From Candidatus Latescibacterota bacterium (GTDB taxonomy: Bacteria > Latescibacterota > UBA2968 > UBA8231): a stretch of DNA of 64,000 nucleotides. Made by a program: the position numbers and the translations under genes. This document shows, piece by piece, positions 1 to 64,000 of this stretch (position 1 is the stretch's first letter; each line of letters opens with the position of its first letter). The stretch spans positions 64,001-128,000 of the forward strand of contig OZ241889.1 of assembly GCA_965203355.1 (NCBI GenBank). Direction: 5' to 3'. The notes under the pieces were generated by a model, which was given only the letters and a program-made list of their open reading frames with translations, was not told the origin of the DNA and did no database searches.

Positions 1-957
1 GGCAAAGTGGCAGAAGATGCTGATTACGACCGCGGCCACGGTAACGCCAACCCCTAGCTCAATCAGCAAAATGCCGTAGTGCTCGCCGCGGGTGGGCTCG
101 CTGGCCAGCACCTTGTATTCGAGGAAATTGCCCCCAGCCAACAGACAGGCCAAGCCCGTGCCGATGTAGAGGAGAAGCCCCAAGGCGAAAAAGACTTGGA
201 CGCCGCCCGGTGGAGCCACCCGGCGCATCGCCTCGACCCCGTAGATCAGGGCGTAGAGGATGAAGGCCGAGGCAAAAATCACCCCCGCCTGAAAACCACC
301 ACCGGGCCCAAAATCGCCGTGGAACTGCACGTACAGCCCAAAGAGCAAAATCAGCGGGATGAAGAGCTTGGAGACGACGCGGAGAATCCTCGCGTGCTGC
401 ATGGACTCGCTGTCGTCGGCTTCCGGCGCGGGACGACCGCCGGACAAGAGCAAGAGCACCGCTATCCCAGCGGTAAAAACCACCGTCACCTCGCCCAAGG
501 TATCGTATCCTCGGTAGCTAGCCAACACCGAGGTGACCATGTTGGGAATGCCGATTTCCTCGGGCGACTCGGCGATGTAGCGCGGGGCCACGTGTTGGTG
601 GATCGGAGCGTTGGGGTCGCCCAAGCGCGGCATATCCAGCGTGCCATAGACGAGCGTACCGCCGGTCAGGAAGCAGACGCCGAGGCCGCTCCAAGAGTGT
701 TGGTTTTGGGTCTTTTTTTTTGGACCGGTCAAGGCAAGCGCGGCCAAGAAGAGGACCGTCGCCAAGCCAGCGCCTACCGCCGCTTCGGTGAAAGCCACAT
801 CAACGGCGTCGAGCGAGGTAAAAATACACGCCGAAAGCAGGCTGAAGATACCAGTGAGAACCACGGCGGCAAACAAGGCCCGCACCTGAATAATGGCCGC
901 GGCGATGATGGCGAGAAACGTCATCAACACGACATCGATGTCAATTAGCTCCGTCAC
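1..957 (-). CDS. mnhB: Mrp/Mnh Na+/H+ antiporter DUF4040-MnhB fused subunit (runs off left edge)
   Basis: Manual translation from GTG at 957 (overlaps mnhG stop): DVAFTEAAVGAG, YRGYDTLGEVTV, HGDFGPGGGFQAG, IELGVGVTV; absent from ORF track because the stop lies outside the window. Confidence 0.85.
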   Translation of the reverse strand, partial: MTELIDIDVVLMTFLAIIAAAIIQVRALFAAVVLTGIFSLLSACIFTSLDAVDVAFTEAAVGAGLATVLFLAALALTGPKKKTQNQHSWSGLGVCFLTGGTLVYGTLDMPRLGDPNAPIHQHVAPRYIAESPEEIGIPNMVTSVLASYRGYDTLGEVTVVFTAGIAVLLLLSGGRPAPEADDSESMQHARILRVVSKLFIPLILLFGLYVQFHGDFGPGGGFQAGVIFASAFILYALIYGVEAMRRVAPPGGVQVFFALGLLLYIGTGLACLLAGGNFLEYKVLASEPTRGEHYGILLIELGVGVTVAAVVISIFCHFA

Positions 958-1268
958 GATTCCTCCCCCGTGCCTTGGGGCGCAAGTCCACTGTGCCGCG
1001 CCGCGCGGGCAATGGCGTGACTGGCAACCGAACTAGTCAGCAGCAAGAACAATCCGATCATGGCCAGCTTGACGGTCGCCAGCGACAGACCGCTCTGAAG
1101 CATAAGCCCCAAGAGGACCAAGCCAGCACCCAACGTATCGGTAACGCCGCCGCCGTGTATGCGGCTGTAAAAGTCGGGCAACCGCAGAAGCCCCACGCCG
1201 CCGACAAAGCAAAAGCCAGCCCCCAACAGCAGACAGATCCAGCTAGCGTAGTAGAGCAGAGCTTCCAT
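954..1268 (-). CDS. mnhG: Monovalent cation/H+ antiporter subunit G
   Basis: GLLRLPDFYSRIHG..TDTLG motif; operon context. Confidence 0.9.
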   Translation of the reverse strand: MEALLYYASWICLLLGAGFCFVGGVGLLRLPDFYSRIHGGGVTDTLGAGLVLLGLMLQSGLSLATVKLAMIGLFLLLTSSVASHAIARAARHSGLAPQGTGEES

Positions 1269-1534
1269 CAGGCTTGGGCCTCCTCCTCGCCAACGGTCGA
1301 AACGTATTTGAGGATGGCGATGGTGCCGATGAAATTGATTAGCGCATAGACCAGCGCCAAGTCGAGAAAGTCGGGCCGGCCAGTCAAAAAGCCAATGACC
1401 GACAACAGCAATACGGTCTTGGTGCCAAACATATTGACGGCGAGTACGCGGTCGTACACGGTGGGTCCCTTCAGGGCGCGGACCAAGGCCAGCAGCATGG
1501 TGGCCAGCACCCCTATCATCGCAGCGACAAACAC
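1268..1534 (-). CDS. mnhF: Monovalent cation/H+ antiporter subunit F
   Basis: GPTVYDRVLA, DLALVYALINFIGT motifs; 3 hydrophobic segments. Confidence 0.9.
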   Translation of the reverse strand: MFVAAMIGVLATMLLALVRALKGPTVYDRVLAVNMFGTKTVLLLSVIGFLTGRPDFLDLALVYALINFIGTIAILKYVSTVGEEEAQA

Positions 1535-2046
1535 TAGACCTTTCCCTCCAAGTCGGTTACGCGGGCGTCCAAGGCCCCTGAGCGCACGGCCTCGGCCGCT
1601 TCGCGGGTCAGGGCGTGGACCTCAATGGAGCCTTCGTCGGTCTCAACCGAGACCGTGCCCGGCGTCAGCGTGATGGAGTTCGCGTAAATGACTTGTCCCA
1701 AGTGCGTCTTCTGACTTGCCTTGACCCGGATTAAGCGGGGCGACAGCGGCAGCCGAGGATGCACGATCCGCCGCACCACGTCGATGTTGGATTTGACTAT
1801 GGCCCACAAAAACCAAGGCACATAGCGCAGTAAGCCGGGGATTAGGTGGATGGGATGCCCTTCGGGATCGACGATCTTCATGCGGCGGCAAACAGCGACG
1901 ACCACTAGGCACGACAGCACGCCCAAGCCCAAAAGCATACCCGTGTAAATGCCCGACAAAAGGAGCCAGAGCAAAAACAGCAGGCCGAAAAAACTGAGCG
2001 TTCTGTGCAGCGCGTTTGGCAAAGTGAGCCTCGATTCTCCTAACAA
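1534..2046 (-). CDS. mnhE: Na+/H+ antiporter subunit E (start uncertain)
   Basis: ANSITLTPGT motif, LWLLLSG N-terminal TM. Confidence 0.9.
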   Translation of the reverse strand: MLGESRLTLPNALHRTLSFFGLLFLLWLLLSGIYTGMLLGLGVLSCLVVVAVCRRMKIVDPEGHPIHLIPGLLRYVPWFLWAIVKSNIDVVRRIVHPRLPLSPRLIRVKASQKTHLGQVIYANSITLTPGTVSVETDEGSIEVHALTREAAEAVRSGALDARVTDLEGKV

Positions 2047-2172
2047 TCAACAGCATAATTTCCGCAATCGCCGGTGTGAATGCAAGAAATGGCCGAGGCT
2101 CGCACGTTTTCTAACGGCCAGCCATTAGCGGTTCCCCGCGCCGGAACTCACATTATTTTTTGGTTACAGCAC

Positions 2173-2241
2173 AAAAAAGGCGGGCCGCCGGTTTCAGACG
2201 AAAGTTCATCGTCTTTACCAAGGCATGGCCCCACGGCCCGC
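2173..2241 (-). terminator. Intrinsic terminator in the mnh operon leader
   Basis: Arms 2180-2187 (gcgggccg) and 2234-2241 (cggcccgc), inner AGACGA/TCGTCT stem, followed on minus strand by T6 (a6 at 2173-2178). Confidence 0.65.
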
Positions 2242-2277
2242 TGGTCAATACTTCCGATCGCCCGCGCCGAACCCTAT
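2173..2277 (-). ncRNA. Candidate Na+-I (DUF1646-type) riboswitch with overlapping intrinsic terminator
   Basis: Minus strand AGGGUUCGGCGCGGGCGAUCGGAAGUAUUGACCAGCGGGCCG resembles my recollection of the DUF1646 consensus; lies upstream of mnhE; its 3' end overlaps the terminator 5' arm; CATAAT -10-like box at 2283-2278. Confidence 0.55.
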
Positions 2278-2333
2278 ATTATGGCTCGCTTACGATCAAC
2301 AGCGCACAGTACTCAGGCTAAAACGACGGAGAA

Positions 2334-3215
2334 ATGGCCATGCTGACCCCAGAACAAATCGCCAGCTACCACGAGAAAGGCTACCTCGGCGTCGAGGGCG
2401 TGTTGGCCCCCGAAGAAGTAGCGGCCCTGCGGCAGACCACCGATGAGTTCGTCGAGCAGTCGCGGGCCGCAACCGAAAGCGACGCCGTATTCGACTTAGA
2501 GCCCGGGCACGCGGCTAACCGCCCCAAGCTGCGGCGGCTCAAAAGCCCGGTTGCCCAGCACGAGACCTACCGCCGCACCCTGTACCACGAGCGCATTCTG
2601 GACATCGTCGGCCAGCTAATCGGCCCGCGCATCCGCACCAACGGCGACAAGCTCAACATGAAATCCGGCGCGTTCGGCAGCCCCGTCGAGTGGCATCAGG
2701 ACTGGGCCTTTTATCCGCACACCAACGACGATCTGCTCGCCGTGGGCGTGTGCATCGACGACATGAACGAGGCCAACGGCTGCTTGCTGGTCATCCCCGG
2801 GTCGCACAAGGGACCGATCTACAACCACCATCTCGATGGCTATTTCGCTGGCGCCGTAACGGCGGCGGATTTCGACGATTCCGCGGCCGAAAAGGTCGAG
2901 CTAAAAGCCGGCGGCATCTCCATCCATCACGTCCGCGCCCTGCACGGCTCCCTGCCCAACACCTCGCCCTATCCGCGGCGGCTCTTGCTGTTGCAGTATT
3001 GCGCTGGCGACGCTTGGCCCTTAGTGCCAGCCACCGATTGGGAGAGCTATGGTCGGACCTTTGTGCGCGGCGAGCCGAGCCGCCACATCCGCGTTGCCGA
3101 CGTGCCCGTGAGCATGCCGCTGCCCGGCGCCAAAGTCGGCGGCTCCATCTACGCTACCCAAACCGTACTGCGCCACTCGACCTTCGGATCGGTGAAAGCC
3201 GCGCAGCCCGTCTAG
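2334..3215 (+). CDS. Phytanoyl-CoA dioxygenase (PhyH) family Fe(II)/2OG enzyme
   Basis: WHQD, NGCLLVIPGSH, HGSLPN motifs. Confidence 0.9.
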   Translation: MAMLTPEQIASYHEKGYLGVEGVLAPEEVAALRQTTDEFVEQSRAATESDAVFDLEPGHAANRPKLRRLKSPVAQHETYRRTLYHERILDIVGQLIGPRIRTNGDKLNMKSGAFGSPVEWHQDWAFYPHTNDDLLAVGVCIDDMNEANGCLLVIPGSHKGPIYNHHLDGYFAGAVTAADFDDSAAEKVELKAGGISIHHVRALHGSLPNTSPYPRRLLLLQYCAGDAWPLVPATDWESYGRTFVRGEPSRHIRVADVPVSMPLPGAKVGGSIYATQTVLRHSTFGSVKAAQPV

Positions 3216-3245
3216 CCAGTGGCCAGTGGGCAGTGGCCAGTGGGC
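3215..3245 (+). repeat. Heptamer tandem repeat (G[C/G]CAGTG) x4
   Basis: gccagtg gccagtg ggcagtg gccagtg ggc immediately after the stop codon. Confidence 0.8.
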
Positions 3246-3259
3246 GATTCTTCGTCTTA

Positions 3260-3384
3260 GAAGCGTTTTTAAGATTCAAAAAAAGAACCTAGTAGCAATG
3301 GCGTCTCGCCTGCGGAAAACGCCCGCCCTAAGAGCCGCTCGACGGCCCGTTGAAATAGTCCGGCGAGAAATTTAAAAAGGCTTC
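3260..3384. mobile_element. MITE-like element, family B (125 bp)
   Basis: TIRs GAAGCGTTTTTAA / TTAAAAAGGCTTC flanked by TTA and TGA; internal blocks shared with 19914-19979. Confidence 0.6.
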
Positions 3385-3415
3385 TGAGCGGACTGTTATC
3401 ACCAAGAAAATACCC

Positions 3416-4339
3416 ATGAACCTGCAACACCTGCGCTACTTTCTCGCGGTGGCGCGCACGGGCGGCTTTACCCAAGCGGCGCACCAGATGAACGTGACCC
3501 AGCCGACCGTTTCCAGCGCGGTTCTGGAGCTGGAAAAGAGCATGGGAGTCCAGCTCTTCAACCGCGACAATCGGCACGTGGCTCTGACGACCGAGGGCCG
3601 GCTATTGCTGAGCTATGCCGTCCAAGTCGAGGACTTGCTAGAGGAAGCCAGCGAACGGCTACAGCGAAGCGACCTAGCGCCCGGGGGCGGCTTTCAGTTT
3701 GGGGCGGTAGATGCGGCCGTCATCTATCTCCTACCGGAAATCCTCAAAGAGTACATGGGCCGCTATCGAGGCGTCGCGCTCAAGACCCAAGTCGCGCCCT
3801 CGCGTTACCTCATCGACGACCTGCTGATGCAGCGCGCAGAATTCGCGCTGATCCACTTGCCCTACACCCATCCCAAAATCGACGCCGTGCCGATCTACCG
3901 CGACGACATGCCCTTGGTCGTCGGGCCAGCGCATCGCTTCGCCCGCTGCGAGTCGGTCGCCCTCGCCGAAGTAGTGGAAGAGCCGCTGATCCTCTTTCAC
4001 GCCGACTCGGTTTCGCGCAAGGGGATCGACGAAAAGCTCGCCGAAGCCGGCCTAGTGCCGGGCGCGGTGATGGAAATGCGCAGCCCAGAGGCCATGCGCA
4101 AGTTGGTCGAGGCCGGCGTGGGCATCTCGTTTTTGCCGCAGCTAACCATCCGCGAATCGCTGGCCAGCGGCGTGCTCAAAACAGTAGCCGTGCGCGGCGT
4201 CGCCCTCGAGCGCGAAATCGGCGTGGCGTGGCGGCGAGGTCGCTACTTTGGCCAAGCGGTGCGGCTGTTACTCGAAGCCGTATTTGCCGCCTACGGCGGA
4301 CGAGACGAGTGGCTGCAAAAGATCGCGCCAAAAAGCTGA
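3416..4339 (+). CDS. LysR family transcriptional regulator
   Basis: N-terminal LRYFLAVA..FTQAA..TQPTVS HTH plus substrate-binding domain. Confidence 0.95.
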   Translation: MNLQHLRYFLAVARTGGFTQAAHQMNVTQPTVSSAVLELEKSMGVQLFNRDNRHVALTTEGRLLLSYAVQVEDLLEEASERLQRSDLAPGGGFQFGAVDAAVIYLLPEILKEYMGRYRGVALKTQVAPSRYLIDDLLMQRAEFALIHLPYTHPKIDAVPIYRDDMPLVVGPAHRFARCESVALAEVVEEPLILFHADSVSRKGIDEKLAEAGLVPGAVMEMRSPEAMRKLVEAGVGISFLPQLTIRESLASGVLKTVAVRGVALEREIGVAWRRGRYFGQAVRLLLEAVFAAYGGRDEWLQKIAPKS

Positions 4340-4422
4340 GACCCCGGCGATATTGCCACGATTCGCAGCAGCGGCGTTCTTATTTTTCATTCATTTTTGA
4401 CCCAAAACCGAGAGCGAGCATT

Positions 4423-5784
4423 ATGATTGATCCAAAGGCCGTGCGCGCCAATCCAGACGCCATGCGCGAGGCCATACGGGTGCGCCAGGTCGACCCGGCC
4501 AAAGCCAATGTGGATCGCTGGTTGGCCCTCGACGCCGCGCGGCACAAACTGCAACGGGACATCGACGCGCTCAACAGCGAGAAAAAGCAACTCGCCCAGC
4601 TTGGCCGCACCGACCCGGACGCCGCGCGGCAAAAGGGACGCCAGTTGCGCGAACGCGGGCGGGTGCTAGCGCACGAATTGGGCACCATCGCCGCCGAGTG
4701 GCAGCAAATAGCGGATTGGTTCCCCAACTGGCCGCATCCCGACATGCCGGCCGGAGCGAGCGAGGCCGACAACGTCGAGGAACGCGCCTGGATCCCCGGG
4801 CAAGGCTACCTAGCGGCGGATAAGCTAGGGCGCGGGAACACCTGCGCCCGGTACATGCCCAAGCGTCCTCTCCACACCCAAGACGACTCCTTTGAGCCGC
4901 TGCATCACGCCGACCTCGGCGTCCAGTTAGGCGGCATCGACACCTTGCAAGGCGGCCAAGTTTCCGGCTCGCGCTTTGCCTATTTGCGCGGCGATGTCGC
5001 GCGGATGCAGTACGCCCTCAGCCAGTTGCTCATGGACGAGCTTTTGGCGCGTGGGTACGAGATGTTCGTGCCGCCGCTTTTGGTGCGGGAACGCTCGCTG
5101 TACGGCACCTCGCATTTCCCCGAAGGCCGCGACCAAGTCTATGCCATCAAGACCGACAACGTGGAAGAAGGAGCCGAACTCTTTCTCGTCGGATCGTCCG
5201 AGCCGACTAACTTCAGCTACTTCATGGACCGGACCTTGGACGCAGCCGAGCTGCCCATCAAGCTCTTCGCCTACACGGCCTGCTTTCGCTCGGAAGCCGG
5301 GTCGTGGGGCCAAGATGTCAAGGGTATCAAGCGCATGCACCAATTCGACAAAATCGAAATGAACGCCGTGTGCCTGCCCGATCAGTCCGAAGCCCTGTAC
5401 GAGGAATTTGGCCAAATCAACGAATGGCTCCTGCAAGAACTCGCACTGCCCTACCGGGTCATCGATAAGTGCCACGGCGACGCCGGCTATCTAGCCAGCC
5501 ATCGGCAGCGGGACCTGGAGGTGTGGATGGCTGGGACGGGCGAGTTCATGGAGGTAATGACCGACACCAACGCCACCGACTATCAGGCCCGGCGCTTGAA
5601 CATCCGCTACAAGGGCGCGAGCGGGCGGGGTTTTTGCCATCTGGTCAACGACACAGGTTGCGCGATGGGCCGGCTGTTGATCGCCATTCTGGACAACTAT
5701 CAGCAACCCGACGGCGCAGTACAGGTTCCCGCCGCTTTGCAACGAGTCATGCAGAAAAGCGTCCTGCAGCCGAAAGGCGCGTGA
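4423..5784 (+). CDS. serS: Serine--tRNA ligase (divergent)
   Basis: N-terminal coiled coil, VSGSRF, CFRSEAG, HQFDKIE, DYQARRLNIRY; start moved to ATG 4423. Confidence 0.9.
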   Translation: MIDPKAVRANPDAMREAIRVRQVDPAKANVDRWLALDAARHKLQRDIDALNSEKKQLAQLGRTDPDAARQKGRQLRERGRVLAHELGTIAAEWQQIADWFPNWPHPDMPAGASEADNVEERAWIPGQGYLAADKLGRGNTCARYMPKRPLHTQDDSFEPLHHADLGVQLGGIDTLQGGQVSGSRFAYLRGDVARMQYALSQLLMDELLARGYEMFVPPLLVRERSLYGTSHFPEGRDQVYAIKTDNVEEGAELFLVGSSEPTNFSYFMDRTLDAAELPIKLFAYTACFRSEAGSWGQDVKGIKRMHQFDKIEMNAVCLPDQSEALYEEFGQINEWLLQELALPYRVIDKCHGDAGYLASHRQRDLEVWMAGTGEFMEVMTDTNATDYQARRLNIRYKGASGRGFCHLVNDTGCAMGRLLIAILDNYQQPDGAVQVPAALQRVMQKSVLQPKGA

Positions 5785-6668
5785 TGGGCAAGCGACTCGA
5801 TGGCCGGGCGATTGCGGCCCAAGTACAAGAGGAATTGCTGGTGGACATCGCACGTCTGAAGCAGGAGCGCGATCTGGTGCCGGGCTTGGCGGTCGTGCTG
5901 GTGGGGGACGACCCCGCCTCCCAGTCCTACGTGCGCGCCAAGGGCCGAGCCTGCAAAGCCCTCGGCATCCACTCCGTGCAAATCGATCTACCGGCCAGCG
6001 CCCCCACCGCGGACGTGTTAGCCGCTGTCGAGCGGCTCAACGCCGACGCCGCGATCCACGGCATCTTAATACAGCTACCGCTGCCGGGCCAAGACGAGCA
6101 ACAAGTCCTCAACGCCATTGACCCGAACAAAGATGTCGATGGCCTGCATCCGGTCAATTTGGGTCGCCTCGTGCGGCAGGAGGAGTGCTTTTGGCCCTGT
6201 ACGCCGCACGGGGTCTTGCAGATTCTCAGCCGCAGCGGGATCGAGGTAGCAGGTCGGCACGTGGTCGTGGTTGGCCGCAGCACGCTCGTGGGGCGACCCG
6301 TAGCCATTTTGCTGGGGCACAAAGCGGCCGGAGCCAATGCCACGGTGACCCTGTGCCACACCGGTACGCGCGACCTCGGGCACTTTACGCGCCAAGCCGA
6401 CATCTTAGTAGTGGCGGCTGGATTTCCCCGTGGCATCACGGCGGACATGGTCAAAGAGGGGGCGGTGGTAATCGACGTGGGCATCAACCAAGTGGACGAC
6501 CCCTCGCGCGAACTCGGCTGGCGGCTCGTCGGCGACGTGGACTACCAACAAGTGCGCCCCAAAGCCCGGGCAATCACGCCCGTGCCCAACGGCGTCGGGC
6601 CGATGACGATCGCGCTGTTGCTCTACAACACCGTGTGGGCGGCCAAGCGGCAGGGGGAAATGGCCTAA
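5784..6668 (+). CDS. folD: Methylenetetrahydrofolate dehydrogenase/cyclohydrolase
   Basis: GILIQLPLP, KDVDGLHP, PCTPHG, ITPVPNGVGPMT; TGATG overlap with serS. Confidence 0.95.
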   Translation: MGKRLDGRAIAAQVQEELLVDIARLKQERDLVPGLAVVLVGDDPASQSYVRAKGRACKALGIHSVQIDLPASAPTADVLAAVERLNADAAIHGILIQLPLPGQDEQQVLNAIDPNKDVDGLHPVNLGRLVRQEECFWPCTPHGVLQILSRSGIEVAGRHVVVVGRSTLVGRPVAILLGHKAAGANATVTLCHTGTRDLGHFTRQADILVVAAGFPRGITADMVKEGAVVIDVGINQVDDPSRELGWRLVGDVDYQQVRPKARAITPVPNGVGPMTIALLLYNTVWAAKRQGEMA

Positions 6669-9221
6669 TCACCCCTGCGCCCAATGCACTAACCCCATTT
6701 CCAACGGGCTTGGCAGATCGGGATGCGAGGGCACCACGCGCAGCGTATAGCCGTGCGAGCCAGCCGCCGCGCACGTGAAGGTGCCGACAAAGTGGTAAGT
6801 GCCGTCGCCATTTTGCCCGGCCAATTCCAGCGGGTACACCTCGGTCTGCGCGAACTCGCGCTGGGCATTGAGGCGGCCGGCGTAAATCTCGACGCGGACA
6901 TCCTCTGGCGTTAGCTCGCCCAACGTCACCGTAGCGCGCAACGGCACCTGCGTCCCCACCTTGGGCTGCCGCGGAAATTCAGCATCCACCGCGCCGATTT
7001 GCACCTGCGCCCACTTGGAGCGCACGTGCGACTTCCAATGCGTCAGCCGCTGAACCCGCTCGCGGTCGTCCGCCAATTCCTCAAAGCGCGCTTGCCCCGG
7101 CAAGTAGAATCGCTCGACGTACTCGCGCACCATGCGGTGGGTATTATACTGCGGTGCAAGCTGGACAATGGTTTCCTTCATGCGGGCGATCCAATCGCCG
7201 GGCAATCCGTCCGCATCGCGCTGGTAGAACAGCGGGACCACCTCGGTCTCTAGCAAGTCGTAGAGCGAGTTGGACTCAACCTCGTCTTGGTACGCCTCGT
7301 CGTCGTAGTCCTCGCCACGGCCAATAGTCCAGCCAGCGTGCTCGTCGCAGGCTTCGTCCCACCAACCATCGAGTACGCTGACGTTGAGCACCCCATTGAC
7401 CGCCGCCTTCATGCCCGACGTGCCCGACGCCTCCAAGGGGCGGCGGGGGTTGTTGAGCCACACATCACACCCTTGCACCAAGTAGCGGGCGAGGTTCATG
7501 TCGTAATCGGACAAAAAGAAAATCCGGCCGTTAAAGGGGCCTTGCCGGGCGAGGTGGACGATTTGGCGGATCAACTCCTTACCAGCGTCGTCGTGGGGAT
7601 GCGCTTTGCCAGCGAAGAAAATCTGCACTGGACGCTGCTCGTCGGAGAACAGGGCCTTGAGCCGCTCGATATGGCGAAAGATCAGGTTGCCGCGCTTGTA
7701 CGTGGCAAAGCGACGGGCAAAGCCAATGGTCAGCACCTCCGGGTCGAGCCGCGCTAAGGTCTGTTCAATTTTGGCCTTAGACGCGCCCTGGCTCCGCATC
7801 TGCTGGCGCAAGTGATGGCAGGCGACGTCAATCAACCGCTTGCGCCGCTGCTGGTGCGTGTCCCACAGTTCGCGGTCGGGGATCTGATAGACCGGCTCCC
7901 ATTCCCGCTCGTCAGCCGATACAAAGCGCCAAGTGTCGCCGAGATAGCGGTCGAACAGCTCGGCCATTTCCAGCGAAACCCACGTGTGGAGATGGACGCC
8001 GTTGGTGACGTGGCCGATGGGGATTTCGCGCTCGGCGAAATCGGGCCATAGGCCCTGCCACATGCGACGACTGACGGTGCCGTGCAGGCGACTGACGCCA
8101 TTGGCCCGGCCCGAAAGCCGCAGCGCCAAGACCGTCATGCAGAAGTCGGCGTGCGAATCGCGGGGGTCAATCCGGCCTAGGCCGATAAATTCCTCGTGCG
8201 ATAGGCCGAGCCACTCGCGGAAATAGCCCAAGTGCTCCTCAACCAAGTGCGCGGGAAACCAGTCGTTGCCCGCCGCGACCGGCGTGTGCGTGGTGAATAC
8301 ATTGCCGACGACGCTGGCCTCGCGAGCCGCCGCAAACGAATAGCCGTGCTCGGTCATTAAACGGCGAATCCGCTCTAGGGCCAAAAAGGCCGAGTGTCCC
8401 TCGTTCATGTGGCAGACCGTGGGTTCGACGCCCACGGCTTGCAGGACGCGCAGACCGCCGATGCCGAGGAGAATCTCCTGCCGGATGCGCATGGCCGCGT
8501 CGCCGCCGTAGAGACGGGCGGTAATATCGCGGTCTGCCGGGGCGTTTTCGTCGAGGTTAGTATCGAGCAAATAGAGCTGCACCCGGCCCACCGGCACCTG
8601 CCAGATCCGCGCTTGCACCGGGCCGTGGGCAAAGGGAACCTCAATGGTGAGATGCCCGCCGTCGGGGTCGTGGACCGGCTGCACGGGCATTTGGTAGAAG
8701 TCGTTTTCCGGGTTTTGCTCTATCTGCCAGCCATCGGCGTTGAGGACTTGGCGGAAATAGCCCTCGCGGTAGAGCAAGCCGACCCCGACGAGGGGAACGC
8801 CTAGATCGCTGGCAGCTTTGAGATGGTCGCCAGCGAGCACGCCCAAGCCTCCAGAATAGATGCGCAGGCTCTCGGTCAGGCCGAACTCCGCCGAGAAGTA
8901 CGCCACCTGTAACCGGCTCTCGCCCGGCCTCTGGCCAAACCACGTCGGCTGGGACAAATAGCCTTCGAACTGCTCAACGGCGCGCTCGATGCGGCTTTGC
9001 AGTTGCTCGTCGATTAGGGCGTCGAGTTGGTCCGGCCGCAGGAGAGTCCAAAAGCGCAGGGGATCGCGCTGGCTCTCAACCCACGTTTCCGGGTCGATCT
9101 GGTAGAGGGTGCGGATGGTTTCCTTGCTCCAACTCCACCAGAGATTGTGTCCCAACTCCCACAGCGGCGTCAGTTGCTCGGGCAAGGACGGAATGATATT
9201 GAGGCGATATAGCGGTTTCAT
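6669..9221 (-). CDS. glgP: Alpha-glucan (glycogen) phosphorylase
   Basis: YSGGLGVLAGD, GFARRFATYKR, EASGTSGMKA PLP motif; start moved to ATG 9221. Confidence 0.95.
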   Translation of the reverse strand: MKPLYRLNIIPSLPEQLTPLWELGHNLWWSWSKETIRTLYQIDPETWVESQRDPLRFWTLLRPDQLDALIDEQLQSRIERAVEQFEGYLSQPTWFGQRPGESRLQVAYFSAEFGLTESLRIYSGGLGVLAGDHLKAASDLGVPLVGVGLLYREGYFRQVLNADGWQIEQNPENDFYQMPVQPVHDPDGGHLTIEVPFAHGPVQARIWQVPVGRVQLYLLDTNLDENAPADRDITARLYGGDAAMRIRQEILLGIGGLRVLQAVGVEPTVCHMNEGHSAFLALERIRRLMTEHGYSFAAAREASVVGNVFTTHTPVAAGNDWFPAHLVEEHLGYFREWLGLSHEEFIGLGRIDPRDSHADFCMTVLALRLSGRANGVSRLHGTVSRRMWQGLWPDFAEREIPIGHVTNGVHLHTWVSLEMAELFDRYLGDTWRFVSADEREWEPVYQIPDRELWDTHQQRRKRLIDVACHHLRQQMRSQGASKAKIEQTLARLDPEVLTIGFARRFATYKRGNLIFRHIERLKALFSDEQRPVQIFFAGKAHPHDDAGKELIRQIVHLARQGPFNGRIFFLSDYDMNLARYLVQGCDVWLNNPRRPLEASGTSGMKAAVNGVLNVSVLDGWWDEACDEHAGWTIGRGEDYDDEAYQDEVESNSLYDLLETEVVPLFYQRDADGLPGDWIARMKETIVQLAPQYNTHRMVREYVERFYLPGQARFEELADDRERVQRLTHWKSHVRSKWAQVQIGAVDAEFPRQPKVGTQVPLRATVTLGELTPEDVRVEIYAGRLNAQREFAQTEVYPLELAGQNGDGTYHFVGTFTCAAAGSHGYTLRVVPSHPDLPSPLEMGLVHWAQG

Positions 9222-9343
9222 TGTCAATTTCTTCTGTAATTGTAATTGAAGCGGCAGGACGCCTAAGACAGCAGCGTCGGCGCGTTTTGTCAAGGTCTGT
9301 CCACGCTCTATAACTTTAAGAAAATTGCGGCCACAACAAGCGT

Positions 9344-9442
9344 GGTCGGAAAGTTTTGCAATCTCCAATTGTCGGGGTTTAGGCGGAGCCGGGGCGATCC
9401 GTTTAATGGTAGTAAAGCTAAACTTCAAAACGTATCGCTACC
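9344..9442 (+). mobile_element. MITE/REP-like element, family A (internally deleted copy)
   Basis: Shares ttttgcaatctccaattgtc, aggcggagccggggcga and agtaaagctaaa..tcaaaacgta with the reverse complement of 55829-55970. Confidence 0.7.
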
Positions 9443-9447
9443 TACAC

Positions 9448-9477
9448 TTGACACGCCTTTACTGAAATTCATAAAAT
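9448..9477 (+). promoter_or_regulatory. Sigma70-like promoter
   Basis: TTGACA (9448-53), 18 nt, TAAAAT (9472-77); points toward the leader ORF and the 10026 gene. Confidence 0.55.
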
Positions 9478-9561
9478 ATGCGTTGCAATTCACGGCGGCG
9501 CGGCGCGTTTGGGTTATAGAACCTCCGCCGTTTGCGGCACTTTTAGTCGGATTAACAGGAC

Positions 9562-9708
9562 ATGGGCACAACGTCAATATCACAAAGAACGCCATCGCCG
9601 GGCGCGGTGCCTTGTTCTATGCTTGCGACAACGCCGAGTCTTAATTTACGCAAGTCGTTAAAAAACAATGATTTACCCCCCCCCCCCCCGAATTTTCTTG
9701 GGCATTAA
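9562..9708 (+). other. Putative leader ORF (48 aa, ..KSLKNNDLPPPPPNFLGH*) crossing a poly-C tract
   Basis: ATG 9562 to TAA 9708; weak SD; alternative frame after the tract is open to 10013. Confidence 0.4.
9676..9689 (+). repeat. C14 homopolymer (candidate contingency locus)
   Basis: atttaCCCCCCCCCCCCCCgaa; longest homopolymer seen in the window. Confidence 0.9.
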
Positions 9709-9801
9709 GCCCTAGCTTCACTCGCCAACCTATTCGCCTCGCTCCCCTTCCTAAGCAAAAGCGGGAAGAGGCATTGCTCTGCCCGGCCGCGTCGGTAAGC
9801 C

Positions 9802-9834
9802 CCACTGGCCACTGGCCACCGGCCACCGGCCACC
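9802..9834 (-). repeat. Heptamer tandem repeat (CCAC[T/C]GG) x4.7
   Basis: ccactgg ccactgg ccaccgg ccaccgg ccacc; reverse complement of the 3215 unit. Confidence 0.8.
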
Positions 9835-10025
9835 CATCCACATCACAAACGAAAACCATCCTCGGTAGCTTCGCGGTTATCGGCGGGCGACGTCGTAGTC
9901 CTAGCTCTCGCCGCGAGGCATTCGTCTTTTTTAACGTTCACAAAAACGCAAGAACGCAACGGCTTAGTGATAAGGCTAAGTCCATTTTCTTCTGTCACTT
10001 TTCCCTTTTCTAAAGGAGTGAGATC

Positions 10026-13000
10026 ATGAGTACGCACACGCGGCTTTTTACCTTTCCTTGTTTGCTGATTGCCAGTTTGCTGTTGGCTGTGGAAGCCCCG
10101 GCTCAGACCGAGAATATCGACATATCCGTTGATCGGCGTTCGGTCCGCGAGGATGGGGGAGCGCAAGATATTGCGATAACAGCCGAATTACGCGACACTG
10201 ACGCGAAGGCAAAGGTCGATCTTTATCTTCCGCTGAGTCTCGTCGGTGTCACGTCCCGCTATCTCAACGATTTATTCACCATATCCTTCCCCTCTTTGGT
10301 GATTAAGAAGGACGAGCGCAAGGCCACCGGGACTATCACCATAACCCCGAAAGACAATGCTTGGATCGGCCCTATCGCACGCTCGGCGACCGCTCCAACG
10401 AATGTTGGTTTCCTGACCATAACGGGCACGGTCGATACATCGGCGGTTCTAAAGCGGGTTAATATTCCTATCGTGATTGATATAGGGGGTTCTACTGGCA
10501 ACATCGCCTTAAAAGGCCAAACCACCCCGGCCTATACTGAGACTGGTAGTGTTACTGGCGTCTTCTATATTGAGATTGTTGACGACGAGCAGTTGCCCCA
10601 AAACATCAACCTCTCTTTTTCGCCGTCCAAGCTCGGCAAGGAGGCGGGTCCGACTCCGATTAAAGTGACGGCGACGTTGGATGGCGGCGCGTTGACGCGC
10701 CACGACCTTGAAACCCAGTTGGTTGTTGTTGAGGGCAAGGGGGCTACCAGCGATACGTTGGCGCGCGACTCGAATTTCTCGATTAGCGGGCTGGGAAAGC
10801 TGACCATTCCGAAGGGGCAGACCGAAGCGACGATGACGATCACCGTCGATCCGAGTAATAAGGCGGGCAAGATCGTGCTGGGGGCCAGTGCCAGGGGTGA
10901 TACGACGCTGATAGTGAAGTCAAAACGGTTCAACAGCGCGGGTAAGCAGGTCCGACTCGACTTCCATTTTGATGATTCCTTCGACTCCGATGGTTATATA
11001 AACGACGTATCCGGAAGCTATAATTTCGGCGAAAAGTTTGGGGATGGTGCCGCGCGGAGGCTCGTCGGAATAGACTACAACGGCGATGGGGATGTTGGAA
11101 CAAACAACGATGGGGATGCGTTTGTTGGGTATACTCTTAGCGGCGGGCGTGAGCTCTTAAAAGATTCCGACTTCCTACCTACGGGGACCGTCTTGGTAGA
11201 AAAAGACTTGGGGCTCGACTTATACGGGGATGGCGATTTGTTGGATACCTATGTGGTACCCGCCGATACCGTATTAACGGAACGCGGTTCCCGCTTGTTC
11301 CCTAAAACGGACACGGAGCGTAGATACAGGTGGGGTCCACGAGCAAGCGATAGAGGACCTCGACTCCCTCTCCAGGCCGACTTTAACGGCAATGGCATCA
11401 TCGGTGATGGCAGTAGTACCGGTACTGGTTGGGTCATGAATTATGTGGAACATTTTCCCATTCGCATTAAGGTCAGGGCGGGCGTCATCACGGTCGAGGA
11501 CGTCGCCGTCGCGCAGATCAAGAATTTTACGCTGAGTCCAGCGACGATCCGCGAGGCCGCCGGAGCGACGGACGTTGCGATGACGGTTGAATTGGAGAAA
11601 GCCTTGACCGGCGCGAAGGCGGTGGACTTTCAGATTACGGCCGGTTCTTCCGGGACGCGCGATGTGAATTACGAAGTGGAAGTGATTGAAGGCTTGACGA
11701 TCCCGGCCGGCAACACCAAAGGCACGGCGACGTTGCGCGTCACGCCGGTGGACAACAGCGGTGTGAATAATCCGTGGACGTTCACGGTGCAAGCGAAAGT
11801 CGGCGATGACACATCTCAGATGAAGGATGCGCCGTTCGAGATCACGGACGATGAGACGCTGAGCGATGACATTACGCTGTCGGTCAGCCCGAGCGAAATC
11901 AAAGAGGACGCCGGGGCGACGACCGTTACGGTGACCGGCACGTTGGACGGCAAGGTGCTCGACGCGAATGCGACGATCACGCTGGTCGTGGATCGTACGC
12001 CGGACAAGTCGGCGACGCGGGACGTGGATTACACGGCAGCGCTTAGCTCGCTGACGATTCCGGCGGGCGCGATCACCGGCTCGACGACGATCACGATCAC
12101 GCCCGTCAACGACGGGACCGGCGACAACGACGAGACGATCACGATCAAGCAGCTCACGGACAACCTCAAGAACCAAGACGACGACAAGATCACGGTCAGC
12201 ACCGCGAAGATCACGCTGAAAGACGCGGCGAAGATGGATGATTCTTCCGAGACGACCACGACCACGACCACGGCCACGGGAGGGCCGAGTTTCGGTGCGG
12301 CCGCATTAGCCTTTGAAGCGACGGTAGGTCAGGCGTTCAGCGAGGTGTTGCCCGCCGCGACGGGCGGCCAAGGAACGCTGCGGTACCGGGTCTCGTCGAG
12401 CCTGCCGATGGGGCTGTCGTTTGACGCGGCCACGCGGACGCTTTCCGGGACGCCGACGCTGGCGGGCATGTCCTCGGTCGTCTATATGGCGTTCGATGAC
12501 GCCGACAATGGCCGGGCAAAAACCATCACCATCACCGTCAGCGAAGCCGCGCCGGTCACCGTGGGCGTCGCCAGCGTGATGGCTTCGCAATCGGCGGTGC
12601 GCGAGAACGGCGACACGGCTGAAATCCGAGTTACGGCGACCTTGTCGGGCGCGGCTCCAGCGACCGAGACGGTCCGCTTCACGATTGTGCCGCCGGCCAG
12701 CGGCGCGATGGCCACCCGCGACGTGGATTATACGGCGGCGTTGGCCGGGACGATCACCATTGCGGCCGGCGAGACGATGGGTTGGACGAGGCTTTTCCTG
12801 TCGCCGATTGACAACGCTTCGGCGGACGGGCACAAGTTCTTGGGTATTCGGGCGGCGGCTTCGGGCGGCTGGGGGCAAGTGGACTTGCGGATTTCCGACG
12901 ATGAAACGCCAAGCACGTCTCTGGTGCTGTCGGTGACGCCGAGCGCGCTCAGCGAGTCAGCGGAATTGACGGAAGTAATGGTCATGGCCGCACTGGACGG

Positions 13001-14348
13001 CAAGCCGCTGGCCGAAGATGCCACCGCGACCGTCTCGATTGATGAGGTAGCTTCGAGCGCCCTGCGCGACACGGACTACTCGGCCTTGTTCGATCCGCTG
13101 ATTACCATTGCGGCCGGTTCGATTATGGGTTCGACGCGCCTGTTGGTTGATCCGACGGCCGACAGTATGGCCGAAGGCGACGAGACGATCGTGCTCAACG
13201 CGATGCTGCCCGGCTTGACTTCGGATTCGGCGACGCTGGTGCTGACCGACATGGATAGCGGCATGATGGACGGCGATATGGATGGCGATGAGGATACGAC
13301 GAGCTCCTTGGCTTTCGTCGAGGGCACTTCGGTCGCCGCGCATACCTACACGGCGGGCACGGCGGTTACGCCGTTGGTCCTGCCGGTGGCGATGGGCGGC
13401 GAAGGCTCCATCACGTACAGCGTGTCGGGTTTGCCAGCGGGACTGTCGTTTGACGCGGCCACCCGGACGATTTCGGGTACGCCGGACGCGGCGACCGATG
13501 GTGCCGTTGAAGTCACCTACACGGCGATGGCTGGCGCCGAAAGCGTCTCGCTGAAGTTCGCGATTACCATCAACGCGATGCTGGATTTTGTCGACCTGGA
13601 TTCGTTGTTCGGTCGGTTCAACAGCGGAGCCGGCAAGCCGGTGCCGTCGCAGGCGGGGCTGAATGCGGCGGCGCGGCTGTATCTGGATGCGCCGACAGCC
13701 CTGCCGAGCGTGGGAGAGGATTTCGGCGTTAATGTGCGGTTGACCGACTTCGTGGCGGTCAAGGGCTACGGCTTGCAGATAGCGTATGACGACGATCAGT
13801 TGACCTTCGTCGAGGCGCAGACCGATCAGCCGCTGGGCGATAGCGCATTCGCTACGCCGCAGGTGCGGGCCGAAGCGGGCGTGTTGACGGTAGCCACGCA
13901 CGGCGATGTCGTTTCCGACGGCGAGTTGATGTTGCGCTTGGTCTTCCGGCCGACGACCGAGATCGAGCACACGACCCTCGAAATCACCGACAACCGGACC
14001 TGGGACCAGGCGTTGGGCTTCAACCGCTTGGCATTGCCCGCGCCAGTGTCGTTACAGACGCGCCCAGCCGTGTTCTCGCTGGCAGCCAACTATCCGAACC
14101 CGTTCAATCCGCAGACGACGATTCAGTATGCGTTGCCGCAGGCGGCGGACGTGGGGCTGACCGTGTACAACGTGTTGGGTCAGCCGATTCGGACGCTGGT
14201 CGCCGAGCATCAGAGTGCTGGTCATTACGCGGTGGAGTGGGACGCGACCAACGATAGCGGCCAGAGCGTGTCGTCGGGGATGTACTTCTACCGCTTGCAG
14301 GCGGGCGGCGACTTCCTCGCCGTTCAGAAGATGCTGCTGCTCAAGTAA
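10026..14348 (+). CDS. Large secreted/surface protein with Calx-beta/Ig-like repeats, putative Ig domains and C-terminal FlgD-Ig/T9SS type A-like sorting domain
   Basis: Signal peptide; repeated ATRDVDY..TIPAG..TITITP units; two LPxGLSFDAATRTxSGTP units; NYPNPFNP..YNVLGQ..SSGMYFYRLQAG..KMLLLK C-terminus; SD AAGGAG. Confidence 0.85.
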   Translation: MSTHTRLFTFPCLLIASLLLAVEAPAQTENIDISVDRRSVREDGGAQDIAITAELRDTDAKAKVDLYLPLSLVGVTSRYLNDLFTISFPSLVIKKDERKATGTITITPKDNAWIGPIARSATAPTNVGFLTITGTVDTSAVLKRVNIPIVIDIGGSTGNIALKGQTTPAYTETGSVTGVFYIEIVDDEQLPQNINLSFSPSKLGKEAGPTPIKVTATLDGGALTRHDLETQLVVVEGKGATSDTLARDSNFSISGLGKLTIPKGQTEATMTITVDPSNKAGKIVLGASARGDTTLIVKSKRFNSAGKQVRLDFHFDDSFDSDGYINDVSGSYNFGEKFGDGAARRLVGIDYNGDGDVGTNNDGDAFVGYTLSGGRELLKDSDFLPTGTVLVEKDLGLDLYGDGDLLDTYVVPADTVLTERGSRLFPKTDTERRYRWGPRASDRGPRLPLQADFNGNGIIGDGSSTGTGWVMNYVEHFPIRIKVRAGVITVEDVAVAQIKNFTLSPATIREAAGATDVAMTVELEKALTGAKAVDFQITAGSSGTRDVNYEVEVIEGLTIPAGNTKGTATLRVTPVDNSGVNNPWTFTVQAKVGDDTSQMKDAPFEITDDETLSDDITLSVSPSEIKEDAGATTVTVTGTLDGKVLDANATITLVVDRTPDKSATRDVDYTAALSSLTIPAGAITGSTTITITPVNDGTGDNDETITIKQLTDNLKNQDDDKITVSTAKITLKDAAKMDDSSETTTTTTTATGGPSFGAAALAFEATVGQAFSEVLPAATGGQGTLRYRVSSSLPMGLSFDAATRTLSGTPTLAGMSSVVYMAFDDADNGRAKTITITVSEAAPVTVGVASVMASQSAVRENGDTAEIRVTATLSGAAPATETVRFTIVPPASGAMATRDVDYTAALAGTITIAAGETMGWTRLFLSPIDNASADGHKFLGIRAAASGGWGQVDLRISDDETPSTSLVLSVTPSALSESAELTEVMVMAALDGKPLAEDATATVSIDEVASSALRDTDYSALFDPLITIAAGSIMGSTRLLVDPTADSMAEGDETIVLNAMLPGLTSDSATLVLTDMDSGMMDGDMDGDEDTTSSLAFVEGTSVAAHTYTAGTAVTPLVLPVAMGGEGSITYSVSGLPAGLSFDAATRTISGTPDAATDGAVEVTYTAMAGAESVSLKFAITINAMLDFVDLDSLFGRFNSGAGKPVPSQAGLNAAARLYLDAPTALPSVGEDFGVNVRLTDFVAVKGYGLQIAYDDDQLTFVEAQTDQPLGDSAFATPQVRAEAGVLTVATHGDVVSDGELMLRLVFRPTTEIEHTTLEITDNRTWDQALGFNRLALPAPVSLQTRPAVFSLAANYPNPFNPQTTIQYALPQAADVGLTVYNVLGQPIRTLVAEHQSAGHYAVEWDATNDSGQSVSSGMYFYRLQAGGDFLAVQKMLLLK

Positions 14349-14717
14349 CATCCACGACACCGCAAGGCACGGAAATGGGACCCTGATGTTCTGGGGTCCC
14401 ATTTTCTTTTCCGTATGAACGTCCGATCGACAGCCTACAGGACCGCTTGCAGGTGGGTGAAGCGTTCCTCGCCGTGCAGAAGATGCTGCTGCTCAAGTAA
14501 CACACGCGACACCGCAAGGCACGGAAATGGGACCCCGATGTTCTGGGGTCCCATTTTCTTTTCCGTATGAACGTCCGATCGACAGCCTACGGCCCGCTTG
14601 CAGGTCGGCGAAGCGTTCCTCGCCGTCAAACTGCTGCTACTCAAGTAGCACACGCGACATCGCGCGAGTTACGAAAATGGGACCTCAGTTTTCTGGGGGT
14701 CTCATTTCTATTGTCAA
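14291..14717 (+). repeat. Three tandem ~152 bp copies of the gene 3' end plus terminator hairpin
   Basis: ccgcttgcag starts at 14291, 14443 and 14594; each copy has ..ctgct(g/a)ctcaagta and an aaatgggac..gt(c)ccattt-type hairpin. Confidence 0.9.
14373..14410 (+). terminator. Intrinsic terminator of the large surface protein gene
   Basis: aaatgggaccc / gggtcccattt stem followed by tctttt. Confidence 0.75.
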
Positions 14718-14840
14718 TGTTCGAGAACTAGACAGCGCACTAGTTTCCCCCGCTGTCCACGCCGCCGCCGCCGGGTCCCATTTCTATTGTCAAGGTCGGC
14801 AACTACACTGCACGGCCAAAGCGGGATTAGACCAAATCAT

Positions 14841-14937
14841 TCGGTCGTAGTACGTTTTCGGGCGGGCTTGGGTCGCCGGGGTTCAGGCGGAGCCGGGGCG
14901 ACCCGTTCGCTAAATTTCAAAACGTACCACTATCGAA
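14841..14937 (+). mobile_element. MITE/REP-like element, family A (deleted copy)
   Basis: tcggtcgtagtacgtttt ... ttcaaaacgtaccactatcgaa imperfect TIRs; gggtcgcc..ggcgaccc inner hairpin. Confidence 0.75.
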
Positions 14938-14953
14938 AGCTCAGGAGAGTTTT

Positions 14954-15964
14954 ATGCGCGAAACACCCAAAGTGATCATCAGCGGCTTTGCCGACGAGGG
15001 GCCGACCGACAAAAAAGCCGAAGCCCAGCTTGCCATGCTCGCAACGCTGGGCATGTCGCACTACAGCTTGCGCTTTGTCGATGTAGGACCGGGCATAAAA
15101 AATGTGATGCAGCTAACGCCGCCCGAGATCGCACGGCTGCGCCAACTGCACGGCGAATTTGGGATTGCCGTAGCCTCGATCGGCTCGCCGATTGGCAAGG
15201 TCAAGCTACTCGACGTGGAAGACGGCTCGGCCAATGCCTATATCCCATTTGACCAGTATTTGCAACAGGACGTGCAACGGGCCGTGGACCTGGCCGGCGA
15301 GTTCGAGACGCGGCTGATTCGCGGGTTCTCGTTTTACCATCCTCGCGGCGAAGATCCCGCCAACTACGTGGAACCTGCCGCCGAGCGGCTGACGCAAATC
15401 GCCGAGGTTTGCCGCCGAGGCGGGACCATTTTTGGCCTAGAGGTCGAAGCCAATCTCGTCGGCCAGAACGGGCGGCTCCTGCAAAAGCTCTACGAAATGA
15501 TCGACCATCCCAACCTGTACCTGATCTTTGACGGCGGCAATCTGGCGAGCCAAAACCTCACCCCGGGCGAAATCCTGGCCGAGTATCGCGCGATGCGCGC
15601 GGGGATTGGTTGGATGCACATCAAGGACTACAAGATCGACCCGGCTCTCCAATGGGAAGGCGTCGTAGAGGAGGAGCGGCTCAAAAACTTTGTGCCCGCA
15701 GATCGCGGCGACTCCGGGCACGAAGCCATCCTGCGCGACTTCCGCACCCGCCTCCCGGCCTTGGAACGCGAGCTAAAGCAGCAAGGAGTCCCCGGCGTGT
15801 TCTTCGACCTGGAGCCGCACCTAAAGGGCGGCGGACAGTTCGGCGGCTTCAGCGGCGTCGATGGATTCGGCGTCGCGCTGCGGGCACTGCTCAACCTGCT
15901 CGACTACGTGGGCATCGGCTACGCGCTGACCGACTACGAGGCCATCGCTCGACAGCGCACCTAA
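14954..15964 (+). CDS. Sugar phosphate isomerase/epimerase (xylose isomerase-like TIM barrel)
   Basis: SGFADE, IGSPIGK, FDGGN, HIKD, LEPHL motifs. Confidence 0.8.
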   Translation: MRETPKVIISGFADEGPTDKKAEAQLAMLATLGMSHYSLRFVDVGPGIKNVMQLTPPEIARLRQLHGEFGIAVASIGSPIGKVKLLDVEDGSANAYIPFDQYLQQDVQRAVDLAGEFETRLIRGFSFYHPRGEDPANYVEPAAERLTQIAEVCRRGGTIFGLEVEANLVGQNGRLLQKLYEMIDHPNLYLIFDGGNLASQNLTPGEILAEYRAMRAGIGWMHIKDYKIDPALQWEGVVEEERLKNFVPADRGDSGHEAILRDFRTRLPALERELKQQGVPGVFFDLEPHLKGGGQFGGFSGVDGFGVALRALLNLLDYVGIGYALTDYEAIARQRT

Positions 15965-17193
15965 CGCCCTTGCGCCAACAGGGCCGCGTGCCGCTTTTGG
16001 AAGGCCGCGCTGTGGTCGTCCTCAATCACCTCCAAATCGACGCCTTGCTCAAAGCCGGGGATGTTGCCAGCATAGAAGGCCCGCTGATAGTGGGCTTCAG
16101 CGGTGAACTCCCACTCCCGCGCTTTGCCGGCCCCTGGCCAGTACACGCGGAGGATGCGCTTTTGGGCCAGGTAGCGGTGTTTGGGCGTCGGCTCGGCGGG
16201 ATCCACTCGGTATTTTGCAATCGCCCCTTCATCTACGGAGACGCCCAAGCCAGGCGCGTCTGAAACCGGCATGTAGCCATCGCGGACTTCAATAGGCTCT
16301 TGCAGCAAATCGTCCTCCCACAGCTCGTGGCAGGTGATGTAGGGTAGTTGGGCATGAGAGAGCACCGCGCCGAGATGGGCCGCATAAGCAGTAGTAAAGC
16401 CCGCGCCGACGAGTTGGAGCCAAAAGGGCTTGTTGTGAGCGGCCGCCAGGGTTGCCGCCCGCCGGGTATCGGTCGCGCCGCCGCCGATGACGAACCCATC
16501 GCAGCAGTTGTTGCGCAGATATTGGTCTTGGTAGTGCTCGACAATGGGCTTGCGCACCCGCTCGCGCAAAATCCGCGCTCCATCCACGTCCGAGTGTAGA
16601 TAAAATGGGCTTTCGTACATGCCGACATTGGGGTTTTCGTCGAGCTGTTGCAGGATGATTTCGGCCTTAGCTTGGTTGAGCAAGAAGCCGTTGAAGTCAA
16701 CGTCGAACTTGTAGTCGGCCGGAACGACCTGGGCGACCGCGTCGGTTTGGGCGATGATGTCGCGCCAAGGGCGGGCCTTCATCTTAAAGCAGGTGTACCC
16801 GCGCTTTAGCGATTCCTCGGCCTCGGCAATCCAGTCTTGGGGCGGCATGTCTATATCCCACCAAGATATGGGACAGCGGTCGCGGAGCTTGACGCCGAGC
16901 AGTTCGTGTACGGGCACGCCGTTGTCTTGGCCCACGAGGTCGAGGCAGGCGACTTGCGGACCAAAGCCAATGTCGTCGCGGTTTATCAGGCTGGCCGGAT
17001 TTTGCCCGGCGAGGCCATCAACCGATGGCTGGCCGTGATGATGGTCGGCCCAGCCCACGAGGCCGTTGTCCGTCTCCAAGCGCACGACCCACACGCGCTC
17101 GTCGTGGGTGGAAGCGCGCTGCATGGCACGCGTGACGTGCTCGGCGTAAAAGGGGATGTTGAGCGCTATGGCTTCAGCGTGAGTGATTTTCAT
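15961..17193 (-). CDS. Mandelate racemase/muconate lactonizing (enolase superfamily) protein
   Basis: VRLETDNGLVG, FKMKARP, DVDFN, PGLGV; start ATG 17193. Confidence 0.8.
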   Translation of the reverse strand: MKITHAEAIALNIPFYAEHVTRAMQRASTHDERVWVVRLETDNGLVGWADHHHGQPSVDGLAGQNPASLINRDDIGFGPQVACLDLVGQDNGVPVHELLGVKLRDRCPISWWDIDMPPQDWIAEAEESLKRGYTCFKMKARPWRDIIAQTDAVAQVVPADYKFDVDFNGFLLNQAKAEIILQQLDENPNVGMYESPFYLHSDVDGARILRERVRKPIVEHYQDQYLRNNCCDGFVIGGGATDTRRAATLAAAHNKPFWLQLVGAGFTTAYAAHLGAVLSHAQLPYITCHELWEDDLLQEPIEVRDGYMPVSDAPGLGVSVDEGAIAKYRVDPAEPTPKHRYLAQKRILRVYWPGAGKAREWEFTAEAHYQRAFYAGNIPGFEQGVDLEVIEDDHSAAFQKRHAALLAQGR

Positions 17194-17297
17194 GCGGTCC
17201 TCCGCGGATGATGGGGGCACAAGTTGATGGACAGAAAACACGCAAAGATTGGCGTGTAAGCAACCACTAATTTAATCTCGCAAGGAAAGGTAACGCC

Positions 17298-18797
17298 ATG
17301 AGCAGAACGTATGAAACTTTTGTAGAGCACCTCCACGAGCTGGCCGACATAAACCACGCGCTGGGGCTGATGAGTTGGGACCAAGAGACCTATATGCCGC
17401 CGCGCGGCGCAGCCATGCGGGCCAGAGCGCTGGGGACCTTGGCCGGGCTGTACCACGAGCGGCTCACCGCCCCAGCGTTGGTCGCGCTCGTAGCCGACCT
17501 CAAGCATGCCGAGCTAACAGGCGACCCCGCGGTCAACGTCCGCGAAATCGACCGCCAGCAGAGCCGGGCGCTCAAGCTCCCCAAAAAGCTAGTCGTCGAA
17601 CTGAGCCAGACCGAATCCTTGGGGCACGAGGCTTGGATCGAGGCACGCCAAAAATCGGACTTCGCGCTCTTCCAGCCCTTGCTGGAGAAAATAGTCGCGC
17701 TCAAAAAGGAAGTAGCCGAGCGAGTCGGCTACGAAGGATCCATGTACAACGCGCTGCTCGACGAGTACGAGCCTTATGCGCGGGCCGAGGAAATCGCCCC
17801 GGTCTTTGCCCAGCTCAAAGCGCGACTCGTACCGCTCGTCAAACAAATCGCCGCCACCGGAAAATACCCAGCGCAGGGCGTCCTCGACCAAGAATATCCC
17901 ATTGAGCAACAGGTGCTTTTGGGACAACAAGTGCTGGCGGACCTCGGCTTCGACCTACAGGCCGGGCGGCTCGACTTGGCGGTGCATCCGTTTTGTTCGG
18001 GCACGTCCCGCGACGACGTCCGGCTGACGACGCGCTACCGGGCCGATTGGCTGCCCGGCGCGCTTTTTGGCACCATCCACGAGGCCGGGCACGGGCTATA
18101 CGAACAGGGGCTGCCCGCCGACGCCAGCAGCACCCCAGCCGGCGCGAGCATCTCGCTGGGGATCCACGAGTCGCAGTCGCGGCTGTGGGAGAACATGATC
18201 GGCCGCAGCAAAGCCTTTTGGACGCATTACCTGCCCAAGCTGCGATCCCTCTTTCCCCAGCAGCTCAACGCGGTCGATCTAGACGCCTTTTACGCGGCAG
18301 TCAATCAAGTCGAGCCATCGCTGATCCGGGTCGAGGCCGACGAGGTGACGTACAACCTCCACATCCTGCTGCGTTTTGAACTGGAATGCGACCTAATCGA
18401 AGGGCAAGTCGCCGTGGCCGAGCTGCCCGCGGCGTGGAACGAGCGGATGGAGCAATACTTGGGCATCGGTCCGCCCGACGACGCCCGCGGCGTCCTGCAA
18501 GACACGCACTGGTCCTGCGGCCTGCTGGGCTACTTTCCGACCTATGCTTTGGGCAACCTGTACGCCGCCCAGTTTTTTCATCAAGCCCACCAAGACTTGC
18601 CCGACCTCGAAGCGCAAATCGCGCAGGGCGCATTCGGGCCGCTCAAGACTTGGCTCAACGAAAAAATCCACGCCCGCGGCGCCCGGGTGACAGCCAGCGA
18701 ATTGGTCGAAGAGGTGACGGGCGCGAAGCTGAATGCCGATTACTTCATCGCCTATTTGCAGGAAAAGTTCGGGGCGCTCTACGGCCTCAGCCGATGA
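17298..18797 (+). CDS. Carboxypeptidase M32 (Taq-like)
   Basis: HPF, HEAGHGLYEQ, HESQSRLWEN, IRVEADEVTY, GYFPTYALG. Confidence 0.95.
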   Translation: MSRTYETFVEHLHELADINHALGLMSWDQETYMPPRGAAMRARALGTLAGLYHERLTAPALVALVADLKHAELTGDPAVNVREIDRQQSRALKLPKKLVVELSQTESLGHEAWIEARQKSDFALFQPLLEKIVALKKEVAERVGYEGSMYNALLDEYEPYARAEEIAPVFAQLKARLVPLVKQIAATGKYPAQGVLDQEYPIEQQVLLGQQVLADLGFDLQAGRLDLAVHPFCSGTSRDDVRLTTRYRADWLPGALFGTIHEAGHGLYEQGLPADASSTPAGASISLGIHESQSRLWENMIGRSKAFWTHYLPKLRSLFPQQLNAVDLDAFYAAVNQVEPSLIRVEADEVTYNLHILLRFELECDLIEGQVAVAELPAAWNERMEQYLGIGPPDDARGVLQDTHWSCGLLGYFPTYALGNLYAAQFFHQAHQDLPDLEAQIAQGAFGPLKTWLNEKIHARGARVTASELVEEVTGAKLNADYFIAYLQEKFGALYGLSR

Positions 18798-19815
18798 CCT
18801 GTCGCAGGAATCGCAGTTGGTTCGCGCCGAGAATTTTGCGGACATCGGCCTCGGCATAGCCGCGCGCGGCCAGGCCCACCGCAATGTCCGGCAGGCAGGT
18901 CGCGTCGGCTACGAGCAAACCGCCGCCGTCAAAATCCGAGCCCAAGCCGACGTGGTCGATGCCAGCGACCGCGACCGCGTGCTCAACGTGGTCGAGCAAG
19001 CCGTCGAAGGTAGGGTTGTGCGCGTCGATAAAGTCCGGGACAAAGGTGATAGCCACGACCCCGCCCTTTTCGGCGAGGGCGCACAACTGCTCATCCCCGA
19101 GGTTGCGCGGGTGATCGCAGAGGGCGCGGCAGCAACTATGGGTGGCCATAAAGGGCGCTTGGGCCGCTCGGGCCACGTCCCAAAAGCCCGGCTCGTTGAG
19201 ATGGGAGACATCGACGACCACGCCCAACTCGTTCATCTGCGCCAAGAGCTGGCGGCCAAAGCCGGTTAAACCGCTACCCCCGGCGACCTCGCAGCCATCT
19301 CCGGCCCAAGAGCGAGTGCTGTGGGTGAGGGTCATGGCGCGGACGCCCAATCGGTAGAGCAGCGGCAGGATGTGGGGGCTTTTCTCCAGCGCATCGCTGT
19401 TTTCCACGGCCAGTATGGCCGCGAGCCGACCCTCGGCGCGGGCGCGCTCAAGGTCCGCCGCACAACGCGCCACGGCCACGCGCTCGCGGTGCTCTTCCAC
19501 TTCCTGCAAAAAATAACCCAAGGCATCCATGCAGTAGAGCAAGTGATTGCCCCAAGGACGGGTGCAGTCAACGGCAAAAAACGCCGCGTCCAGCCCGCCC
19601 TCGCGCGCCTTGGGCAAATCGAGCTGAACGCCGTCGCTCCGCGACAGGTACTGCCGCAGATAAGCGACCGCTCCAGTGCGCTGGTGAAGATCCGCGTGCT
19701 GAGTGCCGTCTAAAGACATGCCCCGGCGGATCAGCGCGACGATGCTGTCGTTGTGCGCGTCGATGACTAAGGCGTCTTGGTGTAGGGCGCGGGCGGTCTG
19801 TTCGTCCATTGGCAT
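18787..19815 (-). CDS. Membrane dipeptidase (M19) family
   Basis: DAHND, VDVSHL, HPRNL, GLGSDFDG. Confidence 0.9.
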   Translation of the reverse strand: MPMDEQTARALHQDALVIDAHNDSIVALIRRGMSLDGTQHADLHQRTGAVAYLRQYLSRSDGVQLDLPKAREGGLDAAFFAVDCTRPWGNHLLYCMDALGYFLQEVEEHRERVAVARCAADLERARAEGRLAAILAVENSDALEKSPHILPLLYRLGVRAMTLTHSTRSWAGDGCEVAGGSGLTGFGRQLLAQMNELGVVVDVSHLNEPGFWDVARAAQAPFMATHSCCRALCDHPRNLGDEQLCALAEKGGVVAITFVPDFIDAHNPTFDGLLDHVEHAVAVAGIDHVGLGSDFDGGGLLVADATCLPDIAVGLAARGYAEADVRKILGANQLRFLRQVIG

Positions 19816-19913
19816 TATTGCGTCTCCATACTCAAAGGCCCGCAACGCGCCGTTTCCGACCATCAGCACGATTGGGTCCTGACAACATCGTTAAAAGAGA
19901 ATGTACCGCCTGA

Positions 19914-19979
19914 GAGGCGTTTTAAAAACGCTCGTCGACCGCTGTTTTCCGCGGGCGAGTAGGGCCATAAAAACGCTTC
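19914..19979. mobile_element. MITE-like element, family B (66 bp) with TGA direct repeat
   Basis: TGA-GAGGCGTTTTAAAA ... TAAAAACGCTTC-TGA; inverted relative to the 3260 copy. Confidence 0.65.
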
Positions 19980-20054
19980 TGATCGGCTTGCCATGGCGTC
20001 AGGGAGAAAAGTCGCTATCGCCGTGCGTATTCTCTGTGGCAAAACCAGCGGGCG

Positions 20055-21041
20055 CTAAGCCATGTACTCGTCGAAATCAATTACCACGCCTCGCTCTGAC
20101 GAAGCCCCTAAGGCGTTGATAAGGCCGACAGTAGCCAAATTGCGCGGGCCTGAGAAAGGCGGCTCCACGTCGTTGAGCACGTAGTCGCGAAACCCGTCTA
20201 AGAGGATTTCTTCGGGATGGGGATTGTCGTCCATCGGCACGATCTCGTCGGCATCGGCTCCGGGCCGCCGGATCGCCAAGCCGCCAGCGGTCTCTTCGAC
20301 CGTGCCCTGTTCGCAGTCGAGCCGCCAGCCAGCACCGCCTTTGTGCGTGGCAAAGGTGCATTGGAAGTTGAACGTGGTGCCGTTGTGGAACTCGATCCAG
20401 CCGTCGATGGCCGCGCCGCCGCTATACGGACTCCAAGGCGGATTGAAACTGTGGCAGAACAGCCGGCGCGGCTCGGAGTCGAGCAGATGGCGCAACTGAT
20501 CGAAGTCGTGGATGCCGCGCTCCCACAAGTAGGCGTGCTGGTCCGCGCCCGAATGATGCACCCGCGGACGCCAGCCGTATTTGGTCATCAAGCCAAAGGA
20601 AGGCCGGCCTAAGTCGCCGCTTTGCAGCAAGCGGCGGATGGTTAAAACCGGCGGATAGTAGCGGGCGTTTTGGGTGACGGCGACCTTGCAGCCGCGCTCG
20701 CGCGCCTCGGCGACGATTTGCCGCGCTTGGCTGAGATCTTTGGTAAAGGGCTTTTCCACCAGCACGTGCTTGCCCGCGCGGACCGCCGCCAAACACTGAG
20801 CGGCGTGCAAGTCGGGCGGCGTAATCACCACCACGGCGTCCGCATCAACAGCTTGCAAGGCATCGGCGAGCGTAGCAAAACACGCCTCTGCGCCTAGGCC
20901 GGTAGTTCCCCGCGCTGTGGCGAGGTTCTCCTCATTGACATCGACTAAGGCGACGGCCGCAAAGTCAATGCGGTCGCGAAAGCGATTCAGGGGCCAGCGG
21001 CCGCGGCCACCAACCCCTAAGTGGATCGTGCGAATAGTCAT
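20055..21041 (-). CDS. Gfo/Idh/MocA family oxidoreductase
   Basis: GVGGRG Rossmann motif, GKHVLVEKP, GIHDFD. Confidence 0.9.
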   Translation of the reverse strand: MTIRTIHLGVGGRGRWPLNRFRDRIDFAAVALVDVNEENLATARGTTGLGAEACFATLADALQAVDADAVVVITPPDLHAAQCLAAVRAGKHVLVEKPFTKDLSQARQIVAEARERGCKVAVTQNARYYPPVLTIRRLLQSGDLGRPSFGLMTKYGWRPRVHHSGADQHAYLWERGIHDFDQLRHLLDSEPRRLFCHSFNPPWSPYSGGAAIDGWIEFHNGTTFNFQCTFATHKGGAGWRLDCEQGTVEETAGGLAIRRPGADADEIVPMDDNPHPEEILLDGFRDYVLNDVEPPFSGPRNLATVGLINALGASSERGVVIDFDEYMA

Positions 21042-21043
21042 GA

Positions 21044-22525
21044 TCAACTCCAATCAAGGGCTAGCTGGGTCAACAGGCGCACGCCAATGCCGACGCCGCC
21101 TCGCGGTACATAGGGTTTGGCCTTGTCGCACCAAGCCGTGCCGGCAATGTCGAGATGCGCCCAAGGATAGTCGGCAAACTCGGCCAACAGCGCCGCGGCC
21201 GTGCTGGCACCTGCTGGCCGACCGCCCGAGTTTTTCATATCCGCGATGTCGCTGTCGATCTGGTCGCGGTACTCGGGCCACAGCGGCAGACGCCAGAGCC
21301 GCTCGCCCGTCTGCTTTCCGGCCGCGAGCAACCGATCCGCCAAGTCGTCGTCGTTGGCAAACAGGCCCGAAGCGTGGTGCCCCAGCGCCGTTACGCAAGC
21401 ACCGGTAAGGGTGGCCAGATCGACGACCGCGGCCGGCTCGTACCGAGTCGCATAGGCGAGGGCGTCGGCCAAGACGAGGCGTCCTTCGGCGTCCGTGCTG
21501 ACGATCTCGATGGTCTTACCCGCGAGCGTGCGCAGCACATCGTCCGGGCGGAAGGCGGTGCTGGAGGGCATGTTCTCGGCCGCGGCAATCAGGCCGACGA
21601 TCCGCCGCTTGAGCCCGAGCGCGGCCACCGCCTGCATCGCGCCCAAGACAGCCGCCGCACCAGACATGTCGGTCTTCATCGTGCGGATGCCCTCGACGTT
21701 CTTGAGCGAGAGGCCGCCGCTGTCAAAGGTGATGCCTTTGCCGACAAACACCAGCGGCTCCCCTTTGCGAGGGCCATGCTCAAGGACGATAAAACGCGGC
21801 TTGTTGGCACTGCCCTGCCCAACCGCCACTAGGGCACCCATGCCGAGCTCGACCAAGCCCTTGACGCTGAAGACCCGACAGCGCAGATCGTGGGTTTTGG
21901 CCAAGCGGCGGGCCGTGCGCGCTAGGTAAGCCGGTGTAACCTCGCCGCCGGGATGATTGACCAAATCGCGGGCCAAACAGGTGGCCTCGGCGAGCGCACG
22001 GCCCCGGCCAACACCGCGCCGCACTTCCTTGAGCTTGGCCGCGTCAAATTCTACGATGCACAGCTTGGCCAACGACTGCGGGCGGGGCCGCGTGCGGTAC
22101 TCGTCAAAGCGATAGGCCGCCAACAGCGAGGCTTCGGCCACGGCTTGGGCTACCGCCTCGACCGATAGGCCGCCCGCGCCAGCACCGTGCAGGATGGTGG
22201 CCGCGCGCTCGGCGCCCAAACGGCTGATGGTGCCAATGGCCGTGCCCGCGGCGCGGCGCACCGCTTCGAGGTCAAAGCCCTCCGGCTCGCCCAAGCCAAC
22301 GACGAGGACGCGCCGGGCTGGAAACGGCTTCTGCGCGTAGAGCAACAAGGTCTCGCCCGCATCGCCCCGGAAATCCCCCAAGTCAATCGCCGCCGAGATT
22401 TGACCGTCTAAGGCTTGGTCAACCGCACCCGTCGCCCCGGCCGGGCGCGCTCCGGCAAAGAGGTTGACTACGAGGACATCCGATTCCTGTTTTTGAATAG
22501 CTCCCTGTAGTACTTTAATGTTCAT
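21044..22525 (-). CDS. pepA: Leucyl aminopeptidase (M17)
   Basis: VGKGITFDSGG, MKTDMSGAA, STDAEGRL, WAHLDIAG. Confidence 0.95.
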   Translation of the reverse strand: MNIKVLQGAIQKQESDVLVVNLFAGARPAGATGAVDQALDGQISAAIDLGDFRGDAGETLLLYAQKPFPARRVLVVGLGEPEGFDLEAVRRAAGTAIGTISRLGAERAATILHGAGAGGLSVEAVAQAVAEASLLAAYRFDEYRTRPRPQSLAKLCIVEFDAAKLKEVRRGVGRGRALAEATCLARDLVNHPGGEVTPAYLARTARRLAKTHDLRCRVFSVKGLVELGMGALVAVGQGSANKPRFIVLEHGPRKGEPLVFVGKGITFDSGGLSLKNVEGIRTMKTDMSGAAAVLGAMQAVAALGLKRRIVGLIAAAENMPSSTAFRPDDVLRTLAGKTIEIVSTDAEGRLVLADALAYATRYEPAAVVDLATLTGACVTALGHHASGLFANDDDLADRLLAAGKQTGERLWRLPLWPEYRDQIDSDIADMKNSGGRPAGASTAAALLAEFADYPWAHLDIAGTAWCDKAKPYVPRGGVGIGVRLLTQLALDWS

Positions 22526-22608
22526 AATGGCTCAGGGTTAAAGGGTTAATAGTCAGCGGGACTAACTACCGACCTAGCCCTACTACTGTCAAGGATGCTA
22601 CGGATTTG

Positions 22609-23988
22609 ATGGAAAACGCCGCCCTCATAGGCGATCTCGGCACCTTCTTGCGCCCGGATCAACTGCTAACCTCGGACGAAGATTGCAGCGTCTATGCCTT
22701 CGACGGGACCGCCCTGCTACACCAGCGCCCTGCTTGCGTGGCGTTGCCGGAGAGCCGGGAAGAGGTCGCCCAACTTTTGGCTCTGTGCAACCAGCGCGGC
22801 GTACCCGTGGTGCCGCGCGGATCGGGCACGGGATTGGCCGGGGGGTCGGTTCCCCCGCCAGGCGGGGTCGCGCTCTGCTTGGTCCGGCTCAACCAGATAT
22901 TAGAACTAGACGCGGCCAATCTAGTCATGGTCGTCCAGCCGGGCGTCCTCACTCAGCAGATCGCCGACGCGGCCCAAGCCGCTGGCCTATTTTACCCCCC
23001 GGATCCGGGCTCAATTAAGATCTCGACTATCGGCGGCAATGTCGCCAACAATTCCGGGGGGCTGCGCGGGTTAAAATACGGGGTGACGCGCGACTACGTG
23101 ATGGGGCTGGAAGTGGTACTCGCGGACGGGCAGGTCTTGGAGACCGGCAACAAATGCGTCAAAGATGTGGCGGGTTTCGCGCTCAAAGACCTATTCATCG
23201 GCTCCGAGGGGATGCTCGGCGTCATCACCAAAATCGCGCTGAAACTGGTCCCCGCACCGGCCAGCAAAAAAACCTTGCTCGGCCTCTACGACGAGATGAC
23301 GCAGGCGGCGACCACGGTCTCGGCGATTATCGCGCAAAAAATCATTCCCTGCACCCTTGAGTTTCTCGACCGCACTACCATCGAATGCGTGGAGGCCCAC
23401 GCCGGCATTGGCCTGCCGACGGATTGCGAGGCCGTGCTGCTGATGGAAGTCGATGGACACCCCGCGCAGGTCGCCGAACAGGCCGCTCAGATCGAGGCCA
23501 TTGCCCGCGAGGGCGGCGCCCGCTCGGTGCGACTAGCCGCCTCAGACGCCGAGGCCCAGCAACTCGCCGCGGCCCGGCGCACGGCCTTTAGCGCACTGGC
23601 GCGACGAGCACCAACGGTCGTGCTGGAAGACATCACCGTGCCGCGCAGCGCGCTAGCAGCCATGGTCGCCCATGTGCAGGCCGTCGGCCAGCGGCACCAA
23701 GTGCAGGTGGGGACCTTCGGCCACTTTGGCGACGGCAACCTGCACCCCACCTTCCTGTGCGACGAGCGTGACGCCGAGGAAATGGCCCGCGTCGAAAAGG
23801 CCCTAGCCGAGGTTTTTGCCCACGCCGTAGCATTGGGTGGGACCATTACGGGCGAGCACGGCGTCGGCCTAGCCAAAAAACCCTACTTGCCCAAGCAACT
23901 CGGGCCAGTGGGACTAGCCCTTCTCAAGCGGGTCAAAACCGCCTTCGACCCCAACGACATCTTAAACCGCGGGAACATGTTCGATTGA
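22609..23988 (+). CDS. glcD: FAD-linked oxidase, glycolate oxidase subunit GlcD-like
   Basis: RGSGTGLAGG, YPPDPGS, GHFGDGNLH, GEHGVG. Confidence 0.85.
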   Translation: MENAALIGDLGTFLRPDQLLTSDEDCSVYAFDGTALLHQRPACVALPESREEVAQLLALCNQRGVPVVPRGSGTGLAGGSVPPPGGVALCLVRLNQILELDAANLVMVVQPGVLTQQIADAAQAAGLFYPPDPGSIKISTIGGNVANNSGGLRGLKYGVTRDYVMGLEVVLADGQVLETGNKCVKDVAGFALKDLFIGSEGMLGVITKIALKLVPAPASKKTLLGLYDEMTQAATTVSAIIAQKIIPCTLEFLDRTTIECVEAHAGIGLPTDCEAVLLMEVDGHPAQVAEQAAQIEAIAREGGARSVRLAASDAEAQQLAAARRTAFSALARRAPTVVLEDITVPRSALAAMVAHVQAVGQRHQVQVGTFGHFGDGNLHPTFLCDERDAEEMARVEKALAEVFAHAVALGGTITGEHGVGLAKKPYLPKQLGPVGLALLKRVKTAFDPNDILNRGNMFD

Positions 23989-25325
23989 GCAACGACGGCC
24001 TGAACTTACTCCGAGACTTGGATTACTCGGTCCTCCAGCAGTGCATGCACTGCGGCCTCTGCCTGCCGACCTGCCCGACGTACGACGCGACCCTGCAAGA
24101 GCGCTCGTCGCCACGGGGGCGGATCGCCATGATGCGGGCCATCGCCGATGGCAAGCTAGAGGCCAGTACGGCCTTTGCCGAAGAGATGTACTTCTGCCTC
24201 GGTTGCCTCGCCTGCCAGACCGCGTGCCCGGCTGGCGTGGATTACGCCGCGCTCTTTGAAACGGCCCGCGCCGAAGTGGAGCGACAGGGCCTACTCGACC
24301 GCACCGTGCGGAACTTCGTGCGGCGTTGGGTCCTCGGCTGGCTCTTTGCCAAACAGACGCGCCTGCGGGCCGTGGCGCGTTTGCTGCGCGTATTCCAGCG
24401 CAGCGGCCTGCAAACATGGGCGCGCCGCAGCGGCCTGCTCAGACTGATGCCCTTTGGCCTGGGGGACTTAGAGCCGCTGGCCCCACAGATTTCTCGGCGC
24501 TTTACCGACCAACTCTATCGCCAACACTTGCAGCGGGAAAACCCACCCGCACCGCGCTACCGGGTCGCGCTGTTGGCCGGCTGCGTTCAAGACCTATCCT
24601 TTGCCGAGGTAAACGCCGATACAATATGCGTCTTGCAGCACAACGGCTGCCAAGTGCTGCTGCCGGAGGGCCAAGCGTGTTGCGGCTCGCTGCACGCGCA
24701 CAACGGCGCAGTCGAACAGGCGCGGCAACAGGCGCGGCGCAACCTCGACGCCTTTGACGCTGAAAACCTCGACGCCATCGTCGCCAACGCCGGCGGCTGC
24801 GGCTTGCACTGCAAGCACTACGACCGCTTGCTCGCCGACGATCCCATCTATGCCGAGCGAGCCGCTGTGTGGAGCGCAAAGGCAAAAGACGTCCACGAGT
24901 GGCTCGCCGACATCGGCTTGCGCCCGCCCCGCGCCGCCATGCCCCCACAAAAGGTCGCCTACCACGAGTCGTGCCACCTCAAACACGGGCAGCGGGTTTC
25001 CGCCGCCCCGCTCCAAGTGCTCCAAGCCGTGCCGAACTTGCAGCTCGTGCCGCTGGCAGAAGCCGACTGGTGCTGCGGCAGCGCTGGCATCTACAACATC
25101 ACCCAGCCCGAACTATCCATGCAGCTACTCGACCGCAAAATGGCGCACGTGTGTGCGACGGGCGCGACCGCCGTAGCCACGGGCAACACGGGCTGCGCCA
25201 TCCAACTCCAATACGGCGTCCGCCGGGCAAACGCCGCCGTGGCCGTCGTCCATCCCGTGTCGCTTTTAGCCGCAGTCTATCGCGCTGAAAACCAAGGAGG
25301 AACGCCATGCAACACTTTGGCCTAA
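23985..25325 (+). CDS. glcF: Fe-S binding protein, glycolate oxidase subunit GlcF-like
   Basis: CMHCGLCLPTCP, CLGCLACQTACP, two CCG domains. Confidence 0.85.
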   Translation: MSNDGLNLLRDLDYSVLQQCMHCGLCLPTCPTYDATLQERSSPRGRIAMMRAIADGKLEASTAFAEEMYFCLGCLACQTACPAGVDYAALFETARAEVERQGLLDRTVRNFVRRWVLGWLFAKQTRLRAVARLLRVFQRSGLQTWARRSGLLRLMPFGLGDLEPLAPQISRRFTDQLYRQHLQRENPPAPRYRVALLAGCVQDLSFAEVNADTICVLQHNGCQVLLPEGQACCGSLHAHNGAVEQARQQARRNLDAFDAENLDAIVANAGGCGLHCKHYDRLLADDPIYAERAAVWSAKAKDVHEWLADIGLRPPRAAMPPQKVAYHESCHLKHGQRVSAAPLQVLQAVPNLQLVPLAEADWCCGSAGIYNITQPELSMQLLDRKMAHVCATGATAVATGNTGCAIQLQYGVRRANAAVAVVHPVSLLAAVYRAENQGGTPCNTLA

Positions 25326-25651
25326 CCATTGAGCTGAAGGACGATCCCGAACAGATCGCCCAATACAAAGCCTACCACGCCGATCCTTGGCCCGAACCAC
25401 TTCAGGGCCTGGGCGAGGTCGGCATCACCGACATGAAAATTTTTCTCTTGGGCCAGCGGATGTTCATGTACATGACCGCGACCGACGAGTTCGATCCAAC
25501 CCGCGACTTCCCGCGCTACGTCGAGCAAAACCCCAAGGCAAAGGAGTGGGACGAACTGATGCGAACCTTTCAGCAGCAGGTGCCCGAGGCCAAAGCGGGC
25601 GAGTGGTGGGCCAATATGGAACTCGTGTTTGACTTGCAACTACACGTGTGA
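25307..25651 (+). CDS. L-rhamnose mutarotase family protein
   Basis: YKAYHADPWPE, GEWWANMELVF pattern. Confidence 0.8.
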   Translation: MQHFGLTIELKDDPEQIAQYKAYHADPWPEPLQGLGEVGITDMKIFLLGQRMFMYMTATDEFDPTRDFPRYVEQNPKAKEWDELMRTFQQQVPEAKAGEWWANMELVFDLQLHV

Positions 25652-25714
25652 GAGGCGATGCGGTTGTGCGCGTCAAGCAACAGCCAATAGACTATTCGAC
25701 CGGAGGAACTAGCA

Positions 25715-26410
25715 ATGAGAATTGAACCCGAAATCGCCAGCGTTTCGCTCGTCGTGCTTGGCCGTTTTAATCCTGCTATTTTCACCCCCGCGTGGTTCGG
25801 ATGGAATGGGCTTCTTCCCGAAAAGACGGTCAAAATTGCAGGTACGAAAATCGTCCATCCTCAAATCGCGATATTCGAGGCGGATTGGCTCAATCTGCAT
25901 GTCCAACCAGAATCCTTCCAAATCAACACGACTCAGGCTCCTTATGTTCGCCTGCGGGACTTGGCTGCCCGTATTTTCCGAGACCACCTTCCCCATACGC
26001 CACTTAGAGTATTGGGAATTAACCGAGAAGTACACTTTTCCGTGCGGAGCTTTTCCGTGCGAGATCAGCTCGGTAGATTGCTAGCACCGGTCGAACCATG
26101 GGGAGACTGGGGCCGGGAACTGGAACCGGACGGAGAGCATGGTGGAATGGCTTCCCTCACGATGAGACAAGTAAATCCGCAAGGCAGGCCGCTGGGCGGA
26201 CAAATAAACGCGACCGTAGAACCATCCAACCGGATCGGCCAAGGCCGTCTCGGTGTTTACGTTCAGGTCAACGACCACTATACTATTGAAGACGTAGAAA
26301 GCCAGATGGGAACCAGCAGTATCGTCGATCTGCTAGAGGATAACTTCGACGAATCTCTGCGCCGCGCCGACCAAATCATCGATCACATTATGTCTTTAAC
26401 GGAGGAATAA
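25715..26410 (+). CDS. Hypothetical protein (possibly TIGR04255-like)
   Basis: SD GGAGG; VVLGRFNPAIFTP and PHTPLRVLGIN motifs; function not recognised. Confidence 0.7.
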   Translation: MRIEPEIASVSLVVLGRFNPAIFTPAWFGWNGLLPEKTVKIAGTKIVHPQIAIFEADWLNLHVQPESFQINTTQAPYVRLRDLAARIFRDHLPHTPLRVLGINREVHFSVRSFSVRDQLGRLLAPVEPWGDWGRELEPDGEHGGMASLTMRQVNPQGRPLGGQINATVEPSNRIGQGRLGVYVQVNDHYTIEDVESQMGTSSIVDLLEDNFDESLRRADQIIDHIMSLTEE

Positions 26411-26412
26411 GG

Positions 26413-27027
26413 ATGTCGGAAACCGCATTCATCCCGGCGAGCAACAGACTCCAGAATTCATCAGGGATCAACAAAAATCCGAGTGCAGCTAATACTCTTG
26501 CTCGATTGCTTCTTCGGGAAGGGCATGCGGACCGGATCGCGGCTGCACTAAAACAGCATCAAGACGCGAAGCAGTATGACATTGACGTCTTGGAGAGGAC
26601 CATTGAGGGTCGTCCGACATCAAATAGGATCGGTTCCGATGTCGGCGCAGTCATCGCTCTGCCTGACTTAGCGCAAGATTCGCCTACTTTGCCCCAAGTC
26701 AGTTTTCACCAACTCCAAGAGTGGGACGGATATGTCATAGAAATAGGAGAAGACGATTTCACGGTGCGGCTTTTAGATCTGACCGCTGGTTCCTCGCATG
26801 AAGAAGAAGAAGCCGTCATTCCTCTTTCCGAGATTTCAGAAGACGATCGCAAGCGTATGCGTCTTGGTAGTATTTTTCGCTGGGTTATCGGCTATGAGCG
26901 TTCCGCGAGTGGAAGTAAACAGCGCGTCTCCCGTATCGTCTTCCGCGAACTTCCTGTTGTAACCAAACAGGACATAGCCGAAGGAGAGGAATGGGCTAGG
27001 AAGGTCGCTCAGTCATGGGCGGACTAG
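26413..27027 (+). CDS. Hypothetical protein with acidic beta-rich C-terminal domain
   Basis: SD GGAGG; LQEWDGYVIEI..FTVRLLD..GSIFRWVIGY. Confidence 0.7.
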   Translation: MSETAFIPASNRLQNSSGINKNPSAANTLARLLLREGHADRIAAALKQHQDAKQYDIDVLERTIEGRPTSNRIGSDVGAVIALPDLAQDSPTLPQVSFHQLQEWDGYVIEIGEDDFTVRLLDLTAGSSHEEEEAVIPLSEISEDDRKRMRLGSIFRWVIGYERSASGSKQRVSRIVFRELPVVTKQDIAEGEEWARKVAQSWAD

Positions 27028-28097
27028 CGGCCCTTGGAGCACCGCTTGGACACAATGTGATAGAAGTGACGGTTATAGGACCTAGTTACGGAGAGTGCAT
27101 CCTTCTTCATATTGGGAATGGAAGTTGGATAATTGTCGATTCCTGTCTTAACGCGGAATCGCATCCAGCGGCACTGGCTTATCTCCATTACATGGGCTTA
27201 GATCCTTCTGAAGTAGTTCACCTCATAGTTACCACTCATTGGCACGACGATCATATACGTGGTATGGGAAAACTAGTCGAGGTCTGTGGCAAGGCGACGT
27301 TCTGTTGTGCAGGTGTTTTGGGTGCGAATGAGTTCCGCGCAGCGGTGGGGGCTATGGCGAGCCATCCTATGTCCAAGACTAGTTCTGGAATGCAGGAACT
27401 CTACGAGGTCTTCTCACTGCTCGCGACAAGAGCCTCCAAGCCTATATTCGCTATTGCCAACCGTCGCATTTTCAACCGAGACGGTTGCGAGGTATGGTCT
27501 CTTTCACCTTTCGACAAGGAATTTGGCCTGTTTCTCCAAGAAATAGGTCGTCTCCGGCCACAGGAACGCGAAACAAAAAGGCGCATTCAGACCTTGACGC
27601 CAAACAAAATTGCAGTCGTTTTGTTGATAAAGATTGAAGATGCAGTAATCCTTCTTGGCTCTGATCTTGAAAGGCCTGGTTGGCTAGAGATACTCGCGGA
27701 TCACGAATCGCCGAAGTGCAAAGCCTCCGTTTTCAAAGTTCCACATCACGGTTCCCAAAGTGCCCACGAAGATAGAGTATGGAGTGAGATGCTGCATATT
27801 GAACCAATAGCGGTGCTCACTCCGTGGAGCAAAGGCGGACGGAGCTTGCCGACGCGGAGCGACGTAAGCCGTATTCTCTCATTTACTCGAAAGGCTTATG
27901 CTACGACATCATCCGGTCCTCTTAGCCGCAAACCAGTACGCAGAAGAAATAGAACGGTAGAAAAGACGATCCGGGAAGCTAGCAAAAGTATCAGCCACGT
28001 AGCCCCGCCTCCAGGAATAATCCGTTTGCGCCGGGAATTTGGGGCACAGGATTGGGGTATTGAGATGTTTGAGCCAGCCTGTCGATTGAGCGGATGA
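27015..28097 (+). CDS. MBL-fold metallo-hydrolase (ComEC-like nuclease domain)
   Basis: THWHDDH, GSDLE, KVPHHGS motifs. Confidence 0.85.
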   Translation: MGGLAALGAPLGHNVIEVTVIGPSYGECILLHIGNGSWIIVDSCLNAESHPAALAYLHYMGLDPSEVVHLIVTTHWHDDHIRGMGKLVEVCGKATFCCAGVLGANEFRAAVGAMASHPMSKTSSGMQELYEVFSLLATRASKPIFAIANRRIFNRDGCEVWSLSPFDKEFGLFLQEIGRLRPQERETKRRIQTLTPNKIAVVLLIKIEDAVILLGSDLERPGWLEILADHESPKCKASVFKVPHHGSQSAHEDRVWSEMLHIEPIAVLTPWSKGGRSLPTRSDVSRILSFTRKAYATTSSGPLSRKPVRRRNRTVEKTIREASKSISHVAPPPGIIRLRREFGAQDWGIEMFEPACRLSG

Positions 28098-28109
28098 AAG
28101 GTGATACGT

Positions 28110-31100
28110 ATGACTAATCCCCGCGCCACTTTCCAAACGCTTTTGCGCGAGTTGTTTCAGTTTGACTGCGCCGATTTGGACTTTGGCATATACCGCATTG
28201 TGAATCGCAAGCGGGAGGTCATTGAGCGGTTCATAACCGATGATTTGCCGAAAGCGGTAGCCGTGCAACTCGACAGCGGCGCGTTGGCCGATCAGGCGCA
28301 GGCCGAGCGAGCGTTGCAGGAAGTTCGTCAGCGGATTGGGGAGACCTTGGGGGACGCCATTGATGCCGACGGCAATCTGGCAGAGATGTATCACAACACG
28401 CCGCTTGGTAGAGATTACTTAGAGTTGAAGGCGAAATCCGTTGGCGGTCAAGGCCGCGATGCTCTCGAGGCGGCCATTTTCAATCACCTGTACGCTTTCT
28501 TTAGCCGCTACTACCAAGACGGCGATTTCATTTCCAAGCGTCGGTATTCCAAACGCCAACGCTACGCCATTCCGTACAACGGCGAAGAAGTGCATCTCCA
28601 TTGGGCCAATAGCGATCAATACTACATTAAGACCGGCGAGCATTTTTGCGATTATTCGTTTGCCGTGCGCGGCGTCACCGTGCATTTCAAACTTCAGATT
28701 GCCGATGTCGAGCAGGACAACGTAAAGGGCGACAGGCGGTTTTTTCTGCCGTGTATTGAGACGATTGCTTGGGACGAGAAGGCCAAGCGACTTGACATTC
28801 CGTTTGAGTATCGGCCGCTGACTGGATCGGACGACTACGGCAAGAAGAATCAGCAGGAGGCCATCATCGCGAAAGCTGTGGCGGAAATTCCCAAGCAGTT
28901 GGCTAGGGCTACTGACGCGCTGGCGGCTTTGACGGGTGAAAAACGCCGGAACGACGATGCGCAGGCTGTCTCTTTCCTCGAACACCACTTGCGCCAATAT
29001 ACTCGGCGCAACACGTCCGATTTCTTCATTCACAAAGATCTGAAGGGCTTTCTCGTCCGCGAACTCGATTTCTACCTGAAGAATGAGGTGCTGAATCTCG
29101 GCGACATGGAAGTGGCAGGAGAAGATCGCGCTGAGGGCTGGTTTCAGATGATGCGGACGATCCGTTCGGTCGGCGACCAAATCATCGACTTTCTGGACCA
29201 GATCGAAGGCTTCCAGAAAATGTTGTGGGAGAAGCGAAAGTTCGTCACCGAGACGCACTACTGCATTGCGGTTGCACACATTGCCGAGAACTTCTATGCG
29301 GACATCGCCGGATGCGAGGCGCAGTGGGACGAGTGGAAAGCACTGTTCAGCATTGACGAAGATCAAATCGACCTGTTCAACGCGGGCAAGGACAAGACAG
29401 GCAAGCGCGTCGAGTTCTTAAAGGCGCGTCCGACGCTCGTCCTCGATAGCAAACACTTTGACGGCGATTTTGTGGATCGGCTGTTGGGTAGCTTTGACGA
29501 TTTGGACGGGATGACGGATGGAGTTTTGATACACGGCGAGAATTTTCATGCTCTCCACTTTCTGTCGGAAGAATACAAAGGAAAACTACAGTGTGTGCAT
29601 ATTGATCCCCCGTATAATACTCAGTCATCACATGGCTTTCTCTACAAAAATGAATACCAACATTCGAGTTGGCTCGCAATGATGCAAAACCGTATTGCGG
29701 CTACTGTTCCCTTGCTGCGTCAAGAAGGTTCTTTTTTATGTCATATTGATGAGAATGAATATGAGGTTTTGTACTTGCTGTTTGCGAATACAGGCATACC
29801 AGATGGCGGCACTATCGTTTGGGATAAGAAGAATCCCATGCTTGGACGCAAAGGCATTGCTACCCAACATGAGTACGTCTTGTGGCGAGCATGGAGCGAG
29901 TCGTCGGTGTACTTACGTCCTGCTAATGTCCGCATGATGATCGACAAAGCGGAATCACTAATTCGAGAGTACGGATATGTCAATGAACAGGTCCGGCGTG
30001 ATTTCAGTAATTGGGTCAATAGTTGCGAAGGTTTGACCGGTGGAGAGCGAGCGTATCGACTGATTGATGACAATGGTCGGGTTTATCGTGGCGTAGCGAT
30101 GACATGGCCTAACCCTAAGCAGCCACCAGACAAGTTTTTTATTCCCCTTATTCATCCTGTTACCAAAAAGCCATGCCCTGTTCCAAGTAGAGGATGGTCT
30201 CGTACACCTGAAAAAATGCAAGAACTATTGGACCGAGACGAAATCATCTTCGGCAAAGACGAGACCGTACAGCCAACACGAAAGATATTTCTAAAACCTG
30301 ATTCCGGTCGGCAACTATCGTCGGTGCTTAGCGATGCTAGCAGAGGTAAAAACGACTTAGAAAAACTGGGCTTTGAGTTTTCCTACTGCCATCCGGTTTC
30401 GCTCTATGTGGAACTGTTGGGGGCCGCTGCGGCAGAAAGTGGAGATACAGTTCTCGACTACTTCGCCGGCTCTGGCACCACCGGCCACGCCGTCATCAAC
30501 CTCAACCGAGAAGACGGCGGCCAACGAAAATTCATCCTCGTCGAGATGGGCGATCACTTCGACACCGTTCTACTCCCGCGCATTAAAAAAGTCGCATTCA
30601 CGCCCGAATGGAAAGACGGCAAACCCAAGCGCATGGCAACGCCTCAAGAAGCCGAGCGAGGGCCGCGCATCGTCAAGTACATGCACCTTGAAAGTTATGA
30701 GGATGCTCTGAACAACATCGACTTCGACGAAGCGGCCGCACAAAAAGCGTTGCAATTCGACGACTACCTGCTCAAGTACATGCTCCAATGGGAAACCAAG
30801 CGCAGCGCGACCCTGCTGAACGTAGAAAAGCTATCGCAACCCTTCCGCTACACGCTACATATCCACGCCGACGGCCAAACGCGGCAGCAAATCGCCGACA
30901 TCCCAGAAACCTTCAATTACTTACTCGGCCTGCGCGTCGAGACGCGGCGCGTATATTACGACGACGACCGACGATACTTGGTCTATCGCGGCCAAACGGA
31001 CCAGCAACAAATCGTCGTCATCTGGCGAGAAACCCAAGGCTGGGACAAAGCCGCTCTAGTGCGCGACAAAGAGTTCGTAGCCGAGCAGCAATTAACCGAC

Positions 31101-31205
31101 AGCGCGGACGAAGTCTATGTCAACGGCGATTCATTCATCCGCGAAGCCAAAGCACTAGAACCAACGTTCAAGCGGCGAATGTTCGCGGAGACGAGGACAC
31201 AATGA
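28110..31205 (+). CDS. mod: Type III R-M methyltransferase (Mod), long form
   Basis: DLDFGIYRI N-terminus, HIDPPYNT, DYFAGSGTT, LESYEDALNN. Confidence 0.9.
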   Translation: MTNPRATFQTLLRELFQFDCADLDFGIYRIVNRKREVIERFITDDLPKAVAVQLDSGALADQAQAERALQEVRQRIGETLGDAIDADGNLAEMYHNTPLGRDYLELKAKSVGGQGRDALEAAIFNHLYAFFSRYYQDGDFISKRRYSKRQRYAIPYNGEEVHLHWANSDQYYIKTGEHFCDYSFAVRGVTVHFKLQIADVEQDNVKGDRRFFLPCIETIAWDEKAKRLDIPFEYRPLTGSDDYGKKNQQEAIIAKAVAEIPKQLARATDALAALTGEKRRNDDAQAVSFLEHHLRQYTRRNTSDFFIHKDLKGFLVRELDFYLKNEVLNLGDMEVAGEDRAEGWFQMMRTIRSVGDQIIDFLDQIEGFQKMLWEKRKFVTETHYCIAVAHIAENFYADIAGCEAQWDEWKALFSIDEDQIDLFNAGKDKTGKRVEFLKARPTLVLDSKHFDGDFVDRLLGSFDDLDGMTDGVLIHGENFHALHFLSEEYKGKLQCVHIDPPYNTQSSHGFLYKNEYQHSSWLAMMQNRIAATVPLLRQEGSFLCHIDENEYEVLYLLFANTGIPDGGTIVWDKKNPMLGRKGIATQHEYVLWRAWSESSVYLRPANVRMMIDKAESLIREYGYVNEQVRRDFSNWVNSCEGLTGGERAYRLIDDNGRVYRGVAMTWPNPKQPPDKFFIPLIHPVTKKPCPVPSRGWSRTPEKMQELLDRDEIIFGKDETVQPTRKIFLKPDSGRQLSSVLSDASRGKNDLEKLGFEFSYCHPVSLYVELLGAAAAESGDTVLDYFAGSGTTGHAVINLNREDGGQRKFILVEMGDHFDTVLLPRIKKVAFTPEWKDGKPKRMATPQEAERGPRIVKYMHLESYEDALNNIDFDEAAAQKALQFDDYLLKYMLQWETKRSATLLNVEKLSQPFRYTLHIHADGQTRQQIADIPETFNYLLGLRVETRRVYYDDDRRYLVYRGQTDQQQIVVIWRETQGWDKAALVRDKEFVAEQQLTDSADEVYVNGDSFIREAKALEPTFKRRMFAETRTQ

Positions 31206-32101
31206 GCAATAAATCGACGATCATTGAAGAAATCGATCGGCTGAAAAGGGAACTGGACAAATTGCGTCCATTGCCGGCTGACATCGTGGGGCGCATAGAA
31301 CAAAAGCTCAGGCTTGAGTCGAATTATCACTCCAACGCCATAGAAGGCAACAGCCTGACTCTCGGCGAGACGAGAAGTCTGATCCTCCATGGGCTTACTG
31401 CCCACGGGAAACCCATGCGCGATCATTTGGACATTGAGGGGCATGACGAAGCAGTAAAGGCGATAGAGGATGCCGTAAAAAGAAACGAGGGCCTCAACGA
31501 AGCCTTCATCCGCAATCTCCATAAAGTGTTGTTGAAGGAGCCTTACGAAAATGATGCAATAACGCCAGAAGGACAGCCCGCGAAGCGTCTCATTTCTATT
31601 GGCACGTACAAAACACAGCCCAACAACGTGCGAACCTCTACCGGCGAGATATACTATTTTACGCCCCCGGAACAGGTGAAACCGGCGATGAGCGATCTCA
31701 CAGACTGGTACAGAAAAAACGAAGAAAAGGGCGAACACCCCATTGTCATGGCGGCCACATTTCACTACCGCTTTGTCCGCATTCATCCTTTTGACGATGG
31801 GAACGGACGCATGGCTCGGCTTTTGATGAATATGATCTTAACCAAACACGGCTACACGCTGGCAATCATACCCATAGAGGAGAGAGGCCAATACATCCAA
31901 ACGTTAGAGCAAGCCGACAAGAGCGAAGACTTAGCCGAGTTTATCACTTACATCGCACATTGTTGCCAATATGCCCTGAATCTCCATCTGCAAGCCGTGC
32001 GCGGAGAGGATATTGAAGAAGCAGAGGACATAGAGCAAGCAAGCAATCGCTTCAAGCACTCTTTACAAAAAACGCAAGCAACGCAAGGCTGGCAGGAGTA
32101 A
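31202..32101 (+). CDS. Fic family protein
   Basis: SNAIEGN and HPFDDGNGRMAR; ATGA overlap with mod (track ORF 30788 is an over-extension). Confidence 0.9.
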   Translation: MSNKSTIIEEIDRLKRELDKLRPLPADIVGRIEQKLRLESNYHSNAIEGNSLTLGETRSLILHGLTAHGKPMRDHLDIEGHDEAVKAIEDAVKRNEGLNEAFIRNLHKVLLKEPYENDAITPEGQPAKRLISIGTYKTQPNNVRTSTGEIYYFTPPEQVKPAMSDLTDWYRKNEEKGEHPIVMAATFHYRFVRIHPFDDGNGRMARLLMNMILTKHGYTLAIIPIEERGQYIQTLEQADKSEDLAEFITYIAHCCQYALNLHLQAVRGEDIEEAEDIEQASNRFKHSLQKTQATQGWQE

Positions 32102-32105
32102 CACC

Positions 32106-32420
32106 ATGAGCGCGAGAATCGACATTCCCAAAGAAGAGATCGCCGCCTTCTGTCGGCGCAACCACATCCGGCGTCTGGCCCTGTTCGGCTCAGTCCTGCG
32201 CGACGACTTCACACCTGAAAGCGACGTGGATGTACTGGTGGACTTCGAGCTAGGCCAGACGCCAGGGCTGGAGTTCATCACCATGCAAGACGAGCTAGCG
32301 GCTATACTCGGCCGACAAGTAGATATGTACACCTTCAGAGGAATCGAAAGCAGCCGCAACTGGCTGCTCCGAGAGGAAATACTTAGTTCGACAGAGGTAC
32401 AGTATGAGCAAACGCGATGA
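32106..32420 (+). CDS. Minimal nucleotidyltransferase (MntA-like antitoxin)
   Basis: LFGSVLRDDFTPESDVDVLV (GSx10DxD). Confidence 0.9.
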   Translation: MSARIDIPKEEIAAFCRRNHIRRLALFGSVLRDDFTPESDVDVLVDFELGQTPGLEFITMQDELAAILGRQVDMYTFRGIESSRNWLLREEILSSTEVQYEQTR

Positions 32421-32748
32421 CCGAGTAAGTTTGGTGGACATGCTCATCTACGCGGAGGAAGCTGTCGTTCTGTCCAGTGCGACAAGTCTGAATGACTTGA
32501 TAGAAGACCGGATGATGCAACTCGCCCTACAGAAATTGATAGAGATTGTGGGCGAAGCGGCTAACCGCGTTTCCGAGGAGACACAGCAGTGCTACCAAGA
32601 AGTTCCCTGGCCCCAGATCATCGGCCTGCGTAACCGGCTAGTTCACGGCTACGATGACGTCAATCTCGACATTCTGTGGAAAATCATTCAGAACGACTTG
32701 CCGCCGCTCATTGAACAACTGCGAGCCATCGTTGGCGAAGAGTCCTAA
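32404..32748 (+). CDS. DUF86/HepT-like HEPN RNase toxin
   Basis: EIVGEAA and RNRLVHGY (Rx4HxY). Confidence 0.9.
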   Translation: MSKRDDRVSLVDMLIYAEEAVVLSSATSLNDLIEDRMMQLALQKLIEIVGEAANRVSEETQQCYQEVPWPQIIGLRNRLVHGYDDVNLDILWKIIQNDLPPLIEQLRAIVGEES

Positions 32749-32749
32749 A

Positions 32750-35700
32750 ATGCCGTCCGTACAAATCACCAATTTGGAGCAACATCTAGTCCTACTAGCG
32801 TGGCTCAATCGTCAGTTCGGCTACGAACACAACCGCGATCTATTAGCGGACCTAAAAAAAGCCGACGAAGGGTTCGACGCTGAAGGCCGCAGCTTTGTCT
32901 ATCACCTGCTGATAAGTCGCGGGGGCGCGGTGAGCATTTCGCCGGACGCCTTAGCCCAGTACGACGACAATATCCGCAACCACCTGCACGCCATAAACGC
33001 CCGCCGTTCCGAGCCGATTACCTTGCGCTACTTCCAGTACTTGGCGGTGCTCTACGCAGAAGTGTTCCTCGATGGATACTTCAATCGCCGAGGCGAAATG
33101 CTCTGCTCGCTTAATGATTTTGTCGCTGAGTGCGATGCCGGCGAACCGTTTTCCAAATCCGACCTTAAAAAACTCGCCTTTTGGATGGCGACCGGCAGCG
33201 GCAAAACCCTCATCATGCACCTCAACTACCGCCAATTCCTGCACTACAACAATCAGCCCCTCGACAACGTGCTGCTGATTACCCCCAACGAGGGACTGAG
33301 CGGGCAGCATCTCGAAGAAATGACCGCTTCGGATATACCCTGTCGGCGCTTCGACCTCGCCGAGAGCGGCCTGATGATGGACGCAAATGACGTGGTCCGG
33401 GTCATTGAAATAACCAAACTGGTTGAGCAAAAACGCGGCGGCGGTGTGAGCGTACCCGTCGAGGCATTCGAGGGCAACAACCTGATTTTCGTCGATGAAG
33501 GGCACAAAGGGTCCGGCGGCGAAGCGTGGCGCAGCTTCCGCGACGCGCTAGGCGAGCGCGGCTTTACCTTTGAATACAGCGCCACGTTCGGCCAAGCCCT
33601 GAGTGCGGCGAGTACGGACAAGCTCACAGTGGAGTATGGGAAAGCCATCGTCTTCGACTACTCGTACCGCTATTTCCACGGCGACGGGTACGGCAAGGAC
33701 TTCCGCGTCCTCAATCTCTTGGCAGAGACGACCGAGGAAACGACCGAGACGCTTTTGCTCGGCAACCTACTGTCGTTCTACGAGCAGCAATGCGCGTTCG
33801 CCGAGTATGCCCAAGCCTTGCGCCCCTATCACTTGGAACGGCCGCTATGGGTCTTTGTGGGCAGCAGAGTGAACGCGGTGTATTCCAAGAAATCCAAGAA
33901 ACGCAGCGACGTGCTGACGGTGGCGCGGTTCCTACATCGCGTTCTGGAGAACAAGCATGGCTGGGTACTGTCGGCCATTGAGCGACTCGTCAAAGGCGAG
34001 AGCGGCTTGATCGCGCCAGATGATCAGGACGTGTTCGCCGGGAAATTCGCGTACCTGCGGGCCATGGAGCAACCGGCCGATGCGATGTACCAAGACATCC
34101 TAAAAAAGGTGTTCCACGCCCCGGCTGGCGGCGGCTTGCACTTGTGTGCGATCCGCGGAGCCAATGGCGAATTAGGTCTCAAGGCGAGCAGTGCCCAATC
34201 CTACTTCGGTCTCATCTACATCGGCGACATCAGTGCCTTCAAAAATCTAGTGGAGTCCGACGACGCCGGTCTAACGCTGGAAGAGGATGCACTGGCTAGC
34301 TCCCTGTTCGATGACATCAATGGGCCTCACACCAAAATCGAGGTGCTCATTGGCGCGAAGAAGTTCATGGAAGGCTGGAACTCTTGGCGCGTCTCGAACA
34401 TGGGCCTGCTGAACATCGGCCACAGAGAAGGCTCGGAAATCATCCAGCTTTTCGGGCGCGGAGTGCGCTTGCGAGGGAAAGGCACCAGCCTCAAACGGAG
34501 CGCGGCACTGGATGGCAACCACCCGGCTCACATTGGCCTGCTGGAGACGCTCAACATCTTTGCGGTGCGTGCCAACTACATGGCGCAGTTCCGCAAGTAC
34601 TTAGAGCGAGAGGGCGTGGAGACCGAAGCATACCGAGAACTGCCGCTGTTCATTCGTCCCAACGAGCACTGGCTGCAAAAGGGATTGGTCATACCGAGAG
34701 TGCCGGACGAGCGCGACTTTGCCTCGGAAGAAGATATTCGCTTGCAGATCGATCCGAACGTGACGGTGCGCGTTGATAGGTCCTTGCGGGTCCACGCCTT
34801 AGAAAGCAACCCTACTGGCCTTGCCGGAGTTGGAGCCCACTTGGGTACAGAGCAGGCCATCCCCCAACAAGCCTATTCCCTAATCGATTGGGAGCAGGTG
34901 TATCTCGACCTACTTGAATACAAGGAGCAGAAAGGCCGCGACAACTTGATCGTGCAGCCGGATGTACTGCAGCAGATTATCGCGGACCGCGATCGCTACC
35001 GTCTAATGGCCGAAGTGTCGGTCGTCCAGCCACAGTCGATTGAGGATGTGGGCCGCCTACAAGAGGCTGTAACCTGTATTTTGCGGAAGTACGTGGACGC
35101 TTTCTATCGGGTGCGGCGGGAGCGTTGGGAGCAAAAGCAGATGATCTATAAACCCCTCGACGCGCGGGATCCGAATTTGAGCTTCAGCCGAGAGCCGGAA
35201 GCCAAGGGTCAATACGTGGTCAGCATCCGGCAGTCCGAGCGCCCATTAATCAGCGAAGTTGAAAAGCTGATCGCTGACGGCGAGCAACTATACGCAGGAG
35301 AAACAGAGGAACTGCCCCGCTTTCACTTTGATCGACATCTCTATCAGCCTCTATTGGTTGAAAAGGGCGACAACGTAAAGAGCGCACCTCCGGCGTTGAA
35401 CCAGAGCGAGCAGCAGTTCGTCAAGGATGTGAAAGCCTATTGGACCGCCGAATGCGACCAATCCCTCGCCGGCGTAGAAGTGTTCCTCCTGCGGAATCTA
35501 AGTCGTGGAGCGGGCATTGGCTTCTTTGAGACGAGCGGCTTCTATCCCGATTTCATCCTCTGGATCAAAAAAGGGAAAAAACAACACATTGTCTTTGTGG
35601 AGCCGCACGGAATGATCCACGCAAAAGCATACCAGCACGACGACAAAGCGCGGCTTCACAAAAGGCTGCCGAAATTGGCGCAGGCGCTCGGCGCGCGGAG

Positions 35701-35932
35701 TCCGCAGCACAACGTGACGCTGGATTCGTACATCGTTTCCGCAACGTCCTACCGCGACCTTCACAAGCAATACGACGACGGCACTTGGGATAAGGAGCAG
35801 TTCACCGCCGCGCACATTCTGTTCGCCGAGCGCAACGAACAGTACGACTACATGAAAAATATCTTTACAGATAGCCTAGCCAACTTCTGCAACAGGAGAC
35901 CAAACAATGAACAAAGGTCGGGTCGCCGGTAA
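32750..35932 (+). CDS. res: Type III R-M restriction subunit (Res), SF2 helicase-like plus nuclease
   Basis: MATGSGKT, DEGH, YSATF, QLFGRGVR, FYPDFILW..VEPHG. Confidence 0.85.
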   Translation: MPSVQITNLEQHLVLLAWLNRQFGYEHNRDLLADLKKADEGFDAEGRSFVYHLLISRGGAVSISPDALAQYDDNIRNHLHAINARRSEPITLRYFQYLAVLYAEVFLDGYFNRRGEMLCSLNDFVAECDAGEPFSKSDLKKLAFWMATGSGKTLIMHLNYRQFLHYNNQPLDNVLLITPNEGLSGQHLEEMTASDIPCRRFDLAESGLMMDANDVVRVIEITKLVEQKRGGGVSVPVEAFEGNNLIFVDEGHKGSGGEAWRSFRDALGERGFTFEYSATFGQALSAASTDKLTVEYGKAIVFDYSYRYFHGDGYGKDFRVLNLLAETTEETTETLLLGNLLSFYEQQCAFAEYAQALRPYHLERPLWVFVGSRVNAVYSKKSKKRSDVLTVARFLHRVLENKHGWVLSAIERLVKGESGLIAPDDQDVFAGKFAYLRAMEQPADAMYQDILKKVFHAPAGGGLHLCAIRGANGELGLKASSAQSYFGLIYIGDISAFKNLVESDDAGLTLEEDALASSLFDDINGPHTKIEVLIGAKKFMEGWNSWRVSNMGLLNIGHREGSEIIQLFGRGVRLRGKGTSLKRSAALDGNHPAHIGLLETLNIFAVRANYMAQFRKYLEREGVETEAYRELPLFIRPNEHWLQKGLVIPRVPDERDFASEEDIRLQIDPNVTVRVDRSLRVHALESNPTGLAGVGAHLGTEQAIPQQAYSLIDWEQVYLDLLEYKEQKGRDNLIVQPDVLQQIIADRDRYRLMAEVSVVQPQSIEDVGRLQEAVTCILRKYVDAFYRVRRERWEQKQMIYKPLDARDPNLSFSREPEAKGQYVVSIRQSERPLISEVEKLIADGEQLYAGETEELPRFHFDRHLYQPLLVEKGDNVKSAPPALNQSEQQFVKDVKAYWTAECDQSLAGVEVFLLRNLSRGAGIGFFETSGFYPDFILWIKKGKKQHIVFVEPHGMIHAKAYQHDDKARLHKRLPKLAQALGARSPQHNVTLDSYIVSATSYRDLHKQYDDGTWDKEQFTAAHILFAERNEQYDYMKNIFTDSLANFCNRRPNNEQRSGRR

Positions 35933-36668
35933 AGCGGCCATTGTAACAGGTGCGGCTTCTGGAATTGGAGAAGCCACCGCGCAAGTTTTGGCGCGCGAAG
36001 GCGCGTCCGTCTGCGTGGCAGACGTCAATGCCGATGGCGGCCAGCGGGTCGTCGATGCGATCAACGCCGGCGGCGGCGAAGCCATTTTCGTCCGCACCAA
36101 TGTGAGCGAAGCCGCCCAAGTCATCGAGATGTTCGCACGCACCGAGGCCGCCTTTGGCCGCGTGGACATCGTCCACAACAACGCGATCTGGTTCCGCCAC
36201 GGCCCGGCGACCGAACTGGACGAAAGCGATTGGGACGGCACCTTAAACATCGGCCTAAAGGCGATTTTCCTCGCCGCCAAATACGGCATCCCGATCATGC
36301 GCAAGACCGGCGGCGGCGCCATCATCAACACCGGCTCGGTGCATTCGCTGGTCAGCTTTGCCACGGCCACGGCCTACGACGCGGCCAAGGCCGGCGTTTT
36401 GGGCCTGACGCGGACGCTAGCCATTGATTACGGGCCGGACATCCGCGTCTGCGCGGTGTTGCCCGGTGCCATTCTCACGCCCTTGTGGGACGATCTACAA
36501 GTGCCGGAAGAAGAGCGCGTACGCTACGCTCAGATGGTGCCAGCCCAGCGCTTGGGCACGGGCGAGGACATCGCCAACGCCGTGCTGTTTCTCGCCTCGG
36601 ACGAGGCGTCCTTTATCACCGGAACGGCGCTGACGGTGGATGGCGGAATGCTGGCGCGGGCCGAGTAG
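35907..36668 (+). CDS. SDR family oxidoreductase
   Basis: TGAASGIG, NNA, YDAAK, VDGG. Confidence 0.95.
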   Translation: MNKGRVAGKAAIVTGAASGIGEATAQVLAREGASVCVADVNADGGQRVVDAINAGGGEAIFVRTNVSEAAQVIEMFARTEAAFGRVDIVHNNAIWFRHGPATELDESDWDGTLNIGLKAIFLAAKYGIPIMRKTGGGAIINTGSVHSLVSFATATAYDAAKAGVLGLTRTLAIDYGPDIRVCAVLPGAILTPLWDDLQVPEEERVRYAQMVPAQRLGTGEDIANAVLFLASDEASFITGTALTVDGGMLARAE

Positions 36669-37814
36669 ATGACCAAGCCAGCCGTTAAACCACAAAATCC
36701 CTGCTTTTCCTCCGGCCCCTGCGCCAAGCACCCCGGGTGGAATCTCGCGGCCCTAAAAGACGCGGCCGTAGGACGCTCGCACCGCGCCGCCGTCGGGCGG
36801 GCCAAGCTGCGAGAAGTCATCGAGCGGTCGCGGTCGCTGCTGGGCGTCCCGGCTGATTACCGCATCGCGGTAGTGCCAGCTTCAGACACCGGGGCCGTGG
36901 AAATGTGCCTATGGTCCATGCTCGGCGCACGCGGCGTTGACGTGCTGTCTTGGGAGAGCTTCAGCCAGGGTTGGGCGACGGACATTACTCGGCACCTGCG
37001 GCTGGAGGACGTGCGCGTCTTGGACGCGGATTTTGGCGAGTTACCGGATCTGTGCCAAGTTGATTGCGACCGCGACGTCGTCTTTGCGTGGAACGGCACG
37101 ACCTCCGGGGTGAAGGTGCCCGATGGCGAGTGGATTGCCGCCGACCGCGAGGGCCTGACCATCTGCGACGCGACCTCGGCCGTTTTCGCCGTGGACCTAC
37201 CTTGGGAAAAGCTCGACGTAGTAACCTACTCTTGGCAAAAGGTCATGGGCGGAGAGGCCGCACACGGAATGCTGATCCTCAGCCCGCGCGCGGTTGAGCG
37301 GCTCGTCCATTTCACGCCGCCTTGGCCTTTGCCCAAACTCTTCCGCATGACGCAAGGCGGCCAACTCAACGAGGCCCTGTTCAAGGGCGATACCATCAAC
37401 ACGCCCTCCCTGCTCTGCGTAGAAGACGCGCTCGACGGGCTGCGCTGGGCCGAAAGCATCGGCGGCTTGCCCGAACTCGTGCGGCGCACGCAAGCCAACC
37501 TCGCGGTGTTAGAGCCGTGGGAAGCCGCCAGCGAGTGGATCGCGTTTTTGCCGGCGCGACGAGAGATTCGCTCTAGTACGTCGATTTGCCTGCGAATCGC
37601 CGACCCGTGGTTTGCCGACTTAAGCGAGGACGACCAGCGGGCAAAGGCCAAAGCACTCGTCGCCAAGCTAGAAAACGAAGGCGTCGCCTACGACATCAAC
37701 GGCTACCGCGCCGCGCCGCCCGGCCTGCGGATCTGGGGCGGGGCAACGGTGGAAACCAGCGACATGGAAGCGCTAGTCCCGTGGCTGGATTGGGTGTGGA
37801 ACGAGGGGAACTAA
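36669..37814 (+). CDS. serC: Phosphoserine aminotransferase
   Basis: [35 protein letters not shown]. Confidence 0.9.
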
Positions 37815-37816
37815 CG

Positions 37817-38377
37817 TCAGCCTAACAAATCGGCGGCAACCAATACAAGCTGGGGAATCGTCGGCGAGACGAGCGTAGCGGCGGCTGTGACCTCGACGCG
37901 CTGTTGGTACGCGCCGCCTTGGGGCCGGGCGCACACTTCAATGCGGCCTTTTTGCAGGTCGATCAGCCACGCTTCGGGAAGGCCGGCCTGCGCGTAAAGC
38001 GGCAGCTTGACCTCGCGGTCGTAGTCGGCCGACGTATCGGCGACTTCAACGGCCAGCAGCACGTCAACCGCCGACGGATGAGCGGCCGCGTAGAAATCGG
38101 CGCGGGGACGGAGTAGCACCAGATCGGGTTCGGGGGCCGAGTACGCGTCGAGAGCGATGGGGCTTTGTACTCGCACGATGAAGGCCTGTTGTAGTTGGCG
38201 ATGAAATAAGCCGTTGAGTCGATCGACGCAAGCGGCGTGTCGGCTGCCAATGGGGCTCATGGCGACGATCTGCCCGGCGATAAGCTCAACTCGGTCCTCC
38301 TCGGTTAAAATATTCTCCTCGGCCATGCGGTAGTATTCGCCGACCGTGAAGGCGTGGTTTTGCGGTTGGGTGGTCAT
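37817..38377 (-). CDS. Uma2 family endonuclease
   Basis: RVELIAG..MSPIG..PEPD..VEVADTS..DREVKLPLYA. Confidence 0.9.
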   Translation of the reverse strand: MTTQPQNHAFTVGEYYRMAEENILTEEDRVELIAGQIVAMSPIGSRHAACVDRLNGLFHRQLQQAFIVRVQSPIALDAYSAPEPDLVLLRPRADFYAAAHPSAVDVLLAVEVADTSADYDREVKLPLYAQAGLPEAWLIDLQKGRIEVCARPQGGAYQQRVEVTAAATLVSPTIPQLVLVAADLLG

Positions 38378-38452
38378 GGCAATTCTCCTCTAAAATTGCG
38401 CCCACTCCTAGACAATATAGAAGCGGGCGCAACCTGCACAAGAACGCGTCGC

Positions 38453-47214: not shown

Positions 47215-48620
47215 GGAGCGTCCCTGCGTCTGCGCCAAACTCTTATGGAGCACCTTGCACTCAATAGCGATCTTTCGCGTACGCACGCCCTGCGGCCACG
47301 CGATCAGCAAGTCTGTGCGCTGCCGACCCAAGCCGTATTCGCGCTCAATGCGCCCGCCGCTGTTGACGATGCGCTGCAAAAACGCCTGCAACAGAAGCTG
47401 TGGACCCGCCTCCTTGTACTGGAATCGTTCGACCCAGTGCTCCGAATGCTCGCGGAAAAACGACTGAAACGCCGACAGCAACTTGCCCACATCCAACCCA
47501 CCATCAGCATCCACATACCACGCCGTTTCTTCCTCGAACTCACCTTGCACCACCCACGTCAGTTCGCGCGGCACCACCTCGGCGTAGATCGGATTGGCAA
47601 TGCGATACGGCAGGTCTTGGGCAAGTAGCCCCAGGTCGCGCGCGTACTCGATGTCGCGGTCGGTAAAACGGCGTCCCTCGCCACCGCTCAAAAGCGGCTC
47701 CACCACGCGCCGTACGCTGTCTTCCCGTAGCTTGTCGGCCAACTGGTCGAGGTGTATTTCTCGGCGCAGAATGAGTCGCTCCTGCGCTTGGCGGATCGCG
47801 TCGATAGTGATCGGGCGACCCCAAGCCGCGTCAGCACCGTCTCGGAAACAGGTTTCGTCGGCCAGCGCGTTGACCAGCCACGGTTGCCCTTGCGTCTGCG
47901 TCCAAATTGCGTCCAGCACTTCGGGCAAGAACACCTGTCCCGTCTCCTCAGTGTGCTGGGCCAACAGCGCACACACTTCCTCCCGCGAGAAGTCGCCCAA
48001 GCGCAACGAGCGCGCCTTGATGTTGAACGCACTGCCGCCATCAATGATCGCATTGGCCGAGCGGGAGTGAATGCGCGCACCCCGCACAGCACCACACTCT
48101 GCGGAAAACCTGCCGGACGCAGATCGTAGCCGATGCACAACTGCCGCAGCACCGATAACAGCGAATCGCCCATCAGCGCGTCAATCTCGTCAATGAGCAG
48201 CACCAACGGTTTGGGATCAACCTGCGCCCAGCGCGTCAACGCCACTTGCAAAGCAGCATGCGGCCCGAACTCGGAGAGGATACTCGACCAGACCGCAATT
48301 AAAAACTCGTCGCCCAGCGTCAAATTCGTCCGCAGTGCCAAAGAACCCAGAATAGTGCGCATGACCGGTCCGACCTCTTCGCGGCCGGCCTGCCCACCTT
48401 CCACATTGACATACACGCAGCGATAATAGCCTTCGGCATTGAGCAGCTCGCACAGCGCTAACAGTGCCGAGGTTTTGCCCGTCTGCCGAGGTGCGTGCAA
48501 GACGAAGTACTTCTCGTCCCGGACCAACCGGAGCACCTCGGCCATATCCAAGCGTTCCAACGGCGAGATGCAGTAATGCCTTTCGAGCTTGATGGGGCCG
48601 CTTGTGTTAAAAAAGCGCAT
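47215..48620 (-). pseudogene. AAA-like ATPase + PD-(D/E)xK nuclease gene, frameshifted and 3'-truncated
   Basis: MRFFNTSGP, HAPRQTGKT, LIDEID in one frame; SAFNIKA, TQGQPWLVNAL, REYGLG..DL..IECK in another; shift near 48074. Confidence 0.8.
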
Positions 48621-48713
48621 GACGCAAGCATCCTCTCTTTAAGCGGATCCGCTTGTCCACAGGTATCAGGATTGATATTAATGAACACAAGTTATCTACC
48701 AGCAGACAGATCG

Positions 48714-51700
48714 TCACGCTACTGACCGCCAAGCCGCCACCCGCAGCTTCCACTCCTCAACCGCGCAGTAAATCACCGGCACCACCGGCGCGGTCAGCAC
48801 CACCGCCATCATGCCGCCGAAGGTGGGAATGGCCATCGGCAGCATGAGATCGGCACCGCGCCCACTCGCCGTCAACACCGGGATCAGCGCCAAAATCGTG
48901 GTGGCCGCGGTCATCAGGCAGGGGCGGATGCGCCGCACCCCAGCAGCGAGCGCAGCATGGCGCATCGCTTCGACGGTCGCTGGCTGTTGCGCGCGAAAGA
49001 CTTGGCGCAAGTACGTCGCTACGATCACGCCGTTGTCCGAGGCAATGCCAAACAGCGCGAGAAACCCCACCCACACCGCCACACTCAAGTTCAGCGGACG
49101 GACGTGAAAGAGATCGCGCATCGGTGTGCCAAAGACGGAGAAGTCCAAAAACCATTCCTGCCCGTAGAGCCACAGCATGGCAAAGCCACCGGCCCAAGCC
49201 ACCGCCACCCCGGAAAAGACCATCAGGGCCGTGGCGGCGTTGCCAAACTGGAAATAGAGGATGAGGAAAATCGCGGCCAGCGCGAGCGGCAGCAGCACGT
49301 TGAGCTTTTTCTGCGCGCGCAGTTGGTTTTCGTAGCGGCCGGCGAAAGTGTAGCTGACGCCGTCCTCCAGCACCAAATCGCCGCTGGCCCTTTTGCTGGC
49401 CAAATGCGCTCGGCAGGCTTCCACCACATCGACTTCCGCGTATCCCGGCTTCTTGTCGAAAAGCACGTAGCCTAGCAAAAACGCATCCTCGCTTTTGATG
49501 ACTTGAGGGCCGCGCACGTAGCGAATCTCGGCCAGCTCGCCCAAGGGAATCTGCGCCCCGTCCGGCGCGGGCACCAAAATCCGCACCAGTTCCTCGACGC
49601 TGTCGCGCAACTCGCGCATGTAGCGCACCCGCACGGGATAGCGCGTGCGCCCTTCCACTGTGGTCGTAACCTGCTTACCGCCGATAGCGATCTCAATTAC
49701 GTCCTGCACCTTCTGCAGGGCGATGCCGTGGCGGGCAATGGCCTCGCGGGCAATGTGGATCTCCAAGTAGGGCTTGCCGACGATGCGGTCGGCGTTGACG
49801 GTCGCCGACTCGACCGAGGGCACTTCCTTGAGCAAGCGCTCTATCTCCAAGCCGGTACGCTCAATGGCCTCTAAACTCGGGCCTTTGATCTCAACGCCCA
49901 TGGGGGCGCGCATCCCACTCTGCAACATGACGAGCCGCGCGGCAATCGGCTGCAATTTCGGGGCCGACGTAGAGCCGGGAATCTGGCCGGCCCGCGCGAT
50001 CTCCGCCCATATATCGTCGGGGCGCCGTATCCCCGGCCAAGCGACGCGCCCGGAATTGAGCGCGGGGTCCAAGGGCGGACGCCACAAGCGAAAAGGCCGG
50101 CCACCGGCGTCGGGCACGAGACGGCCAGCCCGGTCGCGCCGATAGCGGCCCGGCACTTCGTAGGGCGAGCCATCGGGCGCTGGCGCGGGCGTACCATCGG
50201 AGGTGCGGAACAGGTCCGTGGCCTGCTCGTCAAAAGCGAACAAGAGGCGGCGACCATCGGCGTCGGTCAGGTATTCCGCGCGATAATTGATCACAGTCTC
50301 AATCATGGAAATCGGCGCCGGGTCCAGCGGCGATTCCGCCCGTCCCAGTTTCCCCACCGCGGACTCCACTTCGGGTATTTGCGCTATGGCCGCGTTTTGC
50401 TTCTGCAGGACGTCGAGCACCTCGCCGATGGAGGCGTGGGGCATGGTCGTAGGCATCCACAGAAACGAACCTTCGTCGAGAGGCGGCATAAACTCTTGGC
50501 CCAACCCGGGCAGAGCCTCGGCGAGGGCGACAAAGGGCACTGAATGGCGCAGAGCGGGCGGCACAAAGCCGAAGACGCGGGCAAAACCCAGCCACGCAGA
50601 CGCGCCCGCCAGCAGCAGCAATAGCGGGAAAAGCAGGGCCAAGCCCTTGTGATCCAAGCACCACCCGAGCACGCGAGGGAATGCGCCTTGCAAGACGCGA
50701 AAAAGCGCCAGCAGGCCACCGATCAATCCAGCGGCGAAGATAAAATTGCGCCATCCGCCCTTTTCCGGGCCAAGGGGCAACCAATGTGCCGCGAGCACCA
50801 CTACAACCCCGACAGCCGCAGCGGCCACCGCACCCCGCGCTACCCACAAGCGCACTCGCTCCGGTACGCGCGCGGCGAGCAAGTGATACGTCCCAATAGC
50901 TATCAGTAGCAGGCCGATCCACCACGACAGCGCGATCCCCACCCCAAGGCCGCAAGCCGCCCAAAGGCCGGGTGCCCAACGCCCCAGTCGCGCACCAAAC
51001 GCGCAGTGCGCCAAGGCCGGCAAAGCCGTCAGCGACAGCCACACAGCGGCCAACAGCGCAAAGGTTTTGGTAAAGGCCAGCGGCGCGAAGAGTTTGCCCT
51101 CGGCCCCTTCCATGGCAAAGACCGGCAAAAAGCCCACCACGGTGGTGAGCACAGCCGTCAGCACGGCACCGCCGACCTCGTGCGTGGCGCGGCCGACTAC
51201 GGCTAGGCGGTCGTCCTCTGCGTCGGCATCCTCTAAGTGCTTGAGGATGTTCTCGCTGATGACGATGCCCATATCGACCATGGTGCCGATGGCAATGGCA
51301 ATACCGGAGAGGGCGACTATGTTGGCGTCTATGCCAAAGACCTTCATGGCGGCAAAGCAGGCGAGCACAGCCAACGGTAACAGCCCGGAGACCAGCATGG
51401 CTCCACGCAGGTTCATCACCAGGGCCAGCACCACGATCACCGTTACCAGCACTTCCTCGCTCAAGGCGCGTTCCAGCGTCCCCAGCGTCTCTTCGATCAA
51501 GCCAGATCGGTCGTAAAAAGGGATTATCTGCACTTGGCTGACTCGCCCGTCAGGCAGAGTTTTCGCGGGCAGGCTCGGGGCTATTTCGGCGATTTTGGCC
51601 TTGACGCTTTCAATGGTGGCTAGGGGATTGGCACCATAGCGCGCCACCACCACGCCGCCGACCACCTCCGCCCCTTCCTTGTCCAACGCGCCGCGCCGCA

Positions 51701-52580
51701 GTGCGGGCCCCAGCGCGACCTGCGCGACGTTTTTGACGTAGATCGGGACGTTGTCGCGTGCCTTAATGACGGCGTTTTCAAGGTCGGCCAAGCCTTTGAC
51801 AAAGCCAATGCCGCGGATGACGTACTCCGCTCGATTCAGTTCTAGGGTGCGCGCACCCACGTCGCGGTTGGACCTGCGCACCGCGTGGAAAACCTCGTCA
51901 ATACGCACCCCGTAGGCGCGCATCGCGTCCGGGTTGACGTCGATCTGGTATTCCTGCACAAAGCCGCCGACCGAGGCTACCTCGCTGACGCCATCGGCCG
52001 CCAGCAGGGCATAGCGCACCTGCCAGTCTTGAATGCCGCGCAATGTGTGCAAATCCCAGCCGCCAGTGGGTTCCCCCGCTTCGTCGCGGCCTTCCAACGT
52101 GTACCAGAATACCTGCCCCAAGGCCGTTGCGTCCGGCCCCAAGGCTGGCCGTACTCCCTCCGGCAGCAGGCCGACCGGCAGGCTGTTGAGCTTTTCGAGG
52201 ATGCGGGAGCGCGACCAGTAGAAATCGACTTCTTCGGCAAAAATTACATAGATGCTCGAAAAGCCGAACATCGAAGTGCTGCGGATCGTTTCGACGCCCG
52301 GGACGCCCAAAAGCGCTGTGGTCAGCGGATAGGTCACCTGATCTTCCACGTCTTGCGGCGAGCGCCCCGGCCACTCGCTGAAGACGATCTGTTGATTCTC
52401 GCCGATGTCTGGGATCGCATCTACGGGTATGGGATCGCGCGGCAACCATTCCAACTCCCAAGCAAAGGGGGCAACCGCAAGGCCCCACCCCACGAGGCCG
52501 ACCAACATGAGCGCGACGACCAGTTTCCGCGCGATAAAGAAACGCTCCAAGCGGGCGAGCAACGAGTTTTGTCCTTCCAT
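48714..52580 (-). CDS. cusA: Heavy-metal RND efflux permease (CusA/CzcA family)
   Basis: DAIPDIGENQQIV, LGPDATALG, AIAIGTMVD, RIRPCLMT. Confidence 0.9.
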   Translation of the reverse strand: MEGQNSLLARLERFFIARKLVVALMLVGLVGWGLAVAPFAWELEWLPRDPIPVDAIPDIGENQQIVFSEWPGRSPQDVEDQVTYPLTTALLGVPGVETIRSTSMFGFSSIYVIFAEEVDFYWSRSRILEKLNSLPVGLLPEGVRPALGPDATALGQVFWYTLEGRDEAGEPTGGWDLHTLRGIQDWQVRYALLAADGVSEVASVGGFVQEYQIDVNPDAMRAYGVRIDEVFHAVRRSNRDVGARTLELNRAEYVIRGIGFVKGLADLENAVIKARDNVPIYVKNVAQVALGPALRRGALDKEGAEVVGGVVVARYGANPLATIESVKAKIAEIAPSLPAKTLPDGRVSQVQIIPFYDRSGLIEETLGTLERALSEEVLVTVIVVLALVMNLRGAMLVSGLLPLAVLACFAAMKVFGIDANIVALSGIAIAIGTMVDMGIVISENILKHLEDADAEDDRLAVVGRATHEVGGAVLTAVLTTVVGFLPVFAMEGAEGKLFAPLAFTKTFALLAAVWLSLTALPALAHCAFGARLGRWAPGLWAACGLGVGIALSWWIGLLLIAIGTYHLLAARVPERVRLWVARGAVAAAAVGVVVVLAAHWLPLGPEKGGWRNFIFAAGLIGGLLALFRVLQGAFPRVLGWCLDHKGLALLFPLLLLLAGASAWLGFARVFGFVPPALRHSVPFVALAEALPGLGQEFMPPLDEGSFLWMPTTMPHASIGEVLDVLQKQNAAIAQIPEVESAVGKLGRAESPLDPAPISMIETVINYRAEYLTDADGRRLLFAFDEQATDLFRTSDGTPAPAPDGSPYEVPGRYRRDRAGRLVPDAGGRPFRLWRPPLDPALNSGRVAWPGIRRPDDIWAEIARAGQIPGSTSAPKLQPIAARLVMLQSGMRAPMGVEIKGPSLEAIERTGLEIERLLKEVPSVESATVNADRIVGKPYLEIHIAREAIARHGIALQKVQDVIEIAIGGKQVTTTVEGRTRYPVRVRYMRELRDSVEELVRILVPAPDGAQIPLGELAEIRYVRGPQVIKSEDAFLLGYVLFDKKPGYAEVDVVEACRAHLASKRASGDLVLEDGVSYTFAGRYENQLRAQKKLNVLLPLALAAIFLILYFQFGNAATALMVFSGVAVAWAGGFAMLWLYGQEWFLDFSVFGTPMRDLFHVRPLNLSVAVWVGFLALFGIASDNGVIVATYLRQVFRAQQPATVEAMRHAALAAGVRRIRPCLMTAATTILALIPVLTASGRGADLMLPMAIPTFGGMMAVVLTAPVVPVIYCAVEEWKLRVAAWRSVA

Positions 52581-54031
52581 CAGTGATGCTCATGCGTGGA
52601 GGATGTGGACGCGCTGCGCCCGTGCGCTGGCGCACCGCCTGTTGGATACATTGCGCTCGGCTTGGCGAGGATTTGGAGGGCACTGTCGATTTTGAATGCG
52701 CCGTTGACCACCACGTCCTCTCCCTCGTGCAGCCCCTCGCGGACCAAGTAATAGTCCCCAGCCCGCGGCCCGAGGACGACCTCGCGGCCCTCGTACAGGC
52801 CCTCGCCAAGTGCCGCGTACACCACGGCGCGTTTGCCGGTCAGGAGCGGTGCGGAAGCGGGCACCACCAGCGGCATCGCGTGCTCGGTCTCGTCGCCTGT
52901 GTCATACAGTGCTTCGGCGCGCACTAGGGCCATGCCGCAAATGTCGCAGGCACCGGGTGCATCGCGGACGATCTCTGGGTGCATTGGGCTAATCCACTTG
53001 CCCTTGAGCGCGGGCGCCATGGCACGCCCGTGGGCTCCCACCTCGGCTTGAGCCACCGCCCACACCAGCATGCCTGGCTTGAGCCGACCTTGCTCGTTTG
53101 CCACGTTGACGCGGACGCGCACCGTGCGCGTCCGCTCGTCCAGCACTGGATCGACGAAGGCTATCTGGCCGCTGAACACCTCGCCCGGATAGGCTTCCGT
53201 CGAAAATTCAACAGCCTGGCCGTAGTGGATCCAAGCCAGGTCCGATTCGTAGGCGTGGAGTTCCAGCCACAGCCGCGACAAATCCGCGAGGGTGTAAATC
53301 GGCGTCCCGGTCTGCACGTACGCGCCCTCGCTGAGGTGCTTTTCTATCACTACGCCGCCTGTTGGCGCGTAGATCGTCAGGTGATCGGAGGCGCGGCGCG
53401 CACGCTCGACGCGCTCGATTTGCTCATCCTTCAGCCCGAGCAGGCGCAGCTTTTCGCGCGCGGCCGCAACCGTCGCCTGTGCCATCGGCCCACTGTCAAC
53501 CAATCGCTCGCCAGCGTACAGGGCCTGGATCAGTTCCTCTTGGGCGGTCAGCAATTCGGGACTGTAGAGATAGGCTATGTGGTCGCCCTTTTCGACCCGC
53601 ACACCCGTGTAGTCCACGTAGAGCCGATCAATCCGGCCCGCTACCCAAGCGGTAATGGAGCGGACTTGCGTCTCATCTACCGCAATTTTGCCGACCATCC
53701 GCGTCTCGACCTGTGCGAAGCGGCGCTCGACCGGCGCAGTCTGGATGCTAGCAAGCGCCTGCGCGGCGGGCGAGAGGCGCAACTGGCGCGGCCCCAAGGA
53801 GTCGCCCGCGGCAGACGCAACCACCTCGACTAATTCCATCGCGCAGATTGGACACAGCCCCGGGCCGGGCCGGCGAATTTGCGGGTGCATCGAACAGGTC
53901 CACGTCTCGCCCTGCTCGGCGACCGCGGCGGGTGCGTGGCTCCGGTCCGAGCCGCTCAAACCCCACCCCACCGCCAAGCCGACGATCCCGGCCGCGATAC
54001 CGGTAGCTATTATTTGCTTTGTTGCTTTCAT
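52580..54031 (-). CDS. cusB: RND membrane fusion protein with heavy-metal-binding domains
   Basis: WTCSMHPQI..CPICAM, SPMHPEI..CDICGM, YSPELLTAQEE. Confidence 0.9.
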   Translation of the reverse strand: MKATKQIIATGIAAGIVGLAVGWGLSGSDRSHAPAAVAEQGETWTCSMHPQIRRPGPGLCPICAMELVEVVASAAGDSLGPRQLRLSPAAQALASIQTAPVERRFAQVETRMVGKIAVDETQVRSITAWVAGRIDRLYVDYTGVRVEKGDHIAYLYSPELLTAQEELIQALYAGERLVDSGPMAQATVAAAREKLRLLGLKDEQIERVERARRASDHLTIYAPTGGVVIEKHLSEGAYVQTGTPIYTLADLSRLWLELHAYESDLAWIHYGQAVEFSTEAYPGEVFSGQIAFVDPVLDERTRTVRVRVNVANEQGRLKPGMLVWAVAQAEVGAHGRAMAPALKGKWISPMHPEIVRDAPGACDICGMALVRAEALYDTGDETEHAMPLVVPASAPLLTGKRAVVYAALGEGLYEGREVVLGPRAGDYYLVREGLHEGEDVVVNGAFKIDSALQILAKPSAMYPTGGAPAHGRSASTSSTHEHH

Positions 54032-55284
54032 GGTTGGATTTCCTCGGTGGGTTCGCCGACCAGCTTTTCAATCTCGGCCCAATGCAGGGCTTGGTCGGTA
54101 CGGGCGCGTTCATACGCTAGCTGGAATTCCAGCCGCGTGCGTTGGGCGTCAATGACTGCGAGAAAATCGCTGCGGTCAGCGGCAAAGGCGCGTTGAGTTA
54201 CGTTGAGCACCTGTTCGGCTTTAGGCAGCAGGCTATCTCGGTAGAGGGCGCTGCGGCTTTGGGCGTCGCGCAGCTTGTACAAGGCCAGTTCCAGCTCGGC
54301 AAAGAGCCTATTTCCCTCATCCGCAACGCCCTGCAAGGCGGCCTGATGGCTCAGCTTGGCCGCGCGTTGTCCGGCCTCGTAGGACGAGCGCCACAAGGGC
54401 AAATTGAGCGTGGCCATGGCCATCAGCGGATTCGCACCCCGCTCGCCGATGTGGATGTAATCGAGGCTCACCGTCAAGTCCGGGTAGAACTGCTTACCGG
54501 CCAACTCGACGCCCAAGGACTGTACCTGCGCTCGCGCGCGCTGCATTTGCAGCGTTGGGTTCGCAGCTTGCAAACGCGCTTTGAGCACCGCCTCGTCTAG
54601 GTCCAACGCAGGCGTGGACAGCGAATCGGGCGCGGCTATCGGCGCGGTCGCCGGGCGGCCGAGCGCAGCATTCAACCGGGCCGTGGCGGGCCGCCATTGC
54701 TGACGCAGGCTGTGCAACCGATCCGCTAAGCGACCCAATTCCACCTGCGCTTTGAGCACCGGAGCGTACTCGCCGGTGCCGCCGCGATAGCGCGTGCGGC
54801 TTACTTCTTCTAGGTGGGCCAACAGCCGCGCGTTTTCCTCGCTGACCGCGATGGCCCGCGCCAAAAAGTAGGAGTCGTAGTACGCGGCTTTGACTTCGAA
54901 AACCAGCAACCGCCGCACGGCCTCATAGCCCTGGCCCTCGACCGCGGCGGCGCGCTGGGCGATTTGTCCCTTGAGCGCCAATTTGCCCTTCCACGGGAAG
55001 GTTTGCGCCGCGCTAAAGCGCATTTCCTGCGGGCCGGTGCGCGTCTCCACCGGGCGCGCAAAATAGCCGTAGGTCAGGCGGGGATCGGGCCAAGCGCGCG
55101 CCGGGGCGACCTGTGCTAGGGCGGCTTTATAACGCGCCAAAGCCTGCTTGAGCTTGGGATTGTGCTGTTCGGCGTAGCGCACGTACTCCGCGAGTTCGGC
55201 GCCGGGATCGAGTGCTGCTTTCTGCGCCCAAACCGGCCCCGCGAGCAGACCAGCTAGCAGCAGGGCCATCCTATTTTTGTCCAT
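54028..55284 (-). CDS. TolC family outer membrane efflux protein (CusC-like)
   Basis: Signal peptide, QTFPWKGKL, helical repeats; operon with cusBA. Confidence 0.85.
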   Translation of the reverse strand: MDKNRMALLLAGLLAGPVWAQKAALDPGAELAEYVRYAEQHNPKLKQALARYKAALAQVAPARAWPDPRLTYGYFARPVETRTGPQEMRFSAAQTFPWKGKLALKGQIAQRAAAVEGQGYEAVRRLLVFEVKAAYYDSYFLARAIAVSEENARLLAHLEEVSRTRYRGGTGEYAPVLKAQVELGRLADRLHSLRQQWRPATARLNAALGRPATAPIAAPDSLSTPALDLDEAVLKARLQAANPTLQMQRARAQVQSLGVELAGKQFYPDLTVSLDYIHIGERGANPLMAMATLNLPLWRSSYEAGQRAAKLSHQAALQGVADEGNRLFAELELALYKLRDAQSRSALYRDSLLPKAEQVLNVTQRAFAADRSDFLAVIDAQRTRLEFQLAYERARTDQALHWAEIEKLVGEPTEEIQP

Positions 55285-55291
55285 GCCAATA

Positions 55292-55402
55292 CTCCTCGCC
55301 GCACGGGGTCTATGGCCCCCGCAAATTGAGTGGAAGATGAGACTTAAGAAGCGTCTGAAATTCCGGGTGTGCCTATTTGAGACAAACTCGGTGCGGCGAG
55401 AA
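55292..55402 (-). promoter_or_regulatory. Long-range stem sequestering the cusC Shine-Dalgarno
   Basis: ctcctcgccgcac (55292-304) is complementary to gtgcggcgagaa (55391-402), which abuts the leader stop codon. Confidence 0.65.
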
Positions 55403-55759
55403 TCAGATCAGGAAGGAACAGTAGAGTTGGAAAAGTGGAGGATGCGGTTGGGAAATGGGGGGGGGCAGCGGTCGCAGCGCAGCCGAGCGAGGCCGTGGCA
55501 GAGCGGCCGCAGCCATGCCGACCAACGGCGTTGAGACGGATGCCTGCTCGGCCAGCGCGATAAACCGAGGAGACGCGCTGTTGGATTCGGTCCGCAGACA
55601 GCAACAACCGGCTTGCAGGCTCTCGCCGCCGCAAGCATGGGCGACGTGGCAGGGCATGGGCGCGGCCGCTGCGACCGGAGCGCAGAAAACCTGCAAGCCG
55701 CTACAGGCAAAAGCCAGCAGCAGGACTAAAGACGCGGTTGTGAGGCGAAATTTTTTCAT
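55403..55759 (-). CDS. Putative metal-sensing leader protein (CutF/CruR-like architecture)
   Basis: Signal peptide, PCHVAHAC..GCCC, Pro-rich C-terminus RPLPPPISQPHPPLFQLYCSFLI; directly upstream of cusC. Confidence 0.65.
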   Translation of the reverse strand: MKKFRLTTASLVLLLAFACSGLQVFCAPVAAAAPMPCHVAHACGGESLQAGCCCLRTESNSASPRFIALAEQASVSTPLVGMAAAALPRPRSAALRPLPPPISQPHPPLFQLYCSFLI

Positions 55760-55828
55760 TAGTACTCAGTACGCAAATAGACGGCGGGCCGAATAAAGAA
55801 GTTTCACGGAATTAGCACAAGGGAAAAA

Positions 55829-55970
55829 TTCGATAGTGGTACGTTTTGAAATTTAGCTTTACTCCCGTTGAACGGGTCGCCCCGGCTCCGCCTGAACCCC
55901 GGCGACCCAAGCCCGACCGAAAACGAAAACGCACCGCGACAATTGGAGATTGCAAAATGTACCACGACCC
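55829..55970 (-). mobile_element. MITE/REP-like element, family A (longest copy)
   Basis: Imperfect TIRs gtggtacgttttgaaat / attgcaaaatgtaccac with internal hairpin. Confidence 0.75.
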
Positions 55971-55978
55971 AAAATTCG

Positions 55979-56695
55979 CTACTTAGACACCATCTTGCGC
56001 ACGCCTCGTTCGTACACCACTTCGTACTCACCCTCCGGCACCTCCATATTCCGCACGGCCAATTCGCCCATCGTCACCAGCGGCTCAGACTTCAAAAGCA
56101 GTTCATCGAACGATTCCTCGGGCGTCTTGCCAGTGGTGTCCAAGACGACTGTGCGCCGCTGATGGGTAAATAGCGACGCGGCAATTTCTTCCTCAAAGCG
56201 CGCTTTGACCTCGGCAATGTGCTCTGGACGCACGACCGGATATGCGTGCGGACGGTCCTGCATCCGCCGCGCGATCTCCTCGTCGGAGGCCGTTACGTGA
56301 AATAGCACCACATCGGGTAGATGGGCCTCTAAAACCAAAGATTCGTAGAGCCGCTGAAAGCCGTAGTGGAAGTTCGGGTAGTAAAAGCTGTCCGGGTCGT
56401 CGCCGTAAAAGCGGGTGTACACGGCCTCCTCTAAATGCCAGCCGACAATCAGCGGACAGGCGTACTTTTTGATAATGTCCACGTGGTAGTGGATCTGCAT
56501 CCGCTGGGAGCGCTCCTTCATGTCGTCGGGCAGGCCGACCAAGATCTGGCGCGATTCCGGGCTGAGCGAAGCGTCGGGAAGGGTGAAGTGATCGTCGCCG
56601 TGGATGGGCACTCGGCGGCGGCGATAGTATTCCCCGAGCATGGTGGCCAGCGTACTTTTCCCCGCGTATTCAATGCCTGCGAAAATGCTGCGCAT
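55979..56695 (-). CDS. P-loop kinase-like protein
   Basis: FAGIEYAGKST Walker A, PDVVLFHV, LDTTGKT. Confidence 0.65.
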   Translation of the reverse strand: MRSIFAGIEYAGKSTLATMLGEYYRRRRVPIHGDDHFTLPDASLSPESRQILVGLPDDMKERSQRMQIHYHVDIIKKYACPLIVGWHLEEAVYTRFYGDDPDSFYYPNFHYGFQRLYESLVLEAHLPDVVLFHVTASDEEIARRMQDRPHAYPVVRPEHIAEVKARFEEEIAASLFTHQRRTVVLDTTGKTPEESFDELLLKSEPLVTMGELAVRNMEVPEGEYEVVYERGVRKMVSK

Positions 56696-56784
56696 GTTTG
56701 CTCTCCTTTGGGCTTTCCAAGACGGCGTTGGCGAATATATTCTCAAAAGTAAGTCGCTGTACACCCTCCAGCAAACGCCCGCTT

Positions 56785-57801
56785 ATGCCCACTAGCCCAG
56801 CCAAAATTGGCGTCCTCGTCGCCCAGCTCGGCACACCGCAAGCACCCACCGCCCGCGCCCTGCGACCCTATCTGCGTCAATTCCTCTCGGATCCGCGCGT
56901 CATCGATCTACACCCGCTCAAGTGGTATCCCATTCTCTATCTGTTTGTCCTCACCCGCCGCCCGGCGCGCTCGGCCGCCCTGTACGCCAACATCTGGACC
57001 GACGAAGGCTCGCCCCTCATGGTCCATTCCCTAGCGCAGACCCGAGGCTTGCAAGAGCGCTTGGGCGCGGCGTATCGGGTCGTGCTCGGCATGCGCTATG
57101 GCGAGCCGAGCATCGCACGCGCCATCCAGTCTTTAGAAAGCGAAGGCATCGAGCGCATTCTCGTCTTTCCCATGTACCCGCAGTTTTCCTGCGCCACCAC
57201 CGGCTCGATCTACGACGCGGTCAATCGCGCCGCTTTGGGCCGACGCTGTCCTTGGTTTTTCGACCGCAAACGCCAGATGCCAGCGCTGCGCTTTGTCCCG
57301 CCCTACGCAGACCACCCCGCGTACATCAACGCGCTCAAACAGTCGGTCGCCGCCGCCGTCGCCCGCCTCAGTTGGACGCCTGACCGCTACCTAATCACTT
57401 TTCACGGCATTCCCCAGCGCTACGTCGATGAAGGCGACCCGTACCGCCGCCAGTGTGAGGAAACCGCGCGCCAGCTAGCCACAGCGCTTGGCCTCGCAGA
57501 CGACGAATGGGTCGGCGGCTTCCAGTCGCGCTTTGGCAAAGAGCCTTGGCTAGCGCCTTATACCGAGGACGTGCTAGCGCACCTCGGGGGGCAGGGCGTG
57601 CGCCGCTTAGTCGCCATCTGCCCCGGCTTCACCGCCGATTGCCTCGAGACGCTCGACGAGATTGGCCGCGAAGGGGCCGAGCAGTTTTCCCACGGGGGCG
57701 GCCAACAGTTCTGCCTAGTACCCTGCCTCAACGATCACCCGGCTTGGCTCGACGCTATGGCAGCCATTGCCCGTCGAGAACTGGCCGGCTGGGATGCCTG
57801 A
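56785..57801 (+). CDS. hemH: Ferrochelatase
   Basis: LGTP, MRYGEPS, PMYPQFS, FHGIP, FQSRFG, DCLETLDEI. Confidence 0.95.
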   Translation: MPTSPAKIGVLVAQLGTPQAPTARALRPYLRQFLSDPRVIDLHPLKWYPILYLFVLTRRPARSAALYANIWTDEGSPLMVHSLAQTRGLQERLGAAYRVVLGMRYGEPSIARAIQSLESEGIERILVFPMYPQFSCATTGSIYDAVNRAALGRRCPWFFDRKRQMPALRFVPPYADHPAYINALKQSVAAAVARLSWTPDRYLITFHGIPQRYVDEGDPYRRQCEETARQLATALGLADDEWVGGFQSRFGKEPWLAPYTEDVLAHLGGQGVRRLVAICPGFTADCLETLDEIGREGAEQFSHGGGQQFCLVPCLNDHPAWLDAMAAIARRELAGWDA

Positions 57802-57860
57802 AAGCCATGTGTCGTTTACTTGACAATTATGTGACTCTTTTGTCATCTTAGCGCGGCTCT

Positions 57861-58970
57861 ATGGACAAGCTACCTCTCGCGCTCGAACGCAAACTCATCC
57901 GCCTCGGCACTCGTCTCATCGACCAAAAGCGCGGCCGACGCCTCGTCGAACCGACCAAAGACAGCGACGGCTTCTGGTTTGGCGGCGGCAACTCGGTCCG
58001 CGATCCGCGCGATGATAGCCTCTGGCTCATCGGCCGCTACCGCGACGCGGGCGACAGCCGCACCGGGCTGACCGCTGGCTCCCGCGGCCGCGCCCTAGCC
58101 ATTTTTCGCTCAACGGACAACGGACGGACCTTTGCCAAGGTTCGCACTTGGGACAAATCCGATCTCTACTGCGGCTCGGCCGTGCTCAGCATCGAGGGCA
58201 GTGCTCTGCGCCTCAACAAACGCCGCGTCCAAGTGCTGGTCTCCACTGAGAAAGTTCGCCTCTACCCACGGCCCGTCGCCGCTTTTCAGAAGCCAGGCAC
58301 CGGCGTCTGGAGCATCGACGCCTTCTCCGCCCCCTCCATCGACCAACTCGACCCACAGGAGTCGATTGCCCCGCTGCTGACGAGCGACGACCCAGCCTAT
58401 CTACACCTCAAAGACCCCAATCTCTCAGCCGGCATGGGCCGGCGGCCGCTGCTGCTCTATTGCAGCCATCCGTACACTTGGTCTGCCAGCACTTCGGGCC
58501 GCGCCGCGCTCGCGGCGGACTCATGCACGAGCCACAGCCACGACTTCTTTCCCCGCGGCCCAACCTGGGATGTGGCGGCTTTGCGCGTCACCTGCCGCCT
58601 GCCTGTGCCCAAGGTGGGCGCGTTTGCTGGCTTGCCCAAGCTCTCGCTCTACTTCTACGACGGGGCCGAATCCATGCGCCCGCTCAAAGCACATGCAAAG
58701 GCGGTCGCCCGTCCGCGCGGCTACTCCTGCGAGGAATTGGGCGGCTTGGCGTACGGCTTTGATCGCCAGTTTCCGCACCTCCACCGTCTCAGCCTCCTCC
58801 AGCCGCTCTTTGTCTCGCCGGAAGGCACGGGTTGCTCGCGCTACGTGTCCGTGCTGACCGAAGCAGACAGCGGGCTTTTCGCCACTTGGCAGCGCTCGAC
58901 CCCGGCCCGCTCGCAGCCGCTTTTCGGCCATCGGCTCACGCCAAAGCGGGTCGCGTCTCTGCTTTCCTGA
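57861..58970 (+). CDS. Hypothetical beta-propeller-like protein with Asp-box
   Basis: FRSTDNGRTF Asp-box, WFGGG, HLKDP. Confidence 0.6.
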   Translation: MDKLPLALERKLIRLGTRLIDQKRGRRLVEPTKDSDGFWFGGGNSVRDPRDDSLWLIGRYRDAGDSRTGLTAGSRGRALAIFRSTDNGRTFAKVRTWDKSDLYCGSAVLSIEGSALRLNKRRVQVLVSTEKVRLYPRPVAAFQKPGTGVWSIDAFSAPSIDQLDPQESIAPLLTSDDPAYLHLKDPNLSAGMGRRPLLLYCSHPYTWSASTSGRAALAADSCTSHSHDFFPRGPTWDVAALRVTCRLPVPKVGAFAGLPKLSLYFYDGAESMRPLKAHAKAVARPRGYSCEELGGLAYGFDRQFPHLHRLSLLQPLFVSPEGTGCSRYVSVLTEADSGLFATWQRSTPARSQPLFGHRLTPKRVASLLS

Positions 58971-58976
58971 GTTTTC

Positions 58977-59627
58977 CTAGGGGGTGTCCAGCCGCGCCCG
59001 CAGCCAAGCGTCCAAGTCCGCCAAGCACGGCTGGGCAATCGCGTGAGGCATGTCGTATTCTTTGTACCGCAAGTCCAATCCGAGCGGGAGCAGCATATCT
59101 CTGGAGGCGCGGGCTTGAGCAATCGGGATGACTGGATCAAAGCGCCCGTGCGACATGAAAACCTTCAGGTCCTGTACCGACGCCGTATCCTCGGGCAACA
59201 TCTCCAGACAGCACAGCCCGCTCAATGCAATGGCCCCGGCAAAGTCCCGCGGCCGTTTTAGCGCGGCCGCCAGCGCCATGCTCGCCCCTTGGCTGAAGCC
59301 CGCGATGAAGATGCGAGTTGGCCGGTGTTCTTGCCGCAGCGCCGCCACCAAGGCCAAGACTTGCGCTAGCGGCGCTGCGGCCTCGGCAAAAGCAAAGCGC
59401 ACCCCGTCCGCGCCGATCTCGACATGAAACCAGGCAAAACCGCCAAAATCGAGCGCGTAGGGTGCGCGGGCACTGACGCAAATCAGCCGCGCATCCAAGT
59501 GTGGCGCCAAGCCCAGCAGATCCGCCTCGTTGGCACCATAGCCGTGCAAAAGCAGGAGTAGCGGCGCACCCTTGGGGGGCGCGTCGGGCGCCTTGTGGAC
59601 AACGTGGTACAGAGAGGCGGTGGTCAT
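58977..59627 (-). CDS. Phospholipase/carboxylesterase (alpha/beta hydrolase)
   Basis: LHGYGA, GFSQG, HGRFDPVIP, MPH. Confidence 0.9.
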   Translation of the reverse strand: MTTASLYHVVHKAPDAPPKGAPLLLLLHGYGANEADLLGLAPHLDARLICVSARAPYALDFGGFAWFHVEIGADGVRFAFAEAAAPLAQVLALVAALRQEHRPTRIFIAGFSQGASMALAAALKRPRDFAGAIALSGLCCLEMLPEDTASVQDLKVFMSHGRFDPVIPIAQARASRDMLLPLGLDLRYKEYDMPHAIAQPCLADLDAWLRARLDTP

Positions 59628-59634
59628 ATCGCCG

Positions 59635-61740
59635 CTACGTCACCGACACTTCGTACGGACCGGCCCGCCGCAACACCATCACCACCCGCTCCTCTTCGCT
59701 GATCAGCTCTTGCACGTAGGAGTTGGGGTGGGCCTTTTCGTTGCGCCACACGGTCTCGCCGTTGATTTCGATTTGGGGAAAGCGTTTGTCGCAGCGGGGT
59801 ACGGACAGGTGCGTTTCGCCATCGTGCGGCACGGACAGGCGCGCGGAAAAACCGCCGCCATACGCCCCCCAAGCAACCTCGACATCACCGTGCGGCGTGG
59901 GCACGATGCCCTCGGCGCGTTCGAGCCCGGACCGTTGCGGCCGAATCTCCAAGCCACCCTCGGCCCTAAGCGCAACGCCTAGCACATGCGTCGCCAACAA
60001 GCTCTCCGGCCCCGGCTGCGCGACCAACGACTTGGTCTTCTCCTCCCAGGTCTGGCCTAGGCGCGCCAGCAAGCGGACCCATTTTCTCTGTACGTAAGCC
60101 AAAGCCGCCGCGTCTGCACCGGCCCGCCACAGCGCCCCGGCGACGAAAAACGCCTGCCACAAATCGTCTTCTGACGCCGAGCTGGCCGATAGGTGCTGCG
60201 CCACGCGCACCTGTTGTCGCGGATTGACCAAAGCAAAGTAGAGCACCAAGGCATTCGTCCAGCGGCTGCAATCATCGCCGCCAGCCGCATCGGCAAAAAG
60301 CCCTTGCTCTTCGCGCCAAGCGGCTTGCAGGGCTTTGCACGCTCGGTGATGGGCGCGTGCGCATTGGGCCGCTTGCTGGCGGTCGCCAATGCGCCGACAC
60401 AAGGCCGCAACGGCCAGCCAAGCTCCCGCCTGCAAAGCGACAGTAGTAGTAGCCGACACGCCCTCAGCCTCGGCCGCTTGCAAGCTGTTCACTAGGTTCG
60501 CTAGCCGCTCGGCAGTCAATCGGTCGCCGCTGTATCGCTGCGCCAGCTCGACGAACAAGGCGTAGAAACAGGCCTGTTCTCGGTCGAGCGGCAGCGCGCT
60601 ACCAGCCAGTACGGCGCGCAGGGTATCCACGCTGCCAGTCGCGGACAAATCGTTCATGGCCCAAACGTAGAACCAGCCCCAGTTGGGCCGGCCTGCACCG
60701 AGGACGTACCCCTCTTGGCGGCTAGCAGCTAAGGTTTGCTCCCCAATCCGCCACAGCCGCTCCCAGTCTTCGCCCGCGGTTGTAAAGCACCCGCGCGACT
60801 CGACGACTACGCGCCGCTCCACCAGCGCGACACTATCTACTTGTATGTTTTCTGGACACGATCCGATCCGCACCACTACGTAGCGGCACGTCGCCAACTG
60901 CGGCGAGATCCACTCCTGCAATCCGCGGCCGCACACGTAGCGCAAGCGCGATTGCACCGCACCCGAAGTGCGTACAAAACCTAGGTCAATGACCACGCCG
61001 GCTTGGCCCCGCAGCCGCAGACGGGGGTACCCGCAGAGCAATCGTCCGAAGTCCAAGACCAAGTATGCGGCCCGCGCTTCGTCTGTTGTCCGCACCAAGG
61101 AATGCGTTTTGCCGCCGGTCAGGAACGCTTCTCGCCGCACGCATTTGGCGGTCTGCATGGCCCCGGGGGAAGCGACCCATTCGATCGCGCCCTCGCTAGC
61201 CACCTCGCCAAAAGCCACCACCTCCCGCGCCCACACCATGCTTTCCTCAGCGGGCAACGGAGACCAATCTCTCGGCCCGGCTCCGGCCACCACCGTGGCT
61301 TCCCTCCACCCCGCAAATCGCCCTTTGGCCCACTCAGCCGGTGCCAGCACGGCCACATAGCTAGCCGGCTCCCAAGCATCGGCCGGCCGCACCTGCCACG
61401 GCGCACCCGAGTAAAGCACCTGCTCAATCCCGTCGCTGCGCTCGATCTTGGCCTCAGCGCGAAACCAGTCTGCCGTGCCGCAGCCGATGGCAAGGACCAA
61501 CAGCACATTTTCGCCTTCCCGCAGCGCAGCGTCCAACGCGAATCGCTCCCACATGGCCACTTCGGCCACCGCTGGTCCCAATCCCCGGCCCACTCGCTCG
61601 CCGTTCAAGTACACCTCGTATGGCCCACTCGCAGCACAGCGCAGCAACCCTTTGGCTGCTGCGCTGTGCAGGTAGAATTTGAGGCGGATGTACACGGCCA
61701 GCGCGGCCGGATGCCATATAGCTTGCGAGCGCATACTCAA
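59635..61740 (-). CDS. Alpha-L-rhamnosidase (GH78)-like protein, divergent
   Basis: YEVYLNG, LVLDFGR, helical core, VPTPHGDVEVAW C-terminal domain. Confidence 0.6.
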   Translation of the reverse strand: MSMRSQAIWHPAALAVYIRLKFYLHSAAAKGLLRCAASGPYEVYLNGERVGRGLGPAVAEVAMWERFALDAALREGENVLLVLAIGCGTADWFRAEAKIERSDGIEQVLYSGAPWQVRPADAWEPASYVAVLAPAEWAKGRFAGWREATVVAGAGPRDWSPLPAEESMVWAREVVAFGEVASEGAIEWVASPGAMQTAKCVRREAFLTGGKTHSLVRTTDEARAAYLVLDFGRLLCGYPRLRLRGQAGVVIDLGFVRTSGAVQSRLRYVCGRGLQEWISPQLATCRYVVVRIGSCPENIQVDSVALVERRVVVESRGCFTTAGEDWERLWRIGEQTLAASRQEGYVLGAGRPNWGWFYVWAMNDLSATGSVDTLRAVLAGSALPLDREQACFYALFVELAQRYSGDRLTAERLANLVNSLQAAEAEGVSATTTVALQAGAWLAVAALCRRIGDRQQAAQCARAHHRACKALQAAWREEQGLFADAAGGDDCSRWTNALVLYFALVNPRQQVRVAQHLSASSASEDDLWQAFFVAGALWRAGADAAALAYVQRKWVRLLARLGQTWEEKTKSLVAQPGPESLLATHVLGVALRAEGGLEIRPQRSGLERAEGIVPTPHGDVEVAWGAYGGGFSARLSVPHDGETHLSVPRCDKRFPQIEINGETVWRNEKAHPNSYVQELISEEERVVMVLRRAGPYEVSVT

Positions 61741-63176
61741 TTTGCGGGCATTCGCAATCCCACCAGCCGCGTCCCCCGTTGCCCCAGCACCTGCATCATA
61801 AACGTGTCCCCCGGCTCAATCTCCGCCAACGCATCCTCAAAATTTTCCACGGTTTTCACCTGTCGGCGGTAGATCGTCTGAGTTTCCTCCTGCTTGTGGC
61901 CGATCGCCTGAATGAGCATGCCTCGTTGCAAACCCCGTCGCGCCGCCTCACTGCCCCGTTTCACGCGCGCGATCACCACGCCGTTCTCGTCCTCGTATCC
62001 TAGACGCTGGGCTAGCTCACCGGTCAGTTCTTGGACCTTCAGCCCCAACTCCTCTTGTTCTCCAACGGCGTCATCGCGCGGGAGACCGGCGGTCAGCGCT
62101 TCTTCAGTCAGCATCTCCAACTCGACTTTAATGCGTTTCTCTTTGCCATCGCGCAGCACCTCCAACTCGATGTTGGTCCCCGGTGCCGTACGCCCAATCC
62201 GATTTCTCAGTTCGACTACGTTGTGCATGGGTTGACCATCAACAGCAATCACTATATCGCCAACCTCAACCCCGGCTTTATCTGCTGCTCCCCCGGACGT
62301 CACTTTCTCGATCACCACGCCATAAGGACGATCCAAGCCCATAGTCTCGGCCACCAGTGGATCCAAACTGCCAATATGCACCCCGAGTAAGCCTCGTCGT
62401 ACTTCCCCGTGCTCGAGCAACTGGGCGACTACGTGCTTGACCAAATTGATCGGAATGGCAAAGCCAAGCCCTATATTGCCGCCGCCGCGGCTGACGATGG
62501 CCGTGTTGATCCCGACGAGTTCGCCGCGCAGGTTGACCAGTGCCCCGCCGCTGTTGCCCGGATTGATCGCCGCGTCGGTCTGAATGAAAGAGCCGTACTC
62601 GCCAAAGAAGCGTCCCCGCCCCAAGGCGCTGATGATGCCGGTAGAAACCGAATGGGTAAATCCTATGGGGTTTCCTATGGCCATCACCCATTCGCCCTCT
62701 CGAAGCTGGTCCGAGTCGCCCAGCGCGACCGCTGGCAAATCTTCGGCATCAACCGCGAGCACGGCGATGTCGCTCAGGGAATCGCGACCGACAACCTCGG
62801 CCGCAAAAAAGCGCGAATCCGTCATCTCGACGCGGATATTGTCGGCATAGCGAATCACGTGATTGTTGGTGATAAGGTACTGATCGCCGTTGAAGTGGAT
62901 GATTACGCCCGAGCCTTGGCCATCGCGTTCGCGTGGCATGTCAGGCAATTCAAAGAAGTCTTCCCAAGGGGTGCCGCGAAAGGGGGAGCGCCCTTCGACA
63001 TTGACCGTGCCCTCCGTGGTGATTTTTACGACGCCGGGCTTGACTTGCGCGACGACCTCGGCAAAGCCATCGCTCATCTGGCGCAAAAACGGCGAGTGCT
63101 CGCTGGCTTGGGCGCGATCAGATGCCGCGAGGCTTAAAAGGCTTAAAATGAACAGGGAACAGCACAACCTCCGCAT
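61737..63176 (-). CDS. degP: Do/DegQ family serine protease with two PDZ domains
   Basis: TNNHV, SDIAVL, QTDAAINPGNSGG. Confidence 0.9.
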   Translation of the reverse strand: MRRLCCSLFILSLLSLAASDRAQASEHSPFLRQMSDGFAEVVAQVKPGVVKITTEGTVNVEGRSPFRGTPWEDFFELPDMPRERDGQGSGVIIHFNGDQYLITNNHVIRYADNIRVEMTDSRFFAAEVVGRDSLSDIAVLAVDAEDLPAVALGDSDQLREGEWVMAIGNPIGFTHSVSTGIISALGRGRFFGEYGSFIQTDAAINPGNSGGALVNLRGELVGINTAIVSRGGGNIGLGFAIPINLVKHVVAQLLEHGEVRRGLLGVHIGSLDPLVAETMGLDRPYGVVIEKVTSGGAADKAGVEVGDIVIAVDGQPMHNVVELRNRIGRTAPGTNIELEVLRDGKEKRIKVELEMLTEEALTAGLPRDDAVGEQEELGLKVQELTGELAQRLGYEDENGVVIARVKRGSEAARRGLQRGMLIQAIGHKQEETQTIYRRQVKTVENFEDALAEIEPGDTFMMQVLGQRGTRLVGLRMPAN

Positions 63177-63247
63177 GGTATTTCCTCTCTGAAAAAAGTG
63201 TAAAAATACGGATATTTATCAATATCCACAAAAAGAGACGACAAGGG

Positions 63248-64000
63248 CTAAATTTCGGTTCCCGCTTCCTGCGGCTGGTGCCGCACGGCCAGTTGCCCTT
63301 CTTCGAGTATCACCTCAACCCGCGACCCCTCGGGCATGTCACCGGCCACCACCAAGCGCGCGATCTGCGTTTCGAGCGCGCGCTGCAAAAACCGCTTGAG
63401 CGGCCGAGCACCATAGACCGGATCGAAACCTGCGTGGGCAATGTGCCGACGCGCCGGTGTAGTGACCGCTAGCTCAATGCGCTTTGCCGCCAGCCGCTGG
63501 CGCAACTCGGCAATCAGCAACTCGACGATCGCCTCGATCTCGGCCAAGGTCAGCGGCTTGAAGAGCACCACGTCGTCGATCCGGTTGAGAAACTCCGGGC
63601 GAAAGTGCGCCCGCAACTCGCCCATGACCTGCTCGCGCACGGACTCGGCGATCGCCCCTTGCGGCGTCAGGCCCTCAACCAAGTGCGGCGAGCCAATGTT
63701 GGAAGTCATAATCACCACGACGTTCTTAAAATCCACCACCCGACCCTGCGCATCGGTGAGCCGCCCGTCGTCCAAAAGCTGCAACAGTGCGTTAAAAACG
63801 TCCGGGTGGGCCTTTTCGATCTCGTCGAACAGCACTACCGAGTACGGTTTGCGGCGCACGGCCTCCGTTAGTTGGCCGCCCTCCTCGTAGCCCACGTACC
63901 CGGGCGGCGCACCCAACAGCTTGGACACCGAGTGCTTTTCCATGTACTCGCTCATGTCTAAGCGCACCATGTTTTCCTCGGCGTCGAACAGGGCTTGCGC
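63248..64000 (-). CDS. clpB: ClpB/Hsp100 chaperone C-terminal part (runs off right edge)
   Basis: [35 protein letters not shown]. Confidence 0.9.

Follow-up and report, generated by a model that had tools for sequence, protein, structure and literature searches.

To our knowledge, most contingency loci have been described in host-adapted pathogens. In Bordetella fim (poly-C), Treponema pallidum tpr (poly-G) and Mycoplasma hyorhinis vlp (poly-A), the homopolymer is part of the core promoter or adjoins it, and each member of the surface-protein family has its own upstream tract, leading to independent stochastic expression. Homopolymers of G or C of about 8 nt or more are long enough to slip at a high rate; long runs of this type are unstable and usually persist only under selection. 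For pil1 of S. gallolyticus, a single operon of a Gram-positive pathogen, the published description of the switch mentions 22 GCAGA pentamers, a recognisable RBS and a strong terminator of -18.7 kcal/mol (Danne et al. 2014, PMC3894217). In H. influenzae, a 7-nt repeat in the 5' UTR of hmw1A and hmw2A is reported to fold into a long hairpin that has a G-rich arm and is cut by RNase III, and expression is graded with the repeat number (PMC12721329). In the flgB switch of C. difficile, RecV is described as inverting a DNA segment, the OFF state being reached via Rho-dependent termination in the leader (PMC7446863).

We analysed here a stretch of 64,000 nt (hereafter the window) from a Candidatus Latescibacterota bacterium, in which a C14 tract in the leader of a giant surface-protein gene constitutes, as judged from its sequence context, a credible candidate for a contingency locus. 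The features discussed are located in Table 1.

Table 1. Position of the tract, the candidate frames and the other elements of the leader of the giant gene, all on the + strand of the window
Feature	Coordinates	Strand	Remark
Sigma-70-like promoter candidate TTGACA-18-TAAAAT	9448..9477	+	11/12 matches; left edge of the shared leader module
Leader ORF of 48 codons from ATG 9562, tract read as five prolines	9562..9708	+	Stop 19 nt past the tract
C-rich, G-poor stretch resembling a Rho-loading (rut) region	9640..9880	+	GC skew -0.17 to -0.56
Second candidate mini-ORF of 15 codons, ATG 5 nt before the tract, MIYPPPPR...	9668..9715	+	Frame reading
C14 homopolymer, presumed slippage-prone element	9676..9689	+	Unpaired in all folds
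Open frame of 107 codons after the tract, to TAA 10011-13, same frame as the giant ORF	9690..10013	+	Frame reading
7-nt array, consensus CCACCGG, 4.7 copies	9802..9834	+	Small GC hairpin, -16.8 kcal/mol, z -2.0
T6 run	9927..9932	+	Sequence
Weak terminator-like hairpin of 8 pairs (3 G-C), followed by a U-rich tail	9961..9995	+	Some 20 nt ahead of the SD
Shine-Dalgarno AAGGAG of the giant gene	10013..10018	+	7 nt before ATG 10026
1440-aa adhesin-like surface protein	10026..14348	+	Signal peptide, Calx-beta/He_PIG Ig-like repeats, C-terminal FlgD_ig / Por_Secre_tail

The C14 tract exceeds chance expectation. It is the only homopolymer of at least 10 nt among the 10 runs of at least 7 nt in the window, where the next-longest G/C run is a G9 (55457-55465), and a simple base-frequency model predicts 0.0047 C/G runs of 14 nt or more for the window and 0.31 for 4.17 Mb. 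Its length is above the usual threshold, of about 8 nt, for an SSR contingency locus. The length given by the single assembly is uncertain and may be off by a base. In contigs assembled from public sequencing runs, no indel of the tract is present among the 12 indels listed and none of the 32 contig pieces listed spans it (one ends at 9687 and two start at 9694), so that these pieces have no bearing either way on its length variation.

These figures also bear on the possibility that the tract is a neutral or hitch-hiking homopolymer in a non-coding leader, copied by duplication or gene conversion and followed by an open frame through coincidence, a reading that we take seriously while giving it less than an even chance. 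The expected 0.31 runs per 4.17 Mb is compatible with such an origin, to which the lack of any other run reaching 10 nt across the 64 kb, the usual instability of long G/C runs and the position upstream of a surface-protein family member are opposed. Counting the giant protein, the 4.17-Mb contig encodes 15 paralogues: among the 43 homologues found, 14 sit on a 4,171,184-bp contig, and a contig of this length also holds the five window proteins looked up, the giant protein included. The paralogues are near-invariant in their first ~50 and last ~90 residues, corresponding to the signal peptide and the C-terminal sorting domain. In the giant protein, the latter domain, a candidate signal of T9SS-type cargo, reaches 25.9 bits for Por_Secre_tail (cut-off 27) and 44 for the overlapping FlgD_ig (cut-off 27); PF18962 is precomputed for 10 of 14 paralogues, and the ESM Atlas provided only sub-threshold Calx-beta leads. 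Adhesin-like paralogous families such as this one, with its 15 members, are of the kind usually placed under contingency-locus control. Because promoter, leader and signal peptide are common to the 15 genes, assemblies and expression estimates are error-prone for this family. A tandem repeat of 2.8 copies at 14290-14707 comprises the last codons of the giant gene plus its terminator.

The leader had previously been interpreted, in a sequence-only reading, as a frameshift switch whose long product ends on the SD of the giant gene. The coordinates of the tract and of the ORF that crosses it from ATG 9562 to 9708 are confirmed, and our frame arithmetic agrees with the outcomes then deduced: from this ATG, translation would terminate at 9715 with C13 or C16 and would enter the 107-codon open frame with C15 or C12. 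The latter frame is closed just upstream of the tract by a TGA (9669-9671) and extends, in +1/-2, from the tract through the hairpin preceding the SD up to its TAA, which does overlap the AAGGAG, by one base. From ATG 9668, the long open frame would instead be entered with C13 or C16 and not with C15 or C12. For this reason, and given the uncertain assembly length, the earlier designation of the present allele as OFF cannot be retained.

We tentatively favour, as a possible rather than a probable reading, a stochastic per-gene switch acting via the reading frame of leader translation. Transcription from 9448-9477 would make a leader of ~540 nt with the tract ~200 nt in, and slippage would change the length of the C14 tract and thereby reset the frame in which the leader is translated. 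With C14 or C13, ribosomes that start at AUG 9562 would stop 19-26 nt past the tract; some 300 nt of RNA, C-rich and weakly structured, would then be exposed to Rho or RNases, and the downstream SD would go unaided. With C15 or C12 (or C13/C16 from AUG 9668), they would travel along 107 codons to the TAA abutting the AAGGAG, shielding the leader on the way, and pass on to ATG 10026. We infer all of these components, i.e. transcription from 9448-9477, leader translation, tract-length variation and the effect on expression. The proposed mechanism is coherent, and pil1 provides an experimental precedent. As far as the published description of pil1 goes, the SSR of both loci is embedded in a leader ORF that precedes a gene for a surface structure, this gene itself never being frameshifted, and in both an early stop in one frame is replaced, upon a change of the repeat, by a longer peptide that brings the ribosome to the region before the target; in the present leader, an out-of-frame change would lengthen the peptide into and past the hairpin. 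The present locus differs from pil1, within the limits of the same description, in that its repeat is a homopolymer, a usable SD is lacking, the hairpin (-9.7 kcal/mol) is weak and not conserved, the 107-codon run ends at the SD and the gene belongs to a 15-gene family.

Phase variation through the leader, as proposed earlier, stands in part. It is favoured by the adhesin-like paralogous target, by the left flank and C run found in a diverged copy and by the pil1-like geometry, while the leader mechanism itself is weakened by the absence of a usable SD, AUGs predicted to be paired, codons unlike those of genes, lack of homologues and a weak, non-conserved hairpin. A neutral tract or an effect at the RNA or DNA level is nearly as likely as the leader-translation switch.

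The 107-codon frame is only mildly beyond chance. Among 5000 dinucleotide shuffles, 4.5% leave this frame open and 13.7% leave at least one of the three + frames open, a coincidence of 1 in 7 to 1 in 22. The 4.5% counts to some extent for the switch, but the range as a whole also fits a neutral tract. Moreover, as stops are present within ~20 nt of the start codon in all three frames, any open frame would end on the RBS. The opposite strand carries an open stretch of 98 codons, for which the only 2 matches among 1.84 billion representatives both come from the translated heptamer repeat. Coding signal is also missing from the leader frames, which agrees with the neutral reading: the codon-usage score per codon is -0.45 for the leader ORF and -0.15 for the open frame, compared with +0.31 for genes (sd 0.15, 123 in-frame windows), and GC by codon position is flat in the open frame (0.53/0.56/0.55 over 9690-10013). 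The 18 substitutions listed in 9690-10010 among the public-run contigs fall, by hand count, 7/5/6 at codon positions 1/2/3, i.e. with no third-position excess, and neither the 48-codon leader ORF nor the 107-codon frame has a homologue among 5.8 billion clusters.

The initiation contexts are also poor, which is again in line with a neutral tract. The SD of ATG 9562, already described as weak, is limited to a sole SD-like AGGA just 1 nt from the start codon, no SD motif was found for ATG 9668, and the tract-bearing leader ORF, although it has an ATG, has no counterpart to the recognisable RBS of pil1-type leaders. Both ATGs are paired in predicted helices, in folds no better than those of shuffles, and in a local fold AUG 9668 sits in an 8-bp A/U-rich hairpin. 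In favour of the switch, a well-spaced SD precedes only 10 of the 24 ORF starts in the window, so that SD-less initiation is probably common here.

The promoter-like TTGACA-18-TAAAAT noticed earlier was recovered with 11 of 12 matches and is unique in 9200-10300; shuffles contain 0.8 such sites on average (sd 0.7). The tract lies about 200 nt downstream of this sole promoter-like site, in contrast with fim, tpr and vlp, with 336 nt separating it from the start codon of the giant gene; a homopolymer switch in the promoter spacer was rejected, since no -35/-10 pair flanks the tract. The T6 run, heptamer array and hairpins reported previously are all present, the hairpins being weak. The one that precedes the SD (9961-9982) has -9.7 kcal/mol and a z of -1.04, which makes a strong intrinsic attenuator at this place unlikely. 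A structured RNA element is likewise unsupported: the leader folds with a z of -0.42 relative to shuffles and no Rfam family matches 9000-10400 at E up to 1, two results that speak for the neutral reading. The C over G skew after the tract, together with this unremarkable folding, is as expected of RNA needing ribosome cover.

Rho prefers C-rich, unstructured RNA, and the same skew is compatible with the tract being a switch or dial that would work with no leader translation, either through the fate of the mRNA (Rho loading, RNase access, UTR structure) or through the spacing of a putative activator-dependent promoter around the tract. We consider this explanation rather unlikely on its own, though worth weighing. 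The tract is unpaired and opens the region where C exceeds G, and the lack of translation signals in the leader ORFs, in terms of codon usage, SD and AUG pairing, counts in its favour. Precedents are found in the available descriptions of hmw, where an SSR of the 5' UTR acts through RNA processing (PMC12721329), and of the C. difficile switch, where Rho terminates a phase-variable leader (PMC7446863). As described there, hmw resembles the present locus by a leader repeat of a large adhesin gene, which we propose to act here also after transcription start, and by a 7-nt array, found here at 9802-9834. Here, however, none of the predicted folds pairs the C run or offers it a G-rich partner, and the heptamer array has just 4.7 copies. 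With flgB the likeness, within what is described of it, consists of a variable element in a long leader and of an OFF state that we propose to be imposed by Rho; the element is an SSR here rather than an invertible segment, and neither a recombinase nor flanking inverted repeats were seen at this leader. Two further points argue against an RNA- or DNA-level dial: the promoter-like site is 200 nt upstream, with no -35/-10 pair around the tract, and a change of 1 nt in a single-stranded run of 14 nt should barely alter Rho or RNase binding, which makes a sharp switch hard to obtain.

The tract would be read as PPPPP from ATG 9562 and as PPPP from ATG 9668, and leader ORFs with proline codons are known in the Salmonella mgt leaders. 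A sensor in which five proline codons stall ribosomes according to EF-P or Pro-tRNA supply, independently of any length change, is very unlikely: beside the poor initiation contexts, no architecture of alternative hairpins stands out and a homopolymer would be an unstable way of encoding such a sensor.

We compared the leader with contigs assembled from 4 public sequencing runs, in which paralogous leaders are seen only in part. The leader joins different outside sequence at 9447, 9495-9516, 9652, 9689 and 9975 in these contigs. A 2734-nt contig of run X4 follows the leader over 9447-9587, differing by 1 mismatch and 2 gaps, and has unrelated sequence upstream of 9447, and a contig of run X5 aligns through the end of the C run (9689) and then diverges. 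At least one diverged copy thus keeps the left flank of the tract and the C run, aligned through 9689, despite different surroundings, a conservation which counts against the neutral reading. Since other contexts also contain the promoter-like box and portions of the leader, among them the left flank of the tract, the leader is, on these alignments, a family module common to other copies, at least once with the tract. A search for the same layout upstream of paralogous sorting-domain genes had been proposed as a check; left flank and C run are present in one partial contig, and the left arm of the pre-SD hairpin is replaced in another, from run X1. A related heptamer array is found in a paralogous contig of this run (loose end at 9975). 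Variant contigs gain 1 nt at 9659 and lose 1 nt at 9899, which indicates that frames are not kept base-for-base among copies.

In genome contigs, a protein pattern scan gave 23 matches and 0 relatives, and a pattern of the tract flanks returned nothing in genome, metagenome or viral contigs. The family alignment comprises 18 loci from metagenome contigs, among which there is no C/G run of at least 8 nt and no similarity to the leader; most cover the C-terminal ~140 residues only, and the two that exceed them (L001 and L002) are both end-clipped at the 5' side and hence devoid of a leader.

The mosaic nature of the leader copies, the conserved 5' and 3' ends of the family and the tandem repetition of gene end and terminator are features also expected of a recombination hot spot, at which a non-B structure of the opposite-strand G14 would promote gene conversion among the 15 paralogues. 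Neisseria pilE, with its G4, is a precedent. A plain homopolymer is however not a canonical four-run G4 motif and silent cassettes were not seen, and we regard this as the least probable of the readings considered.

As for the switch through leader translation, it is improbable that all 15 genes have their own poly-C tract in the shared leader, the length of which would set ribosome travel, Rho polarity and hand-over to the SD. If true, this would provide a free-living bacterium with combinatorial, stochastic surface coats, and such a family-wide switch on giant adhesin-like proteins in an environmental phylum would extend stochastic surface variation to free-living bacteria, perhaps under phage or grazer pressure. 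If tract length acts via leader translation and polarity, and not by shifting the frame of the target or the spacing of a promoter, the locus would be only the second example of this logic after pil1 and the first to rely on a homopolymer. A full-text literature search did not find type IX secretion combined with phase variation or homopolymers.

Some minor observations were made on the same leader. One contig of run X2 skips 144 nt, from 9706 to 9851, a weak indication with just 29 nt on one side, and the summed contig depth, which is not a copy number, is higher over parts of the leader. A perfect 10-nt inverted repeat links 9656-9665 to 9927-9936, pairing an A6 with the T6 run, at about the chance level that we estimate for 1.2 kb.

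The C14 run in the leader upstream of the giant surface-protein gene is the sole homopolymer of at least 10 nt among the ten runs of at least 7 nt in the window; from base composition alone, 0.0047 C/G runs of that length would be expected in a stretch the size of the window and 0.31 in 4.17 Mb. We tentatively propose that it is a contingency repeat whose length sets how far leader ribosomes travel and, thereby, the expression of the giant gene. A neutral, hitch-hiking tract is nearly as likely. A length-dependent effect at the RNA or DNA level, requiring no leader translation, is somewhat less likely. The tract, the promoter-like box, the T6 run and the heptamer array described in the sequence-only reading were all recovered (Table), together with several leader hairpins, which are weak.

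Table. Features of the leader and of the gene that follows it.
Feature	Position	Strand	Remark
Promoter-like TTGACA-18-TAAAAT	9448-9477	+	11/12 consensus positions
Leader ORF	ATG 9562 to stop 9708	+	48 codons; tract read as five prolines
C14 run	9676-9689	+	from the homopolymer listing of the window
7-nt repeat array	9802-9834	+	4.7 copies
T6 run	9927-9932	+	from the sequence
Giant gene	10026-14348	+	1440 aa; SD AAGGAG 10013-10018

The reading frames around the tract also have the geometry previously claimed for them. One of the two frames not used by the leader ORF stops at 9715, and the other has a TGA (9669-9671) directly 5' of the tract, then 107 open codons up to a TAA (10011-10013) that overlaps by one base the AAGGAG preceding ATG 10026. 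Two features had escaped the sequence-only reading: this open frame is the frame of the giant ORF itself, and a second ATG (9668), which is in the third frame and 5 nt upstream of the tract, would lead into the open frame at C13/C16 rather than at C15/C12. The proposal that the present allele is OFF is unsupported, because a 14-nt homopolymer may have been assembled one base too long or too short. On the short route, leader ribosomes would stop 19-26 nt past the tract, so that some 300 nt of C-rich RNA would have no ribosome cover, while on the long route they would continue to the SD of the giant gene, whose expression would be altered through polarity and ribosome hand-over. This mechanism is a coherent and precedented hypothesis, as yet unsupported. 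Stalling on the prolines encoded by the tract is a minor possibility to which we give very little weight.

The 107-codon frame is open in 4.5% of 5000 dinucleotide shuffles of 9690-10010 and any plus-strand frame in 13.7%, and the opposite strand of the leader holds a 98-codon open stretch. The frame does end at the SD of the giant gene, but this adds nothing to the case, because each of the three frames has a stop no more than about 20 nt from ATG 10026. In codon usage, the open frame scores -0.15 per codon and the leader ORF -0.45, compared with +0.31 (sd 0.15) for 123 in-frame gene windows, of which 3% score lower than -0.15; GC content is flat across the codon positions of the open frame (0.53/0.56/0.55 vs 0.66/0.45/0.74 in genes). 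Protein searches called no homologues of the leader ORF or the open frame, and the minus frame gave only two matches, both repeat-driven. Among the 18 substitutions listed in 9690-10010 for variant contigs, the codon positions are, by hand count, hit 7/5/6 times. One-base indels occur in variant contigs at 9659 (+1) and 9899 (-1); the latter shifts reading into a different frame, which likewise has no stop before a TGA next to the start codon. ATG 9562 has an AGGA only 1 nt upstream, in line with the earlier caveat of a weak SD, and ATG 9668 has no SD, which weighs little since only 10 of the 24 ORF starts of the window have a well-spaced SD. Both AUGs are inside predicted helices, in folds no better than those of shuffles.

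The region 9640-9880 is strongly richer in C than in G (skew -0.17 to -0.56), a composition that would suit a Rho-loading region, and in predicted folds the C run stays unpaired. The whole-leader fold is not unusual (z -0.42), a weak hairpin (-9.7 kcal/mol, z -1.0) precedes the SD, and no Rfam family matched in the leader. A perfect 10-nt inverted repeat (9656-9665 / 9927-9936) links the T6 run to an A6 run immediately 5' of the tract and encloses 261 nt, which by our own estimate is about chance level in 1.2 kb. The promoter-like box is the only such site within 9200-10300 (shuffles: mean 0.8). Homopolymer switches acting as promoter spacers are a known class; the tract does not fit it because no promoter elements flank it.

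The closest known system is the pil1 switch of Streptococcus gallolyticus, in which changes in a GCAGA repeat extend the leader peptide and thereby let ribosomes disrupt a terminator (PMC3894217). Both share the frame logic, whereas the leader here falls short at the ribosome-binding site and its hairpin is weak and not conserved; a pil1-like mode of action is possible, but the leader is not counted as a pil1-type member. A 7-nt simple-sequence repeat (SSR) in the 5' UTR of Haemophilus influenzae hmw, with RNase III (PMC12721329), and Rho in the phase-variable leader of Clostridioides difficile flgB (PMC7446863) are examples of switches that operate downstream of transcription initiation. Full-text searches found no paper that connects SSR phase variation with Gemmatimonadota or with the cargo of type IX secretion.

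The family to which the giant gene belongs makes it more probable that the tract is a switch. The giant protein starts with a signal peptide, carries Ig-like repeats of the He_PIG and, weakly, the Calx-beta type, and ends in a FlgD_ig / Por_Secre_tail domain (the latter at 25.9 bits, slightly below the Pfam cut-off of 27); an ESM Atlas search gave Calx-beta leads only, all sub-threshold. A search with residues 1-400 gave 43 proteins; one 4,171,184-bp contig encodes 14 of these, which are 40-74% identical over the queried part. Exact look-ups of five window proteins, the giant protein among them, all led to a contig of this length, which places at least 15 paralogues, 1413-1943 aa long, in the window's own genome; they have nearly invariant ends (first ~50 and last ~90 residues) and a variable middle. 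Two of the five look-up clusters include named entries, and those at 90% identity or more carry the label Gemmatimonadota, the probable phylum. The last ~30 codons of the giant gene and its strong terminator hairpin occur in 2.8 tandem copies at 14290-14707 (period 152, 87% matches), an arrangement suggestive of past recombination between the conserved 3' ends of paralogues.

Contigs from four public runs (n=30, 183, 63 and 36) were aligned to 9000-10600. Those of runs X1 and X5 include exact copies of the window sequence, and others match part of the leader and then differ. A 2734-nt contig of run X4 matches 9447-9587 (1 mismatch, 2 gaps), from the -35 box on, with unrelated sequence upstream; further loose ends fall at 9495-9516, 9652, 9689 and 9975. 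One X5 contig matches through the last C of the tract before diverging and other contigs start matching at 9652, so at least one diverged copy retains the C run together with the 24 nt to its left. In an X1 contig, a related heptamer array abuts 9975 and the left arm of the 9961-9982 hairpin is therefore missing. From these alignments, the leader is a module common to other copies. Recombination promoted by the G run is again a minor possibility, the least probable of those considered. Two genome-contig scans and the first metagenome-contig scan returned nothing, and in the second metagenome scan the only real relatives were truncated at their 5' ends; these searches yielded no paralogous leader as full-length DNA.

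The neighbours of the giant gene are the housekeeping genes serS, folD and alpha-glucan phosphorylase, and also peptidases. The phosphorylase ORF (6669-9428, minus strand) is listed with a TTG start at 9428; model coverage favours ATG 9221, most likely the true start, and this makes the intergenic region about 800 nt long. Its GC content is 51% vs 60% for the window. Three copies of an intergenic repeat, roughly 60-120 nt long and built around a GC-rich hairpin, are present at 9354-9440 (+), 14877-14932 (+) and 55834-55957 (-), each copy upstream of the next gene in the same orientation (the giant gene's promoter box, ORF 14954 and a small ORF at 55757); the other copies are 88% and 74% identical to the first, for which Rfam gave no match. 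A DNA methylase (N6_N4_Mtase, 28101-31205) and a ResIII/SNF2 helicase-type protein (32654-35932) form a possible type III-like restriction-modification pair, with no long repeats in either in the homopolymer listing. The second-longest G/C run of the window (55457-55465, G9 on the plus and C9 on the minus strand) is inside the small minus-strand ORF from ATG 55757, of putative limits, which has a signal-peptide-like N-terminus, is Cys/His-rich and lies upstream of a CzcCBA-like metal efflux operon.
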